Origin: Minisyncoccota bacterium | Lineage (GTDB): Bacteria > Patescibacteriota > Minisyncoccia > Phycocordibacterales > UBA9973 | Direction of reading: 5' to 3' | NCBI GenBank assembly: GCA_041664465.1 | Contig: JBAYKP010000003.1 | Location: 19,405-83,404, forward strand | DNA length: 64,000 nucleotides | In this document: in pieces, positions 1 to 64,000 of the stretch | How the letters are laid out: every line of letters starts with the position of its first letter | How positions within the stretch are numbered: position 1 is the first letter of the stretch | Position numbers and translations under genes: made by a program | The notes under the pieces: generated by a model | What the model saw: only the letters and a program-made list of their open reading frames with translations | What the model was told of the DNA's origin: nothing | Databases searched by the model: none

Positions 1-297
1 GGTGTTTTGGCAATCATTTGCTTCTCCATTCCAATTTGCCGCAAACGCATTTTGCGCAGCAAAAAGTAAAACAAAACTAAAGATTCCGACTATTATTTTT
101 TTCATATATTTTTTCATATTATTATTTATTATTATTACAATTTTAAACCTTCAATTTCGAAGAATTAAAGACTTAAATATGTAGTGAAGCTTTTAATTAA
201 ATTAAAGGCTTCACTATTATATTTATTACTACAGCTTTTCTTGTTTCTACTTAATTAAAAGTAGTTTTAAACTTAAGCTGTTTTTTAAAGAGCAAAT

Positions 298-1041
298 TTA
301 AAAGTTGATGTTAGCACGAAACCCAATAAAAGGGTTTTGTACCCGCCCTTGTGGCTGAGCATCTACGGGACTACCATCTTTCTTAGGAGGAGGAATGACC
401 ACGATAGGCTCTGATGACCCACCTTGGTTTTCAATAATGCGGTAAGTTCCGTACGCAAACCCTACTCCAGCAATCCACTTAACCAATGGATAATTTTTAT
501 TGAAATAATATAGCTTGCTATGCTTTATTTCAATTACCGGTGGAGGAGGTGGAGGTGGAGGAGTTGACGAAACTGTCCCCCTAAAGTATCTCCAGTCATG
601 ATTTACGGCTGGAACTGGGACAGGTTGATCTTCTTCTATCAAACCAAAATATTTTCTCTGTGTGTTTAAAATGTTGACACAGGTATCCTTATACAGGATA
701 GTCTCAAATATTTTGTTCTGGTAGAGAGTTATCTCTCCTTCAAATCTTTTCCCTGGAAAAAATTTTAACTCTTGGGTTGGGACATCCCAATAAGAGTTTT
801 CATAAGTCCCGGCTTCGAGAATTGTGTCTTTAACCACAACTTTTTGAAACAAGGAATTGATACTACTTTCTCCTGTTTTAAGGAGAAGGTAAGCAGAAAC
901 TTTTTTCGCTTTTGGTGAATCCCCATTGGCGAAATTTTTGACTTGCCTTGGACTATAGTGCCCGTAAGGAAGTATGGGCTGTCTCTGTCCATTTGTTATC
1001 AACCAACCTAGGGCGAATAACAAAACTATTGTTTTTTTCAT
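298..1041 (-). CDS. secreted hypothetical protein with poly-proline tract (PPPPPPPP)
   Basis: N-terminal signal-peptide-like hydrophobic segment; 8xPro run; no recognisable family. Confidence 0.5.
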   Translation of the reverse strand: MKKTIVLLFALGWLITNGQRQPILPYGHYSPRQVKNFANGDSPKAKKVSAYLLLKTGESSINSLFQKVVVKDTILEAGTYENSYWDVPTQELKFFPGKRFEGEITLYQNKIFETILYKDTCVNILNTQRKYFGLIEEDQPVPVPAVNHDWRYFRGTVSSTPPPPPPPPVIEIKHSKLYYFNKNYPLVKWIAGVGFAYGTYRIIENQGGSSEPIVVIPPPKKDGSPVDAQPQGRVQNPFIGFRANINF

Positions 1042-1132
1042 TTTAAATCCCTAATTTTGTTCTATCCATCCCCTAAATAGCTCTTTAATTAAGAAAGAGA
1101 TACAACAAAACTAGAAATTGACATTTGCACAT

Positions 1133-1161
1133 ATTATATCAAATCCTGCAACTATTGTCAA
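1133..1161 (-). promoter_or_regulatory. consensus sigma70-type promoter (minus strand): -35 TTGACA, 17-nt spacer, extended -10 TGaTATAAT
   Basis: read directly: plus 1156-1161 tgtcaa and 1133-1138 attata are the reverse complements of TTGACA and TATAAT; about 85 nt upstream of the 298..1041 start. Confidence 0.45.
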
Positions 1162-1240
1162 CCCCACCCTAAATCCCCTTTCTGGTGACCTATTTATAAA
1201 GTTTTTTAATTAAAAAGTTAAAATTTTATTATATAAATAA

Positions 1241-1280
1241 AAAAAGGGCCTGGGATAAATTAATAATCCCAGGTTTTTCC
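1241..1280. terminator. bidirectional rho-independent terminator (stem gcctggga/tcccaggt flanked by A-run and T-run)
   Basis: GC hairpin with A-run 5' and T-run 3'; downstream of the minus-strand gene 1313..1936. Confidence 0.45.
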
Positions 1281-1312
1281 TTTCCTTTAATATTGTTTGC
1301 AGAAAAAAATAA

Positions 1313-1936
1313 TTAATACAAGTTTTCCCATCCTTCATTATCATCTTGGGGTTCTATGAACTTTCTAAAGTCTACCAGAAGATAACATGGTGGATTTGGT
1401 ATAACAATTTTTATGTTACATTCCTTCCCGTTATATTTTACAGTACCAGTAGCACTAAAAATAAAAGAATCGGGGTTCTTAGCTGTTTTAGTTTTTTCGG
1501 CTATATCCTTTTTGCAAACTGTGAAAAAATACTCCACATTTTTTCTTTTACAGGTTACTTGAATGAAATCACATGTCTTTCTATTACTAATTATTTTGTA
1601 ACTGACATCTGAGATTTTCATTGGTGTTCTAATAGGAATTTTTTTTGCAACCTTGTTAGAATCTACGGAATAGATAACTCCGTTTTCAATGAAATCGTGT
1701 TCTTCCATTTCTTGAAGTTCTTCTGTTTTTTCAATAACCAAAACAATACTGTTATAAAAAGTTATCGTGTCCTTTTTACTTAAGTCTCTTTTGAGTCTTT
1801 GCTCAAAATTTTTAAGGCTATCTATTTTAACAGAATCAACCGAAGTTGTTGCTTTTGTGGTCTCTTTTTGTGGAGTACAACCCAAAAAAATAACACTAAA
1901 AAAAATCACTAAAATCCAAAAAGTCTGTGTTTTCAT
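1313..1936 (-). CDS. putative lipoprotein (hypothetical)
   Basis: signal peptide followed by LGC lipobox-like motif; Lys-rich. Confidence 0.5.
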   Translation of the reverse strand: MKTQTFWILVIFFSVIFLGCTPQKETTKATTSVDSVKIDSLKNFEQRLKRDLSKKDTITFYNSIVLVIEKTEELQEMEEHDFIENGVIYSVDSNKVAKKIPIRTPMKISDVSYKIISNRKTCDFIQVTCKRKNVEYFFTVCKKDIAEKTKTAKNPDSFIFSATGTVKYNGKECNIKIVIPNPPCYLLVDFRKFIEPQDDNEGWENLY

Positions 1937-2067
1937 AATTATAAATTTATGTGAAATGAATATTAAAATATCTTATTTATGCCCCAATGATGAGAAGCAA
2001 ATAAGATACTTTAATAGCCTAACAATTTGAGTATATTGTATAATAATAAATCAAGTCTGTCAACCCT

Positions 2068-2210
2068 AATTCCTCCCCTTGATAAGGGGGACTGAGGGGG
2101 TTGTTTCCCCTCTCCTTTACAAGGAGAGGGTTGGGGAGAGGTTCCTAATTAATTAAGAACCTCCCCTCATTCCCCTCCTTAGTAAGGAGGGGAGGAATTA
2201 GCTCAATCTT
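2068..2210. repeat. GC-rich palindromic repeat family 1, copy 1 (longest copy, carries an extra internal hairpin)
   Basis: aattcctcccct...cctaattaattaagaacctcccctc...tcccctccttagtaaggaggggaggaatt; intergenic upstream of pilB. Confidence 0.6.
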
Positions 2211-2250
2211 CCCTTTTATAAACCTTACTTATAATATATAATGGATATAT

Positions 2251-3951
2251 ATGACACTCACATTTGATGACGACAAGCAAAAGAAAAATCTATCAGATTT
2301 GCGAAAGCAAGAGGAGGAGGACTTGGTGGATACATTAGCAGAGACTCGCTATGGAGTTCCTCCTGTGCATCTATCCGTTATTCCAATAGACAACGACGCT
2401 CTCCGTACTATAGATGAGAAAGAGGCCAGAGAGTTAGAAGTCGCTCCGTTCAAACTTCTCGGGAAAGATATTCACGTCGCTGTTCATTCGCCACAACCAG
2501 ATAAATTAGAAAATTTGAAAAAGTATTTTGCAGATCGCGAGTATATCCCCCATTTCTATATGGCATCCAAGTTTAGTTTAGAAAAAGCTTGGGATAGATA
2601 CAAAGAAATTTCATATGCTTCCGAATCCAAAGCAGGCGGTATAGCTATCTCAGGAGAAGTTTTGAAAAAGTTGATGGCGGGTATTAAGAATATTGAAGAT
2701 ATTAAAAAAGCAATTTTAGATATAGAAAAAGATAATATCCATACGACTTCCCACATACTAGAGATAGCTATCGCTGGGGCTGTCGCTATCAATGCTTCCG
2801 ATATACACTTTGAGCCAGAAGAAAATACTGTGCGTTTAAGATTCCGTCTCGATGGAATTCTCCATACAGTAATGGATATCCCCCCTGCCGCTCACAAATT
2901 TATAAATTCTCGCATCAAGCTTATCTCTGGTCTTAAGATTACTGCGAACTCTATCGCTCAAGATGGGCGATTCAGCATCTGGCTTGATCAAGATGAGATT
3001 TCTCTCCGCGTCTCTCTCATCCCCGGAGCCTACGGCGAATCTATCGTGATGCGTATCTTAAATCCGAAATCTATCAGAGTAAAACTTGAAGATATGGGTA
3101 TAGAGCCCAAATTGTATGAGATATTCATGAAAGAAATAAAGAAGCCCAATGGTCTCATTCTCCTCACAGGTCCGACTGGCTCTGGTAAGACGACGACTCT
3201 CTACTCTTTCCTACAGAAAATTTATTCGACGGAAATTAAAATTATCACCATAGAAGACCCTATCGAATATCATTTGCCGGGGATTACCCAGACTCAGACA
3301 GATGAAGAAAAGGGTTATACTTTCCTAGAAGGCTTGCGTTCATCTCTTCGCCAAGATCCTGATGTCATAATGGTAGGAGAAATCCGTGATAGCGAGACAG
3401 CCAAGATTGCCGTGGAGTCTGCCCTTACTGGGCACCTCGTCTTCTCTACTTTGCATACGAACAACGCTGCTGGAGTCATCCCTCGTCTGATAGATCTAGA
3501 AGTGAATCCGAAAATTCTAGTCTCGGCGTTGTCTCTATCAATTGCTCAGCGTCTAGTAAGGAGGCTCTGCCTCAATTGCAGAAAAGAAAGAGTAATAAAA
3601 CCAGAAGAATTATCTTTAATAAATGGAATGATAGAAAAAGCGAAATCTTATGGAAAAGATTTCGCAGATTATGGAGTAGATATGAAGAATCCATTTAAAT
3701 TCTATGAAGCTACTGGATGTCTAGAATGCAACAATACGGGATTCAAGGGTCAGATAGGAATATTTGAAGCAATTTATAATGATGCCAAGATAGAAGATAT
3801 AATTGTGACGAATCCAAGTGAAAGAGAAATCAAAGAAGTAGCAAAGAGCCAAGTCTCTCTCAATATGCAACAAGATGGCCTTGTGAAAATACTAAAAGGA
3901 ATCACTTCTTATGAAGAAGTCGCCAGCACAGTGGATTTCTACGAGGAATAA
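2251..3951 (+). CDS. pilB: type IV pilus assembly ATPase PilB/GspE family
   Basis: Walker A GPTGSGKTTT, Asp and His boxes, tetracysteine CxxC...CxxC motif, GspE-N-like N-terminal domain. Confidence 0.85.
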   Translation: MTLTFDDDKQKKNLSDLRKQEEEDLVDTLAETRYGVPPVHLSVIPIDNDALRTIDEKEARELEVAPFKLLGKDIHVAVHSPQPDKLENLKKYFADREYIPHFYMASKFSLEKAWDRYKEISYASESKAGGIAISGEVLKKLMAGIKNIEDIKKAILDIEKDNIHTTSHILEIAIAGAVAINASDIHFEPEENTVRLRFRLDGILHTVMDIPPAAHKFINSRIKLISGLKITANSIAQDGRFSIWLDQDEISLRVSLIPGAYGESIVMRILNPKSIRVKLEDMGIEPKLYEIFMKEIKKPNGLILLTGPTGSGKTTTLYSFLQKIYSTEIKIITIEDPIEYHLPGITQTQTDEEKGYTFLEGLRSSLRQDPDVIMVGEIRDSETAKIAVESALTGHLVFSTLHTNNAAGVIPRLIDLEVNPKILVSALSLSIAQRLVRRLCLNCRKERVIKPEELSLINGMIEKAKSYGKDFADYGVDMKNPFKFYEATGCLECNNTGFKGQIGIFEAIYNDAKIEDIIVTNPSEREIKEVAKSQVSLNMQQDGLVKILKGITSYEEVASTVDFYEE

Positions 3952-4173
3952 AAAAACATAAATCTCTAAACAATCCTTTGGAAGCATGCGCTAACAAAGT
4001 AATATATGATTACAGGATAGCCACAGTAAATATAAATATAAACCAAGACGTCCTATGCACATATATAGAGCACGGGGCCGATTGCTTAGAGATTTATGTT
4101 CTCTTCGCATAAAAAAATGCTATAATCAAACTGTATTAAATAACTAAAAGAAGTATAGCATACTAAGAAAATA

Positions 4174-5199
4174 ATGTCAAGTAAAGATAATACAACCAAA
4201 CACATTCGGGAAGAAGCCTCAGTGCACAGTAAGGATGAAGGCTTCTTAGACCAGACACTGCGTCCAGAGGTCTGGGAAGAGTATATTGGCCAAGAAAATA
4301 TCAAAGCCAATCTCAAAATTCTTCTAACTGCCGCCGAAGAGCGAAACCATCCTGCCGAGCATATCCTTTTCTATGGTCCACCAGGTCTTGGCAAGACTAC
4401 CTTGGCTCATTTGATAGCCAAAGAGACTCGTAGGCAAATTAAAATTACTTCCGGACCTGCCATAGAGAAAGTTGGAGACCTTGCTTCTATACTTACCAAT
4501 CTCGCCCCTGGTGATATTGTCTTCATAGATGAGATCCACCGTCTAAATAAAATGGTGGAAGAAATACTTTATCCAGCGATGGAGTCTGGTGTTTTAGATA
4601 TCATTATTGGTAAGGGTCCTTCAGCTCGTACTATTCAGCTTGAGCTCCCGCCTTTCACTCTTATTGCTGCTACTACCCGCATTGCTCTCCTCTCTTCCCC
4701 TCTTCGTTCACGTTTCTCTGGTGGAGTTTTTAGACTTGAATTCTATACCCACGATGAAATAAAAAAGATATTGGCTCGTTCGGCAAAAATATTGGGGGTA
4801 GAATTAGAAAGTGATGCATTGGATGAGATAGCCAAGCGCGCTCGTTTCACACCTCGTACTGCCAATTATTTCCTCAAGCGTTGTCGCGACTATGCACAAG
4901 TTCATAAATTGCCACTTTCTAAAGATGCAGTAAAGAAGGCTTTGGCTTTACTTGAAATAGATGAGATAGGTCTCTCTTCTTCTGATAGAAGAATCCTTGA
5001 AATAATAATCAACAAATTTAATGGCGGACCAGTCGGGCTTAAAACTATCTCAGCCGCTACAAGTGAAGAAGAGGCGACAATAGAAGAAGTCATAGAGCCA
5101 TACCTGATACAACTTGGGCTTCTCGAGCGTACTAGCCGTGGTAGAACCGTCACTAAAAAGGGTTATGAGCATTTAGGGTTTGATTTTATAGGAAAATAA
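4174..5199 (+). CDS. ruvB: Holliday junction branch migration helicase RuvB
   Basis: GPPGLGKTTLAHLIA Walker A, DEIHRL, winged-helix C-terminus; TGcTATAAT extended -10 at about 4115-4123 upstream. Confidence 0.9.
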   Translation: MSSKDNTTKHIREEASVHSKDEGFLDQTLRPEVWEEYIGQENIKANLKILLTAAEERNHPAEHILFYGPPGLGKTTLAHLIAKETRRQIKITSGPAIEKVGDLASILTNLAPGDIVFIDEIHRLNKMVEEILYPAMESGVLDIIIGKGPSARTIQLELPPFTLIAATTRIALLSSPLRSRFSGGVFRLEFYTHDEIKKILARSAKILGVELESDALDEIAKRARFTPRTANYFLKRCRDYAQVHKLPLSKDAVKKALALLEIDEIGLSSSDRRILEIIINKFNGGPVGLKTISAATSEEEATIEEVIEPYLIQLGLLERTSRGRTVTKKGYEHLGFDFIGK

Positions 5200-5200
5200 T

Positions 5201-5692
5201 ATGAAAATACTTGCAATCGATCCTGGCTTTGAAAGAGTCGGAATAGCGGTAACAGAGAAGACAAATGCAAAGAAACACTTGCTTGTTTATTCTGATTGTT
5301 TTAAAACTTCTGCAAAAATTCCTTTTCACAAGAGACTCACTCTAATTGGAAATGAAATAGAAAAAATTATTAAGAAGTACAAACCGGAAGCTCTGGCAAT
5401 AGAGAAATTATATTTCACTACCAATCAAAAGACTGTAATGGGTGTTTCTGAAGCGCGAGGAGTCATTATATATACTGCTTCAAGAAATAGTTTAAATATT
5501 TTTGAATACACCCCTCCCCAGATAAAAGTAGCGGTTACAGGATATGGCAAAGCCAGCAAGGATATGGTGATGTCTATGGTGCCGAAACTTATAAATATAG
5601 ATAAAAGCATTAATTCTGATGATGAATTGGACGCTATCGCCATAGGTCTCACATTGCTTGCTTGTGAGAAATTCACTATAAAACAAAAATAG
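5201..5692 (+). CDS. ruvC: crossover junction endodeoxyribonuclease RuvC
   Basis: MKILAIDPGFERVGIAV RNase H-fold N-terminus typical of RuvC; immediately follows ruvB. Confidence 0.85.
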   Translation: MKILAIDPGFERVGIAVTEKTNAKKHLLVYSDCFKTSAKIPFHKRLTLIGNEIEKIIKKYKPEALAIEKLYFTTNQKTVMGVSEARGVIIYTASRNSLNIFEYTPPQIKVAVTGYGKASKDMVMSMVPKLINIDKSINSDDELDAIAIGLTLLACEKFTIKQK

Positions 5693-5781
5693 TTATCCAC
5701 AGTTTAAAAGGTATTGCAAAGAAAATAATATTTTGATACAAATGATTATTATAATATGTTTTTAAATTAAAATATTAAATT

Positions 5782-5976
5782 ATGAGTTATAAAGATGATG
5801 AAGAACTAAGTGGAATAGAGATTAAAGACGACGAAGAAGATGTGCTTATTTCTCCAGATGATCTTGATGATCCACTGGACGATGATTTAATAGTGGATGA
5901 TGATTTAATCGCCATTGAAGAAGAAGACGATGAATTAGAAGATTTCGTCGGATTAGATGGTTCTCCTGATTATTAA
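5782..5976 (+). CDS. small highly acidic (D/E-rich) hypothetical protein
   Basis: 64-aa ORF, mostly Asp/Glu; may be a real small protein or a spurious ORF. Confidence 0.3.
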   Translation: MSYKDDEELSGIEIKDDEEDVLISPDDLDDPLDDDLIVDDDLIAIEEEDDELEDFVGLDGSPDY

Positions 5977-7184
5977 TTCGTTTCAATTCTACAAAACCTT
6001 TTCTTCCCTATTCTATAGACTCCACTTTTTGCTAATTCTCCCATAGCAGAAACTTTTTCATTTTTCTCCATATAGGTCACAGCCCCACTTTCTACAAGTC
6101 GTCTAAATTCGCTTTTTGATTCAATAATTTTATTATTCAATAGTACCTCTACCAATAGAGCACCTTTTTTTGCAACAATTTTTTCTACTTCTTCCGGTAT
6201 CTCCTTTTTAGAAAAAGTCTTTTCCCAATTATCTTGCGCTTTTATAGCTTCTTGTTCGCTTTTTATAGACTTAACAATTTCATATGCCATTAGTTTTTTA
6301 AACTGCATAGGATTTGCGCCTTGTTTTATTTCTTCTTCAATCTTTTTTATATCTTCCATAGATACCTCTGTTAGAAGTTCCAACCCAGATAAAATAGCAG
6401 TATCTGGGTAAGACATGGCCTTCCCGAACATTTGCTCTGCGTTGTCACCTAGATTAATACCATTGCCCTTGGTTTTACTCATAGTAATGCCATCTGGGGC
6501 ATCCATCATTTTATTTGCTCTAACAAATTTTTCTTTGTTCAAATAAATTTTTGATAAATCTCTACCAACCAGCATATTGAAAATCTGATCAGCTCCACCG
6601 ATTTCTATATCAACTCCCATTGCAACCCCATCATATCCCTGCATTAATGGGTACACAATTTCGTGTAATTTAAATTGCTCTTCATCTTTTAATCTTTTTT
6701 TGAATAAATCCCTTTGTAATATTTGTGGTACAGTAAAATTAGACATCAATTTCAAAACATCTTCTAGTTGTAATTTAGAAAGCCATTTAAAATTTCTTTC
6801 AAATCGAACAGGATTTCCCCCTCCAAAATCTATAAGCTGGGCGGCTTGTTCTTTCCAGTTGGCCATATTTTTTTCAATTTCATCATCAGTCAATATTTTT
6901 CTAGTTGAGCCCTTGTCAGGGTCACCAATTTTAGAAGTAAAATCACCAACCAAAAAAATCACTTCATGCCCTAATTCTTGCAAAATTTTTAAAGCCCGTA
7001 TGCCTATGGCATGTCCTACATGAAGATAAGGACCTGTTGGATCAAAGCCTTGATAAATTTTTAGTCTTTCTCCTGACATTAATTTTTCTTTGAGTTTCTC
7101 TTTCGATGGGAAAATCTCCGCAACTCCCCTTTCTAAAAATTGGTCTATCTTCTTTTCATCTATTATTACTTTACTCATATTCAT
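5973..7184 (-). CDS. tyrS: tyrosine--tRNA ligase
   Basis: HVGH (HIGH) motif, GDFTSKIGDP, KMSKT (KMSKS-like), C-terminal S4-like domain, about 400 aa. Confidence 0.85.
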   Translation of the reverse strand: MNMSKVIIDEKKIDQFLERGVAEIFPSKEKLKEKLMSGERLKIYQGFDPTGPYLHVGHAIGIRALKILQELGHEVIFLVGDFTSKIGDPDKGSTRKILTDDEIEKNMANWKEQAAQLIDFGGGNPVRFERNFKWLSKLQLEDVLKLMSNFTVPQILQRDLFKKRLKDEEQFKLHEIVYPLMQGYDGVAMGVDIEIGGADQIFNMLVGRDLSKIYLNKEKFVRANKMMDAPDGITMSKTKGNGINLGDNAEQMFGKAMSYPDTAILSGLELLTEVSMEDIKKIEEEIKQGANPMQFKKLMAYEIVKSIKSEQEAIKAQDNWEKTFSKKEIPEEVEKIVAKKGALLVEVLLNNKIIESKSEFRRLVESGAVTYMEKNEKVSAMGELAKSGVYRIGKKRFCRIETN

Positions 7185-7222
7185 ATATTATCACATCTTT
7201 TGCTCTTTGTCCGTAGAATTTT

Positions 7223-7262
7223 TCCTCCCCTGTGAAGGGGAGGTGGCTCCTAGCCGGAGGGG
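7223..7262. repeat. hairpin repeat family 2, copy A (cctcccctgtgaaggggag gtggct..agcc ggagggg)
   Basis: matches the copies at 14797, 27419 and 62305; intergenic between tyrS and PBP; source of the spurious ORF 7171..7449. Confidence 0.5.
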
Positions 7263-7285
7263 TTTTTGTGTTATGATATATAAGT

Positions 7286-9787
7286 ATGAAAAAAATATCA
7301 CCTAAGACATCTAAATTATTAAAAAATATAGCCTTTGTTTGTATTGGATTGGGGGTCATATTCACAGGAGTTCTCATTGTTTGGATTAGTACATTGAAAT
7401 TACCAGACTTTAAGCTTTTCACTGAAAGGAAAATACAAGGTTCTACCAAGATCTATGATCGCACAGGTGAGATATTACTTTATGATGTTCATGAAAATAT
7501 TAAAAGGACAGTAATCCCTTATGAAGAAATAGGAACTAATATAAAAAATGCCACAGTTGCTATCGAGGACTCAGATTTCTATAATCACAAGGGTATCCGT
7601 ATTTCTTCTATAATTCGAGCAACAATTTGGGCTAAACTAACCGGTAGAAAAGTTCAAGGAGGTTCTACCATAACTCAACAGTTAATTAAAAATACTCTTC
7701 TGACTCCAGAAGTAACCATCACTCGCAAAATGAAAGAGTGGATACTCTCAGTAAAACTTGAAAAGATTATGAGCAAGGAAGATATTCTCACTCTATATTT
7801 AAACGAAGCCCCTTATGGTGGTAATCTCTATGGGATAGAAGAAGCAGCTAAAGCCTTCTTCAATAAAGAACCGTTGAATCTAACATTGGCCGAATCAGCC
7901 TACTTAGCAGCTATACCCAATGGCCCGACATACTATTCTCCTTACAGGAAAAATAAAGATAAATTGGATGAAAGAAAAAATTTAGTTTTAAAAAGAATGC
8001 TAGATTTAAAATGGATAGATGAAGCGACGTACAATACTGCTAAGAATGAAGTGGTGGTCTTCATGCCTGAGCGTCCAATGAACATTGCAGCCCCACACTT
8101 TGTATTTTTTATTAAAGATTATTTAGAGAAACATTATGGAATAAATGCCCTAGAAGAAGGTGGATTTAAAGTTATAACGACACTTGATTATAATCTGCAG
8201 AAAAAGGCAGAGGAAGTCGCCTTGCAAAGATCAAAAGAAAATGAAAAGAGTTGGAATGGTAAAAATGCAAGTATTGTAGCTATTGATCCCAAGACAGGAC
8301 AAATATTGGCAATGGTAGGATCTCGTAATTATTTTGATAAGACAGTGGATGGAAATTTCAATGTAGCCACAGCCGCAAGACAGCCAGGTTCTTCTTTCAA
8401 GCCGATAGTCTACGCTGCCGCTTTCGAAAAAGGATATACCACAGATACAACTCTTTTCGATGTGAAAACAGAATTCAATGCTTCTTGTAGCCCAGAAGGT
8501 AATCCTCTCCCAGGGCACAAGAACGCTACTTGCTATACACCAAGTGATTATGATAATAAATATCGCGGTCCAATGACGCTCCGTGATGCCCTAGCTCAAT
8601 CTATAAACATAGTAGCTATTAAACTTCTATATTTAGTCGGGATAAATGATTCATTAAAAATGGCAAGTGATTTAGGAATTACTACTTTGACTGACCCATC
8701 TCGATATGGATTGTCTCTAGTCATCGGAGGAGGAGAGACGACTCTCCTAGAAATGACTTCTGCTTATAGTGTCTTTGCGGCCAATGGAATTCGCCATCCT
8801 TATAAAGAAATTCTTTCTGTGGAAGATGCTAGTGGAAAAGTCTTAGAAAAATATGAAGACAAGCCATATCAAGTCCTCACCCCTAATACTACAAATATTT
8901 TATCTAATATTTTATCGGACGATAAGGCTCGAACTCCTACTTTTGGAGTAAACTCTGTTTTGAATATTTCGGGACACAATACAGCTGTAAAGACTGGTAC
9001 CACCAATGACAACAAGGATGCTTGGACGATTGGCTATACCCCTTCTATTGCTGTTGGTGTCTGGGTTGGTAACAATGATAACATCCCAATGAAAAAAGGC
9101 GGTGCAGCCCTTGCTGGCCCTATCTGGAACGATGTGATGTCCTTTGCCCTCAAAGACAAACCAAATGAATTCTTTGAAGAACCAGAGCCAATTGATCAAA
9201 ATTTACCTCCTATAATCCGTGGCTTCTGGCAAGGGGGAGAAACTTTCACTACAGATACTCCCTCATATAGCACCATTACCGGTCTTCCTCTTCTAAATAA
9301 TAAAAAAGAGGTGTCAGTAACAAATGTTCATACTATCTTATATTGGATAGATAAGAATAACCCACTAAATATGACTCCAAGCAAAAGTACTAATGACTCA
9401 CTTTATACCAACTGGGAATATGGAGTACAAAAGTGGTGGACAAACAATTATATGAATTATCAAAATGTTTCAGCCCTAGAAAGACCAACTGGTAGCAACA
9501 TAGAGCTATCTAAGCCAGAATTTACTATCAGCGGGATACATCCCGATTCTTATAAAAATACAGATAATGTTTCTTTCACTATTAATTCTATTGGACAAAA
9601 TCAAATCAAAAAAATAGATGTATTTATAAATAATACATATTATAAATCATTAAAAACTGCGCCTTTTAATGTCTCTTTTACTCCGAAAGATATATCCCCT
9701 ATAACAACCAATAATACTATCCGCATTGTCGGCTATGACACACTAGGTGGTGTTGGAGAAACTACTACCACAGTATTAATAAAATAA
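7286..9787 (+). CDS. mrcA: class A penicillin-binding protein (transglycosylase plus transpeptidase) with about 180-aa C-terminal extension
   Basis: N-terminal TM anchor, GT51 motif EDSDFYNHKGI, transpeptidase SSFKP and KTGTT motifs. Confidence 0.85.
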   Translation: MKKISPKTSKLLKNIAFVCIGLGVIFTGVLIVWISTLKLPDFKLFTERKIQGSTKIYDRTGEILLYDVHENIKRTVIPYEEIGTNIKNATVAIEDSDFYNHKGIRISSIIRATIWAKLTGRKVQGGSTITQQLIKNTLLTPEVTITRKMKEWILSVKLEKIMSKEDILTLYLNEAPYGGNLYGIEEAAKAFFNKEPLNLTLAESAYLAAIPNGPTYYSPYRKNKDKLDERKNLVLKRMLDLKWIDEATYNTAKNEVVVFMPERPMNIAAPHFVFFIKDYLEKHYGINALEEGGFKVITTLDYNLQKKAEEVALQRSKENEKSWNGKNASIVAIDPKTGQILAMVGSRNYFDKTVDGNFNVATAARQPGSSFKPIVYAAAFEKGYTTDTTLFDVKTEFNASCSPEGNPLPGHKNATCYTPSDYDNKYRGPMTLRDALAQSINIVAIKLLYLVGINDSLKMASDLGITTLTDPSRYGLSLVIGGGETTLLEMTSAYSVFAANGIRHPYKEILSVEDASGKVLEKYEDKPYQVLTPNTTNILSNILSDDKARTPTFGVNSVLNISGHNTAVKTGTTNDNKDAWTIGYTPSIAVGVWVGNNDNIPMKKGGAALAGPIWNDVMSFALKDKPNEFFEEPEPIDQNLPPIIRGFWQGGETFTTDTPSYSTITGLPLLNNKKEVSVTNVHTILYWIDKNNPLNMTPSKSTNDSLYTNWEYGVQKWWTNNYMNYQNVSALERPTGSNIELSKPEFTISGIHPDSYKNTDNVSFTINSIGQNQIKKIDVFINNTYYKSLKTAPFNVSFTPKDISPITTNNTIRIVGYDTLGGVGETTTTVLIK

Positions 9788-9807
9788 ATAACTATTCCAA
9801 TAGTTAT

Positions 9808-10071
9808 TTATTTTATATCTTTAAAATTACTTTCCGGAGAGATTTCCAATATCTCTTTTAATATTTTTTCTTTTCTTATTAAAATCTCATTGCGAACCAA
9901 GGGAGAGGCTTTTATATAAATAAAAGGGGGTTTTATTTGAATAAATTTATCATCAATTTTTACTGAAATATTATTTTCTATAACCTTAGAAATTATTCTA
10001 TATTTTTCTTCTTTTGAAAAAAGAATGTCTTTAAATTTATCGAAATAATTTTTAATGTGATTATAATCCAT
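9808..10071 (-). CDS. small hypothetical protein, possibly DUF721/DciA-like
   Basis: 87 aa immediately downstream of dnaN; alternating hydrophobic pattern followed by a helical tail resembles DUF721; weak. Confidence 0.25.
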   Translation of the reverse strand: MDYNHIKNYFDKFKDILFSKEEKYRIISKVIENNISVKIDDKFIQIKPPFIYIKASPLVRNEILIRKEKILKEILEISPESNFKDIK

Positions 10072-10073
10072 AC

Positions 10074-11171
10074 TTATCTATTCATTGGCATTACCAAGTA
10101 CATAAAAGATGAATCTCCTACTGGTCTTATTATCATCGGTCTATTATTGCCATTGAACTCAAGTACAAGTGAGTCCGCAGTCACAGACAAGAAGCAATCT
10201 ATAATATATTTGTAATTAAAATTAAGTAAAACATTTTCTCCAGAAATTGCTGCCCCAATAAGTGTAATATTTTCACCAATATCTGTATTCTTAGCTTCTA
10301 TTTCAAAAACTTTTTCGGATGGTTTGATATTGAAAGTAACTTCATTAAATTTATTTGAAAAAATATTTGATATTTTAAGAGATGAAATAAAGTCTTGTTT
10401 TAATAAAGTGGCTTCGGTGGTAGGATTCTTGGGGATTATTTGTTTGTAATCTGGGAAAGATCCATCGATAATCCTCGAAGTAAGATAAACATTAGCAGAT
10501 GAAAATGATATTTGATTTTTCTGAAGAGTAATCTTAATATCACCTTCTATAGAATCAAGAACCTTAATAATTTCAACTGTATTTTTAAAAGGAAGTAATA
10601 TTCCACTGAAAGAGAGCTTTTGTTTTACTTTTACTTTCTTTTCTGCCAATCTAAACGAATCAGTGGCCACAAAGACAAGGAGATCATCTTCTGGATATAT
10701 ATAAACACTTCCTATTTCTGGTTTAATCTCAGATATAGAAGCACTATAATAAACAGATTTTATCCCTTCTAAAAATTTCTTGGCTGGTATGAGCAATTCT
10801 TCTCCTTGTATAACTGGAATAGTTGGAAAGTCTTCATTTGGGATACTCTTCAAAATAATGGTATTTAATTTTGTTTTAACAGATAAATTATTATTAATTA
10901 ATTCAAAAGAAACAATTTGATCACCAGAAAGTACAGAAAACAAAGACGAGAGGACATCACTTCTTATGGCTACTACTCCCTCTTTCTCAATTTTAGCTGG
11001 GACTTCCATCTCTATACCAATGTTTAAATTTGTAGCTCTTAGTTTCAATGTTTTACCAGTAGCTACCCAGAGAACAGAACCAAGTACTGGTAGAGTTAGA
11101 TTCTTGCCTGTTATTCTATCTACTATCATCAATGCGTTTTTAATTTTTTCTATTGAGCATTCTAACTTCAT
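10074..11171 (-). CDS. dnaN: DNA polymerase III beta sliding clamp
   Basis: three-domain clamp length (365 aa), N-terminal pattern typical of DnaN, directly downstream of dnaA. Confidence 0.85.
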   Translation of the reverse strand: MKLECSIEKIKNALMIVDRITGKNLTLPVLGSVLWVATGKTLKLRATNLNIGIEMEVPAKIEKEGVVAIRSDVLSSLFSVLSGDQIVSFELINNNLSVKTKLNTIILKSIPNEDFPTIPVIQGEELLIPAKKFLEGIKSVYYSASISEIKPEIGSVYIYPEDDLLVFVATDSFRLAEKKVKVKQKLSFSGILLPFKNTVEIIKVLDSIEGDIKITLQKNQISFSSANVYLTSRIIDGSFPDYKQIIPKNPTTEATLLKQDFISSLKISNIFSNKFNEVTFNIKPSEKVFEIEAKNTDIGENITLIGAAISGENVLLNFNYKYIIDCFLSVTADSLVLEFNGNNRPMIIRPVGDSSFMYLVMPMNR

Positions 11172-11386
11172 ATATTTGTATAGTTAATTTATTAATATAA
11201 TTTATTATTACTACTATGGGTGTGAATATGTGTATTACTTTTTTATATATATTTTACTTATGTTATTTTTTATTTTTAATAATTTTTGATTTAACTATTT
11301 TTGAATAAATATTTTTATAATACTTTTGGACAAAGTTATTAACATTTTTATCTTTTATAAACACAGTTTATCCACATAGATATAAT
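11172..11386. promoter_or_regulatory. candidate oriC: AT-rich dnaA-dnaN intergenic region with a perfect DnaA box TTATCCACA at 11368-11376 and a TGTGAATA-like box near 11212
   Basis: box read directly; long A/T runs suitable for DNA unwinding; canonical oriC position. Confidence 0.45.
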
Positions 11387-12745
11387 TTACTTAAACATAA
11401 TTCTTATTTTTTCAATCTCTTGTAATAATGCTGGGTCTGTTTTCAAATCTTCTTTTATCTTTAAATGTGAGTGGATAGCAGTAGTATGATCTCTTCCCCC
11501 CAATTTGCTTCCTATAAGAGGATAAGAGATGTTGAAATCTTCTCGGAGGATATACATTGCTACTTGTCTAGCCTTCACTATTTCTTTGCGTCGCGTCTTC
11601 TCATATATAACTTCTTCAGAAATTCCATAATGATTAGCGATAACACCCACAATATCCTTAATAGCTACGGTTTTCTTGGGTTTAATATTATTTTTAATAA
11701 GAGCCTTAATTTCGTTTAAAGATAACGATTTGTTTTTAAGTTGAGTCTGACAAATTATTGTGTTTAGGCTACCTTCAAGCTCACGGATGTTTCCCTCAAG
11801 TATCTCTGCTAGATAAGAAATTACATCATTTTCTATAATTGAATTAGTGGATTCAAATTTAGCCTTTATAATTGCAACTCTTGATTCATAATCTGGCTCA
11901 ACAATTTGGACGGTCATCCCAGAGGCGAATCTAGACTGAAGTCTTTCCTCTAATCCTTGTATGAAATTAGGGTGTTTATCAGAAGAAAAGATAATCTGTT
12001 TATTACTTTCGTATAAAGTATTAAAAAGGTGGAATAATTCTTCTTGGGTTTTATCTTTACCAGAGATGAATTGAATATCATCCATTATAATCACATCATA
12101 TTTGCGGTATTTTTCTTTGAAGGAATTTGGGTTCTTGTTTTGGATTGAATTTATATAATCAATTGCAAATCTTTCCAATGAAACATAATATATTTTCTTG
12201 TTTGGGTGTTTTATCTTTATGGTATTACCTATGGCTTGTATCATATGAGTTTTACCAAGACCTGTCCCTCCATAAACAAAGAAAGGATTATAATTTTGCC
12301 CTGGGTTAGCGATAATCGCTTGAGCGACAGCATAAGCCAGCTCATTGAAAGGTCCTACAATGAAAGAATTAAAATTATACTTTGGGTTTAAGTTATCTTC
12401 TTTGTTTAAATATAAATCGTTTAATGGAAGCTCTTTATTTATATTTATTTGTTTATGAACTACATTTTCTATGTTTTTATTTGAGATTTCATTTTTGTGA
12501 ATTATATATTCAATACTACGTATCCCCTCTTCATAGCTTATGATTGTCTTTAATATTAGTTTGTGAAATTTATTATAAAGCCAATCCTTCACAAATTCAT
12601 TGGGAACTCCAATATATAAAGTCCCACCCTCTTCTTTTATTATTGATGTATTCTTAAACCAAGTCGTGAAATTAGCCTTTGATATATTTAATTCTACCTC
12701 AGACAGACACTTTTCCCAGAGTTCTTTTGTATTCATAGAAACCAT
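11387..12745 (-). CDS. dnaA: chromosomal replication initiator DnaA (ORF open to 12826; start placed at the conserved MVSMNTKELWEKCL N-terminus)
   Basis: AAA+ Walker A GGTGLGKTH, C-terminal DNA-binding signature IGSKLGGRDHTTAIHS; DnaA box TATCCACA (minus-strand sense) at 12804-12811 just upstream. Confidence 0.85.
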   Translation of the reverse strand: MVSMNTKELWEKCLSEVELNISKANFTTWFKNTSIIKEEGGTLYIGVPNEFVKDWLYNKFHKLILKTIISYEEGIRSIEYIIHKNEISNKNIENVVHKQININKELPLNDLYLNKEDNLNPKYNFNSFIVGPFNELAYAVAQAIIANPGQNYNPFFVYGGTGLGKTHMIQAIGNTIKIKHPNKKIYYVSLERFAIDYINSIQNKNPNSFKEKYRKYDVIIMDDIQFISGKDKTQEELFHLFNTLYESNKQIIFSSDKHPNFIQGLEERLQSRFASGMTVQIVEPDYESRVAIIKAKFESTNSIIENDVISYLAEILEGNIRELEGSLNTIICQTQLKNKSLSLNEIKALIKNNIKPKKTVAIKDIVGVIANHYGISEEVIYEKTRRKEIVKARQVAMYILREDFNISYPLIGSKLGGRDHTTAIHSHLKIKEDLKTDPALLQEIEKIRIMFK

Positions 12746-12803
12746 TATACTCGTGTTTTCAAAAACACAATAATTAAATACCTTAATTAAGCTGTTGATA
12801 ACG

Positions 12804-12811
12804 TGTGGATA
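12804..12811 (-). promoter_or_regulatory. DnaA box (TATCCACA) in the dnaA/rpmH divergent promoter region
   Basis: plus strand tgtggata; position typical of dnaA autoregulation. Confidence 0.4.
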
Positions 12812-12862
12812 TGTTTTCCTCCACATATTGCTTTATATGTCATTTTAGTATATATTTTCCAT

Positions 12863-13003
12863 ATGTCTTTAACATATCAACCAAACAAAAGAAAAAGAGC
12901 CAAGACCCACGGATTCTTAGTTCGTGCTAAAACCCCAGGAGGTAAAAAGGTTACGAAGGCACGTCGTCAGAAAGGACGCGCTAAAGTATCAATTGCAAAA
13001 TAA
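12863..13003 (+). CDS. rpmH: 50S ribosomal protein L34
   Basis: [30 protein letters not shown]...; internal start of the longer ORF 12803..13003; putative -35 TTGCTT / -10 TATATT with the -10 ending 6 nt before the ATG. Confidence 0.85.
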
Positions 13004-13005
13004 TT

Positions 13006-13326
13006 ATGCTCGCAAAGAAAAAACGAATCACCAAAAATACTTTTCAAACCATTATGGAGAAAGGAAGTATCGTTTCTGGTTCGTTTTTTCTTTTGCGTTA
13101 TTTAAGACAACCATCCCCTATTTATGCCTTCGTAGCTCCTAAAAAGATTGCCAAGACTGCGGTTAAAAGGAATTCCCTTCGAAGAATTGGTTATAATATC
13201 CTCCGTTCATATGATCTGGAATCTTGTGCTGGAATATTTTTTTATAAAAAAGAAGCATTATCGGCTACCAACATAGATCTTAAAAAAGATATAGAAACTA
13301 TATTAAAGAAAATTAATCTAATTTAG
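13006..13326 (+). CDS. rnpA: ribonuclease P protein component
   Basis: basic roughly 106-aa protein directly after rpmH; canonical rpmH-rnpA synteny. Confidence 0.8.
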   Translation: MLAKKKRITKNTFQTIMEKGSIVSGSFFLLRYLRQPSPIYAFVAPKKIAKTAVKRNSLRRIGYNILRSYDLESCAGIFFYKKEALSATNIDLKKDIETILKKINLI

Positions 13327-13331
13327 ATAAT

Positions 13332-13538
13332 ATGAAAAGATTTTTTATAAAATTAATTAATTTTTATCAAAAAATTCCATTCAAATCACATAATTCCTGT
13401 GTATTCTTGCCTACTTGTTCAGAATATACTAAAGAAGCTATTCTTCGGTATGGTATTTTAACCGGTATTTATAAGGGTTTTAAGAGAATTCTTCGTTGTC
13501 ATCCTTGGCAGAAAAAGCATTATGATCCACTAAAATAA
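13332..13538 (+). CDS. yidD: membrane protein insertion efficiency factor YidD
   Basis: conserved Cys and CHPW motif (LPTCSEY...LRCHPW). Confidence 0.8.
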   Translation: MKRFFIKLINFYQKIPFKSHNSCVFLPTCSEYTKEAILRYGILTGIYKGFKRILRCHPWQKKHYDPLK

Positions 13539-13580
13539 TTAATAATTTTTAATTATTAATTAATATGCTACAATAGAGCA

Positions 13581-14324
13581 ATGTCAGCTTTATGGAACAC
13601 CATCTTTTATCAGCCAATTTATAATATCCTTATGTTTATTATAAACCACGTCACTTTCGGTGATGTTGGTTTTGCTATTATAATAGTGACCATTATCGTC
13701 AAACTTATTCTTTCTCCTCTCACCAAAAAGTCCATTAAAAGCCAGATTCTTATGAAGAGAATGGAGCCCGAAATCAAACTTATCAAGAAGAATTATCCCA
13801 ATAAAGAAGAACAAGCTAAAAAAACCTTTGAATTATATAAGAAATATGGGACCAATCCGTTTTCTGGTTGCTTGGTAGTATTACTTCAATTGCCAGTTAT
13901 TTTCGCTTTGTATTATGTATTTTTAAAAGGGCTTTCTCTAGACACCATAAATACTAGTCTAATTTATCCTTTTGTAGGCGTTCCTTCTCTTATGCATACC
14001 AACTTCTTAGGCTTTATAGAAATGGGAGGCAAAAGCATAATTCTAGCCGTTTTAGCGGGAGTTACGCAGTTCGTTCAAGGGTATCTCTCCTCCCCTATCA
14101 CTCCCAAAGTTGAAGTTGTGGGAGATGCCACCCCCAATGAACCTAGGACATTTCAAGATGAATTATCTAGTAGTATGCAGACTAATGTGAAATATATTCT
14201 CCCAATATTTATAGCTTTCATTTCTTGGCAAATTTCAGCTGCGGTTGCTCTCTACTTTGTTATTAGTAATATATTTACTATTCTTCAAGAATGGTATATA
14301 AGAAGAACATTAGATAATAAATAA
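13581..14324 (+). CDS. yidC: membrane protein insertase YidC (short form)
   Basis: multi-TM Oxa1 fold; synteny; TGcTACAAT extended -10 at 13566-13574 ends 6 nt before the ATG. Confidence 0.8.
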   Translation: MSALWNTIFYQPIYNILMFIINHVTFGDVGFAIIIVTIIVKLILSPLTKKSIKSQILMKRMEPEIKLIKKNYPNKEEQAKKTFELYKKYGTNPFSGCLVVLLQLPVIFALYYVFLKGLSLDTINTSLIYPFVGVPSLMHTNFLGFIEMGGKSIILAVLAGVTQFVQGYLSSPITPKVEVVGDATPNEPRTFQDELSSSMQTNVKYILPIFIAFISWQISAAVALYFVISNIFTILQEWYIRRTLDNK

Positions 14325-14332
14325 ATTTCAAT

Positions 14333-14794
14333 ATGGATCAAGAACTTGTAAAATCAATCATAGAAAATATTTTTACACATACAGCTTGTACTATTTCCAA
14401 GTGCGAACTATCCCTTGAAGATGGGATGCTTTGGTGTATGATTGAAACTCCAGATTCAAGATTTATGATTGGACGTGAAGGAGAGACCCTCAGATCCCTC
14501 AATCATTTAGTCCGTAAGATTGCTGAGAAGGCAAGTGGCACAGAAGAAATTTCTAATATCTTTGTGGATGTGAATGGATATCAAAAGAAAAGATTTGATA
14601 ATCTGAAAAATATTGCTCATATGATGGCCGAGAGAGCCCGCTATTTTAAGAGTAATATCGAGATTGATCCTATGCCTGCCAATGAACGTCGCATTGTTCA
14701 TATGTTCTTAGAGAAGATTCCAGATATTAAAACAGAATCAGAAGGCTATGGACCAGAGAGAAGAGTGGTAATTAAATATATAGGAAACAACTAA
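14333..14794 (+). CDS. khpB: Jag/KhpB R3H-domain RNA-binding protein
   Basis: KH-like fold plus R3H motif (ERRIVHMFL); canonical position after yidC. Confidence 0.75.
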   Translation: MDQELVKSIIENIFTHTACTISKCELSLEDGMLWCMIETPDSRFMIGREGETLRSLNHLVRKIAEKASGTEEISNIFVDVNGYQKKRFDNLKNIAHMMAERARYFKSNIEIDPMPANERRIVHMFLEKIPDIKTESEGYGPERRVVIKYIGNN

Positions 14795-14796
14795 AT

Positions 14797-14838
14797 CTCC
14801 CCCTGCTAAGGGGGAGTGCCTGAAAGGCGAGGGGGTCA
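14797..14838. repeat. hairpin repeat family 2, copy B
   Basis: ctccccctgctaagggggag tgcctgaaaggcga gggggtc; intergenic. Confidence 0.45.
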
Positions 14839-16038
14839 AAGATCCAAACTCCACAGCATACCGTCTTTTTTGTTTATGAAGAATAAACTATTTTCTTTAT
14901 CACTTAGGAATAAATTAGTAGCATCTATGGGTGTCTCATTGCTAGAATTGGCAAAGGTAGTAGTCTCTTTAGTCTGGGTATTTATTTTTATAAATCTATC
15001 TTCAAAAGATATTAACCCTTGATACCAATAATCAGGATATTGCGTTCCTATTATTGTATTGGGGATAGCGCAATAAGCATTTATATTGTCATTACTCCAA
15101 ACACACTTCTCAGGTAATCCATATATATCTAAATCAAAAGATGTATGATTTTTAATATTAAAAACGTTTAATTTAGGGCCGATATTAAGAGAGGCTCCAT
15201 ATAATACAAGGTTGCCATTACTACTGGCAAGAGTCGTGAGGCCTGGGATACCTCCGAAAAGTTTCGTCAATGTTCCATTGGTAGTATTTAGACTGAAAGT
15301 ACTTCCATCTACTAGATAAGATGGCTTAGTAGTCAGATAGACGCCTTGATTTGTAACCCATTGTGGCAACCACTCAGAGAAACTAGAAGTGAAGACTTGG
15401 GAAGTCTTCGTCTCATCAAAAGGTTTAATCACTCCTATCACACCATTTTTATTTTTTATAATAGAAAAGAATTTAGTTTTGTCTGGAGATAGGCTGACTG
15501 CTGTAATATCAGGGTTTAAGAAACTGCCACTCTTCCCTCCAAGAGAAGCAAGGAAGCTTGTAATACTTTTATCATCAGATGAGGCATATCTATAAACAAT
15601 AGAAGTTCCACTGCCATTGAAAATTGTTTCGTAGACACTCGGAATTGTGGAATTTGATATTTTTCCAGTTATTTTCGTATCTAGATAAATTTGATATATA
15701 TGTCCAGTGGCACGTTCTACATATCGTAGTGATGGCACTGCTACCCCGTCTCTCATATCTTCAAAGAAGACAGCTCCAGCTACCGCGAAGTCTGTTATTT
15801 TATGGAAGCGTGAATTCTCCTTGATCACTTCTCCGGTTGTTGATGTGGTCACTTCATTTGGAGTAGTTGTCGTAGGAACTTTTGAACTTGTGCCAAAGGG
15901 ATTAAACTTTTGGTAAATACTTGTATTTGGGTCAGTTACAGCTACTCCCCTACTTTTGTTATAGAAATAAATACCGAGCATTATCGCTCCTACAAGTATA
16001 AACGCTGTTATGAAAATAATTATTGTTTTTCGTGGCAT
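14836..16038 (-). CDS. membrane-anchored extracytoplasmic hypothetical protein (Ser/Thr-rich linker, beta-rich domain)
   Basis: single N-terminal TM helix; first gene of the T4SS-like block on the minus strand. Confidence 0.5.
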   Translation of the reverse strand: MPRKTIIIFITAFILVGAIMLGIYFYNKSRGVAVTDPNTSIYQKFNPFGTSSKVPTTTTPNEVTTSTTGEVIKENSRFHKITDFAVAGAVFFEDMRDGVAVPSLRYVERATGHIYQIYLDTKITGKISNSTIPSVYETIFNGSGTSIVYRYASSDDKSITSFLASLGGKSGSFLNPDITAVSLSPDKTKFFSIIKNKNGVIGVIKPFDETKTSQVFTSSFSEWLPQWVTNQGVYLTTKPSYLVDGSTFSLNTTNGTLTKLFGGIPGLTTLASSNGNLVLYGASLNIGPKLNVFNIKNHTSFDLDIYGLPEKCVWSNDNINAYCAIPNTIIGTQYPDYWYQGLISFEDRFIKINTQTKETTTFANSSNETPIDATNLFLSDKENSLFFINKKDGMLWSLDL

Positions 16039-16049
16039 AAATTAATTAT

Positions 16050-17525
16050 TTAACACCCCCAACCATTTGCTGTTAGTTTATTAAAGTTGGCTTCAACTCT
16101 TGGTGCATATATTCTAGTTTGTTGGTATCCAGCATAAGCCGTGCATTGCCAATTTGTTGATCCTGGGCAAGCAGTAGCCTCTTTATTTGCACCAGGTCCC
16201 CCATTATAAGATGCAGCTAAATATTGTATATTTGAGATGTCACATACTGAAGATTTTGCAGAAAGATTACAACCATTTTTTTGGAGTTTGCTGAGATAAC
16301 TTGCACCAGCCATTATGTTTGTTTGTGCATCCATAGGGTCAGATCCTACACCTTGTTCCGCAAAGGTTTTTGGCATAAGCTGTATGAGTCCTTGAGCTCC
16401 TGATGGGCTTGTTAGATTATTTACCCCTCCAGACTCAGCATACATAAAAGATTTTAAGAGAGTACAACTCAATCCGTATTTTGAAGCAGCAGTTTTCAAC
16501 TGAGCATCGTATGTAGTTATATTTTTATTGGCATTTGGATTTCCAGGAGTTCCAATTGTAACTCCATAATAACCTCCGCCAGATGTTTGGGTTATTTCTA
16601 CACTTGCGGTATCTATTACCAACCCCTCTTTCCCTGTCAGTGCTGGATTGATAGTATTGAGTAATGCCCAAGCGCCGAGAGCTATGATTAATCCAAGGAC
16701 AGCTGAGAACATTTTCTTTTTCGCTTCAGTTTTGCCGAAAACAGATTCATCCCCCATATATGAGACTCCAGCTATTATAAGCATTATGACTGCAAGAGCA
16801 GCACATATCCCAATAGCAAGCTTGAAAATTATATTTAGATATTTCCCGATATCATTTGATATACAGTTTGTATCTTTACCACTTGAATCCATACAAGTAA
16901 TGTTGCCGATAGGAGCCAGCATTTTATAAATACTTTTATTCTCCGCAACATTTATTTTAGGAGTGACATCCACAGCAGGATCTTCTGCTAGTGCTATGGT
17001 TCCACTTGCATATATTTCATTATAATTACCATTAAAATCAGGATTAGCATTATAAATTTTCCAATGGAAAGGGACATTATTCTCTTTTGTTATTGAGAAA
17101 AGAAGCGCCATTGGGATTCTTACTGTTTTTTCTATTGTTTTCCCTTTATTTTCATCAGCGTTCATTTTTGTAACATACATCACCCCGTTGTCACTATTAG
17201 CTATAATCTCTGCTGGTGCTTCCGATAAACCAGATTTAAGAACAGTCCCACGAAGATCAAGCCGCTTACTATTAATATCAGCCTCAAAATACGAGTTAGC
17301 GTTTATGTCATTTGGTGACCCCATTGTTGTTGGGTTGTCTGCAACCTTAAAAGTAAAAGTAAAATCGTAATATTGACCACCAAAATTATTTACATCATAT
17401 TTATAAAGGTTAAGTGGAACATTTTTATTAATTAAAGAAATATTACCCGCCAATACCGAAGCAGGCATAATGAGATTTGTAAATAAAATAAACGATATTA
17501 AAATAGAAGAAAATATTTTTTTCAT
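16050..17525 (-). CDS. lytic transglycosylase (SLT domain) with N-terminal extracellular domain and central TM segment; VirB1/PrgK/TcpG-like cell-wall hydrolase
   Basis: C-terminal SLT catalytic motifs AESGG...GLIQLMP...YNGGPG; signal peptide; adjacent to VirB4. Confidence 0.7.
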   Translation of the reverse strand: MKKIFSSILISFILFTNLIMPASVLAGNISLINKNVPLNLYKYDVNNFGGQYYDFTFTFKVADNPTTMGSPNDINANSYFEADINSKRLDLRGTVLKSGLSEAPAEIIANSDNGVMYVTKMNADENKGKTIEKTVRIPMALLFSITKENNVPFHWKIYNANPDFNGNYNEIYASGTIALAEDPAVDVTPKINVAENKSIYKMLAPIGNITCMDSSGKDTNCISNDIGKYLNIIFKLAIGICAALAVIMLIIAGVSYMGDESVFGKTEAKKKMFSAVLGLIIALGAWALLNTINPALTGKEGLVIDTASVEITQTSGGGYYGVTIGTPGNPNANKNITTYDAQLKTAASKYGLSCTLLKSFMYAESGGVNNLTSPSGAQGLIQLMPKTFAEQGVGSDPMDAQTNIMAGASYLSKLQKNGCNLSAKSSVCDISNIQYLAASYNGGPGANKEATACPGSTNWQCTAYAGYQQTRIYAPRVEANFNKLTANGWGC

Positions 17526-17526
17526 A

Positions 17527-18531
17527 TTATAGTGTTAATTTTAATTGGCCAGTAACTTTTTGGAATAATTTACTTATATTCTCAAATGTGACATTTATAT
17601 CTGCATATCCCCCACGAGCTGTAGGTCTTATAGTTAGCTCTGTCTTTTTAAAAGGTGTAGAGATAGGATCTCCGTTTATATTCCAATTATAATTGAAATT
17701 ATCTTCACTACCTTTTATTGCAAGGAAATATGGCACAGCTACCATCGTCATCTCATCCCCTGTGAAAATTGTATCACTATTTAAAGCATTATTATATAGA
17801 GTCCCTTCGGTTGGCGATTTCTTATAAAAAATTACCTTCGGAGAATATGAAGAAACTGTTGTTGTTCTTTCAGCAGTATAATTCTCACCGACAGAAGAAG
17901 CTACTACTGTTATCATATTTTCTGTATCAAACAAATCATTACTGAAAACAAAAGAATTCTTATTATACCCAGAAGCATCAGTCACAGCGTTGTCATTATT
18001 TTTCCACGAGTAAGAAACATTTCCACCGCCAGACTTTATGGTATCTGTATTGGGGATTGCTACGGCTTTTATAATACCACCCCGAGAAGGGAGAGCCTTA
18101 CCTTTATAAAAGGGTGGCACGTATCCATCGAGAGATTCCCAGAGTAATTCAATCTCAGAAGGCGAGATAGAGACACTCTTCGTAATAGTACTCATAGCCC
18201 CAACAGGCTTTATCATAATATCAAAATTGGTTGTAGTATTAGGGCCTAAGGCTTTAAAAGAATAATCAGTCTTCCCTATTCCAGACAGCACAACCTTGGA
18301 GTTCATTTGCCAAGATATCGTAGCTTTATTCAAGTCGGTCGCGTAACTTGATATACTTATAGAGACATCCTCATATGGTTGTGGATTTTTAGGAGAGATT
18401 GTCACAATAATCTCATCTTCTTGGGTATTTATTTGCATTTCAGCAAAAGAAAAAGAATGAATAGACAATAGACTAACCATAAAAATCACCCCAATTAAAA
18501 ATTTCATTTTTATAAGCTTCACTTTATACAT
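17527..18531 (-). CDS. secreted hypothetical protein
   Basis: N-terminal signal peptide, beta-rich; between the VirB4 and SLT genes. Confidence 0.5.
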   Translation of the reverse strand: MYKVKLIKMKFLIGVIFMVSLLSIHSFSFAEMQINTQEDEIIVTISPKNPQPYEDVSISISSYATDLNKATISWQMNSKVVLSGIGKTDYSFKALGPNTTTNFDIMIKPVGAMSTITKSVSISPSEIELLWESLDGYVPPFYKGKALPSRGGIIKAVAIPNTDTIKSGGGNVSYSWKNNDNAVTDASGYNKNSFVFSNDLFDTENMITVVASSVGENYTAERTTTVSSYSPKVIFYKKSPTEGTLYNNALNSDTIFTGDEMTMVAVPYFLAIKGSEDNFNYNWNINGDPISTPFKKTELTIRPTARGGYADINVTFENISKLFQKVTGQLKLTL

Positions 18532-18560
18532 TATATAATATTTACCAAGTTATTGCATTT

Positions 18561-18654
18561 TCTCCCCTCCTTACCAAGGAGGGGACCAAGGAGAGGTTCT
18601 TAATTAATTAGGAACCTCTCCCTCCCCTCTCCTTAGTAAGGAGAGGAGCTAATT
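18561..18654. repeat. GC-rich palindromic repeat family 1, copy 2
   Basis: tctcccctccttaccaaggagggga...cttaattaattaggaacctctccc...ctccttagtaaggagagg; overlaps the VirB4 stop codon. Confidence 0.6.
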
Positions 18655-20478
18655 ACCACCCGACACAGCCAGATCATCCTTTGCTTTCTTAATAGCAAGG
18701 ATTTGAGATGGATCAGATGTGATAATTTGGTCTTCTGTATATGAAGCGATTGTCTTGATGGCTACGTGCTTGAGTCCAGCAAAGAATATTCCTTCTCCGA
18801 CATTGGCTTCGAGAAGTAGATACTTTTCTTCATCAGTAAGACTGAAAGTCTTCTGGAGGACATCAATAGTCGCTGGGGATTGCTTTAATAGAAGCTGAAT
18901 AGAAGAGTTCGTCACGATAGGCACGCCATAAGGGCTCTTCATAAAGTCCCCTACATCTTGGGTAATAGTAGCCAGACCTAGATAATATTTACGCCCTCTC
19001 TTAGCAATAGAATAAAGGAATGAAGCGGTATCTTCTGATTTCATCATCCACCAAGCTTCATCCACGACGAGTAATCGCTTCTTAAGATTTTTACGGACAG
19101 CATTCCAGATGAAGTGAGTGACTATATACATAGCCACAGGCTTGAGTTCATCTTCCATATCTCGCACAGAAAAGACGACGAATTTACGATTGATATCCAC
19201 ATTGGATGGTCTATTGATAAATGATGCCCAAGAACCGTGCGTATACTTCGCGATACGCTGTATTAGAGAGTTACTTCCCTCCATTCCAGCGAGGACAACT
19301 TCAAAGTCTGAAAGAAGTGGAGGTTCTATATTTGCAAAATTGGAAGATGCCGTTATGTCTTTCAGGGCATAAGTCTCTGTTATAGCTCGGTCTATGATGG
19401 AATCCTCTTCTGGCGTAAGTCCTCCGAGCATTATTCGGAATAATCCTACGAGGTTTATGGTATTGGAGCGGAGGACGTCGGCGGCTGTCTCATCCGGTCG
19501 TGGTATTGGTAGATCAAATGGGTTGATATGGTGGTCAGAGGAGAGGGCGATATTGAAATATCTACCACCTATGGCTTCTGCCAAGTATTCATATTCACGT
19601 TCAGGGTCTATGACAATAACTTCTGCATCAAACATAAGTGTACGGATAATTTCAAGCTTCGTGGCATAAGATTTACCAGCTCCAGCTGTGGCGAAAGTTA
19701 TAGAGTTGTAGTTTGGAAGAGAAAATCTGTCAAAAATGATAAGACTAGAGTTGTGCCTGTTCACTCCATAGAGAATTCCCTTATCTGAAGTCAAATCAAA
19801 TGAGACAAAAGGGAAAATACTTGAGAGAGGCTCTGTATCAAGCTTCTGATGAATTCCTAAAATATCAGTCCCCAGAGGAATAACACTTTTGAAGCCTTCA
19901 ACTTGTTGGAATAATGCTGGCTTCAAGTAGACAAGCTTAGAATCTAGAAGAGACTTCACCTCACTCTCTATTTTGAACAAATCATTTTCATTATCAGCAT
20001 AGACAGTAATATAAAGCCCCACATCAAACATTTTATTTTGAGCTTGCATTAGACTGTCACGCAAATTCTCGAGATCTTGGTAGGCAGTATCTAGCATCGG
20101 GTCGCGGACCAAACCTTTGGACTCACGGACAGATATTTGGCTTTGAACTTCCGCCACTTTCTTTTGGAAAGATCTTAGTATGTCGGCAGTTTCTATTGGG
20201 TGTATGAAGATAGAGACGTCAAAAATTTTGTCCAAGTTCACAATTGGTGAGAACCAATTATCCGTAAGATATCTAGGATAAGAAATGACGAAGAAAGTCC
20301 TCGCTATCTTATCTCCTAAATTTATAGACTTGGGGGTTATCTGAAGTGCCGAAGGTGCGATTACATCTTGGAGCTCAAGAGTGGCCGCTTTGTATATTTC
20401 GGTTGGCAAAACAGGCATAACGGTATTCGTCTGTTTTGATTTATTGCCCCCACTAAATATTGATGAAAATATTCCCAT
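18649..20478 (-). CDS. VirB4/TrbE/CagE-family T4SS ATPase, C-terminal part including the ATPase domain
   Basis: Walker A GAGKSY, Walker B hhhVVDEAW, family-typical central and C-terminal motifs. Confidence 0.75.
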   Translation of the reverse strand: MGIFSSIFSGGNKSKQTNTVMPVLPTEIYKAATLELQDVIAPSALQITPKSINLGDKIARTFFVISYPRYLTDNWFSPIVNLDKIFDVSIFIHPIETADILRSFQKKVAEVQSQISVRESKGLVRDPMLDTAYQDLENLRDSLMQAQNKMFDVGLYITVYADNENDLFKIESEVKSLLDSKLVYLKPALFQQVEGFKSVIPLGTDILGIHQKLDTEPLSSIFPFVSFDLTSDKGILYGVNRHNSSLIIFDRFSLPNYNSITFATAGAGKSYATKLEIIRTLMFDAEVIVIDPEREYEYLAEAIGGRYFNIALSSDHHINPFDLPIPRPDETAADVLRSNTINLVGLFRIMLGGLTPEEDSIIDRAITETYALKDITASSNFANIEPPLLSDFEVVLAGMEGSNSLIQRIAKYTHGSWASFINRPSNVDINRKFVVFSVRDMEDELKPVAMYIVTHFIWNAVRKNLKKRLLVVDEAWWMMKSEDTASFLYSIAKRGRKYYLGLATITQDVGDFMKSPYGVPIVTNSSIQLLLKQSPATIDVLQKTFSLTDEEKYLLLEANVGEGIFFAGLKHVAIKTIASYTEDQIITSDPSQILAIKKAKDDLAVSGGN

Positions 20479-20485
20479 AATAATT

Positions 20486-21139
20486 TTATTGTAATTTAAT
20501 TCCTTGACTAATATCCCCAGGATTGAATGTCTTATAGAAAAGTTCTACGACTTCGTCCGTTTTAAGCTGACTACTTCGTATCCCTATCCCACTTAATCCA
20601 TTAATAATGACGTTCGTTCTTTGTTCTAGCTGGCTACGCTTCTCCTCGAAAGATGCTAGATCCATAGCCTTCTTGGTATCCTCTACTTGTTTCTTGGGGG
20701 CTCCGCCACCAATCAGACTATCTACTATGCCATTCCCAGATTTTATAATACTTGAACTATATGGCACAACGACGAAGAAAGTTTTCGTCATTATGTTCAC
20801 TTCATCTGTGAAAGATCGAATGAAGTCTATATATTCTTTCGTCTGTATTTTAAGGAGGGGTTCGGTTTGCTCTTTCAAGCGATTCTCAAGCATTAAGAGA
20901 TATGGCCTTATATTCAAGCGTCTGGACTGGATTACAATTTGAGTGGAGAAATCTAGACCATTTAAGAATGATTGGAATTGATTAATAATGGCGACTTGTT
21001 CATCGGAAGACTTAAGAGAGAGGTTGATGGAGGAAGCGATAAGGATAGCACGAAGACCACCATCCTTAAGTACAATGATGCCATTGCGGACCTCCTTTAT
21101 AGGAACGAACTCTTGTGCTGCTTTTGAATCAATTGCCAT
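20486..21139 (-). CDS. VirB4-family N-terminal domain, separate ORF ending 7 nt upstream of the ATPase ORF in a different frame
   Basis: pattern IKEVRNGIIVLKDGGLRAILIASSINLSLKSSDEQVAIINQFQSFLN typical of conjugative VirB4 N-termini; the two ORFs total 826 aa. Confidence 0.5.
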   Translation of the reverse strand: MAIDSKAAQEFVPIKEVRNGIIVLKDGGLRAILIASSINLSLKSSDEQVAIINQFQSFLNGLDFSTQIVIQSRRLNIRPYLLMLENRLKEQTEPLLKIQTKEYIDFIRSFTDEVNIMTKTFFVVVPYSSSIIKSGNGIVDSLIGGGAPKKQVEDTKKAMDLASFEEKRSQLEQRTNVIINGLSGIGIRSSQLKTDEVVELFYKTFNPGDISQGIKLQ

Positions 21140-21163
21140 AATTTATACTAATATTATATCACA

Positions 21164-21574
21164 CTATTTATCGTTTCTATCTTGAACGTCCAAACTCCAA
21201 GATAAATCCTTCAATTTACTTTCTGAAAGCATTGGTACATTGGATATGGTAGTGGGCATTTGCACATCTTCATCTTGTATATCCCCTTTCTTTACAAGTC
21301 TTTGCTTCCACAAGTAAAGTTTGCTTGAGATTAAGTAATTAAAAGAAGCTTCTAAATAATATATGAAAGGCTTGCCATTTATTTTCACAAAGACGAGGCA
21401 GACAGTAAGCCCAGCGACGGGTAAGATAAGGAAGATGCCTATCCAAAGTGGCAAGATTTTGTATATGACGAAAATTATTCCTCCTCCACCAATCAAAAAG
21501 GCAAATTGGCGAAAGGTAAAAGGGCCAAAAATTTTATCTTCTATGTCTATAAATTGTGGTACTTTGAATTGCAT
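21164..21574 (-). CDS. small two-TM membrane protein, PrgI/VirB3-like
   Basis: 136 aa, two TM helices, immediately upstream of VirB4. Confidence 0.4.
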   Translation of the reverse strand: MQFKVPQFIDIEDKIFGPFTFRQFAFLIGGGGIIFVIYKILPLWIGIFLILPVAGLTVCLVFVKINGKPFIYYLEASFNYLISSKLYLWKQRLVKKGDIQDEDVQMPTTISNVPMLSESKLKDLSWSLDVQDRNDK

Positions 21575-21576
21575 AT

Positions 21577-22602
21577 CTATATTTCCTCATGATATGGATC
21601 GTGAGGTTTTGATTGAGGTTCTCCGCTCATCTTTGGTAGAGAATAGTCACTTACAGAAGCTTTGCTAGTTGTATTACCGAATAGTTTATTGGTGATGATG
21701 TTGGGAGTAGGTGTGGATTTTTCATCATCTGAAATTATTTCTATGCCGTGTTCTTTATACATATCAGTTTCTTTGGTATTCGTATTTGCAATTATATTTT
21801 CTATTTCACTTTGAGAAGACCCCTTCTGCCCTTCAGGCATCTCCCCCTTAGCAGGGGGCGAAGAAAATACAGGTGATGGTATCGGAACAACTTCTTCTTT
21901 CTTTTTCGCATAAGGCGGAAGTGGCACCTCATCATTTGATTTTTCATTCTTAACTACTTTTATCCCTTCTTCTTCTACATTTTTTATATTTTTAAATATA
22001 TTTTCATTTATTTCCCCCACCATTTCTTGTATTTTATCATTCCCCAAGTCTATCTTGGACCTTATGGCATCTTCATATTGATTACCCGCTATGGTATTCA
22101 GTATTACCTTTACTGTGATGTCTTCTAATATTCCCATTTGCTCCACATTAATCTTATACTTTCTAGCTACATCATATAATTTTTCTTTCCAATTAGAATA
22201 AGCAATTGATTCTTGGATGTCTTTCGGTAAGCTTGCAAAACGAAGATCAAGATTTTTATTATTTAAAGAGATTGCGTTGGATTGGAAAGTTTCAGTAAGC
22301 TCTCCTTTTATTGTTTTAAGGATATTTTCATCTATTTCTATTAATATTTTTTCTGTAACTTCTTTTTCTAATTCCAAATCTTTCCTTAAAATATTTTGAT
22401 ATTCTTCAATATGAATAATACCCAGTAATACCAAGGTGGTTTCTGTGGCTAAAATTTCTATCCGATTTTCTTTTAAACCATATTTAATACCAAGTTCTTT
22501 AAGTTTTTCCATCCAGAGCATAGAAGAGAAAACACTCTGAGCCTCTTTCGGGAGCTTCTGGTAGTATTCTGCTATTTTTTGTTGTAATTGTATTTGATCC
22601 AT
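21577..22602 (-). CDS. hypothetical protein; contains an in-frame partial copy of repeat family 2 (plus 21841-21860, encoding SPPAKGE)
   Basis: no recognisable family; inside the T4SS-like operon. Confidence 0.45.
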   Translation of the reverse strand: MDQIQLQQKIAEYYQKLPKEAQSVFSSMLWMEKLKELGIKYGLKENRIEILATETTLVLLGIIHIEEYQNILRKDLELEKEVTEKILIEIDENILKTIKGELTETFQSNAISLNNKNLDLRFASLPKDIQESIAYSNWKEKLYDVARKYKINVEQMGILEDITVKVILNTIAGNQYEDAIRSKIDLGNDKIQEMVGEINENIFKNIKNVEEEGIKVVKNEKSNDEVPLPPYAKKKEEVVPIPSPVFSSPPAKGEMPEGQKGSSQSEIENIIANTNTKETDMYKEHGIEIISDDEKSTPTPNIITNKLFGNTTSKASVSDYSLPKMSGEPQSKPHDPYHEEI

Positions 22603-22611
22603 AGTTATTTT

Positions 22612-25374
22612 TTAGTGATGAGCCCCACCTCCTCCATGTGCATCTCCTCCTGTGCTTGTTGGTGCTTTTGGAACTTCTATTTTTACACCCTTCAGTGCTT
22701 CTGTAATTGTTGCTCCTATATCTTTTATCGCATCTCCTTGCCCTTGTCCGTGGTTAACCCCAGAGCTCTTTAATCCAGCACGAACACCAAGAGCTACTCC
22801 AGCAATCATAGCAGTTGGAATTTTATTAAAGAATCCGTCTCTCTTATCTGTATTAACTTGAGAAATATTTCGAACATCATAACTAGCCTTATTTGATCTA
22901 GCGAAGCCTCTTGTAAGCATTGAAACATTTTGTTTAGATTCTTCACGTAAGTGTTTGAATAATCCTTCAAGTTGAGCATCTGTTGTAACTTTTACTGCGG
23001 CATTTAATTTGATATCCAATTCATCTTCCATTTTCTTCTGTACTTCACCCTTTAACTCACCATTTTTATCCAAATTCTTTGAATCTTTTTTCAACTCAGC
23101 AGCCACTTCTTCTCGGTTTTTTGATTTGAACGCCTTTTCTCCTACAAAACTACGGCCCTTTTCATCTACAATTCTTGCTTCGTTTTTACCAGTAGCATCA
23201 AGACCTTTTCTTGCATTTGTTTCAACATCAGATCTCTTTGTCTTATTAAAGGTTGTTTTTAGCTTGTTTTCATCTTCACCAGAAATATTACTATCTTCTA
23301 ATATATTACCATTAGCATCTACAAGTCCAGCAGCTTTCTTCGTCTCGTCTATTTCATGACGAGCATGGTCAATCTTATTCGTATCTCTTTGTGATTTATT
23401 TAGCTGAGCACCCAAACGACTAAATACGTTAGTTTTAGGAACAGCATTTGCCTTTTTATGATCTTCCCATGTTGGTTTAGCCCCTCTTGTTTTAGGATCT
23501 GCAGCTTTCCACTTCTCAAGGTTATCATTGAATTTAATTTTTTCTGTTTTTATTTTATCAAGATTTTCTGGAGTAGCTCCTTCCATTCGTGACATTTTAG
23601 CTATTCCTGCACCAACGACTCTTCTTCCTAATAATGCAGTTCCAAGTGCCGCTCCACCAAGAAGCATTCCACCAGTTGCGGCTATTCCTCCTGTAATTTG
23701 TTTACCTATCTCCCCAGACATATCTGAAGCGATACCTTTTGCTTTTATAAGGAAAATCATTATAAAAATAAAAGGTATGGTTATTCCTAAAATAAAATCT
23801 AAACCACTTTTACCATCGGTAGAGAAAAGACCTAGCCCAGTATCAAGGAATTTAATTATTATATATAAAAAGAAAATAAATACAGGGGCAAGGAATGCCA
23901 TCTTCAAAGTATCTGGCCACCAATTCTTCCATCCAATCATTTTTATACTAGACATTTCAGGAAGTATATAAGTGAAGAATGCAAGTGGGGCTAGGATCAT
24001 AGCGAGCCAGAGTCCGATGACTCGAGCCACGAACATTAATCCAACAGAAATAAATACAATAATCCCAACAATATTAATGGCGGATGTTAGTAAAATAACC
24101 AAGATAAAAGTGCTAGCAGAGATTCCATTTTTTTGGGTTCCATCTGATCCAATATTTCCTTTTGCTGTTATATTACCGACGTCTGATGCATTTATAATTA
24201 ATTTTTGTGGATTAATTTTTGAAACAAGCGCTTCTGATAATTTTATTTCACCGGTAGATCCAGGTGCATTTTGTATTACCCCATCAATCTTGGGGCCTAC
24301 TTTTATAGCGTCTGAATTGTAGAAAACTCTAGCAGTAATATTGGATGCATCAATAATCACTTGAGTAGCGAAAAGAGAAAAGTTTATAAATAGTCCAATG
24401 ATAACTATATTTATAATAGTTTCTTTGGTTTTCACACTATGCAAGTTTAGTATTGTGCCTATCGCTATATAAAGCATTATGAATATGAAAAATAAATTAC
24501 AGAAATCACGCACAAGCCCCCAGCCTTGCACTACGAAAGTAGACCGATACGAAGAATCTTGGACAGAGTATGAAAAAGTTTTATCAAACAGTGTTCCAGA
24601 TAAAGCAAATAAAACAGAAGTTGGTTTGAAGACTGCCCAATAAAGAAGACTACCAAAACAGCCACCAATATTACTCCAAAAATTCCATGGACATTGTGGT
24701 AGTATAGAATCAAGATAATTTTGATTAACATTTACATTTTTATCAAGAGTCACCACCTGTGGGTTATCAGCGCTGTTTGTTGTTATTGCGGGAGATTCAC
24801 CTATGGATGTTTCATTTGATTCAGTACCGGGATCTGCAAGTTTAGCACCAATTGCAATACCGACTGCCATTCCTAAAGGATTTAAAGTAAAAATTCCTGC
24901 TACAACACCACCAGCAAATCCACCAGCAGCACTAACGATAGTGGAGGCCCAAAGAGGAGTTGTTTGCGATGCAACAGTTTTTAAAACATATGTTGTGCTA
25001 GGATTTAAGTTTGGAAAATTAAAGCTACCAGTTCTTACTACATAAGCTTCTTTCTCCATAGTAGTATTATCTCTTACTGCATCTTCAAGTTTAATATTCT
25101 GTACGAAAAGTGCGACATTATTTGTGTCTAAAAGATAAACAATTGCCGCAGCCTTACTTATATTAAAATCACCACTTTCAAAGACAACGCGTACGGTCCC
25201 AGATATTGTGGTGTTTGTCTTTTGTGGAGATGTTGTTACTTTTATACTATCAGCCGCACTGGCTTCATTCTTCCCAATCTCCACCTTATTTTTATTCCAC
25301 CCCACACTAAACGGAGCGAAGAGGTTCGCAGAGATTATGAGTGATATTAAGATGTATGATATGATTCTCTTCAT
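22612..25374 (-). CDS. large polytopic membrane protein, VirB6/TrbL-like candidate: signal peptide, roughly 300-aa exodomain, multi-TM core, long Lys/Glu-rich tail ending in Gly/His
   Basis: topology read from the translation; head of the operon containing VirB3/VirB4. Confidence 0.45.
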   Translation of the reverse strand: MKRIISYILISLIISANLFAPFSVGWNKNKVEIGKNEASAADSIKVTTSPQKTNTTISGTVRVVFESGDFNISKAAAIVYLLDTNNVALFVQNIKLEDAVRDNTTMEKEAYVVRTGSFNFPNLNPSTTYVLKTVASQTTPLWASTIVSAAGGFAGGVVAGIFTLNPLGMAVGIAIGAKLADPGTESNETSIGESPAITTNSADNPQVVTLDKNVNVNQNYLDSILPQCPWNFWSNIGGCFGSLLYWAVFKPTSVLFALSGTLFDKTFSYSVQDSSYRSTFVVQGWGLVRDFCNLFFIFIMLYIAIGTILNLHSVKTKETIINIVIIGLFINFSLFATQVIIDASNITARVFYNSDAIKVGPKIDGVIQNAPGSTGEIKLSEALVSKINPQKLIINASDVGNITAKGNIGSDGTQKNGISASTFILVILLTSAINIVGIIVFISVGLMFVARVIGLWLAMILAPLAFFTYILPEMSSIKMIGWKNWWPDTLKMAFLAPVFIFFLYIIIKFLDTGLGLFSTDGKSGLDFILGITIPFIFIMIFLIKAKGIASDMSGEIGKQITGGIAATGGMLLGGAALGTALLGRRVVGAGIAKMSRMEGATPENLDKIKTEKIKFNDNLEKWKAADPKTRGAKPTWEDHKKANAVPKTNVFSRLGAQLNKSQRDTNKIDHARHEIDETKKAAGLVDANGNILEDSNISGEDENKLKTTFNKTKRSDVETNARKGLDATGKNEARIVDEKGRSFVGEKAFKSKNREEVAAELKKDSKNLDKNGELKGEVQKKMEDELDIKLNAAVKVTTDAQLEGLFKHLREESKQNVSMLTRGFARSNKASYDVRNISQVNTDKRDGFFNKIPTAMIAGVALGVRAGLKSSGVNHGQGQGDAIKDIGATITEALKGVKIEVPKAPTSTGGDAHGGGGAHH

Positions 25375-25472
25375 TTTTTCTTTCTATTTCTTAACCCTTT
25401 TTCCAATTCTTAATTCGTAATTTTTAATTCCTAATTATTTATATTATAGCATTTTAATTATAAATTACATCT

Positions 25473-26171
25473 TTAATTACTATTATTATCAAGATTTAAT
25501 TTTAGTAAGAAAATAGTCTCCTTTTTAAGTTTTTCACGGGCCCAATCCTTTTGAGACGAAGAAAGCAATTCCCCAAGACCGTCTAAGATATGCTTATTAT
25601 CCATATTTTCAAGCATCTTTATACACTTGATCAAAGTATCTTTAAAAGATATACCAGATCTATTTTCCACTATCTTTTTATTTATCTCCCAGTTGTTTTT
25701 ATAAAAGAAATAAACATCAAATATGTCTCTGCTTGTTTTGCCAATTCTTTCATACATAGCCATAAGTTTATGGGCAAACATATCTTCTTTGACCATTACA
25801 AGCATTGAGATGCCGAGCAATGTTTTAATCTCATATTTAGAGCCAAATTGTCTACGGCTCACTTCTACTTTTATTTGCTGAGCTCCTTTCTTATATGAAA
25901 TAATATTAAGCAAATTGAAATGCTTTATCCTAGATTCTGTGATAGTCCCATAGCTTTCAGTAATTTTCTGAATCTTATTAAAGACCTCTTCTTCCTTAGT
26001 ATCATCCAATAAATCAAAATCAAGATCCACTGAATTACGATCTAAGCCGTAGAATAAAAGAGCGGCAGTGCCACCTTTGAATCCAAGATATGGAGAGATA
26101 GAGGTGTCAGAATAAATATCTTTCAAGATTTGAAGTAATATATTTTTGTGTTTTGAATAGTCTAATGTCAT
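25473..26171 (-). CDS. AbiEii/AbiGii-family nucleotidyltransferase (type IV toxin-antitoxin or abortive-infection toxin)
   Basis: FKGGTAALLFYGLDRNSVDLDFDL matches the family GGTAL...R.S.DLDF signature. Confidence 0.55.
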   Translation of the reverse strand: MTLDYSKHKNILLQILKDIYSDTSISPYLGFKGGTAALLFYGLDRNSVDLDFDLLDDTKEEEVFNKIQKITESYGTITESRIKHFNLLNIISYKKGAQQIKVEVSRRQFGSKYEIKTLLGISMLVMVKEDMFAHKLMAMYERIGKTSRDIFDVYFFYKNNWEINKKIVENRSGISFKDTLIKCIKMLENMDNKHILDGLGELLSSSQKDWAREKLKKETIFLLKLNLDNNSN

Positions 26172-26191
26172 ATTTTTTTATTTTCTTCTTT

Positions 26192-26839
26192 TTATTTTTT
26201 AAAATCATCATAATACTTCTTCACGGTTTTTGCCATTCTCTTATTATGATAGATTGGCAAGATTTCAAATACTTTTTCCCAATCTAATGGGTTTGTGTTA
26301 TCAATATAATATTTTTTACTTACATATATACGGTCTAAGTAAGCACGCTCTTTTGTTGCTCTGGCATAACCGTCACTATTTTCAATTCCTAAAGTATTAC
26401 TTAATACATAATCTTTCATTCTAATAAATTCTATTTTTTGTCCATCAACTTCCATTTCTCTTTTTATGTATGAAGCCACAAAAATATTTCCATAATATTG
26501 GAAAGTCATACCAGATGAACCCAAGACAGTTTCAAAGCTGATATATGAAGGAGTATTTATTCTAGTGGCTAATTCAAAGCGGTTATAGTTTTTATCTTTA
26601 ACATATAAACCACGATGAACTCTAATCAACTTCTTTGCTTTAACGTAGTAATTCAATCTCACACGCACAGGTCCGTTAGCCTTTTCTCCCCACATTAAAG
26701 CAACATCTTTATTGGAAAAGACGGTTTTACTAGACCTCAATAAAATATCTAAATATTCCCCTTTTTGAATTTTTTTATCCATATATCTACTGGAACTTAG
26801 TTTAAACCTAACATCCAGTCCATATACTAGCATAAACAA
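26192..26839 (-). CDS. AbiEi-family antitoxin/transcriptional regulator candidate
   Basis: directly upstream of AbiEii on the same strand; LIRVHRGLYV matches the AbiEi motif; probable start at the internal MDKK. Confidence 0.45.
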   Translation of the reverse strand: MFMLVYGLDVRFKLSSSRYMDKKIQKGEYLDILLRSSKTVFSNKDVALMWGEKANGPVRVRLNYYVKAKKLIRVHRGLYVKDKNYNRFELATRINTPSYISFETVLGSSGMTFQYYGNIFVASYIKREMEVDGQKIEFIRMKDYVLSNTLGIENSDGYARATKERAYLDRIYVSKKYYIDNTNPLDWEKVFEILPIYHNKRMAKTVKKYYDDFKK

Positions 26840-26986
26840 TATATAAATACAACCCTTTTAATCTCCTCCTTATAGAGTGGCTGTAAGCCGGGATGGACTG
26901 ACATTTGACACATTTTACATATCTGATATACTGTACTTACATTCGGGATTTTCCCGCGACCCTACTGGTAAAACAGTGGGGAATAT

Positions 26987-27400
26987 TTATTTATACAGAC
27001 TATTAAACCCTATTCTAACCTTTTTAAAATCTTCACCATCTAATGTTCCAAGTTTTGAGAATAGTCTACGATAATCCACAACCCTTACTTGATGTAAACA
27101 AGCAAACATTTCTATGTTTTTATGAATAAAACCCACATACCAAGAACCCCTTTTGTCTTTCGTTGTAGTAGGAATAATAAGATAGAAACTGTGTGATAGT
27201 TTCTTATAAATAATTCCAGGTCTTGTAAATATTTCACTTTTACCATTTATCTCTGATCCAACATTTTCTCCTAGACTTATCCACCAAATATCTCCCTCTG
27301 ATACAAAAGGAGGCCGCGATTCTTTATTGTGCAACTTCTCTTTCAACCCTATCCATTCTAGAAATTTTTTAATTATATTATGTTTTTCTTTTTCCAACAT
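26987..27400 (-). CDS. MazF/PemK-like endoribonuclease toxin with about 40-aa N-terminal extension
   Basis: GDIWWISLGENVGSEI...RPGII, IIPTTTK and HQVRVVDYRRL align with MazF GDLIWVDF...RPAVVL, CVPCTTQ and ADQVKSIAWRAR. Confidence 0.5.
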   Translation of the reverse strand: MLEKEKHNIIKKFLEWIGLKEKLHNKESRPPFVSEGDIWWISLGENVGSEINGKSEIFTRPGIIYKKLSHSFYLIIPTTTKDKRGSWYVGFIHKNIEMFACLHQVRVVDYRRLFSKLGTLDGEDFKKVRIGFNSLYK

Positions 27401-27418
27401 ATTGTTTTTTGTATTTTT

Positions 27419-27543
27419 GCTCCCCTGCTAAGGGGTGAGCTTGGGATTATGGGACCCAAGCGCAAGACCGTGAACGTTTTGTAACCAGAATGTGAACGGT
27501 GTACTGCTCCTGTAAGGAGGTGCCCGTAGGGCGAGGGGGTCTC
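27419..27543. repeat. hairpin repeat family 2, copy C, expanded with about 85 nt of additional GC-rich hairpins
   Basis: gctcccctgctaagggg ... gcttgggattatgggacccaagc ... tgcccgtagggcgagggggtc; intergenic. Confidence 0.45.
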
Positions 27544-27555
27544 TTAATTATAATC

Positions 27556-29496
27556 TTACCAAATATTCAAAATTCTTTCCGTATTATCCAGTATTACTCC
27601 ATCTTTCCAACTACAACCAGCTTCAAGTATCTCCTTTCGTGGCATTCCTTTATCTAATTGGGTGGTATTTTTATCTGATTGATCAATAAATGCTCTATAA
27701 TTATAACTAATTATAGAATCACCAGGGAAACCACCACCATTAGCCTCTCTTCCATCTCCACCTTGGTAATGCCCTGTATATATATTTGGGTCATCATTTA
27801 TTTGTTTTATTTTTCCATAACCTGGAAAATTATTGAATTTATTACAATCTTCTCCTGCTACACCCAATGTTGTAATTCTATCACCAGTGAATTTGTCTAT
27901 TGTTTCATTTCCAAAACCAAAGGTGGCGATACTTGCAATTTCCCCTAAGAAATTAACAGTTTTATTTACTTTTCTAATAATAACAGCATCTTTGGTTAAT
28001 TTTCCATAATAATATCCAGATATAACTTTAAATCCTGCTGGAGTCATTCCTCCTTCTAGTTTAGTATAATCTAGATATCCAACATTATCATTTGTATAAG
28101 GGAAGCTTCCACCTGTTGTTTTTGTATACCAAGGGTTACCGTGTCTCTTCCAACTATTAGCAATAATCATTGCCGGAGTTACTTGGTCATAGCACTGATT
28201 TGTTAATCCGTCTATCTGGCTTATGAAATTTTTATTTTGTTCTATTTCATTATTCAAAGTAGTTAAATCCTCGGCTGTTCTAAGAGTAGAAGAGACGAGG
28301 TAGAATTTGCGAAGCAGTACTGCCAGTCTAGCCTTTTCATCTTCTGTGAAGACTAGTGGATTCTTCTCTATTGCCAAGCATTTGTTTTCAATAACGGTTT
28401 GTGTGATAGGGTTAATAGCCGGATTATTGTTATCTGGTGGAGTTCCTGTGTCAGTGTTTGGAGTAGTAGGATTAGCAGGGGCAGTTTGGTCTGGTGGAGT
28501 AATAGGATTGAAGGCAGGTGCTCCAGGTGTACCAGGAGTGCCTATATCTGGGGTATTTACGTTGAAGTTTATTGGACCAAAGATTGAACCCCAATAATCA
28601 AGCATATCCATTGGTATATCATTTAAAATCTGAGCATTTAAATAGTTAATCATATTCATCTGCCCATTACTTAAACTTCGATTACCATTTACAGCACTTA
28701 AGATACTAGAACTTAGACTTCTGATATTATTTTTCTGAGTATTACTTAGGTTGGTATTTGTAGATAAAAGATTTAGAAGTTTAGTATTCAAACCATTTAG
28801 AGTATTTCTTTGCAGGGTACTCATGTCTTTATTATTTGCAGAGTCTCCTATACGAATAGAGCCATTGACCGCATCTACTTTTATCACGCTTCCTACAGGG
28901 ACTACAAATGATGGAGAGACTGGAGCATTCTTGGTCATTCCTCCATATATTTTATCGCTTAGATAAAGTGGATTGTTTGCTATCCAGAAAGTCCCCTCTT
29001 TTCTATTAGTAGGGACTCCACTCAGGATTCCTTCTATTATTACGTCCAGCATTGCACCTTTAGTCATATCTTGCCCTGCGACGCCAAAGACTAGAGATTT
29101 GTTCTTGTCATTTGCTATTGCTTTCATTACTATTGGGTCGTCATTTTTATTAAACCCTGCGATATAAAGTACATCACCCTTTTTCAAACTCTCTCCTGCT
29201 TCTGCACGGACGACTTTATTACCATTCACATCGGTAATTACTACACCCGCCCTTTTCTTTACGGCCGGAGTGGTATCTACTACAGGAGTGGTAGGGGTAG
29301 TATCTATTACTTTCACATCTTTCCCCTTAGAAGATCCTAATAATGGAGAGAATACTTTACTAATAGAGAGAGAACCCTTCGCTCCGAAGTATTGCTCTCT
29401 ATTCTTAAAGAAATAATAACCTGCTACTAAAAGTATCAGAATCAGTATGAATGTGATGATGAATGCTTTGCTTTTTTTAGGGTTATTGTTATCCAT
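27556..29496 (-). CDS. membrane-anchored large hypothetical protein with Pro/Thr-rich linker
   Basis: N-terminal TM helix; TPGTPGAP...NPTTPNTDTGTPPD linker; no recognisable family. Confidence 0.5.
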   Translation of the reverse strand: MDNNNPKKSKAFIITFILILILLVAGYYFFKNREQYFGAKGSLSISKVFSPLLGSSKGKDVKVIDTTPTTPVVDTTPAVKKRAGVVITDVNGNKVVRAEAGESLKKGDVLYIAGFNKNDDPIVMKAIANDKNKSLVFGVAGQDMTKGAMLDVIIEGILSGVPTNRKEGTFWIANNPLYLSDKIYGGMTKNAPVSPSFVVPVGSVIKVDAVNGSIRIGDSANNKDMSTLQRNTLNGLNTKLLNLLSTNTNLSNTQKNNIRSLSSSILSAVNGNRSLSNGQMNMINYLNAQILNDIPMDMLDYWGSIFGPINFNVNTPDIGTPGTPGAPAFNPITPPDQTAPANPTTPNTDTGTPPDNNNPAINPITQTVIENKCLAIEKNPLVFTEDEKARLAVLLRKFYLVSSTLRTAEDLTTLNNEIEQNKNFISQIDGLTNQCYDQVTPAMIIANSWKRHGNPWYTKTTGGSFPYTNDNVGYLDYTKLEGGMTPAGFKVISGYYYGKLTKDAVIIRKVNKTVNFLGEIASIATFGFGNETIDKFTGDRITTLGVAGEDCNKFNNFPGYGKIKQINDDPNIYTGHYQGGDGREANGGGFPGDSIISYNYRAFIDQSDKNTTQLDKGMPRKEILEAGCSWKDGVILDNTERILNIW

Positions 29497-29518
29497 AAAT
29501 TTTTATTGATTATTATTT

Positions 29519-32467
29519 TTATCTCGTTCTAGCCCGTTCCAAAGTATTACCTGTATTTGTAGTATTAGTCTTAGGAACAGTAGATGGGGCGACATAGTTC
29601 GGGCAAGCTGGATCTTGTGCATCTGTCAATCCATTCAAGTCGTTATCTATACCGTCATTACAATTCTCCTCGGCCTTGCTACCTCTCCCTAGTATACCGT
29701 CTGCATCGAAGACTTGGATATCTTCTTCTTGTAAACAGCTGGCATATTTAGCATCGTATTGTGCTTTGGTTAGAACTTTCCCGCCCGTTCTTGTGGCCTC
29801 ATCATTTAGTATTTTTACCAAGTTGGCATCTCGGCGATCTTGGGCAGCTTTTATTATTCCACTAACTTCGTCTCTTATAGGCTGGAGTTTTGCTATGTTT
29901 ATCTTTGCTTGGGCCACTGCATCTGTATATTCTTGTATTTTCTGAGAAGTTTGATCATTGTAGTATAGTATGTCTTTTGTAAAATCGAGACCATTCTGAG
30001 CCATAGGTACATATGAAGGGTTCTTTATCTCCCTTATACTTGTTTCAGTATCATTATACTCTCTAGTCATATTATTAAAATAGACTTTATTCATCATTTT
30101 ATCAAAAACTTCATAAAAATTCTGGAACAAATAACTGTTGGTATAATCCGTAATAAATTTTTGTAATTTAACTGCTTCATTAAATTTAACCCCACTTTTC
30201 CACACATAACTATTTGTTCCTTCATTTTTAGTGCCAGTGAATGGGCCAAAGTAATTTAGGAACCAAGCCACTGCATTTGAGTCTGCTATTTGTTTCCATA
30301 CATTTTTGTTATTATCAAAGATTTTTGACAGATTTTTATATGTTGTACTATCTTCACGATCTATTTTCCACTCCAATCTATCTATGTCACCTTGATTTAG
30401 TGGGCCAGTATAGATTGAATTTACCCAATCTTGGTATGCACTTTGAGCATCTGTGGAGTTCGTCTTATAGCTTGGGTTGGGTCCGGGGATACAATAGTCA
30501 AGCTCTCCTAGACTCGTCATTACTTTTGGTAATACTCCAAGTACTTCTTTGGCTGCTACTATGTAATCTTGCTGAAGCTGGATGACTCCTCTCTTGGCTA
30601 TTGGGCTTTGTTGCCCTTTTTTCCAATTTTGCCACGCACTTCCATCCCAGAATGCCCTGTCTCCAACTTCCCAGCCATTATAGCCATCAGTCATAAGTTT
30701 TGTTTTCCCTGCTACAGTCACTGTATAAAATGGATTTACTGGATAAGCAAGTTCTTTTATCTTAGTCTCATTATTATAAGTATAAATTTCTGGAGCAGTG
30801 CTAGGATACAATCCGATAGTAATATTTATATCTTTTGGATAAACTTTAATAGCATCGCCAGAAAGAGTGGCTTTATTAGTATTAGCATTCCAAGTTCCGA
30901 GATTTGTCGTAGCACTATGTATATAAGTATTACCTAAATCACGAGTCAGATTGAAACCATCATAAGCACCGTTGTTGTCATAAGTAGTACCACCTTTTAA
31001 TGTATTCATATTATCAGTCCAGCTAGTAGCCACAGCAGAGTCTGAAAGACTTGTAAGTCCTCCACTTTGAAGCTTGGATATTAATGCTGAGAATAATACG
31101 TTTAATCCATCGTTTATAGTTTTGACAAGCTCAAGCTGGCGGTCTGGAGAATTTAAATAATTTCCAACTTTATCTTTAATAAGACTTCCTGGAGTTATTA
31201 TTTTTTCTTTAGCACAGGAATTTGGTTTTTTACGTTCTGCATCTGTTGGATTTTGTGTTTGTACTCTCTCTTGATGAGTTCCTCCTCCTTCATTTGCATC
31301 TCCTACCTCTTGATATAACCAGTCATTGGTTTTTGTATCTATTCTATACCACCATATACATTCCTTCTGACTCATGAAACCATTATTCTGAGCTATTTCG
31401 GCTTTTTGGTCACTCACTACTTGCGTTTGCATATCACTGAGATATTGGTTTGCGAGCATATTGAAGCCGAGAGGATTATTCTTCTCTCTTTGAGTCAATG
31501 CTAGCCAGCCGTTCCACCCACCGAGAGAGAAATCTCTAGCGAAAGCGTTATTGGCATCTTGAGCATTTCGTAAAGCTTGTTGCGTTTTTTCTGCTTCAGT
31601 AAGTTGTTTGTCACTGTAGTAGGACTTTGGATTTGATATAAAGTTCCCTAAGTCTGATTGAAGCCCGCCAAGGAATCTGGAAGAGCTAGATACTATACCT
31701 TGGCTGTTGATAGTAGACCGAGCGAAGTCTGCTGCATAAGGGTTTGCATTCTTCGGAGCGAGCATTATATCAATACCTGTTTCTACAACATTTTTTTCAA
31801 TGTTGTATGTAAGATTTCTCATGTTTTGAACGAATAAAGGATTGCCTCCATATCCAGAATTTACCCAGTTCATAGTGCTACGGGCCATGGCTGTCAGTTG
31901 GTTCTTTGCAAGAGTAATAGCGATACCATCAAAACAGTCGTCTTTCATTTTTTTTGCTTTTTCTTCTTCTAGTATTTTAGCTAGAGTATAGCCAGATTCA
32001 GGGTCGTTTGTTCTTGTATATGCCTCGCAGAATTTAACTTTTTCAGCAGTAGTTTTTGCTGCATCTGTTAAATTATTAACTACTGGAGTAGTTCCTGCTA
32101 TTAATTGAATTCCAGCTTTTATTGCTACACATGTATTATTTGCGAGTTTTATTACAGCATCTTTTTGTACTTTTATTTGTGCTGCTCTCTCTTCTGGAGA
32201 TCCTACCATAGCAGTCATAAATTTTGCAGTTTTATTCACAACACCAGTACAGCCGACGACGCTTGTAAGCATTTGAGGGTTAACCACATCAGAAACTTTA
32301 AATCTATATGGATTGTTTGGGCTACTTTGATTTGGATTAGAATATAAACTTGCATTAGATCCGGCTGAAGTGGCAGCATTTAAGTATGAAATAGGTAAGA
32401 CAAAAGCTAACAAAACAACTGAAACTATCAGAGGTGAAATTATTTTTGTAATAGTTTGTTTTTTCAT
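29519..32467 (-). CDS. very large secreted hypothetical protein (982 aa)
   Basis: N-terminal signal peptide, Asn/Thr-rich; no recognisable family. Confidence 0.55.
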   Translation of the reverse strand: MKKQTITKIISPLIVSVVLLAFVLPISYLNAATSAGSNASLYSNPNQSSPNNPYRFKVSDVVNPQMLTSVVGCTGVVNKTAKFMTAMVGSPEERAAQIKVQKDAVIKLANNTCVAIKAGIQLIAGTTPVVNNLTDAAKTTAEKVKFCEAYTRTNDPESGYTLAKILEEEKAKKMKDDCFDGIAITLAKNQLTAMARSTMNWVNSGYGGNPLFVQNMRNLTYNIEKNVVETGIDIMLAPKNANPYAADFARSTINSQGIVSSSSRFLGGLQSDLGNFISNPKSYYSDKQLTEAEKTQQALRNAQDANNAFARDFSLGGWNGWLALTQREKNNPLGFNMLANQYLSDMQTQVVSDQKAEIAQNNGFMSQKECIWWYRIDTKTNDWLYQEVGDANEGGGTHQERVQTQNPTDAERKKPNSCAKEKIITPGSLIKDKVGNYLNSPDRQLELVKTINDGLNVLFSALISKLQSGGLTSLSDSAVATSWTDNMNTLKGGTTYDNNGAYDGFNLTRDLGNTYIHSATTNLGTWNANTNKATLSGDAIKVYPKDINITIGLYPSTAPEIYTYNNETKIKELAYPVNPFYTVTVAGKTKLMTDGYNGWEVGDRAFWDGSAWQNWKKGQQSPIAKRGVIQLQQDYIVAAKEVLGVLPKVMTSLGELDYCIPGPNPSYKTNSTDAQSAYQDWVNSIYTGPLNQGDIDRLEWKIDREDSTTYKNLSKIFDNNKNVWKQIADSNAVAWFLNYFGPFTGTKNEGTNSYVWKSGVKFNEAVKLQKFITDYTNSYLFQNFYEVFDKMMNKVYFNNMTREYNDTETSIREIKNPSYVPMAQNGLDFTKDILYYNDQTSQKIQEYTDAVAQAKINIAKLQPIRDEVSGIIKAAQDRRDANLVKILNDEATRTGGKVLTKAQYDAKYASCLQEEDIQVFDADGILGRGSKAEENCNDGIDNDLNGLTDAQDPACPNYVAPSTVPKTNTTNTGNTLERARTR

Positions 32468-32546
32468 TCTTAATTCTTTACCTTTATAATTAGTAATTGT
32501 TAATTATTAATCAGTAATTACTCTCATTATACCATTTTATTATTAT

Positions 32547-33431
32547 TTATTGCAAAATTTCAGATATTTTCTCTAGGTCTGTTCCCAATGCGTCATTATA
32601 CTTTTTATAGTTCAGGATTCCTTTCATTCCCCCGAGTGGGTCACCCAGCATTGTGGTAAGACTATGAATAGTTTGGCCAGTTTTCTCGTAATTGTTGGAT
32701 GCATTTAATTGTAAATCTGCAAGAGCTTTGGGGACGGGGACTTTTATGAATTCTTTGCCGAAATTTTGGTATGCGATGGCGACAGTCTTGGCAGCATACA
32801 AGGCTTGTGGGTCTTTATTGTTTAATCCTTGAATGATGAAAGTGAGCTCATTGCCAATATCGGCATCTTTATATTTAGTTACGAGCTTGCTCAGATTGTT
32901 TTGATAAGTAGTATTGGCAATAGCAGAATCATTCACTATACTCATCATATTGCGAGTATAAATATCCTTGATCTCTACAGCTTTTACATTATCCCCTATG
33001 GCACTAGTAATAGCGCCCAGTGATTCATCGTTGAGAGATCCTGTCTGTTGTAATGATACAATTGCGGCGAAAAATTCTTGAGATAAGACTTCGTTATCTG
33101 TGATAGTTTGAGATGGATCGGCTGATAGTGGGTCGTTGTTTTCTGCTAAAGTTTTCTTTTTGGCTAGGATAAATTCTTTATTCTCTGGGCCATTTTTATA
33201 AGGGTCGAGACCCCAGAGATACTCCTCCCAGTCGGCTATGCCGTTATTATTGCTATCTTTTTGGATGATTTCTCCGATGGTCACTTTTACAGGTTGACGA
33301 ACTGAGGGCTTTTTATTTTTAAAAAGAGAAATAACCCCTTTGATAGAGAAGAATATGATAATCAATATTATTATGAAGAGAATAATTGCTTGGAATTTTT
33401 TGCTTGGGAGGTAATTTTTATAATCACTCAT
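32547..33431 (-). CDS. membrane-anchored hypothetical protein
   Basis: N-terminal TM helix; tail gene of the surface-protein operon. Confidence 0.5.
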   Translation of the reverse strand: MSDYKNYLPSKKFQAIILFIIILIIIFFSIKGVISLFKNKKPSVRQPVKVTIGEIIQKDSNNNGIADWEEYLWGLDPYKNGPENKEFILAKKKTLAENNDPLSADPSQTITDNEVLSQEFFAAIVSLQQTGSLNDESLGAITSAIGDNVKAVEIKDIYTRNMMSIVNDSAIANTTYQNNLSKLVTKYKDADIGNELTFIIQGLNNKDPQALYAAKTVAIAYQNFGKEFIKVPVPKALADLQLNASNNYEKTGQTIHSLTTMLGDPLGGMKGILNYKKYNDALGTDLEKISEILQ

Positions 33432-33533
33432 AAGATCAATAAATGGTTAATTAAGAATTTAAAATACTCTATTTTATATAGAAATACTATCTTAATAATA
33501 CAACTTATTTTTAAAATATCCTAATCTTTTATC

Positions 33534-34433
33534 CTAATTTTTTATAGAAAGATTGGATATTTCTATCCATTTTTCAAATTTGATATCCTCAGCTCTTGCC
33601 TTAGGATTTATATCTAATTTTTCAAATATTTCATCTATTTTATTTATATAAGGAAGTCCGACTTCCTTAATTTGTATGTTTGGAAGTCCGACTTCCAAAT
33701 TTTTACGGAGGACTTTTCTTTTATGAGCAAAGCCTGCTTTGATAAGTTGGAAGAATGAATCTTCTTCATTTTTATTTTTGAAAAATTTGTTGGAAATATC
33801 TCCTATGTGAATAATTGCCGAGTCCACCTTAGGAGCTGGGGAGAAGAATCTTTTATGAACTTTCATTATGTATTTTGGTGTGCTGAAAGCTTTCACGGAA
33901 AGAGAAAGAATACTTTCCTTCTCATCTCTTGCTACAATTCGCTCGGCTACCTCTTTCTGGACCAAGAGAGTCATACTGACAGGCTTTGGTTCTTCACTTA
34001 AAAATTTCCTAAGTATTAAACCGGTGATGTTGTAAGGAATGTTGGCGACTATCTTATAGGTATTAATTCCTCCCCTCCTTACTAAGGAGGGGACTGAGGG
34101 GAGGTTCTTAATTAATTCACCCCTCCCTAGCCCTCCCCTTAGTAAGGGGAGGGGATTAAAATTTAAAATATCTTCATTTAATAAAATTAGTTTTCCAGAT
34201 TTTATTTCTTCTGTGAATTTTTCATTAAGTATTTCTATCAAGTCGCGGTCTTTCTCAACCGCAATTACTTTCCTCGCTCTCTCTAAAAGTTTCTCTGTCA
34301 GTGCCCCCTTCCCTGGGCCAATTTCAACAACTATATCTTTATCATTCACACCACTCATCTCGCACATCTTGAAAAGCGCCTCTTTAGACTTCAAGAAATT
34401 CTGCCCCATACTTTTCTTTGCTTGATGAATCAT
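33534..34433 (-). CDS. rsmA: 16S rRNA (adenine1518/1519-N6) dimethyltransferase carrying an in-frame repeat insertion of about 32 aa
   Basis: MGQNFL, VEIGPGKGALT SAM motif, NIPYNI; the insert [32 protein letters not shown] is encoded by repeat family 1 copy 3. Confidence 0.8.
   Translation of the reverse strand: MIHQAKKSMGQNFLKSKEALFKMCEMSGVNDKDIVVEIGPGKGALTEKLLERARKVIAVEKDRDLIEILNEKFTEEIKSGKLILLNEDILNFNPLPLLRGGLGRGELIKNLPSVPSLVRRGGINTYKIVANIPYNITGLILRKFLSEEPKPVSMTLLVQKEVAERIVARDEKESILSLSVKAFSTPKYIMKVHKRFFSPAPKVDSAIIHIGDISNKFFKNKNEEDSFFQLIKAGFAHKRKVLRKNLEVGLPNIQIKEVGLPYINKIDEIFEKLDINPKARAEDIKFEKWIEISNLSIKN
34065..34157. repeat. GC-rich palindromic repeat family 1, copy 3, in frame inside rsmA
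   Basis: aattcctcccctccttactaaggaggggactgaggggaggttcttaattaatt...ccctccccttagtaaggggagggg. Confidence 0.6.
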
Positions 34434-34434
34434 A

Positions 34435-36372
34435 TTATAAGTATACTACCTTCTCTCCACCTTTTGAATAACTCTGCCTGAATTCTGTCAGGTGAACTGG
34501 GATGTCGTAGATGAATTCACTCGGAGTATTTACTTGTTTCATTCCGAAAATTGTACGCAATGTTGTATAAGTAAGGAAAAGTTTTTTCTCTGCTCTTGTG
34601 AGTGCCACATAGAAAAGTCTTCTCTCTTCCTCTTTATCTTCTTTCGTTCCCTGACCTGTTCTTGCATGTGGAAATAAATCTTGCTCAAGCCCCGTGACGA
34701 AGACATATTTGAATTCTAGCCCTTTCGATGCATGCACTGTCATCAATCTGACTCCGCCAGTTTTAGCTTTATTTATAAGGCTATCTTGGTCACTTGAAAG
34801 TGAAGCATCTTCTAAAAGTTTTTCTATTCCATTCTCCATTGTGTCATATTTTATGGCGAGAGTTACAAGCTCTTTCATATTTTCTAATCGTTCCATTTCT
34901 TCATTTGTACCATGCGAGAGTTCCTCTTCAAGTCCCGACTTCTCTATTATATATTTTATTATTTCAGATGGTTTATGCGTATCAATATACTCGTGAATAT
35001 TTTCTAATAATTCATAGAATTTATTTATTTTAATTTGCATTCCCGCTGGTAGTTCTGCGAACTGACCCGCGAAAAGTTTCGTGAGTGTCACCTTCCCTAC
35101 TCCACGAGCCGGAGTATTTATAATTCTTTTTATATCTGTTAGGCTTTCTTTATTCAAGCTTGCTTTAATATATGCGATGACATCTTTGATTTCTTTTCTC
35201 TCGAAAAATTTTACCCCAAGGACTTGGTAAGGAATTTGCCGAGAGAGCATTGCCTCTTCTAAGACGCGGGATTGAAAGTTCGCACGGTACAAGACTGCTA
35301 TATTCTCTGGTTTATTTTCTTTTAGGAGTTCATCTATTTCTTCCGCTACAAAATTTGCTTCTGATGTTTCATCATAAGCTTCGCAGACCACTATCTGCTC
35401 GCCATCTACATTTTTAGTAAATAAAGTTTTCGGTACTCTATACTGATTCTTCTCTATCACACTATTGGCAGCTTCTATTATCTTTCCTGTGGAGCGGTAA
35501 TTCTGCTCAAGCATCACAATCTTGGCATTCGGATAATCTTTTTCAAAACGAATCATGTTTTTAATGTTCGCTCCTCTCCATGAGTACACACATTGATCTT
35601 GATCCCCAACAATACAAATATTTTCATCTTTACTTACTAGAAGCTTCGTCATTTCATACTGCACTTCATTTGTATCTTGATACTCATCTATATGCACATA
35701 CTTCCACTTCTCTTGATATTTATTTTTAACCTCTGGAAACTTCCGCAAAATCATTACAGATTCCAAAAGTAAATCATCAAAATCAAGCCCTTTTTCATTT
35801 TTAAGTCTGGCTTCGTATCCACCCCAGACGAGGGCTACAATACTTTGCATGCTACTTTTCACCTCTCCTCTATAATTAGGAAGTGTAATAAAGTCACCTT
35901 TGGCTTTGGAAATAATACTTTTAATTTTCCTTGGCTCGTGTTGCTTCGGGTCTATATCGTGCTCTTTCATCACATCTTTGATAATAGAGATAGCGTCACT
36001 CTCGTCTATTATAGAGAAGTGCTTGGTAAGGCCTATCAGGTGGGCATTCTCTTTTATAATATGTACTCCAAGAGAATGAAAAGTAGAGACAAATGGAGTC
36101 CCCGCGCCAGAGCTTCGCTCTGGCGCACTTATCCCATGCCTTTTGTCTTCCAGTAGCATCATCACTCTATCTCGCATTTCCTTGGCAGCCTTATTTGTAA
36201 AGGTTACTGCCAGAATAGAAGAAGGATTCACTCCTTGATGTATCAAATGAATTATCCTGTGTGTTATCGTCTTCGTCTTCCCCGCCCCCGCCCCTGCTAC
36301 TATCAAAAGAGGCCCATCTGTATACAAGACTGCCTCTTTCTGTTTATCATTCAATTGCTCCAAATATTGCAT
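34435..36372 (-). CDS. uvrD: ATP-dependent DNA helicase UvrD/PcrA family
   Basis: GAGAGKTKT Walker A, DEYQDTN, QNYRST helicase motifs. Confidence 0.85.
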   Translation of the reverse strand: MQYLEQLNDKQKEAVLYTDGPLLIVAGAGAGKTKTITHRIIHLIHQGVNPSSILAVTFTNKAAKEMRDRVMMLLEDKRHGISAPERSSGAGTPFVSTFHSLGVHIIKENAHLIGLTKHFSIIDESDAISIIKDVMKEHDIDPKQHEPRKIKSIISKAKGDFITLPNYRGEVKSSMQSIVALVWGGYEARLKNEKGLDFDDLLLESVMILRKFPEVKNKYQEKWKYVHIDEYQDTNEVQYEMTKLLVSKDENICIVGDQDQCVYSWRGANIKNMIRFEKDYPNAKIVMLEQNYRSTGKIIEAANSVIEKNQYRVPKTLFTKNVDGEQIVVCEAYDETSEANFVAEEIDELLKENKPENIAVLYRANFQSRVLEEAMLSRQIPYQVLGVKFFERKEIKDVIAYIKASLNKESLTDIKRIINTPARGVGKVTLTKLFAGQFAELPAGMQIKINKFYELLENIHEYIDTHKPSEIIKYIIEKSGLEEELSHGTNEEMERLENMKELVTLAIKYDTMENGIEKLLEDASLSSDQDSLINKAKTGGVRLMTVHASKGLEFKYVFVTGLEQDLFPHARTGQGTKEDKEEERRLFYVALTRAEKKLFLTYTTLRTIFGMKQVNTPSEFIYDIPVHLTEFRQSYSKGGEKVVYL

Positions 36373-36395
36373 TCCCTTATTGTAGCATTTTATTT
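36305..36395. repeat. 91-bp direct repeat, copy 1 (native uvrD 5' end plus upstream region)
   Basis: near-identical to 37642-37732 (2 mismatches). Confidence 0.6.
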
Positions 36396-36406
36396 AATTT
36401 AATTCT

Positions 36407-37537
36407 TTAGTTATATTCTTCTAGATTCTCTAAATATTTTTCTGCATTTTTTATTTTTGCACCAGATTTAGAAACCCTCTCTGTTTGTAGATTATATACT
36501 ACTTGCGTACTTTCCACTTTGTATTTTTCTCTGAAATATTCCAAGGTTTTTGATATACTACTATCAGAAACTTTTGCTTCAATGATTTCTATTAAATTAT
36601 TTTCACTATCTGATAAGGCAAAGTCCACCTCTTTCTTTTCTTTGGTCTTTAAAAATCCGAGAGAATATGAGGCTCCATCTCTATCATTTTTTAATTTTAT
36701 ATGTTTATACAAAGCAAGTGCTACGAAGTTTTCGAATTTTGCACCAACATCATTTATCAAAGCATAATCAAAGAAATAAATTTTAGGTTCTTTTAAGATT
36801 GAACGAGAAATTTTATGAGTGTATGGTTTTATTATAAATATAATATATATTGCTTCCAATATCTCAATATATTTTTTTACCGTAATAGAAGAAATCCCTA
36901 TATCTCCTGCGATATTACTATAACTTATAGGTGAGCCTACTTTATTTTTCAAAGATTGATATACAAGACGAATAGCATTCACTTTATCTATATCTTGAAA
37001 TTCTAAAACATCTTGTCCCAGAAGACTCTCAGTATATAAACTACGCCAACGGTTTACATCTTCATTGTTGCTGGCTAGTAATGGCTCGGGGAACCCGCTT
37101 CTTTCCATTAGTAAGCTTGCAACATTCTCTATATCACTTCCTTTTAATTCACTCAGAGTAAATGGGAATAGATGGTGGACATAGAATCGTCCAGCCAGCG
37201 AATCCCCCACTTTTTTAAATGCATCCATTCTAGCACTTCCAGTCACTAGTATGTGTACTGATGAAGATTTTGTATCATATACTCCCTTTAAATAATTTTT
37301 CCATTTTGGCATTTTATGGATCTCATCAAACACAATTAGATCAACATCAGGGAGCCAAGCTTCTTTTCGAATTATTTCTCGATGGTCACTGTTATCATAA
37401 TTCAAATAAACAGGATTTTTATATTCCTTCATTATCTCTTTGGCCAGCCAAGTCTTCCCCACTTGTCGTGGTCCCACAATAAAGACCATTTTCTTTTGTA
37501 AATCGGAGAGTATTTTGTTGTATATTTTCCTTTTCAT
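36407..37537 (-). CDS. AAA+ ATPase with C-terminal DUF4143-like domain
   Basis: Walker A GPRQVGKT, Walker B LIVFDEIH; flanked by the 91-bp direct repeats. Confidence 0.7.
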   Translation of the reverse strand: MKRKIYNKILSDLQKKMVFIVGPRQVGKTWLAKEIMKEYKNPVYLNYDNSDHREIIRKEAWLPDVDLIVFDEIHKMPKWKNYLKGVYDTKSSSVHILVTGSARMDAFKKVGDSLAGRFYVHHLFPFTLSELKGSDIENVASLLMERSGFPEPLLASNNEDVNRWRSLYTESLLGQDVLEFQDIDKVNAIRLVYQSLKNKVGSPISYSNIAGDIGISSITVKKYIEILEAIYIIFIIKPYTHKISRSILKEPKIYFFDYALINDVGAKFENFVALALYKHIKLKNDRDGASYSLGFLKTKEKKEVDFALSDSENNLIEIIEAKVSDSSISKTLEYFREKYKVESTQVVYNLQTERVSKSGAKIKNAEKYLENLEEYN

Positions 37538-37641
37538 ATATTTATTATTATGAATTATACTTAAATCTCATATACGACTATTCTATACTACTATATAGAA
37601 TAGTCAAGACTATTCTATATTCTCCTTAATTTTAAACAAAA

Positions 37642-37732
37642 AAAAGAGGCCCATCTGTATACAAGACTGCCTCTTTCTGTTTATCATTCAATTGCTCCAA
37701 ATATTGCATTCTCCTATTGTAGCATTTTATTT
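37642..37732. repeat. 91-bp direct repeat, copy 2 (duplicate of the uvrD 5' end)
   Basis: near-identical to 36305-36395; overlaps the stop of ORF 37727..38035. Confidence 0.6.
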
Positions 37733-38035
37733 GCCTATTTCACTCATTATTTCAGCGCTTTCTTCTCTTAATTTCTCTGCCTCTTCTTTTACTATTTCAT
37801 CTAGATTGGGAACTTTTTCTGAAAGAAAACCAAATATGTTTTCTGGGTCTGGATTCTTTTCAATTAATTTTTCAAAAGTATCTTTATCTTCTTCTGAAAG
37901 TATGTCCAATACACGAAGCATTACTTCTTGATAAACGATAGCTCCAAGGCGCTCCATCGCTTCTTTTTGTTTTTCGACTGGTAAAGTATTGATACCTAGG
38001 ATAAGCACTATATTTTTATTTATATCATTAAACAT
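37727..38035 (-). CDS. small acidic hypothetical protein
   Basis: 102-aa helical Glu/Lys-rich ORF; 3' end overlaps repeat copy 2. Confidence 0.35.
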   Translation of the reverse strand: MFNDINKNIVLILGINTLPVEKQKEAMERLGAIVYQEVMLRVLDILSEEDKDTFEKLIEKNPDPENIFGFLSEKVPNLDEIVKEEAEKLREESAEIMSEIGK

Positions 38036-38079
38036 ATATTTTTTGTTAATCCACCTGAGATGGACATGTTAATAATTAA

Positions 38080-40944
38080 TTATAACTTAATTTCATTTAG
38101 TTTGCCCATTTTAGCTATTGCTTCTTCGGCTCTCATTATAAAATGAGGGATTGATTCAGCTTTCGTTATGGTAGTCTCTAACACAGGCTTTAATCCAGAA
38201 ATTTCTTCTAACTTTGTGATATGTGATGCCAATGGTTTATAAACATCTGCGAGCTCTCCTGTTTTGTTTATATGCATCAATTTCTCAACTGAATATGAAT
38301 CTTTTATTTCTTTCCAGAATTCTATTTTCTTATCAGGGAAGAGGTGCTCTATATTTTTTGTATAAGTTTGATTTACTTTTTCTAATAATTCAGGAGTTAA
38401 ATTATTATTTATATTTAAGCTTTCCGCTGGAACATTTACAGAAGTAGTATTTACTAGTTTTTCTGGGTTGAGTACGTTCCCATAATTATCAATAATTTCT
38501 TTCTGCATTTTTGCAACCTCTTCCGATAAGAATTTAAATTCTAAGGTGTCTTTTGGTAAAAGATCTAAGAATCGAGCCTTGGAAGTCATTTTAAATATTG
38601 CTTGGTCTGCATCTAATCGATCAAACCTTCCTAATTTTCCTAATTCTCCTTCAAGTGTATATGGATTTGGTCCTATAATATTTATTTCTCCTCCAACATC
38701 TACCCTCGTGATTTTTCCATTCTCATCATAAATAAATTGCATCTTACCTGAAGACCCGTTCTCTTTTATAGAAACAATATGATTATTATTTTCGAATATC
38801 ATATGCTTGTTTCCTGCTAAATTTTCTGTTGGGGTTGTAATATTTTGATTTAAATTATGTGGCTCCGTATCTACTACTGGTTCTCCTGTATCTGGTGATG
38901 TTCCTATGCTGTCATTGTTAGTTTCTACTCCTGAATGGTCAGAATCAAACATCTTACCTTCGTATTGAGTATTTACTTTTATTTCCGCACCCTTCTCAAG
39001 ATTTATATCAGTTTTCATTCCTACTTCGTGGTAAGTTACATTGCCATTCGCATCAACTTTGAAAGAAGAACCAGACTTAATAAATGCGCTCTCTGCATCT
39101 TGCCCTGGTTTGTACATTCCATATTCTTGTGCAAGTTTATGTGCATCTGTATTTAAAATATGTTTTACACTAGCGGGAGCATTATCTAAATCATTTCCAT
39201 ATTCAACTTTTAAATTGTGTTGAAGTTCACGAAGAGTTGCTATTGCTCCTTTCCCGTGGAGAGCTGTCGCTTCTATATTTGAATGAACAATATTTTCATG
39301 TAATTTCAATACGCCGTGAGTTCCAGGAGGAAGATTATCTGCCTCTGGTGTTTTAATTGGGAATGGATATTTTATTTTAAAACCGGTTTCAGGATTAGTA
39401 CCAGCATTAGCAAGAGGAGGACGTGGATGGTCTGGTATAGAAGGAGTCTTTATATGTTCGATTGTTGAGCTTGTTGGAGTATGGCTGATATCTGGTCCAG
39501 TAATAGCATCTACTCCATTATGTACACCATTACCCATATGTTCTACTCCGAGACCCATTGCAGTATAAGAACCATAGCCAGCAGCAAGGGCGAGAAGTCC
39601 GCCAGTTCCAGCTTTTAGGAGCATACGATTACGAGCTCTTTTCTTTTCTTCGTTTTCAATTATTTCTATTCCTTTTTCATATTCTTCTACATCAATTTTA
39701 CCTGTGGCGAATTCATTTTCTAATCTTGATTTTTCTTGATCTTGGTTTTCTTTAAATTTTAGGTCAGCACCTTTCTTTGCCCAATCGATTCCTTTTGCCA
39801 AATGTCCGACTCCGAAACCAATTGCCATACTAGCTCCGAATTTTAGACCAGCAAGTCCAGCTATTCCAGCATAGACTCCACCAGCAGCAATGGCAGATGC
39901 CCCTATCGCTCCAGTGGCTGAGAGAGGTAAGAATATTATAGTGCTTAATGCCACTCGTTTCCATCTTGGTTTTATTTTCATATATGCATCAATAGCTCTT
40001 TTCCAGAGTGCAGGTTTGATGGGTGATCCTTCTACTTTTGCATCTATAATCTTTTGTCTTTCATCTATTATCGTTTTTGCCAATATCTCTGTTGCTTTAT
40101 ATTGAGTGAGGGCTGTTTCTAAGTCTGCTCCAGTAAGTCCTGCTTTTTCTAGTTCAGCTTTTTTATGGTTATACATTGCTTCCCCCATTTCTATACGAGC
40201 TTGGTTGTATTCCTTTTTAGATTCTATAATTTCTTTTGTAAAATAATCTTCTACTTTTATTGATTTCTTGTATTCAATTTTCTTCTTAGAAAAAACATTT
40301 TTAACCCCAGATAATATATTAAATACAGCGTTCCTTGTTTTATCTATTAGCATTTCTTTGTCAGCTTCTTTTTTACATTTTTTGTATTCCTCAACATATT
40401 TCTCTCTTGTAGCTTCAATTTTTTTATCTAATTCTGTTTCCAACTTTTTCTCCTCAGGAGCAACTGGGGCTTTTACATTTTCTTTATCTCCACCTTCTTC
40501 TATAACTTTCATAGTATCAATATTTTCTCCACTGAACTCCACTGTATCCCCAGTCTTTATATTAATTGGAGCTTTTTCATCATCTACTTTTTTCTGAGTA
40601 GTGACTGGTTTGGTCTTTTTTATGACAGTAACATTCTTTGCTCCCTTTTTCTCTCTTTTAGAAACTTTTAGTGTCTCTGGATTGTTTTCTACTACGACAT
40701 CCTCTATTGCTACAACTGGAGTAGTTCCTACTTCTGTTTCCGCAATTTTTACATTTTCAGTGACAGCTTCTCCCTTCAAAAGTTTTGCCATTTCGTCTTC
40801 AGTATAACCCAACTTTTCTCCTTGTTGCATCAATTTTTCTCTTTCTCTATTCATCAGCTCCTCATTTTTAATTATTGCAGCTTGCACCCCTGCTATGTCC
40901 GCTTCTATTTGTTCTTTGCTCCTTGGTTTTTGTTCGTTTTCCAT
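38080..40944 (-). CDS. large membrane protein with N-terminal coiled coil and Gly/Ala-rich TM cluster
   Basis: heptad-like Glu/Lys-rich N-terminus, central TM helices, C-terminal soluble domain. Confidence 0.5.
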   Translation of the reverse strand: MENEQKPRSKEQIEADIAGVQAAIIKNEELMNREREKLMQQGEKLGYTEDEMAKLLKGEAVTENVKIAETEVGTTPVVAIEDVVVENNPETLKVSKREKKGAKNVTVIKKTKPVTTQKKVDDEKAPINIKTGDTVEFSGENIDTMKVIEEGGDKENVKAPVAPEEKKLETELDKKIEATREKYVEEYKKCKKEADKEMLIDKTRNAVFNILSGVKNVFSKKKIEYKKSIKVEDYFTKEIIESKKEYNQARIEMGEAMYNHKKAELEKAGLTGADLETALTQYKATEILAKTIIDERQKIIDAKVEGSPIKPALWKRAIDAYMKIKPRWKRVALSTIIFLPLSATGAIGASAIAAGGVYAGIAGLAGLKFGASMAIGFGVGHLAKGIDWAKKGADLKFKENQDQEKSRLENEFATGKIDVEEYEKGIEIIENEEKKRARNRMLLKAGTGGLLALAAGYGSYTAMGLGVEHMGNGVHNGVDAITGPDISHTPTSSTIEHIKTPSIPDHPRPPLANAGTNPETGFKIKYPFPIKTPEADNLPPGTHGVLKLHENIVHSNIEATALHGKGAIATLRELQHNLKVEYGNDLDNAPASVKHILNTDAHKLAQEYGMYKPGQDAESAFIKSGSSFKVDANGNVTYHEVGMKTDINLEKGAEIKVNTQYEGKMFDSDHSGVETNNDSIGTSPDTGEPVVDTEPHNLNQNITTPTENLAGNKHMIFENNNHIVSIKENGSSGKMQFIYDENGKITRVDVGGEINIIGPNPYTLEGELGKLGRFDRLDADQAIFKMTSKARFLDLLPKDTLEFKFLSEEVAKMQKEIIDNYGNVLNPEKLVNTTSVNVPAESLNINNNLTPELLEKVNQTYTKNIEHLFPDKKIEFWKEIKDSYSVEKLMHINKTGELADVYKPLASHITKLEEISGLKPVLETTITKAESIPHFIMRAEEAIAKMGKLNEIKL

Positions 40945-40968
40945 AGAATTTAAAATTAATTAATAATA

Positions 40969-43041
40969 TTAATTGTTTGGTTGATTATAATTCCAATTTG
41001 ATGCATAATAATTTTCACTCACTTCACCCGAATAAACAGTTACTTTTTTTGAGTACTCAAAAACTTTATTGATATAATATTTAGATTTAGGGCCTAATTC
41101 TTCTATTTTTAGATTTCCATTTATTACTTGTTTAACAGCTACCGGTCGACTGTGTTTTAGAGCAACTAATTCTTTATAATCTTTTTCTCTTCCATGGGCT
41201 GATATATAGAGATAATTATCAAGTAATGTTGACATTGTAGCTATAGAATTTATTTTTATATTAAATAAATCATCGTTCTTTGTGATATTAAATGTCTTTT
41301 TAATTTTATCTTCTATACTTCCTATTTTTGTTTGACCTATACCAACACTAGTTTCAAACCCCCCAACTGTTTTCAATATATCTCCCACTCTTCCTATTTG
41401 ACCCCCATATATTTTGCCGTATTCTCCAAAAGAACTTTCTTTACCAATAATTCCATATGCTAGTTTTGCTATTTCGTTATAAACAGTATTTGGTATAGTG
41501 GGGTATAAGCTCATTAGCTTCTCTTTGTTTTCTGATATTGTCATTAGAAAAACTTTTGAAGGTTCCGATGGATTTTCGGCTTTAATAATAATTGGTCTTG
41601 GTGCATATGGGCGTATAGTTTTATTGACATCTTTCTGTTGAGATAAAAATCTTAACTCACCATCAATAATTTGAAATTTATTATTTGGATCATCTGGTAA
41701 AATATAAACTTTTTCACCTAGATTCATTATTTTATATAATTTGCGAATACATTCTGGTTCAAAGCCAACACACCCATTACTTAATCTAAATTTTTTAGAA
41801 TTACCATGAATATTTTTATGTAGAGATGTTGAAACCTGTTCACCTCTTTCATTCTTAAGAAATAGCGCTTTGTCTCCAAGGAAAGGACCTTTGTTTGAAA
41901 TAGTATATATTCCCGCTCCCGTTTTCATATTCCCTTCTCCCCAGTCTGTAAATGCTTCATAGCCATCTTTCAAATATCTTTCTCCTTCTTGAAGGTATGT
42001 CGCTTCTTCTATAGAGACTTCTTCTCTTCTGTGGAAAGATCCATCATCTGCAACTTTACGTCTATATGTTGATTTCAATGTAGTTTGTTCGTCTCCAATT
42101 TTTTCACCTAGACATACATTAAAAGATTCAATAAGATTGTCTCCTTGATATCTATGGCATTTACCATTTTGTTTATCTATCACTAAGTATTTGTCGTTAC
42201 TTTTTTCTCTTGCTTTGGTAATGATAGAAAGATTATCACGCATATTAATTTCATCTTCGTATAATCGAATATTTCCAAAATCTTTCAGATTATCAAATTT
42301 GAGGTTATTATAAGAAATTACTGAAGCTTTGTCAGTGCCGCTAAAAGCTGAGGGTGCTCTAAATGCCGTTGCAGTAACGAGAAGTATACTAAAATAAGTT
42401 GCCGCTTTTTTTGCCTTTGTTACAAAGTAACTTAATTTTGTTCGTTCTTTAACTGTTTTAATCTTTTTGTCATTTAACTGTTCAACTATTTTATTTTCTA
42501 TCAGTTTTTCAATATTCTCACTAGGGAATTGTTCCTGAAGTATTTTTTTGTCTTCCTCTGAAAAATTTTCATCTATTATTTCTTGCACTTTCACCTCCTC
42601 TGGTCCTTCTAATTTATTAGTTATATCTTCCTTTATCTCTGTAACTTCAATAGAGGCTTCCTTTTCAGCAAGAATATCTTTCTCTGTTTTATCTTCAAGA
42701 TTGTTTGTATTATCAATTATGGTATCTGTAATATTTCCACTAATTTTTTCTTCAGGTAGAATTTCTACATTTATGGGTGTTTCTATTTCATCTATTTCTT
42801 GTTTTGATTCAATTAGACCCAGTTCTTCTCTTAGAGCCTCTAGTCGTTCATTTAGTCTAATCTTTTCTTCATTATAAAATTTTTCCTTTTCTCTAAATTT
42901 TTCAATTCTTTCCAGGAATTCCTTCTTTCTTTGTTCTATACTAGAAGATTCTAATTTTGTAGTTCCACCCGTATTTATCAGTCCTTCTTCTTTATGGACA
43001 TCATCTTGTTCACTTAGGGTATCAAGTGGTTGATTTTTCAT
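40969..43041 (-). CDS. coiled-coil membrane protein with possible L,D-transpeptidase-like (YkuD) segment
   Basis: acidic coiled-coil N-terminus, one TM, H...SNGCVG motif loosely resembling the LDT catalytic H/C site (weak). Confidence 0.45.
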   Translation of the reverse strand: MKNQPLDTLSEQDDVHKEEGLINTGGTTKLESSSIEQRKKEFLERIEKFREKEKFYNEEKIRLNERLEALREELGLIESKQEIDEIETPINVEILPEEKISGNITDTIIDNTNNLEDKTEKDILAEKEASIEVTEIKEDITNKLEGPEEVKVQEIIDENFSEEDKKILQEQFPSENIEKLIENKIVEQLNDKKIKTVKERTKLSYFVTKAKKAATYFSILLVTATAFRAPSAFSGTDKASVISYNNLKFDNLKDFGNIRLYEDEINMRDNLSIITKAREKSNDKYLVIDKQNGKCHRYQGDNLIESFNVCLGEKIGDEQTTLKSTYRRKVADDGSFHRREEVSIEEATYLQEGERYLKDGYEAFTDWGEGNMKTGAGIYTISNKGPFLGDKALFLKNERGEQVSTSLHKNIHGNSKKFRLSNGCVGFEPECIRKLYKIMNLGEKVYILPDDPNNKFQIIDGELRFLSQQKDVNKTIRPYAPRPIIIKAENPSEPSKVFLMTISENKEKLMSLYPTIPNTVYNEIAKLAYGIIGKESSFGEYGKIYGGQIGRVGDILKTVGGFETSVGIGQTKIGSIEDKIKKTFNITKNDDLFNIKINSIATMSTLLDNYLYISAHGREKDYKELVALKHSRPVAVKQVINGNLKIEELGPKSKYYINKVFEYSKKVTVYSGEVSENYYASNWNYNQPNN

Positions 43042-43141
43042 AGTTTAGTTAATTTATTTAATGATAACATTGTATCAGAATTATCACCGATTGTCCCCAT
43101 ATTATATAATATTTAAGCTATTTGTCAATAGTTTTAGGTAA

Positions 43142-44623
43142 TTATTTTAAATTATATAATTCATCTATTATGTCTTCTTTGGTTTTTTTAAATTCTTTAA
43201 CTAATTTTGGTTCAATAATTTCATGAGCCTCATATTCTAAGGTAGAAGTGTCAGAATATTCTTTTAGCTGGGCTTCATCGTAACTTATTTTTTCTTTTCT
43301 TGATATGGAATCAGTTTTCAGGACATCTTTATTATTCCAAGCAAAATATTTTTCTGATTCAGGACCTTTAAATTGTACAGCATGACTTAATTCAGCTAAA
43401 TAATCTGATAATGAAAAATGACCAGTATAAGTTGGTAAATGCATAGTGTTGGCGTATTGATAATAGCAAGCCCTATCATGAAAATGAGGAGCTGTGCCGT
43501 ATTCTACTTTTGGTTTCCCATATTTTTCATTCATACGTAAAAGTACAATATAATTTAATTTATTTTCAAAATCTGGATCATTCATGGCTTCGTCTTTTTT
43601 GTTTTTATATTCCTCATATAAAGAGTTCATAAAAAATTCACTGCTATCTTCCTTCGCTAGGAATTCACGCCATTTTTGGGGTAATTCTTTATCTTGTGCA
43701 ATGTCATGGAGAATAATTTCAGTGACCGAGTCTAGGGGTGCAGCTTCTGCATATTTGTAGAGATTATCAATTTTAGATTTTACCTGTTCTCTTTTTATTT
43801 CATCTTTAGCTTTTTGTATTCCCCATGATAAAGCCAGCACAGAGAAGGTCAAAACGGTTGTTCTAATTGTCCATTTTTTGAATTGAGACGCTAATTCTTC
43901 CATTATAAATAGTTGTTTTGCTATTAGACTTTTACTCCCCTCCTGATCTTCTAGATTGAGATTTGTTATTTTATTTAATCTTTTTTTAAGATTGTTTTCT
44001 TTTATTCTTCTATATTTATTTATTTCCAATGAAAATTTATTTACTATTGTTTCAAACCAATCTTTATTTAAAGATTCATATTCTTCATAAATATTATTAA
44101 AATTATCACGTGCCGTAGAATATTTTTCCCAGAAGCCGCTTCTAGAGTCTGATGCCGCCATATATTTTTCACGCGTTAGTTTAATATCTTGAATTTCTTC
44201 AGGAAAATTCGAGATGAGATGTTTAAGGATGGTATAACTCTCATCATATTTATCTCTCTTCTTTTTATACTCTTGATATAACAAATCCAAACTGGGAGTT
44301 TCTACTATGTCTAATGGGTCCGCTTTAGGATTTTTTTCTTCTAACCTCGCTCTTTCATCATAGAAAATACTCCATAATTTATCCTTTTCTTGTTCTAGAA
44401 ACTTCATCGTTTGATATTCAGTAGGAAATTTGTTATATAGACTTTCTTGTTTGGAATTATATTGTTCATACAAAGAATCTTCTTCTTTGTTCAATTTATT
44501 CCACATTTCTCTAGTTTCTTTTCTTTGCCATTTAGAATAAAAATAGTCTACTTCAATTTGAAGTTTACTTTTTGGTGATTCTATTTCAGTTTCTTCTTTG
44601 GGGCTAGTTTCTCTCATTTTCAT
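43142..44623 (-). CDS. hypothetical protein with central TM helix, Glu/Lys-rich
   Basis: no recognisable family. Confidence 0.5.
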   Translation of the reverse strand: MKMRETSPKEETEIESPKSKLQIEVDYFYSKWQRKETREMWNKLNKEEDSLYEQYNSKQESLYNKFPTEYQTMKFLEQEKDKLWSIFYDERARLEEKNPKADPLDIVETPSLDLLYQEYKKKRDKYDESYTILKHLISNFPEEIQDIKLTREKYMAASDSRSGFWEKYSTARDNFNNIYEEYESLNKDWFETIVNKFSLEINKYRRIKENNLKKRLNKITNLNLEDQEGSKSLIAKQLFIMEELASQFKKWTIRTTVLTFSVLALSWGIQKAKDEIKREQVKSKIDNLYKYAEAAPLDSVTEIILHDIAQDKELPQKWREFLAKEDSSEFFMNSLYEEYKNKKDEAMNDPDFENKLNYIVLLRMNEKYGKPKVEYGTAPHFHDRACYYQYANTMHLPTYTGHFSLSDYLAELSHAVQFKGPESEKYFAWNNKDVLKTDSISRKEKISYDEAQLKEYSDTSTLEYEAHEIIEPKLVKEFKKTKEDIIDELYNLK

Positions 44624-45003
44624 TTTTTTGATTGATCTTTTTTATCTTTTAAATAAGTGTCAATTACTTTTTCGGCTTCAGTATAAACATCATCAATTTC
44701 CTGCAGGCAACTATTTTTAGCCTCAATCATCAATTTAAGGAACTTTCTTTTATTATCATCTTGGGCATTATTCATGATAAGCATTATACTATATAACCAG
44801 AATCTATTCATAGCTATTTGGGTTGGTTTAGTATGAAATATTGCAAAATCTGGGGTCTGTGTCCCTGTATATCCCTGTGTATAACTCGGTTGACTATCCC
44901 CGCCCAATGGGCTACCCTTATATGTAGAGCCTCCTAGAAAGGGGTTCGTTATACTGAAAGACAGGGATAGCCACATTTTGAAGGCTTGCCGAAATGACTG
45001 CAA
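44620..45003 (-). CDS. small hypothetical protein
   Basis: 127-aa ORF overlapping the upstream gene by 4 nt (operon-like). Confidence 0.35.
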   Translation of the reverse strand: MQSFRQAFKMWLSLSFSITNPFLGGSTYKGSPLGGDSQPSYTQGYTGTQTPDFAIFHTKPTQIAMNRFWLYSIMLIMNNAQDDNKRKFLKLMIEAKNSCLQEIDDVYTEAEKVIDTYLKDKKDQSKK

Positions 45004-46190
45004 AAATTATGTATACGAAACCAACTAAAGACTCCCAAATATCCTTATTTATCAAGTCTTATACTGGCAAGGCTTGTTTTTTGTCTCTCTCTTTTCTTCT
45101 CATAGCTGGCACCCCTACAGTGGCTGATGCTGGCTTTTTTAGTGATATTTTCGCAAGTATTACAGGGTCCAAAGTTCAGGCTACTGATATAAACGAGGAT
45201 TCCACTCATAATTCTCAAAATATTCCACTTCTAGAAACTTCCGTTGATCCAGATATAAAGAATGCCAATAGTGGGGCTAGTACTTCTACCATAGAAGACG
45301 GAGCTCTCCTCCCAGAGAGTTTACAAGGAACGGATTCGGCGACCAATTCATATATATCTTCATCAGAAAAAATTACTACTTATAAGGTTGTAAGTGGGGA
45401 TACATTGGAGAAAGTAGCTAATAAATTCAGCATTTCCAAGAACACGATTCTCTACGCGAATACTATAAAAAATAATGCTCTAAAAGTCGGGCAAGTTCTT
45501 ACCATTCTCCCTGTAGATGGAGTTTCTTATACAGTGAAAAAGGGCGATACTCTCGCCTCTATTGCCAAGGCTCATAAGGCTGACATGAAAGATATCGCAG
45601 AATATAACGATATTTCAGACAAAAATTTGAAGAGTGGCGATAAGATTATTGTCCCAGGAGGTGTCATTGTGAAGAAAGTAGAAGCTCCTCTCCCTATTAT
45701 TAAGGTAGAGCAGGGAGAGCCAGAAGTAAGTCCACAGAGTCAATCTGAAAATAAGCCAGAGAAAAGTCAGGCAAATCCAGAAGATATCTCAAGTGGCAAT
45801 GGCATTACGGGTGGCTATATTTGGCCATTACCGAAAGGTGTTGGTAGAGTCTCTCAGAGATTACACGATGACAATGCTTATGACTTCGCAGCGCCAAAAG
45901 GCACCCCTATCTATGCGATACAAGATGGAACAGTCCTCATCGCTGATGGCGCAGGGTACAATGGTGGATATGGATTATACGTAGTAATAGATTTCAATGA
46001 TGGAGGGCAAGCAATCTTTGGTCATATGAGCAAAGTCACAGCCTTTGTGGGTGAGACAGTGGGGAAGGGTGATATAATAGGTTACGTAGGTTCTACTGGT
46101 AGATCTACTGGCAACCATGTACATATAGGTTATCGTGGAGGAAAGCCAAATCCTTATCGTAATTTACCCAAGAATAGTAATGGATTATAA
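44994..46190 (+). CDS. LysM-domain M23 family peptidoglycan metalloendopeptidase
   Basis: two LysM repeats (YKVVSGDTLEKVANKF, YTVKKGDTLASIAKAH); C-terminal M23 HxxxD and HxH motifs (GNHVHIGY). Confidence 0.8.
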   Translation: MTAKIMYTKPTKDSQISLFIKSYTGKACFLSLSFLLIAGTPTVADAGFFSDIFASITGSKVQATDINEDSTHNSQNIPLLETSVDPDIKNANSGASTSTIEDGALLPESLQGTDSATNSYISSSEKITTYKVVSGDTLEKVANKFSISKNTILYANTIKNNALKVGQVLTILPVDGVSYTVKKGDTLASIAKAHKADMKDIAEYNDISDKNLKSGDKIIVPGGVIVKKVEAPLPIIKVEQGEPEVSPQSQSENKPEKSQANPEDISSGNGITGGYIWPLPKGVGRVSQRLHDDNAYDFAAPKGTPIYAIQDGTVLIADGAGYNGGYGLYVVIDFNDGGQAIFGHMSKVTAFVGETVGKGDIIGYVGSTGRSTGNHVHIGYRGGKPNPYRNLPKNSNGL

Positions 46191-46206
46191 TTAAGAATTA
46201 TAGTTT

Positions 46207-46557
46207 ATGAAACAGCACACACTTGTTTTAATAATTTTAATTTTCATTGCAACGACTTCCTCAGTTGCTGTCTTGGCTTCTGAGGGTTATTTCAATAAGA
46301 AAAAAGCCGAGAGTAAAATATTATCTAAACAGGAGCAATCAGTTTCTAAACCAATAGCTCTCGCTTCAAATGCTATTTCAGTGCAAAAGCCAACGATTGC
46401 AAAATCTTCTACAACAGTCTCCAAAGCTCCAGTGAAAAAAGCCCCAGTCAAAAAAGTTGTTCCTAAGAAAAAAGTTGTTGCCAAAAAGAAATCCAAATTA
46501 AATCTCGCCCCTCCCGTCATCACCCCCGCCACCGCCCCGTATTCAGCAAAGAGATAA
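46207..46557 (+). CDS. secreted lysine-rich protein with KAPVKK/PKKKVVAKKK repeats
   Basis: signal peptide; Lys/Ala/Pro repeats. Confidence 0.45.
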   Translation: MKQHTLVLIILIFIATTSSVAVLASEGYFNKKKAESKILSKQEQSVSKPIALASNAISVQKPTIAKSSTTVSKAPVKKAPVKKVVPKKKVVAKKKSKLNLAPPVITPATAPYSAKR

Positions 46558-46571
46558 AAATAAAAACAACT

Positions 46572-46600
46572 AGCCCCGCCGGTAAACCGGCGGGGCTATC
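46572..46600. terminator. bidirectional terminator hairpin gccccgccgg-taaa-ccggcggggc between convergent genes
   Basis: perfect 10-bp GC stem read directly. Confidence 0.6.
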
Positions 46601-48256
46601 TTAATATATTTCTTGTTGATAACAAGATTCACAGTAGATAACTTCAGACCTATCTGGGGCGTAAGTAGTTTCAAATTCATTTGAACAACCAGGTTTCATA
46701 CAAGAACGATGATATAATTTCATTCCATTTCTTTTTTTCATTCTGTCTTCATGTCTGCATTCAAAATCTTTGTGAGGTAATGGCAACCCCATTTTTTTAT
46801 AGAAAGTTAATTCAGCTTCAACTATTTTGAAATTTTTATTACATTTTTCACAGATCAGAATTTCATCTAGAATCTTTTCATCGATATTATTTATAGAATT
46901 AGGTATCTCGCCTTTTTTAATCGTTTCTTTTCCAAAAGTTCCTGTAGTTTTCTCTTGCCACTCATATCCTCTTTTAGTAGCTTCTTCTTTTGTAAGTGGG
47001 AAGAAATCATGAATCAAGGATTCGTTGTATGCAAATGGTGCAACTTCGGGTGGGAAGAATTGTCCGAAATCTTTTTCTTTTTTCATTTGCTCATAAATTT
47101 TTTCTCTCAAGACTAAATATTCTTCTTTGGAGTACTCTTTATTAAAGATCATATTATTGCCTTTTCTAATAGAGATGCATCCTATGGCATTTGATAAATG
47201 GTGACAGTTGTCGCAATATTCAACCTCATTACAATAAAAAACAAAGGCAGAATTCTTGAGCTTACTCCCTTCGAGTGCTCCCATAATATTGTATCCGAAT
47301 TCTGGCTTATAGTAATAGTTATTACAATCCCAACTATCAGTTGGACTTTCTGTGTCCTTCATATAGGAACAGTTTTTAGCATCATAAGTATCAAAAAGCA
47401 TTACTCCCTCGTGGCAATTATGGAGATAGTCACCCGTTACATTATTGCATTTGGTTTGTGTAGAAAATTTTACAATAGTTTCCTTTTTTAATTTCTCGAA
47501 TTCTTTTTTTGTGTTTTCTATGCTCTCATAATTTTCTAAGATTTCTTTTTTCTTTTTATCAAATTCTTCCTTACTATACTTAATATTTAAAATCGCGTTA
47601 GACATATTCCTTCCATTTGTACACATAATGCAATTATTTGAATTTCGCATGTTATAACAGAACAATAAATCACTAGATGATTGGCATTTTTCACTAAACA
47701 TACATTTAAAACATTCACGACTATCTATACACTCGTAACATAATTCTGATTCATGGAGAAAAGCACAATCCATACATTGTTTATCTCTTTGTAGAAGTCT
47801 CCCATATAAACAGTCTTCATTATAATCAGATGCGAAAATAAGATAGCAATCTTTATTTTCAGCTGAGCCATTTGTATAATCGCTCCTGACATTCTGAATA
47901 GCGACAAGCCCAAGCCTTGGGACTTTCGCTTGTAGTTCTTTGTATTGTTCAAAAAATGATTTAGAAAAATCATAATCTTGCGCATAATCTTTCGGATTCC
48001 ATTCATCACTCCACCAACATTTACTACAATAAACTTTGTATGGAGCATCAGGCGTATAAAGTGTAATCATATTTTCTTTGCACAAGTCACACGGTCTTTT
48101 ATATAAAATTCTCTCATTGCGGAACATCAAACGTCTCGCCATTCGACATTCCGGGCAGTAAATAGGAGGAACAGTCTTCATCTGCTCATAAAACACAAGA
48201 TCTTCATCTCTTATCTCAAATTCTTTCTCACAAGTTTTGCATATTTCTTTTGTCAT
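46601..48256 (-). CDS. cysteine-rich hypothetical protein with internally duplicated zinc-ribbon-like terminal domains
   Basis: N-terminal CKTCEKEF..DLVFY..M...CPECRM and C-terminal CEKCNKNF..ELTFY.KM.....CRHEDRM repeat each other; more than 40 Cys, many CxxC pairs. Confidence 0.5.
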   Translation of the reverse strand: MTKEICKTCEKEFEIRDEDLVFYEQMKTVPPIYCPECRMARRLMFRNERILYKRPCDLCKENMITLYTPDAPYKVYCSKCWWSDEWNPKDYAQDYDFSKSFFEQYKELQAKVPRLGLVAIQNVRSDYTNGSAENKDCYLIFASDYNEDCLYGRLLQRDKQCMDCAFLHESELCYECIDSRECFKCMFSEKCQSSSDLLFCYNMRNSNNCIMCTNGRNMSNAILNIKYSKEEFDKKKKEILENYESIENTKKEFEKLKKETIVKFSTQTKCNNVTGDYLHNCHEGVMLFDTYDAKNCSYMKDTESPTDSWDCNNYYYKPEFGYNIMGALEGSKLKNSAFVFYCNEVEYCDNCHHLSNAIGCISIRKGNNMIFNKEYSKEEYLVLREKIYEQMKKEKDFGQFFPPEVAPFAYNESLIHDFFPLTKEEATKRGYEWQEKTTGTFGKETIKKGEIPNSINNIDEKILDEILICEKCNKNFKIVEAELTFYKKMGLPLPHKDFECRHEDRMKKRNGMKLYHRSCMKPGCSNEFETTYAPDRSEVIYCESCYQQEIY

Positions 48257-48342
48257 ATATTTATTTAATCACATTTATAATAATACACTTTTTATTAACT
48301 TTATAAAACAAAGGAGCATGGCCCCTTTGTTCTAAAAATTAA

Positions 48343-48897
48343 TTAATTTTTAGATTTTTTAAAGCCTTTGAATACAAAATAAAGAGAAATAATTTGTAAT
48401 GCTACAAATATCCATTTATTTTGTATTGTCATTAAAATTCCCATACTGACATTCATAACTGCAAAAAATAACCATCCCTTCCCATTTCTTTTTGCAAGTA
48501 AATATGTACCTGCTAGATATCCGATGGTGACTCCACATTCAAGAATTTGTGTTAGTAAAATTGTTCCATGACTTTCGTATATACTGTACACGATCCCAAT
48601 AATTATTAACATCCAAACAAAAATCTTGACTACCGTATCTATTCTGGGCGAATAATTATGTTTTTGAGTAGTTACAATAATTCCAAGAATCATTGATGGA
48701 GCACCTCCCAATTCAATTGTCATAGCAATCCAATTATGGTTTTGTTCTAAAACAATAATCCAAGCTGGTATTCCAATTAAATATGCTAACCACCCAATTC
48801 TGCGCCACTTAGAATTTTCTTTTCCTTCAGCATTTGAAAGGAAAATTTTTGCAAGGAGATAAAAAATACCTCCCCATAATTGCAATACAATGTTCAT
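48343..48897 (-). CDS. polytopic membrane protein (possibly PnuC-like transporter); start at MNIVLQLW preceded by a GGAGG RBS
   Basis: 5-6 TM helices; rc AGGAGGTAAAAATG at 48897-48911 (one of the few clear SD sites). Confidence 0.4.
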   Translation of the reverse strand: MNIVLQLWGGIFYLLAKIFLSNAEGKENSKWRRIGWLAYLIGIPAWIIVLEQNHNWIAMTIELGGAPSMILGIIVTTQKHNYSPRIDTVVKIFVWMLIIIGIVYSIYESHGTILLTQILECGVTIGYLAGTYLLAKRNGKGWLFFAVMNVSMGILMTIQNKWIFVALQIISLYFVFKGFKKSKN

Positions 48898-49087
48898 TTT
48901 TACCTCCTCTTTTTTGTTTTGAGTAACAGTACTCATTAATAATATAAAAAATAAAAATTTATTTGTCAAGTAATTTAAACAATAAAGACTTAAAATATAC
49001 CTATAATACATACTTAAAATTAAGCATTACATATTCTGTTCGCAGGTATTGACAAAATATGGGGCTTTAATATATACTTAGAATACT

Positions 49088-49861
49088 ATGAATGAAAATT
49101 TAGATATAAAGAAAAGTCTCGAATATATAGGCTTCTCCGAGAAGGAAGTTGTGGTGTATTTGGCATTACTTTCTTTGGGGAAAGGGACTGTCACAGAGAT
49201 ATCAAGAAAGGCTGGAATCAATCGCCCGACTGGGTATCATGTGCTCGCTTCCCTATCAACCAAAGAGCTAGTGAAGGTCTCTGGCAAAGAACCAAAGCAA
49301 GAATATGTAGCCGAATCTCCAGACCAAATAGAGAAACTTTTGCAAGATAAAATAGAAGAAGATCAAAAGTTTATAAATGAAGCAAGGAAGATTATTCCTG
49401 AACTTAAATCTATACACAATGTAGCAGATAGACCAAAAGTATTTTTCTATGAAGGAGTTGAAGGATTAAAGAAAGTTTACGAGGATACTCTCACCTCTCA
49501 TGAAGCTATAAGAGCTTATGCTACGGTTGATGATATGCATGAAGGCATACCACATTATTTCCCAGAGTATTATAAGCGACGTGCAGGGGCAGGTATTGCT
49601 ATTCGTGCAATAACTCCAAAGACAGAAATTGGTATTGAAAGAAGAAGTCATGATGCCGAAGAGAAAAGAGAAATGGCTTTTGTCCCAAAAGATAAATACT
49701 ACTTTTCTCCAGAAATAAATATTTATGATAATAAAGTTATGATAGCTTCTTGGCGAGAGAAGCTCGGCATCATTATAGAAAGTGCCGAAATTGCCGACGC
49801 GATGAAAAAGATATATGAACTCTCTTGGTCCGAAGCTAAGAGGTTGGATAAAGAAATTTAA
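49088..49861 (+). CDS. TrmB-family transcriptional regulator
   Basis: N-terminal wHTH (VVYLALLSLGKGTVTEISRKAGINRPTGYHVL) plus C-terminal TrmB-like domain. Confidence 0.65.
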   Translation: MNENLDIKKSLEYIGFSEKEVVVYLALLSLGKGTVTEISRKAGINRPTGYHVLASLSTKELVKVSGKEPKQEYVAESPDQIEKLLQDKIEEDQKFINEARKIIPELKSIHNVADRPKVFFYEGVEGLKKVYEDTLTSHEAIRAYATVDDMHEGIPHYFPEYYKRRAGAGIAIRAITPKTEIGIERRSHDAEEKREMAFVPKDKYYFSPEINIYDNKVMIASWREKLGIIIESAEIADAMKKIYELSWSEAKRLDKEI

Positions 49862-49909
49862 AAAAGTTCTGAATGTGTACCAATATCAAAAACTAGTAAG
49901 ACTAGCATG

Positions 49910-50191
49910 TCATTTTTTATTTTGTATATCATCAATCATTTCTTTGGCAGAAGAAAATCTTTTACCATGTTTGATAGCATACTGTGCTTCTTTCTCATAT
50001 TCTTTTAGCATTTCGGGAGTATATTTATGCATAAAACCAAAAGGGCATATATAGGTAGTGTTATTTGGGCTACTTACTTGATTTAAAAGATATTTAATTC
50101 CAGATGATAAATCTAGGCCCATATTTTTAAAAGCTTTTTGAGCTTTTGATTTTGTTGTCTGGTCTATTCTTATTTGTATTGTTGTATTCAT
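49910..50191 (-). CDS. RelB/DinJ-family antitoxin-like protein (orphan)
   Basis: TIQIRIDQTTKSKAQKAFKNMGLDLSSGIKYLL matches the DinJ ribbon-helix-helix N-terminus; no cognate toxin adjacent. Confidence 0.5.
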   Translation of the reverse strand: MNTTIQIRIDQTTKSKAQKAFKNMGLDLSSGIKYLLNQVSSPNNTTYICPFGFMHKYTPEMLKEYEKEAQYAIKHGKRFSSAKEMIDDIQNKK

Positions 50192-50233
50192 ATTTTATAT
50201 AATACTCCCTTGTAATGACAATGTCAATACAAG

Positions 50234-51802
50234 TTAACTTTCTCTCGGTCTATATTGAAGAGCTTCTAAAATATGAGATTGAGAGATATCAACACTGCCT
50301 TCTAGGTCGGCAATGGTGCGGGCGAGCTTGATGGTGCGGTGGTAGGCACGAGCGGAGAGTTGCAGACGTTCAGCACTTTGATTTAGAAGTTTCTTGGTCT
50401 CATTATCGAGCGGTGCATAAATATTTAATTCTTTCACATTCATCTCGCTGTTCGTATTTATTTTCCTTGGAGAATTTTTAAATCTTTTTGTTTGTATTTC
50501 GCGAGCATTCTTTACTCTCTCTTTTATTGTATTCGTTTTCTCTCCTTCTTGTCCTATGGAGGAAAGCTTTTCATAATCTACATTCCCCACTATTACCCAG
50601 ATATCTATACGATCCATTATAGGTCCGGAAAGTTTCCTTTTATATCTATCTAGGTCGCCTTGTTTACAAATACAATCCTTCTGCTTATTGCCTTTATTGC
50701 CACAAGGGCAAGGATTCATAGCAGCAACGAGGATAAAGTTGGAAGGAAATATTGCCGAGCCCTTGGCACGAGAAATAGAAACGATGTTGTCTTCAAGTGG
50801 CTGGCGTAGTGACTCTAAAACTTTCTTTTCAAATTCTGGAAATTCATCAAGGAAAAGTACTCCTCGGTGAGCCAAAGTTACTTCGCCAGGTTTAGGATTG
50901 ACTCCGCCACCAATCATAGAGACGTAGCTTGCAGTATGATGTGGGGCTCGAAATGGTGGATCAGTAATGATGGCATCTTCTAGAAGTCCTACCACAGAAT
51001 GTATACCTGTAATTTCTAAGCAATCATCTTTCTCTAGATCAGGAAGTATTTGCGAGAAGACTCGGGCTAGCATTGTCTTGCCCGTTCCTGGAGGACCTGA
51101 CATTGCGATATTGTGCCCACCACTCGCTGCAATTTCAAGCCCTCTCTTGGCTCCTTCTTGACCTTTGATATCAGAGAAGTCGATATTGTTTTCTTTTTCT
51201 TTGTGAATAATTTCTGTCTTAGGTTGAGGAATTATTTTTGGTCTTTCTGGTTCAAGCAAATTTCCTTTCCTATCTTTTTTTGATATATAAATGTGGTCTA
51301 TCACTTCTTTCAAATTCTTCACACCATATATAGTGATGCCATCTACTAAGGCGGCTTCGGAGGCATTGTCTATCGGCAAGAATATTTCTTTGTATCCAAG
51401 CTTCTTGGCTTCTTGTGTAAGAGGCAATGCTCCTTTTATTGGCCTCAATTCTCCATTTAAAGAAAGTTCTCCTAGGAATATTCGCCCTTCGGGGTCAAAC
51501 TTTATTTCTTCTGCTGAAAGTAAGTATGCAAGTGCAATAGCTAAGTCAAAATATGGTCCTTCTTTCTTAAGGTCTGCTGGAGATAGAGAAATAACGACTT
51601 TCTGATTTTGATTCTTGGGGGATTCAAAGCCTGAATTTTTCAAAGCCGAGCTCATTCTATCTTTTGATTCATCGACGGCCTTATCGGGAAGTCCAACCAA
51701 CGTAAAAGAATGCAAAGTTTTCTTTGTAATGTCTACTTCTACTGTGACAATCTTGCCTTTTAGGAGATGTGTTTGTGCAGAATATATTCTTGAAAACGAC
51801 AT
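50234..51802 (-). CDS. comM: YifB/ComM family Mg-chelatase-like AAA+ ATPase
   Basis: Lon-like N-terminal domain, Walker A GPPGTGKTM, Walker B, C-terminal Mg-chelatase domain. Confidence 0.85.
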   Translation of the reverse strand: MSFSRIYSAQTHLLKGKIVTVEVDITKKTLHSFTLVGLPDKAVDESKDRMSSALKNSGFESPKNQNQKVVISLSPADLKKEGPYFDLAIALAYLLSAEEIKFDPEGRIFLGELSLNGELRPIKGALPLTQEAKKLGYKEIFLPIDNASEAALVDGITIYGVKNLKEVIDHIYISKKDRKGNLLEPERPKIIPQPKTEIIHKEKENNIDFSDIKGQEGAKRGLEIAASGGHNIAMSGPPGTGKTMLARVFSQILPDLEKDDCLEITGIHSVVGLLEDAIITDPPFRAPHHTASYVSMIGGGVNPKPGEVTLAHRGVLFLDEFPEFEKKVLESLRQPLEDNIVSISRAKGSAIFPSNFILVAAMNPCPCGNKGNKQKDCICKQGDLDRYKRKLSGPIMDRIDIWVIVGNVDYEKLSSIGQEGEKTNTIKERVKNAREIQTKRFKNSPRKINTNSEMNVKELNIYAPLDNETKKLLNQSAERLQLSARAYHRTIKLARTIADLEGSVDISQSHILEALQYRPRES

Positions 51803-51810
51803 ATATTGTT

Positions 51811-51829
51811 CCCTAGGTCCGACCTAGGG
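51811..51829. repeat. perfect palindrome CCCTAGGTC-c-GACCTAGGG, 9 nt upstream of the comM start; second copy inside xerC at 58484-58504
   Basis: read directly. Confidence 0.4.
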
Positions 51830-51839
51830 TCTATAAAAA

Positions 51840-52202
51840 CTAAACAACTTTCTCCATACAAGACATACAAGTTTTCGCACTTGGATTCACTTCTAATCTT
51901 TCTTCTTCTATTTTATTGTGGCAGATTTCACATACCCCATATGTCCCAATCTCTATCTTGGATAACGCACTTTGTATATCATTTAATCTAGATTCTAATG
52001 CAGAAAGAGTACTTGATTTCTCCTCATAATCTTCGGCTCTATCTGCCAAGTCTCCTTCATCAGGTACATCTTGAGTACTGACTTCACTTTCAGGGGTAGC
52101 TTCCCAGTCGCCTGTCTCATCCTTCTTGCCGAGTGAGGCTAGCTCTTCTTCCAATAACTTTTTCTCTTCTTCTAATTTTGTTTTATGTGTATTTGTGTTC
52201 AT
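51840..52202 (-). CDS. dksA: DksA/TraR-family C4 zinc-finger protein
   Basis: C-terminal CEICHNKI...CMSCM zinc finger; coiled-coil N-terminus. Confidence 0.6.
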   Translation of the reverse strand: MNTNTHKTKLEEEKKLLEEELASLGKKDETGDWEATPESEVSTQDVPDEGDLADRAEDYEEKSSTLSALESRLNDIQSALSKIEIGTYGVCEICHNKIEEERLEVNPSAKTCMSCMEKVV

Positions 52203-52240
52203 ATTTTTATTTTATCATTATTATGGATAAATTAGCAATT

Positions 52241-53119
52241 TTATAACGGCTTGATATTTTTTATTATTAATCTTGCAATTATTTCTTTTATGGTGTCTTC
52301 ACTATCTGCTATGATGAGATTATTTTTATCGTTAAACATATAGTACAGTATTGGCACGTCACTCTCATTAGAGAGGACTCTGGCATCTTTATTATTGATA
52401 ATAATATCTTTCCATTGTCTTGCATTTAATTGCAGGATACTTTCTTTGGTATTGAGTTCAAATAATGAGAACATATCTCTTGCTAATGTTTTCTCCCATT
52501 CCAGCATTCCAGCATAAGTATACTCGTAATCTTTCGTCTGGAATATTAAGAATAATTTCTTGTTATACATTCCTATCATATATGAAGGGGACAAAGATCT
52601 GACAAGTGATGAAGGGGCAGTGAAATTCATCTCAGAGAAAATTTCAGGGGCTCCTAGCTTTTCTTTCACACCATTTGCATCTTTCGTTATGGAGATAAGT
52701 CGGATTGAATTTTCTTTATCCACGACACTCGCATCTTTTTTCAGGGCGTTTACTTTCTCTACTAGATTATTAGTATTAGTCGCATCTATGAAAGAGTTCG
52801 CATCATAAGAAATTATTGATTCTTCCTTCACTACTTCTACGACGGTATTATCTATCGCTTTTTGTTTGAGGATATAATACACTCCGAAGATAGCCACCGC
52901 AATTAGAAGTAATCCGCCAATGAACCAGAAAGTTTTCTTGGCAGGAGTGCCTTCTATTTTCTTGTAGATATCTTCTCGCTCGTGTTTATTCTGTTCTGCA
53001 AGGGCAACTTTAATAACAGAGATTTCATTTTGTCGTACAGTGTCAGCCATATCAGAGAGATAAGTTCTGACAGTTTTTAGATTTTCTCCGTTATTATGTT
53101 GTTGATTATTTTCATCCAT
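52241..53119 (-). CDS. membrane-anchored hypothetical protein
   Basis: single TM; abuts the pnp stop. Confidence 0.45.
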   Translation of the reverse strand: MDENNQQHNNGENLKTVRTYLSDMADTVRQNEISVIKVALAEQNKHEREDIYKKIEGTPAKKTFWFIGGLLLIAVAIFGVYYILKQKAIDNTVVEVVKEESIISYDANSFIDATNTNNLVEKVNALKKDASVVDKENSIRLISITKDANGVKEKLGAPEIFSEMNFTAPSSLVRSLSPSYMIGMYNKKLFLIFQTKDYEYTYAGMLEWEKTLARDMFSLFELNTKESILQLNARQWKDIIINNKDARVLSNESDVPILYYMFNDKNNLIIADSEDTIKEIIARLIIKNIKPL

Positions 53120-55246
53120 TTATATTTTTGGTTTAAAGAAATCTTTATTTGCTTCTTTAATAGAAAGATTGAGTCTGCCTCTCTCATCTACTTTTATTAT
53201 TTTTACTGGTACAATATCTCCTTCTTTAATAATATCAGAAACTTTCTCTACTCGGAATGGGGCAATCTCTGATATGTGGACTAGCCCTTCTGTCTCTCCA
53301 CTTATCTTTACAAAAGCACCAAAGTCCATAAGCTTGACCACGACCCCTTCGGCTACTTCCCCTATTTTATATTCATGAGTCATCTCTTCAATTATTTTAA
53401 CAGCCTTCTCTGCTCCGCCATTCTTGCCAGTAACGAAGACCGTGCCATCTTCTTCTATTGTTATCTCTGTGCCGGTCTCTTCACGGATGGCATTTATATT
53501 CTTGCCTCCTGGGCCGATGACCATACCTATCTGATCTTTTTTAATTTTGACAGTCAGAATCATCGGTGCATTCGGAGAAATATTTGCTCTTGGTTCGGCA
53601 ATTTCTTTTGTGATAGTTTCAAGAATTTGTAGACGAGCAGTCTTGGCACGAAGTAAGGCCGCTTTCAAAATTTCAATTTGAACGCCATCCACTTTCACGT
53701 CTAGTTGTATTGCGGTAATTCCATTTTTAGTTCCTGCAACTTTGAAGTCCATATCGCCGTAGTGATCCTCTGGTCCTTGGATGTCAGTTAAGAGAACATA
53801 TTTGTTTACATCACTCTCGTCTGCCATAAGTCCGACAGAGATTCCAGCGACCGGAGTCTTGATCGGCACACCACCATCCATGAGAGCAATAGTTGCTGCG
53901 CAGATGGATGCTTGAGAAGTAGAACCATTGGAGGCTGTTGATTCAGAGACGACACGAATCGTATAAGGGAAATTTATTTTATTTGGAATGACAGGAGTCA
54001 GAGCTTTCTCTGCGAGGAATCCATGCCCCATCTCTCTTCTATTTATTCCACCGACTCTTCCTGTCTCACCTCCTGAATATGGAGGGAAATTATAATGATG
54101 CATAAAACGTTTCTTGGATTCTGATTCCATTCCCTGCACGATTAACATATCTTCTGGTCCACCAAGAGCGAGGACTGAGAGCACATGAGTCTCTCCTCGA
54201 TAGAAGATTCCTGATCCGTGCAACACAGGAGATACACCTCCTGCTTTAGCAAAGAGTGGTCTTACTTCATCTACCTTTCTACCATCAGCACGAATATTTT
54301 TCTCGAGTGCCATCTTGTGAAACGAAGCATCTAGATAATGGTGGAGGTAATCTTCCGAGGCACTTTTGATAGCATCTTTCTCTTCTTCGGGATATTTTGC
54401 GTCAAGAATTTCTCCCCAAAGTTTCTCCATTTCACTTGTAACTTTTTTACTTTCGTTACTGAAAAGTTTCTCATCAAGTGCGGGCTTTATCTTTTCATCA
54501 AAGAGAGTGATGATATCTTTCTCTACTTCTATTTTAGGGAATACTAATTTTTCTTTTCCTAATTCTTTTTGTAACATCTTTTGGAATTCTTCCCACTTTG
54601 TAATCTCGAGAGAAGCGAGATCAAAACATTTACCGATCTCATCTTCAGAAAGCTCGTACGCCATCGCTTCTATCATATTGATAGTTTTATCTTTCCCGCA
54701 AACAGAAAGATCAAGGTCATAGACAGATTCATCGGCATTTGGAATGTAATGATTTACTTTCAATGTTCCATCTTCTTTTGTTTTACTTATTTGAACTGCT
54801 CCGATAGGTCCGTTCCAAGGAATGTTGGAAGTATGAAGTGCAATAGATGCAGCATTCACTCCTAATATTTTTGGATCAGTATTTCCGACAGCAATAACTG
54901 TAATAATAACTTGGACAGCATTCTTAATATGCTGATCGAAAAGTGGACGGATAGTACGATCTATCACGCGAGCTGCGAGGATGGCTTGGTCGCTTGGTCT
55001 GCCCTCTCGCTTGTTGTACTGACCGCCGAGAATTTTCCCAGCGGCGTAGAACTTTTCTAAATATTCAACTGTTAGATTGAAGAATCCAAGATTCTTGCTT
55101 CCATCTTTTGAGATGACGGCTGTCGCCATTACGACTGTCCCCTCACTTTTCAATATCACCGAACCATTTGCTTGATTGGCTAGGTCAGAGAACATTGCGA
55201 CAATTTTCTTGCCACCAATTTCTACTTCATATTCTTTACTTTGCAT
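53120..55246 (-). CDS. pnp: polyribonucleotide nucleotidyltransferase (PNPase)
   Basis: two RNase PH domains, KH and S1 C-terminal domains, about 700 aa. Confidence 0.9.
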   Translation of the reverse strand: MQSKEYEVEIGGKKIVAMFSDLANQANGSVILKSEGTVVMATAVISKDGSKNLGFFNLTVEYLEKFYAAGKILGGQYNKREGRPSDQAILAARVIDRTIRPLFDQHIKNAVQVIITVIAVGNTDPKILGVNAASIALHTSNIPWNGPIGAVQISKTKEDGTLKVNHYIPNADESVYDLDLSVCGKDKTINMIEAMAYELSEDEIGKCFDLASLEITKWEEFQKMLQKELGKEKLVFPKIEVEKDIITLFDEKIKPALDEKLFSNESKKVTSEMEKLWGEILDAKYPEEEKDAIKSASEDYLHHYLDASFHKMALEKNIRADGRKVDEVRPLFAKAGGVSPVLHGSGIFYRGETHVLSVLALGGPEDMLIVQGMESESKKRFMHHYNFPPYSGGETGRVGGINRREMGHGFLAEKALTPVIPNKINFPYTIRVVSESTASNGSTSQASICAATIALMDGGVPIKTPVAGISVGLMADESDVNKYVLLTDIQGPEDHYGDMDFKVAGTKNGITAIQLDVKVDGVQIEILKAALLRAKTARLQILETITKEIAEPRANISPNAPMILTVKIKKDQIGMVIGPGGKNINAIREETGTEITIEEDGTVFVTGKNGGAEKAVKIIEEMTHEYKIGEVAEGVVVKLMDFGAFVKISGETEGLVHISEIAPFRVEKVSDIIKEGDIVPVKIIKVDERGRLNLSIKEANKDFFKPKI

Positions 55247-55412
55247 AATAATTTATAGCTACTCTCCAGACTCTAGTTTTGAAACCCATTTTACTTACCC
55301 GTGGCTTCAACTCTAATTGTCCGAAGATTAACTAGGTTATCTTTTAATGGGGGTATTATAACACAAATCTGTTATTTTATAAAGCTCTGATTATTGTGCT
55401 ATATTTAGTTTT

Positions 55413-55979
55413 ATGGCAATAATTATTTTTGATTTTGATGATACTCTTTTTGAGACTCATAAGCTGAAAGATTCTATTTTTAAAAAAATAAAATCTTTTG
55501 GAGTATCTCATGAAATTATTTTGAGTACCTACAAAGAAGCAGTTGAGAAGTTTGATCATTATACCCCGATCAATCATATCTCAATTATTAATGAGATGGA
55601 CGAGTTTAATATTCCAGATTATGACATAGAAAAAATTAATGATATTGATTTTAGTTTTCATGAGATTGATGAAACACGCAAAATCCTTCTAGATTTATCA
55701 AAAAAGCATACACTCATTCTTCTAACATTAGGAGACAAAAATTTTCAAGAACTTAAAATTATTAATTCTGGTTTTGCTTCGTGTTTTAGTGAGATTCATA
55801 TTGTTTTCAAGAAAAAAGAAAATTTTCTTAAAGAAAAGAATTTTCAAGGGGATGTGTATTTTATAAATGATAAAAAATCTGAAAATGAAATAATAAGGAA
55901 AATGTTCCCCCATATCCAAGTTATTGATTTTGACATAAAAAATCAGGGAAGCCTTAGTAGACTCCCCTTCATTTCTTAA
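55413..55979 (+). CDS. HAD-superfamily hydrolase
   Basis: N-terminal FDFDDTL (DxDxT) motif. Confidence 0.6.
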   Translation: MAIIIFDFDDTLFETHKLKDSIFKKIKSFGVSHEIILSTYKEAVEKFDHYTPINHISIINEMDEFNIPDYDIEKINDIDFSFHEIDETRKILLDLSKKHTLILLTLGDKNFQELKIINSGFASCFSEIHIVFKKKENFLKEKNFQGDVYFINDKKSENEIIRKMFPHIQVIDFDIKNQGSLSRLPFIS

Positions 55980-55981
55980 TA

Positions 55982-56959
55982 TTATAGATCACATCCCGAT
56001 GGGCCGTTACCAGCCCCTCTCATCGTGATTTTTTTACCTGCCACTTTCGCGGCAAAGTAAATAGCCTCTTTTATTTCTTCTTCTGTAATTTCCAGAATTG
56101 ATTTCCCAGTTTTTACAAAAAATGAAATTAAAGATCCAGCGAACCAGTCGCCGGCGCCTGTAGGGAATATTTCTTCTCCATCAAAAATATAATCAGTATA
56201 AGCATCAAATTTCTCTGTTACCTCTGTTACATTATTTGAGAGTGAATATTTTCCGCCATCTCTGTCTTTAGTTACAACCACAAGGGATACTCCGAACATT
56301 TTTTGGATATCTGCTCTTGACCCAATTTCCTTATAGTGTGTACATGCTTCGTATTCAGCATGATTTATAACTAAGACATCTGTTTGTCTTAACAAATTAA
56401 AGAAAATTTCTTTTGATTGGATTAGATCCATTCTCGGATTCAAATATCTGAATCCTTTGTGATTTTCTCCAAAAAGAGCTTTTACTAAATCTGATTCAGA
56501 CGGTCGCGTACCAGTGGCAATTTTCCAAACATTTTTTCCTACATCCTGTTCTATAATTTTGATGCAGTCAGAAATTTTACTCGGCAGTAGATTCCCTTTA
56601 TATCCGAATACTTGAGAGGATTTTTTTATTCCGTCTATGGGTATAAACCCCATATGTCCCTGTTCAAGTATTGGGAATTCAACTGTTTGGATTTTTTCAT
56701 GCGAATACTTTAGAGCATAACGGAAACAATGAGTATAAAAATCATCATTGTATCCAGTTAAAGTATAAAGCGTACTTTGTATTCCCATTTTTGCCATTGC
56801 TTTGGCGACGTTTGATGACGTCCCACCAAGTTCGCAGGTCATTTCCTCTAAAGGAGCCTTTTCAGATTCCTCAAGTCTATTTATGCGAACTATTATTTCT
56901 GGGTTCGCAGAAAACCCAATGAATGCCATAGGTTTCCCAATTTCTTTTACCTTTTCCAT
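55982..56959 (-). CDS. PfkB-family carbohydrate/nucleoside kinase
   Basis: C-terminal TGAGDWFAG (GAGD) motif; ribokinase-like fold length. Confidence 0.65.
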   Translation of the reverse strand: MEKVKEIGKPMAFIGFSANPEIIVRINRLEESEKAPLEEMTCELGGTSSNVAKAMAKMGIQSTLYTLTGYNDDFYTHCFRYALKYSHEKIQTVEFPILEQGHMGFIPIDGIKKSSQVFGYKGNLLPSKISDCIKIIEQDVGKNVWKIATGTRPSESDLVKALFGENHKGFRYLNPRMDLIQSKEIFFNLLRQTDVLVINHAEYEACTHYKEIGSRADIQKMFGVSLVVVTKDRDGGKYSLSNNVTEVTEKFDAYTDYIFDGEEIFPTGAGDWFAGSLISFFVKTGKSILEITEEEIKEAIYFAAKVAGKKITMRGAGNGPSGCDL

Positions 56960-57056
56960 AATAATGTACAGTTTTGATTAAAATTTATTTTATATTAATT
57001 TGATTTTAATTTTTTTCTTCATCCTATTCTTTTTTTATCATTTAGTCAAAAATAAA

Positions 57057-57085
57057 AACACCTCTAAATTAGAGGTGTTTTTTGG
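57057..57085. terminator. bidirectional terminator (acacctcta-aat-tagaggtgt flanked by A-run and T-run)
   Basis: read directly; downstream of the NYN gene. Confidence 0.5.
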
Positions 57086-57093
57086 GCTATATT

Positions 57094-57591
57094 TTAATAC
57101 ATCAGATATTTTCTCGGATTAGCAGATAGGTCGAGGAAGTCGTCGGCAACTTCTTTTAATTTCATTGAAGTTGATTTGCCGAATGAGATTACTTCTACTT
57201 GCGTTGTATTCTTTAAATATTCAACTAATGGAACGAAGTCACCATCACCAGTTATTAAAATTACCGCGTCAATTCGTGCAGCCATAATAATAGCATCTAC
57301 AGTAATTCCTACATCCCAATCCCCCTTCTTTGCTCCACCCGCAAATATTTGCAAGTCTTTGGTCTTTGTCTCTATCCCTAATTTTGTTAATGCATCAAAA
57401 AAGTTTTTCTCTTCACCTCCTTCACTTGTTATCACATATGCGATAGCACGGACAAGCTTCCTCCCTGCGACAGCATCTCTTAGAACAGCCCCGAAGTTTA
57501 CTTTCCTTTTATATAAATTTTTGGCAGAGTGATATAGGTTTGATGTATCTATGAAAACTCCGACCCTCTGTTCTTTTTGTTTTATTATCAT
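57094..57591 (-). CDS. NYN-domain (LabA/DUF88-like) protein
   Basis: VGVFIDTSNLY ... ILITGDGDFVPL NYN nuclease-fold motifs. Confidence 0.7.
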   Translation of the reverse strand: MIIKQKEQRVGVFIDTSNLYHSAKNLYKRKVNFGAVLRDAVAGRKLVRAIAYVITSEGGEEKNFFDALTKLGIETKTKDLQIFAGGAKKGDWDVGITVDAIIMAARIDAVILITGDGDFVPLVEYLKNTTQVEVISFGKSTSMKLKEVADDFLDLSANPRKYLMY

Positions 57592-57607
57592 ATATTACTA
57601 TTATAGC

Positions 57608-57634
57608 AAAATAAAAAGCCTCTTGCGAGACTTC
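57608..57634 (-). terminator. rpsO terminator (GUCUC-GCAA-GAGGC followed by UUUUUAUUUU)
   Basis: GNRA-loop hairpin plus U-run on the minus strand immediately after the rpsO stop. Confidence 0.4.
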
Positions 57635-57640
57635 TTATTA

Positions 57641-57910
57641 TTAAGCTTTAATTTTTTTAATTTCTTTCTCGTGGCGACTCTTGTCTGTCTTCTCTAAGTA
57701 TTTAAGGTGAGTTCTCCTGTCTGCTACCATTTTGATAAGTCCACGGCGTGAATGGTTGTCTTTCTTGTGGATTTTAAGGTGGTCGGCTAATTCGTCAATT
57801 CTTTTAGATAGAACGGCAATCTGCACCTCTGGGCTTCCTGTATCTTTATCATGAAGCTGATTCTTCTTTATAATATTTTGCTTTTTCTTTGTTGTTAACA
57901 TGATTGGCAT
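57641..57910 (-). CDS. rpsO: 30S ribosomal protein S15
   Basis: [14 protein letters not shown]...[11 protein letters not shown] signature. Confidence 0.85.
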
Positions 57911-57945
57911 ATAGTAGCATAAAATCTTGGTAATTGCAAGGGGGT

Positions 57946-58043
57946 GTTCCCCCTCCCCTTACTAAGGGGAGGGTTGGGGAGGGGTTCCTAATTAATTAAG
58001 AACCTCCCCTCAATCCCCTCCTTGGTAAGGAGGGGAGGAATTA
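57946..58043. repeat. GC-rich palindromic repeat family 1, copy 4
   Basis: ccccctccccttactaaggggagggttggggaggggttcctaattaattaagaacctcccctcaatcccctccttggtaaggaggggaggaatt; rpsO/xerC intergenic. Confidence 0.6.
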
Positions 58044-58062
58044 AATTCATATGGTATAATTA

Positions 58063-59004
58063 TTGTGCGACATTATGAACACAAAACTTGAACAACTTAA
58101 AAGGGAGTTTTTGGAGCATGTGGAAATAGAGAAAGGAAATAGCTTAAAGACTGTGAATAATTACGACCATTACATAAGTCGTTTTTTGGATTTTGCCAAG
58201 ATTGATAATCCGAAAGATATTACAGACGATAAAATTCGTGAGTTTAGACTTTTCTTAAATAGACAGCCTGGGGTGAAGGTTCGTGGGCAATCATCCGCGA
58301 CTCTCAAGAAGAATACACAGAATTACTATCTGATAGCCCTTCGGACTTTTCTTAAATATCTTATGAAAAGAGATGTCCCCTCCCTTTCTCCTGATAGAAT
58401 AGACTTGGCAAAAGTAAAAGAACGCTCGCTAGATCTTATCTCTGTGGATGAACTTAATAGATTATTGAAGGCCCCTGAGTCTTCCCCTAGGTCGGACCTA
58501 GGGGCAAAAAAATCTTTGCGTGATAAAGCAATTCTTGAGCTTTTCTTCTCGACAGGTCTTCGTCTCTCAGAGCTTTGCTCACTTAATAGAGATTTAGATT
58601 TATCAAAAGATGAATTTTCAATTCGTGGAAAAGGGGAAAAGGTAAGAGTAGTCTTCCTTTCTGATTCGGCCAAGAGTGCGATAAGAGAATATTTGAAAAA
58701 TAGAAAGGATTTAGATGAGCCATTATTCATACAATATTCTAGGAATGGGGCCAAGGGGAACCGTTTAACACCAAGATCTATAGAGAGGATAGTGAAATAC
58801 TATGCAATAAAGGCTGGGATATCAAAGAAAGTTACTCCGCATGTTATTCGCCATTCGTTCGCCACTGACTTACTTTCAAATGGTGCCGATATTCGCTCGG
58901 TCCAGATGATGCTCGGGCATGCCAACATTGCTACGACACAGATATACACACACATAACAGACAAGCAACTTCGTGACGTGCATAAGAAGTTTCATTCGAA
59001 TTAA
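58063..59004 (+). CDS. xerC: tyrosine recombinase XerC/XerD family, with a 7-aa in-frame palindrome insertion (SPRSDLG)
   Basis: C-terminal catalytic motifs HVIRHSFAT...LGHANIATTQIYTH; the CCTAGGTCGGACCTAGG palindrome at 58484-58504 lies in the coding sequence. Confidence 0.8.
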   Translation: MCDIMNTKLEQLKREFLEHVEIEKGNSLKTVNNYDHYISRFLDFAKIDNPKDITDDKIREFRLFLNRQPGVKVRGQSSATLKKNTQNYYLIALRTFLKYLMKRDVPSLSPDRIDLAKVKERSLDLISVDELNRLLKAPESSPRSDLGAKKSLRDKAILELFFSTGLRLSELCSLNRDLDLSKDEFSIRGKGEKVRVVFLSDSAKSAIREYLKNRKDLDEPLFIQYSRNGAKGNRLTPRSIERIVKYYAIKAGISKKVTPHVIRHSFATDLLSNGADIRSVQMMLGHANIATTQIYTHITDKQLRDVHKKFHSN

Positions 59005-59018
59005 TATATAATAAAATT

Positions 59019-59792
59019 ATGAAAATAATTAGCTGGAATACAAATGGTTTGCGGGCGACGGCGAAGCAAGGGAATCTCATTCCCCTTTTTGCATATAACA
59101 ATGCAGACATTGTCTGCTTGCAGGAGACCAAGTGTGAGCCGGATCAGCTAGATGACGCCACGAGGAATTTAAAGGGTTATCATTCATATTTTTCATATTC
59201 TAAACTTCGTAAGGGTTATAGTGGTGTGGCTATTTATTCTAAAGTGGAGCCCTTAAAGGTTGAATATGATATGGGTATTAAAAGATTTGATGATGAAGGG
59301 CGAACGATTGTCGCTTATTACCCGAATTTTGTTTTAATAAATTGTTACTTCCCTAACGCAGGCATTGATCCTGCAAGATTAAAATATAAATTAGAATTTT
59401 ACGATGCATTTTTGAAATTTATAAATAAACTGAAAAAAAGTGGCAAGAATGTAATCTTCACTGGTGATGTGAATACTGCTCACAATGCTATTGACCTCGC
59501 TCGTCCGAAAGCCAACGAGAACAATACCGGCTTCTTAAGAATAGAAAGAGACTGGCTTGATAAAGTTGTTGCGAATGATTTCGTGGATATCTTCCGCACT
59601 CTTCACCCTGAAATGAAGGATGTATACACTTATTGGGATATGAAGACCGGTGCCCGAGCCCGTAACGTCGGCTGGCGTATAGATTACTTCTTCACAAACG
59701 AATCTTTCCTAAAAAATGTAAAATCTTTCAAAACCCTTACAGATTACCCCGGCTCAGATCACTGCCCGATAATGATTGACATTAGTGTCTAG
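59019..59792 (+). CDS. xth: exodeoxyribonuclease III (AP endonuclease)
   Basis: MKIISWNTNGLRA N-terminus, QETK, SDHCP C-terminal motifs. Confidence 0.85.
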   Translation: MKIISWNTNGLRATAKQGNLIPLFAYNNADIVCLQETKCEPDQLDDATRNLKGYHSYFSYSKLRKGYSGVAIYSKVEPLKVEYDMGIKRFDDEGRTIVAYYPNFVLINCYFPNAGIDPARLKYKLEFYDAFLKFINKLKKSGKNVIFTGDVNTAHNAIDLARPKANENNTGFLRIERDWLDKVVANDFVDIFRTLHPEMKDVYTYWDMKTGARARNVGWRIDYFFTNESFLKNVKSFKTLTDYPGSDHCPIMIDISV

Positions 59793-59839
59793 ATAGGAGT
59801 AGAATTAAAATAAGTTTTAGTAAGCCTTAGTAGTTAGAA

Positions 59840-59880
59840 AGCGGTATGTGTAGCCCCCTGCACATTGCCGCTTTTTTATT
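59840..59880 (+). terminator. probable terminator after xth (imperfect hairpin aagcggtatgtg...cacattgccgc followed by TTTTTTATTT)
   Basis: stem imperfect; T-run clear. Confidence 0.35.
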
Positions 59881-59990
59881 TAAGCATCTGGGTAACCAGT
59901 GCCACCATTTGGTCTTTTTTGTTTGGATGGCTTTCAGCAATGTATTTTTGTTATATAGGCTTTATTTATAAAGAATAATTTTAAGGATGG

Positions 59991-60026
59991 TTGACAGTTG
60001 ACAGTAAACTGTCAACCATATATACT
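59991..60026 (+). promoter_or_regulatory. strong promoter with embedded palindromic operator: tandem TTGACAGT, inverted repeat GTTGACAG-taaa-CTGTCAAC, -35 TTGACA (59998-60003), 17-nt spacer, -10 TATACT (60021-60026)
   Basis: read directly; the -10 ends 7 nt before the ATG at 60034. Confidence 0.45.
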
Positions 60027-60033
60027 AGTTTAT

Positions 60034-61011
60034 ATGATTACAGATACAGCAGAAAAGATAATTAAGTATATTAAGCTCAAACAACAAGTAACAGCCCATG
60101 AATTGACGAACTATCTTGGTATTTCAAGGCAGGCTTTTTATAAGCAAATAACTAAATTAATAAAAGATGAAAGTATCTATAAAACTGGCCAACCACCGAA
60201 AGTTTTTTATTTGATTAAGGGAAAAAGTGTTGTTAAAAAAGACGAAATAGTAAAGCCAGATATTAAAAAGATTATTGATAAGAATTATCTTATTATTACT
60301 CCAGCAGGAGAAATGAAGAATGGGGTGGACGGCTTTTCATATTGGTGTAGTAGAAATAATCTTCCTTTCGGAAAAACCGCAGAAGAATATGTAAAGACAC
60401 TTGCAAAATATGATGTTTGGAAAAAAGATGGAATGATAGATGGAACTCAAAAATTAAAAGGGTCTTTCAAAGAAATTGGATTGGACAAAATGTTTTATTT
60501 GGATTTCTATGCAATTGAAAGATTTGGAAAGACAAGACTTGGACAATTACTTCTCTATGCTAAACAAAGCCAAGATAAAAAAATGATAAAGAACATAAGC
60601 GAAGAAGCCCGCTCCCCTATTTTGAAATTGATCAAAAAATATCAAATAGATGCTGTGGCCTTTATTCCTCCTACAGTTAAAAGAGAGGTTCAACTCATAA
60701 AGGAATTGAAGAATCAACTGTCTTTACCACTTATGGAGATTAATTTAGTTAAAGCAAAAACAGAAGTTATAGTTCCTCAGAAAACTCTTAGCAAACTTGA
60801 GGATAGAATAGAAAATGCCAGAAAGTCTATATTTGTGAACGACAAGAAGACTTGCAGGAATATACTTATGATTGACGACGCTGTCGGTTCTGGGGCGACT
60901 CTAAATGAAACAGCCTTGCAAATTAAGAAAATGAAAGTTTGCTCTGGCAAAATCATTGGTCTTGCTATTACAGGTAGTTTTAAAGGTTTTGATGTAATAA
61001 GTGAAGTTTAA
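60034..61011 (+). CDS. HTH-domain protein with C-terminal type I phosphoribosyltransferase domain (ComF/PRTase-like)
   Basis: N-terminal wHTH (VTAHELTNYLGISRQAFYKQI); C-terminal PRTase motif ILMIDDAVGSGATL; ORF opens at 59998 but the promoter geometry favours the internal Met. Confidence 0.5.
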   Translation: MITDTAEKIIKYIKLKQQVTAHELTNYLGISRQAFYKQITKLIKDESIYKTGQPPKVFYLIKGKSVVKKDEIVKPDIKKIIDKNYLIITPAGEMKNGVDGFSYWCSRNNLPFGKTAEEYVKTLAKYDVWKKDGMIDGTQKLKGSFKEIGLDKMFYLDFYAIERFGKTRLGQLLLYAKQSQDKKMIKNISEEARSPILKLIKKYQIDAVAFIPPTVKREVQLIKELKNQLSLPLMEINLVKAKTEVIVPQKTLSKLEDRIENARKSIFVNDKKTCRNILMIDDAVGSGATLNETALQIKKMKVCSGKIIGLAITGSFKGFDVISEV

Positions 61012-61054
61012 ATAACATTATAAAAAATCGACTAGGTCTTGCCTAGTCGATTTT

Positions 61055-62611
61055 TTATACCCCATGCTTTTTGTGTAATTTCTCAATTTCTTCTTTTTCT
61101 AGTTCATCCTTTTTCTCTTTTCCGCGTTCCCCTAGTGTTTTCAGCTCATCATCGCCGAGCATATCTAGGGAAGCGACTAATTCACTCAGATGCTCAGGAG
61201 TGTTTTTGGTGGGGTCGTCGAGGACTTCTTCGAGGAGGGCATTCAGAATCCATCCCATTCGGGGCCCAGGTTTCATGTGTAACACCTCCATCATATACTT
61301 GCCGTTAATAGCTAATTGACCGACGGAGATAGGATCACGGAGGACTTCTTCTATCATTGCATGATATTTGCGGAGTCTATAAGGGGTCTCTTTCTTCTTC
61401 ATTCCTACCCTATCGCACTCGCGAACATTCATAAGGTCCCAGATATTCTCCTTGCCGACATGCTGGACTACCCTTCTGACAGCCGAAAGTGTTATCTTCT
61501 CTGTATCTGAGAAGAACATATGGTTTCTCGTGAAACTAATCACCTTTTCTATAGTATTTCTAGGATATTTCAATCTTTCCATTATTTGCTTTGTCATTCT
61601 AGCTCCTATCACTTCGTGGCCGTAGAATGTATATTCTTTCTTGGTTCCTACCCTTCTAGACCTTGGCTTGCCTATATCGTGAAAGAGGGCTGAAAGACGA
61701 ACTTCCAAAGACCAGCCTTTATTTGCAGCATGATCGAGAGCATGAAGTAGATGCTCCCAAACATCATATATATGGGCACCTTTCTGCTCGCATCCTATAC
61801 CCTCTTCAAGTTCTGGAATTATATATTTGAGCAAATTAAGCTTTTGGAGTAAGCCTATTCCAGCGACTGGATTATCTGAGTTTATTATCTTTGTGAATTC
61901 ATCACGGATTCTTTCAAAAGATATATTCTTTATTAAACTTGAATTATCTACAATTGCCTGCATTGTTTCATATGAAACAGCAAAATCGAGTTGGACGGAG
62001 AATCGAATAGCTCGAAGCATACGTAAGGCATCTTCCCTAAATCTATCATTCGGGTTACCTACGGCTCTGATAACTTTGTCCTTTATGTCCTTTACACCAC
62101 CAAATAAATCTATAAGATGTCCGTTACTATGACTACCCTCCTTTGCCAAGGCTATGGCGGGCGAGTAAGCCAAAGCATTGATTGTAAAGTCTCGTCTTTT
62201 TAAATCATCTTCTATATTTTCACTGAAATTTACTTCGTCCGGATGGCGAAAATCGCTATATTTTGCTTCGGTTCTATAGGTTGTAACCTCAATTATTGTA
62301 TTTTCCTCCCCTGCTAAGGGGAGGTGGCTGTAAGCCGGAGGGGTCAAAGGGAGAACTATTCCAACGGTTCCAAATTTATTCTCATATATAGTCTTTTCAA
62401 ATAAAGGTATTATCCCCTCGGGTTTAGCATTTGTGGCTATATCCCAATCTTTTGGTTCCCTCTCTAATATTAGATCTCTTACACAGCCACCCACTAGAAA
62501 GGCCTCAAAACCTGCTTTTTTGAGTGTTTCCGTTACACGTGTAACATATTCTGGTATTTTTGACTTATCTATGTTTAGATGATTAGTCATAATATTTATA
62601 AAGTTAGTCAA
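61055..62611 (-). CDS. cca: CCA-adding tRNA nucleotidyltransferase / poly(A) polymerase family HD-domain protein, with a 16-aa in-frame repeat insertion
   Basis: GGCVRDLIL, RDFTINALAY head-domain motifs, HD domain; the insert PLTPPAYSHLPLAGEE is encoded by repeat family 2 copy D. Confidence 0.75.
   Translation of the reverse strand: MTNFINIMTNHLNIDKSKIPEYVTRVTETLKKAGFEAFLVGGCVRDLILEREPKDWDIATNAKPEGIIPLFEKTIYENKFGTVGIVLPLTPPAYSHLPLAGEENTIIEVTTYRTEAKYSDFRHPDEVNFSENIEDDLKRRDFTINALAYSPAIALAKEGSHSNGHLIDLFGGVKDIKDKVIRAVGNPNDRFREDALRMLRAIRFSVQLDFAVSYETMQAIVDNSSLIKNISFERIRDEFTKIINSDNPVAGIGLLQKLNLLKYIIPELEEGIGCEQKGAHIYDVWEHLLHALDHAANKGWSLEVRLSALFHDIGKPRSRRVGTKKEYTFYGHEVIGARMTKQIMERLKYPRNTIEKVISFTRNHMFFSDTEKITLSAVRRVVQHVGKENIWDLMNVRECDRVGMKKKETPYRLRKYHAMIEEVLRDPISVGQLAINGKYMMEVLHMKPGPRMGWILNALLEEVLDDPTKNTPEHLSELVASLDMLGDDELKTLGERGKEKKDELEKEEIEKLHKKHGV
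62305..62345. repeat. hairpin repeat family 2, copy D, in frame inside cca
   Basis: cctcccctgctaaggggag gtggctgtaagcc ggaggggtc. Confidence 0.5.
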
Positions 62612-62634
62612 ATGATAACTTTAGTTATTTTCTG

Positions 62635-62705
62635 TGCGGGGTAGGAGAATCGGACTCCTGTCTCATCCTTGGCAAGGACGTGTTCTACCACTAAACCAAC
62701 CCCGC
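62635..62705 (-). tRNA. tRNA-Gly (anticodon GCC), no encoded CCA; 23 nt upstream of cca on the same strand
   Basis: manually folded cloverleaf: acceptor GCGGGGT/ACCCCGC, anticodon loop TTGCCAA, T-arm AGGAG-TCCGATT-CTCCT. Confidence 0.75.
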
Positions 62706-62830
62706 ATATTATTTATAACTAGTTGCTATTATAATATTTTTAATGACTAAATGCAATTGATTTTTAGCTTTGGTAAATAAAGACATTTTGTAAAGAATTA
62801 GAAATGATGTATAATATAAATGTAGTATTT

Positions 62831-62902
62831 GCACCCGTAGTGAAATGGATATCATACCCGCCTTCGAAGCGGTCGTTCCAAGTTCGACTCTTGGCGGGTG
62901 CA
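62831..62902 (+). tRNA. tRNA-Arg (anticodon TCG), no encoded CCA
   Basis: acceptor GCACCCG/CGGGTGC, anticodon loop CTTCGAA, T-arm CCAAG-TTCGACT-CTTGG. Confidence 0.75.
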
Positions 62903-63128
62903 CAAATATCTAATGATTTGCCCTTTATTAGTCTTTTATGCACGGAAAAATCCCTTAGGAATTAAGATTTATGTGTATAACTATGTGAGCATTGTTTATA
63001 AAAGACAAGTTATATACTATGTTACGTCTATCAGTTTTTCAAATTTTTAAAGATAATACTGTTATATTATAAGTATATTTATGAAGGACAAGATTATAAA
63101 ATAGATTTTATGTCCAATATATAGATAA

Positions 63129-63563
63129 GTGTTTCACGTGGCACACTTTATGAAGAATTTTACTTCAAATTCTCAAAAGATAGGAGAGTTGGGCGAGGAT
63201 GTCGCTTGTAAGTTTCTCATGAAACACGATTTTTCTATATTAGAAAGGAATTATACTAAGAAATGGGGGGAGATAGATATAATAGCCCAAAAAGGGGATA
63301 AGAGGTATTTCATAGAAGTGAAATCGAAAAGTGTATCCTCTTTAGATTTTGCTACGGGCTTTAATGAGGATGGGAAAGAGACCAATAGACCCGAAGAGAA
63401 TATGCACCCTTGGAAGATGAGGAGACTTCGAAGGATAGTGGAGACTTACTTGATAAGCAAGAGGCTAGGATATGTAGACTGGCAGTTTGACTTACTAGTT
63501 GTGTATTTAGATATTGACCACAGAAAGGCAAGAGTGAAAGTAGTAGAGAATATAATATTGTGA
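63129..63563 (+). CDS. yraN: YraN/UPF0102-family predicted endonuclease
   Basis: GELGEDVACKFL...ILERNY...GEIDIIA...FIEVKSK matches the YraN PD-(D/E)xK signature. Confidence 0.65.
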   Translation: MFHVAHFMKNFTSNSQKIGELGEDVACKFLMKHDFSILERNYTKKWGEIDIIAQKGDKRYFIEVKSKSVSSLDFATGFNEDGKETNRPEENMHPWKMRRLRRIVETYLISKRLGYVDWQFDLLVVYLDIDHRKARVKVVENIIL

Positions 63564-63567
63564 TTTG

Positions 63568-63638
63568 TGCGGGATAAGGGAGTCGAACCCTTCACCACAG
63601 TTTGGAAAACTGTTATTTTACCGATAAACTAATCCCGC
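63568..63638 (-). tRNA. tRNA-Gly (anticodon TCC), no encoded CCA
   Basis: acceptor GCGGGAT/ATCCCGC, anticodon arm ACAGT-TTTCCAA-ACTGT, T-arm AAGGG-TTCGACT-CCCTT. Confidence 0.75.
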
Positions 63639-63731
63639 AAATGTTTTATCAATATACACTATTTTAAATATTTATTCAACAAGAAATAAAATTGTAATTA
63701 TTACAAAATATGCTAATATAAGGGAGTTATA

Positions 63732-63804
63732 TCGGGGTGTAGTATATCGGTAGTATCCATGTTTTGGGAACATGAGGGCCGGGTTCGATTCCCGGCACCC
63801 CGAC
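63732..63804 (+). tRNA. tRNA-Pro (anticodon TGG), no encoded CCA
   Basis: acceptor TCGGGGT/ACCCCGA, anticodon arm CATGT-TTTGGGA-ACATG, T-arm CCGGG-TTCGATT-CCCGG. Confidence 0.75.
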
Positions 63805-63810
63805 AAAATG

Positions 63811-63840
63811 AAAAAGCTCTCTTCGGAGAGCTTTTTCATT
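63811..63840 (+). terminator. terminator hairpin agctctc-ttcg-gagagct plus T-run, nested inside a 26-bp inverted repeat that includes the tRNA-Pro 3' end
   Basis: read directly. Confidence 0.5.
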
Positions 63841-63990
63841 TTGTCGGGGTGAGCAAGAGAACTGCTTCTCTTGCGTCCGGGAAGCGAAAGACTTTTCGTT
63901 CTCTTGTGATAACAAGAGCGAAAAGTACCTGACGATGTAATCGTCGATAAGTGTACTCACGGTCCTGGCACCTTTTATATTTTGTATTCT
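63841..63990. ncRNA. GC-enriched, hairpin-dense segment; candidate small structured RNA, identity unresolved
   Basis: nested hairpins (caagagaac/gttctcttg; acttttcg...cgaaaagt; gacga-tgtaa-tcgtc); weak resemblance of GUCCGGGAAGCG to SRP RNA helix 8; the window ends here. Confidence 0.15.
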
Positions 63991-64000
63991 TTGCTATAAT

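Follow-up and report, generated by a model that had tools for sequence, protein, structure and literature searches.

The window analysed here, a 64-kb stretch from a Paceibacteria/CPR bacterium with a tiny genome, contains a GC-rich repeat of 40-55 nt with both intergenic and intragenic copies. The element shows, in this order, a 7-nt pyrimidine arm, a TGCTAA loop, a complementary purine arm, a TG, a small covarying hairpin, a C and a purine tail, in which the hairpin 1 purine arm always recurs in mirror order. The interpretation held here to be somewhat probable, judged from sequence, is that of a hairpin-bridged repeat with the potential to form an intrastrand triplex, self-maintaining, probably selfish, and translated as a neutral peptide where it lies in genes. 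By analogy, it is placed as a variant of the PIT/TMECO-type repeats that behaves like the Rickettsia palindromic elements (RPE).

The core of the element, CCCCTGCTAAGGGG, shows four exact sites in the window, at 14800, 27422 and 62308 on the plus strand and at 21844 on the minus strand, and four others with two mismatches. These eight sites (two mismatches or fewer) compare with 0.17 expected from shuffles, far above the chance frequency against which the motif had to be checked, and bear out the proposal of one dispersed repeat family. The homopurine/homopyrimidine hairpin with a mirror tail is found as 12 units in the window and as none in 30 dinucleotide shuffles. Copies A-D are located where the preliminary description placed them (core coordinates in Table 1), and their alignment agrees with its tandem hairpins and third segment: hairpin 1, hairpin 2 and a GGAGGGG or GAGGGGG tail are common to all. 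Copy C has the extra hairpins attributed to it (three), but it represents a single copy: these hairpins make up about 80 nt of inserted sequence (27440-27520) that separates its purine arm from hairpin 2. Copy E, taken for a 20-nt partial copy, turned out to be full-length and slightly degenerate. The roughly 100-nt repeats of the window, previously set apart as a first family, and the present, second family are one class.

Table 1. Repeat copies of the window and the genes that contain copies D and E.
Feature	Position	Strand	Description
Cluster of the same class	2059-2200		Intergenic; three triplex-type units
Copy A	7224-7262	+	Type 1, loop TGTGAA; intergenic, between divergent TyrRS/TrpRS-type and PBP1 gene starts
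Copy B	14797-14835	+	Type 2, CTCCCCC/GGGGGAG, tail GAGGGGG; between convergent gene ends
Pair of the same class	18551-18655		Intergenic; tail-to-tail, within the T4SS cluster
341-aa protein	21577-22602	-	T4SS cluster; copy E in a hypervariable low-complexity linker, between conserved VPLPPYA and NIIxxKLF
Copy E	21820-21860	-	Type 2, degenerate: CGCCCCC-TGCTAA-GGGGGAG-A-TGCCTGAAGGGCA-GAAGGGG
Copy C	27419-27541	+	Degenerate type 2; intergenic, upstream of MazF-like gene
First family pair	34059-34152		Two triplex motifs, tail to tail, with short loops; read in frame within KsgA/RsmA
Pair of the same class	57940-58043		Intergenic; tail-to-tail, just upstream of XerC/D-like integrase gene
cca	61055-62590	-	CCA-adding enzyme, 511 aa; Pfam PolyA_pol head and HD domain
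Copy D	62305-62343	+	Type 1: CCTCCCC-TGCTAA-GGGGAGG-T-GGCTGTAAGCC-GGAGGGG; inside cca
Partner remnant	62345-62353	-	CTCCCTTTG, codons LPL; pyrimidine arm and loop start of the lost forward partner

In all copies the arms form a 7-bp hairpin, CCTCCCC/GGGGAGG or CTCCCCC/GGGGGAG, as the stem of a triplex motif requires. Loop 1 has 6 nt and loop 2, which folds as a hairpin of its own, has 10-25 nt, beyond the short loop of such motifs; in the roughly 100-nt family loop 2 has 3-7 nt, within that range. Folding predicts the two hairpins on either strand, and the z-scores of the intact copies A, B and D lie between -3.2 and -4.0; ViennaRNA folding cannot score triplexes. The third segment (ggaggggtc) mirrors the hairpin 1 purine arm, a relation overlooked earlier that gives the element the design of a potential intrastrand triplex. 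In a single strand, the two arms, with CCTCCCC or CTCCCCC on the pyrimidine side, would pair and close the TGCTAA loop, the small GC hairpin would form the turn in place of a short second loop, and the mirror purine tail would lie antiparallel to the purine arm in the major groove, forming G.G-C and A.A-T triads. The same symmetry would allow a pyrimidine-motif triplex on the complementary strand. Counting against such a fold, the stems are short, at 7 nt, and no tested triplex motif has a second loop of anything like this length. A G-quadruplex, which would need neither the complementary pyrimidine arm nor the mirrored position of the A, was set aside.

Comparison of 16 distinct 39-mers shows Watson-Crick pairing in 100% of cells, and five of the 11 pairs change on both sides. 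Three of the four pairs covary in hairpin 2, which played no part in the selection of these 39-mers, and the arm hairpin shows two covarying pairs. In 1.1 Mb of Paceibacteria/CPR DNA, a perfect mirror tail is present on 33 hairpin-strands, versus one with a perfect direct repeat. When the tail was left out of the search pattern, hits were obtained from about 10 phyla, 38 out of 46 with a perfect mirror tail after the hairpin and one with a direct repeat. Genomes of Oscillospiraceae, Planctomycetota and Spirochaetota are among the carriers of the element. At least seven arm variants follow the mirror rule, and the copy of relative L125 shows a concerted three-way change of arm, arm and tail (CCTTCCC / GGGAAGG / CCCTTCC). 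This mirror covariation comes mostly from two abundant subtypes, and shared ancestry could explain part of it. The rule that the tail mirrors the arm is kept through several independent arm variants and many phyla, and this comparison speaks for the importance of the third strand.

Stable hairpins, and arms that contain GGAGG and CCTCC, would also suit an element acting at the RNA level, be it as an intrinsic terminator, by stabilising the mRNA or by regulating through sequestration of the Shine-Dalgarno-like GGAGG. The suggestion that copies near gene ends act as terminators, tested for copies A, B and C, stands only for copy B, between convergent genes, and only on its minus strand, where a hairpin and U-tract are found at a gene 3' end; the intrinsic-terminator class was rejected for the family. 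Copies A, C, D and E are away from 3' ends or have no T-run, copies internal to ORFs are found in both orientations, and the mirror tail serves no purpose in a terminator. No Rfam family fits the element at gathering or permissive thresholds: the gathering-level matches are tRNAs only, and the best match to the element has an E-value of about 5. An RNA-level function is very unlikely.

Copy D is translated in frame within cca, as had been described (predicted from sequence, ..VLPLTPPAYSHLPLAGEENTIIEVTTYR..). Its minus-strand reading, TPPAYSHLPLAGE, is found within a beta-hairpin of the enzyme just before the EVTTYR strand, and a T-rich 5' extension associated with the element is located beside it, at about 62295-62304. 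The segment, of 16 residues, is an insertion, as had been supposed: distant Cca orthologues have a loop of 14-15 aa without the element, and solved (PDB) CCA enzymes show, by alignment, about 15 residues fewer at the insert site. The insert was located by alignment to these solved enzymes since the AlphaFold2 model of Cca, built with a 30-sequence alignment, shows a pLDDT below 50 across the head domain and could not place it. UPGMA clustering of Cca outside the loop shows a patchy distribution of the element, with a resolution too poor for counting independent insertions. In relative L124 a full tail-to-tail pair is still present in cca, and the window differs from it by a 33-nt in-frame deletion. 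The pair seen in relatives is probably the original cca insertion, from which the window lineage then lost one partner through this deletion. The Cca loop is a general hotspot, which also carries parS-like palindromes. The cca locus adjoins a GC-skew minimum and a parS-like cluster. A scan of 30 window proteins gave neither ParB nor DnaA.

Copy D is identical at 40 out of 41 positions in relatives L123 and L043, the rest of cca being 85% and 74% identical, respectively, and its conservation reaches synonymous positions. A near-perfect copy in a diverging gene is contrary to what is expected of a neutral passenger, so selection on the structure or gene conversion among copies is needed to explain it. 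The same conservation, while cca drifts to 74% identity, favours a selected cis-acting signal, such as a replication-pause, recombination, chromosome-organisation or protein-binding site, whose in-gene copies would be functional though coding. The architecture with conserved junction bases in about 10 phyla, the high density for a streamlined genome (about 12 units in 64 kb) and the neighbourhood of cca point in the same direction. However, the position and orientation of the copies relative to genes are not fixed, their presence or absence varies among close relatives, many are degenerate or interrupted (C and E), and no partner protein was identified. The comparable TMECO repeats show neither promoter nor terminator activity nor association with a gene class (PMC4666352). 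A cis-acting signal is possible, if doubtful.

Copy E is translated in the 341-aa ORF, in agreement with the preliminary description (predicted from sequence, ..PVFSSPPAKGEMPEGQKGS..), and its forward-frame reading in this protein is SSPPAKGEMPEGQKG. The neighbours of this gene include those encoding a TraG/VirB4-like ATPase and a T4SS pilin and SLT protein, and the closest orthologue, P0122, has no copy E. In Paceibacteria, in-frame copies are found in Cca, the T4SS-cluster protein, KsgA, MurI, PheS/T, TsaD and UvrD. Copy A, intergenic as reported, gives TPPARSHLPFTGEE in the frame used by copy D. The claim that the repeat keeps an open frame in one orientation does not hold: a stop codon (TAA or TAG in the loop) interrupts only one frame per orientation, and the four open frames of the six are all used in real genes (TPPAYSHLPLAGE, DPLAFQALPLSRG, SPPAKGE.. 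and LPLLRGSAQGARG). The use of four of six frames therefore places the constraint on the nucleic acid and not on the peptide. Conservation of the inserted peptide (..TPPAYSHLPLAGEE..) among several Cca orthologues, and its constant location in exposed loops, would be expected of a protein-level module selected for function in Cca and other proteins. Against this, copies A-C of the same DNA lie between genes, the four frames give unrelated peptides, synonymous positions are conserved too, and most Cca orthologues have no insert in a loop that is otherwise hypervariable, which makes a selected peptide highly improbable.

PIT elements (Hoyne et al., 2000, as cited in Holder et al., 2015, PMC4666352) and TMECO share with the present repeat a C-rich stem, a loop, a complementary G-rich stem, a loop and a mirroring G-rich stem (class II purine motif). 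They also share multicopy GC-rich islands, tail-to-tail inverted pairs of two subtypes, small local deletions, presence/absence variation and no link to transposons or phages. TMECO form inverted pairs linked to local instability and small deletions; their single-stranded DNA adopts a triplex in vitro, but none was detected in vivo (PMC4666352). Sequence similarity is absent, the stems here have 7 nt versus 9 nt, and the second loop is here a covarying hairpin of 10-25 nt. The hosts of PIT/TMECO are Enterobacteria and Cyanobacteria, whereas the present element is found in Paceibacteria and about 10 other phyla. TMECO are always intergenic in E. coli K-12; here copies are also in frame in essential genes. 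The limits set on loops of triplex motifs are 1-6 nt for ITxF and 0-10 nt for Hoyne et al. Since the second loop is limited to 1-6 nt, an ITxF search would have missed hairpin-bridged elements.

RPE, comprising RPE-1 to RPE-8, were reportedly described by Ogata et al. in 2000. Like them, the present repeats are short, hairpin-forming and selfish-looking, belong to a reduced genome, are found both between genes and in frame in conserved protein genes, are absent from orthologues, and are predicted to be translated as extra surface segments. In-frame residence in conserved genes together with absence from orthologues, which characterises RPE, was found here. RPE are simple palindromes of 100-150 bp, as far as known restricted to Rickettsia and without a homopurine mirror or triplex design, so that the likeness is one of behaviour only; length (40-55 nt here), design and host set the two apart. 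RPE are mentioned in PMC1779305 and PMC10969869. Within the literature covered, a text search retrieved no earlier description of the core sequence, nor of RPE-like or triplex insertions in CPR.

REP/REPIN sequences are also GC-rich hairpins of 20-40 nt, single or in inverted pairs and more conserved than their surroundings. A conventional non-autonomous transposon, either a MITE or a REP/REPIN moved by a RAYT or IS200-type transposase, would explain the dispersed, short and hairpin-rich copies, the inverted pairs and the variable presence among relatives. Nevertheless, REPs are extragenic and have no mirror third segment, and the GTAG/CGTC tag at the hairpin foot is absent from the aligned copies. 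The scan of 30 window proteins yielded no transposase, including Y1, and no RAYT, and the sole recombinase in this set is XerC/D-like. Neither terminal inverted repeats nor a target duplication can be seen at copies A-E or when cca genes are compared, with empty sites too diverged for exact junctions, and a scan of 2.9 million viral contigs gave no copy. Such a transposon is distinctly unlikely. Gain and loss are evident among relatives, as in L123, which shows a short-loop pair at the site where the window has a 14-nt spacer. The self-maintaining repeat favoured here would be gained and lost via single-stranded intermediates during replication or repair, preferring to land in DNA already prone to form hairpins. 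In gene-dense Paceibacteria it would survive only with a length divisible by three, a stop-free frame and a permissive surface loop or linker, and its translation product would then be a neutral peptide, as with RPE. Since neither a mobilising enzyme nor terminal inverted repeats nor a target duplication came to light, the mode of spread is conjecture.

To our knowledge, repeats of the intrastrand triplex kind, although known for over 20 years, were never assigned a function and were thought to be extragenic. The present element adds a hairpin-bridged version, undetectable by earlier searches. A stronger proposal, by which a cross-phylum, actively maintained hairpin-bridged base-triple fold forms in vivo and is kept in essential genes by selection or copy-correction, is rather unlikely. 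If true, it would represent a new transposase-independent propagation of DNA or an unrecognised chromosomal function, and the origin-adjacent cca loop would double as a landing pad for the element and for parS centromere sites. The elements break assemblies, with a run of Ns at the orthologous site in one relative, and could mislead annotation and structure prediction. In gene-dense Paceibacteria they form part of the coding sequence of essential enzymes, paralleling RPE. An element within a gene evolves more slowly than its host gene, and the inserts enlarge and diversify CPR proteins.

The core CCCCTGCTAAGGGG of the GC hairpin repeat shows four exact matches in the window (GC content about 35%), and the genome pattern search proposed in the preliminary description, run on the window, places it above random expectation, with eight matches at two or fewer mismatches versus 0.17 expected. 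Alignment and repeat finding agree with the positions first assigned to copies A-D, and copy E, taken for a 20-nt partial copy, is full-length. As first read, copies D and E are translated in frame, as ..VLPLTPPAYSHLPLAGEENTIIEVTTYR.. in the CCA-adding enzyme (Cca) and as ..PVFSSPPAKGEMPEGQKGS.. in the 341-aa ORF, whose neighbors include a TraG/VirB4-like ATPase and a T4SS pilin + SLT protein. A protein identical to the window Cca is annotated in a MAG of Candidatus Paceibacterota, that is, of the Parcubacteria in the candidate phyla radiation (CPR).

Features of the window and their positions
Feature	Position	Strand	Remarks
Copy A	7224-7262		alignment and repeat finding
Copy B	14797-14835		alignment and repeat finding
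Copy C	27419-27541		alignment and repeat finding
Copy D	62305-62343		inside cca; alignment and repeat finding
Copy E	21820-21860	minus	slightly degenerate
cca	61055-62590	minus	domains PolyA_pol, RNA-binding, HD, tRNA_NucTran2_2
Short-loop repeats of the other family	2059-2200, 18551-18655, 34059-34152, 57940-58043
parS-like palindromes in cca	61269-61284, 61522-61537, 61964-61979, 62531-62546
parS-like palindromes in UPF0102 gene	63130-63145, 63211-63226
KsgA/RsmA	33534-34433		16S rRNA dimethyltransferase
91-nt direct repeat	36305-36395, 37642-37732
UvrD-like gene	34435-36372
376-aa ORF	36407-37537
102-aa ORF	37727-38035

Every copy shows the same order of parts: pyrimidine arm, loop, purine arm, T or TG, small GC hairpin, C, purine tail and T(C). 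The first arm is a 7-nt homopyrimidine, CCTCCCC (type 1) or CTCCCCC (type 2), usually with a T-rich extension, TGTATTTTT, on its 5' side in Paceibacteria copies; the 6-nt loop is TGCTAA, the second arm is the complementary homopurine, and the 7-nt purine tail is the mirror of the purine arm, neither its complement nor its direct repeat (arm GGGGAGG with tail GGAGGGG, arm GGGGGAG with tail GAGGGGG). This is the geometry that a purine third strand antiparallel to the hairpin purine strand (G.G-C and A.A-T triads) would require, and on the opposite strand the same symmetry would allow a pyrimidine third strand parallel to the purine strand. Paceibacteria DNA totalling 1.1 Mb contains 80 hairpin-strands with asymmetric homopurine arms; a perfect mirror comes within the next 45 nt in 33 of them, and a perfect direct repeat, the control of equal composition, in one. 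The rule is obeyed by the arms GGGGAGG, GGGGGAG, GGAGGGG, GAGAGGG, GGGAGGA, GAGGGGG and GGGAAGG. In the copy of L125, the locus of Cca orthologue P0019 (CCCTTCC-hairpin-CCTTCCC-TTAGCA-GGGAAGG), a single position is altered jointly in all three strands, from a G.G-C to an A.A-T triad. The window contains 12 triplex-type units, versus none in 30 dinucleotide shuffles.

Hairpins 1 and 2 are both predicted on either strand, and copies A, B and D, which are intact and lie between genes or in cca, have folding z-scores of -3.2 to -4.0. A set of 16 distinct 39-mers, taken from other genomes as well as the window and chosen without using hairpin 2, is paired in every cell, and five of its 11 pairs have both partners changed; three of the four hairpin 2 pairs covary (GGCT/AGCC, GCCC/GGGC, GTCC/GGAC, GGCC/GGCC, CCCC/GGGG). 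No Rfam family matches the element. The proposal that copies act as terminators fits copy B only, and an RNA terminator or regulator is very unlikely.

The window's other repeat family, from which this one had been separated as a second family, shows the same mirror rule, with a second loop of 3-7 nt and tail-to-tail pairs. Since both obey that rule they form one class, and the family of copies A-E is its version with a hairpin as second loop. In KsgA/RsmA, one tail-to-tail pair of short-loop triplex repeats (34059-34152) encodes a 29-residue in-frame insert directly before the conserved NIPYNI motif. The design is that of potential intrastrand triplex (PIT) elements and of TMECO, the E. coli triplex motif (TM) repeat, 5'-CCCTCNCCC-N3-6-GGGNGAGGG-N3-GGGNGAGGG (PMC4666352). 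As single-stranded DNA, TMECO forms a class II purine-motif triplex in vitro, undetected in vivo; in E. coli K-12 it is always intergenic, frequently forms inverted pairs of two subtypes, shows neither a link to mobile elements nor promoter or terminator activity, and is associated with small deletions and local instability (PMC4666352). The search in that paper was limited to loops of 1-6 nt (PMC4666352), so the hairpin-bridged form would have escaped it, and our literature search returned no paper with the core sequence and none linking CPR bacteria to such insertions. With its hairpin bridge, the element is a new variant of an already known repeat class, and very probably a PIT/TM-class repeat of triplex design that genes tolerate in frame.

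A scan of one genome per species, with a 21-nt pattern ending before hairpin 2 closes, found 42 loci of 33% to 67% GC in Paceibacteria/Nomurabacteria, Oscillospiraceae and other Clostridia, Planctomycetota, Verrucomicrobiota, Spirochaetota and Leptospirae, Bacteroidota, Gammaproteobacteria, Chloroflexota and Synergistota; none of 2.9 million viral contigs contained the element. Among 46 complete matches, 38 run into a clade-specific hairpin of 3-10 bp, then C and a perfect mirror tail, one shows a direct repeat, and the rest are tails with one mismatch. Non-CPR copies are nearly all outside long ORFs, and many Paceibacteria copies are deep within genes. Loci with the element belong to Oscillospiraceae/Clostridia (L001, L007, L025, L027, L028, L030, L037, L038, L040), Planctomycetota (L008/L015) and Spirochaetota (L031), among others; these distant genomes hold repeated copies, mostly just 5' of genes (in L038, glpK is preceded by two tandem copies). 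Their hairpin 2 differs from clade to clade, with a 9-bp stem in Oscillospiraceae, and the presence of one element in such distant phyla may reflect common descent, horizontal transfer or convergence.

Copy E lies in a hypervariable low-complexity linker and is absent in the closest orthologue of the 341-aa protein (P0122, 70% identity); other orthologues show one or two copies, P0133 in both orientations. Further in-frame hosts in related Paceibacteria, named from translated sequences, are MurI (L010), PheT and PheS (L035), TsaD with three copies (L032), a UvrD/PcrA helicase (L102), YraN (L073) and a second site in Cca (L074/L077/L099). A stop (TAA or TAG) arises from the loop only, in one frame per orientation, and all four stop-free frames are occupied, giving the unrelated peptides TPPAYSHLPLAGE, DPLAFQALPLSRG, SPPAKGE.. 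and LPLLRGSAQGARG. The repeat does stay open, but the statement that it does so in one orientation was too narrow, as the four frames extend over both. Four frames with unrelated peptides indicate a constraint on the nucleic acid and not on the peptide, and a functional peptide is scarcely credible. Other peptide modules recur in variable regions of unrelated proteins: ..RASIDNARHDSAESH.., ..ACPPPLSSNNRDSGRE.., LEPRTSNLEPN (from CTAGAACCT tandem units) and I-K-N-E-E-L-G-I-K-N. Their carriers among Cca and 341-aa protein orthologues are P0028, P0056, P0140, P0145, P0152, P0063 and P0084, many of these orthologues having ITNDQLPITN / IKNEELGIKN, and the modules point to more repeat families that may be translated in frame. 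The 91-nt direct repeat (98% identity, copies 1.3 kb apart) is unrelated to the hairpin repeats; one copy is at the UvrD-like gene's 5' end, and the other extends over both the start of the 102-aa ORF and the spacer in front of the 376-aa ORF.

In the 120 closest Cca orthologues (70-91% identity) the flanks FGTVGVCIP ... KYHILEVTPYR are near-invariant and the loop between them is hypervariable, from 5 to about 55 residues, with element-derived peptides in a patchy subset. More distant orthologues have a loop of 14-15 aa (V-I-Q-E-D-V-S-Q-E-T-L-R-Q-I-E) without the element, so the segment is not conserved there, and in the solved CCA enzymes 6ibp and 1miv about 15 residues are missing at the beta-hairpin directly before the EVTTFR strand. 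The loop DNA of L124 (P0029) contains a degenerate forward type-2 copy, G and a reverse type-1 copy, a tail-to-tail pair with junction GGGGTCGACCCC. Judging from this arrangement, CTCCCTTTG directly upstream of window copy D would be what a 33-nt in-frame deletion has left of a forward partner; Holder et al. reported partial deletions of this kind in TMECO pairs (PMC4666352). Copy D is common to the window and the related contigs L123 and L043, with 40 of 41 positions identical in each relative and the sole difference in the hairpin 2 loop, against 85% and 74% identity in the rest of cca (binomial p ~0.01 and 7e-5, respectively). It is too well conserved for a neutral passenger: either the structure is selected or gene conversion keeps the copies alike. 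This excess conservation keeps a functional reading in consideration, and a selected chromosomal signal is possible, if rather unlikely. L123 is syntenic with window positions 55-64 kb (~84% nucleotide identity) and has a repeat pair between two genes that are 14 nt apart in the window. L123 9356-9455, orthologous to the window pair at 57940-58043, is a run of N (assembly gap), a sign that triplex repeats may break metagenome assemblies or leave scaffold gaps in them.

The hypervariable Cca beta-hairpin loop also encodes one to five parS-like palindromes, its units VSRET, VTHET and VTHVT being translated (T)GTT(T/A)CNNNNG(A/T)AAC(A). This motif occurs five times in the window versus 0.2 expected, four times in cca in differing frames and once in the adjacent UPF0102 gene. 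In 38 related loci the palindromes are all in cca itself or at most 1.7 kb away, those outside being nearly all within 1.6 kb upstream and two just downstream, and the remainder of the 10-kb flanks contains none. Among the cca loci L043-L122, dozens of Paceibacteria show the cluster, in several reading frames. The unconstrained positions yield the consensus TGTTTCAC(G/A)TGAAACA, which equals the ParB-binding parS consensus, TGTTNCACGTGAAACA (PMC7022226). Cumulative GC skew has its minimum at ~56000-60000 (turn near 58-60 kb) and gene orientation near 58 kb changes from mostly minus to plus, which would fit a parS cluster near the origin and suggests that the cca/parS locus adjoins the origin of replication. 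Neither dnaA nor ParB was found among the 30 window proteins scanned. The coding Cca loop may double as a centromere array. Several Cca loops have GC hairpins nested mid-palindrome (e.g. GTTTC-CCCCACCCCTAGGGTGGGG-GAAAC), and because of this nesting it is suggested that further hairpin elements accumulate in hairpin-prone DNA.

The 30 window proteins scanned include no transposase, and neither terminal repeats nor a target duplication are visible at the copies or in the cca comparisons; a conventional MITE or REPIN is improbable. As to the mode of spread, we infer that single-stranded intermediates would account for both gain and loss of the triplex-design element. In the gene-dense Paceibacteria it would persist only in permissive loops and linkers and be translated there, like Rickettsia palindromic elements, which are translated. 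We lean towards this whole package, a DNA-level self-maintaining repeat spread via single strands and translated in permissive loops. The preliminary observation is borne out and its interpretation was right only in part; the in-gene lifestyle of the element in CPR bacteria is unusual and well supported.
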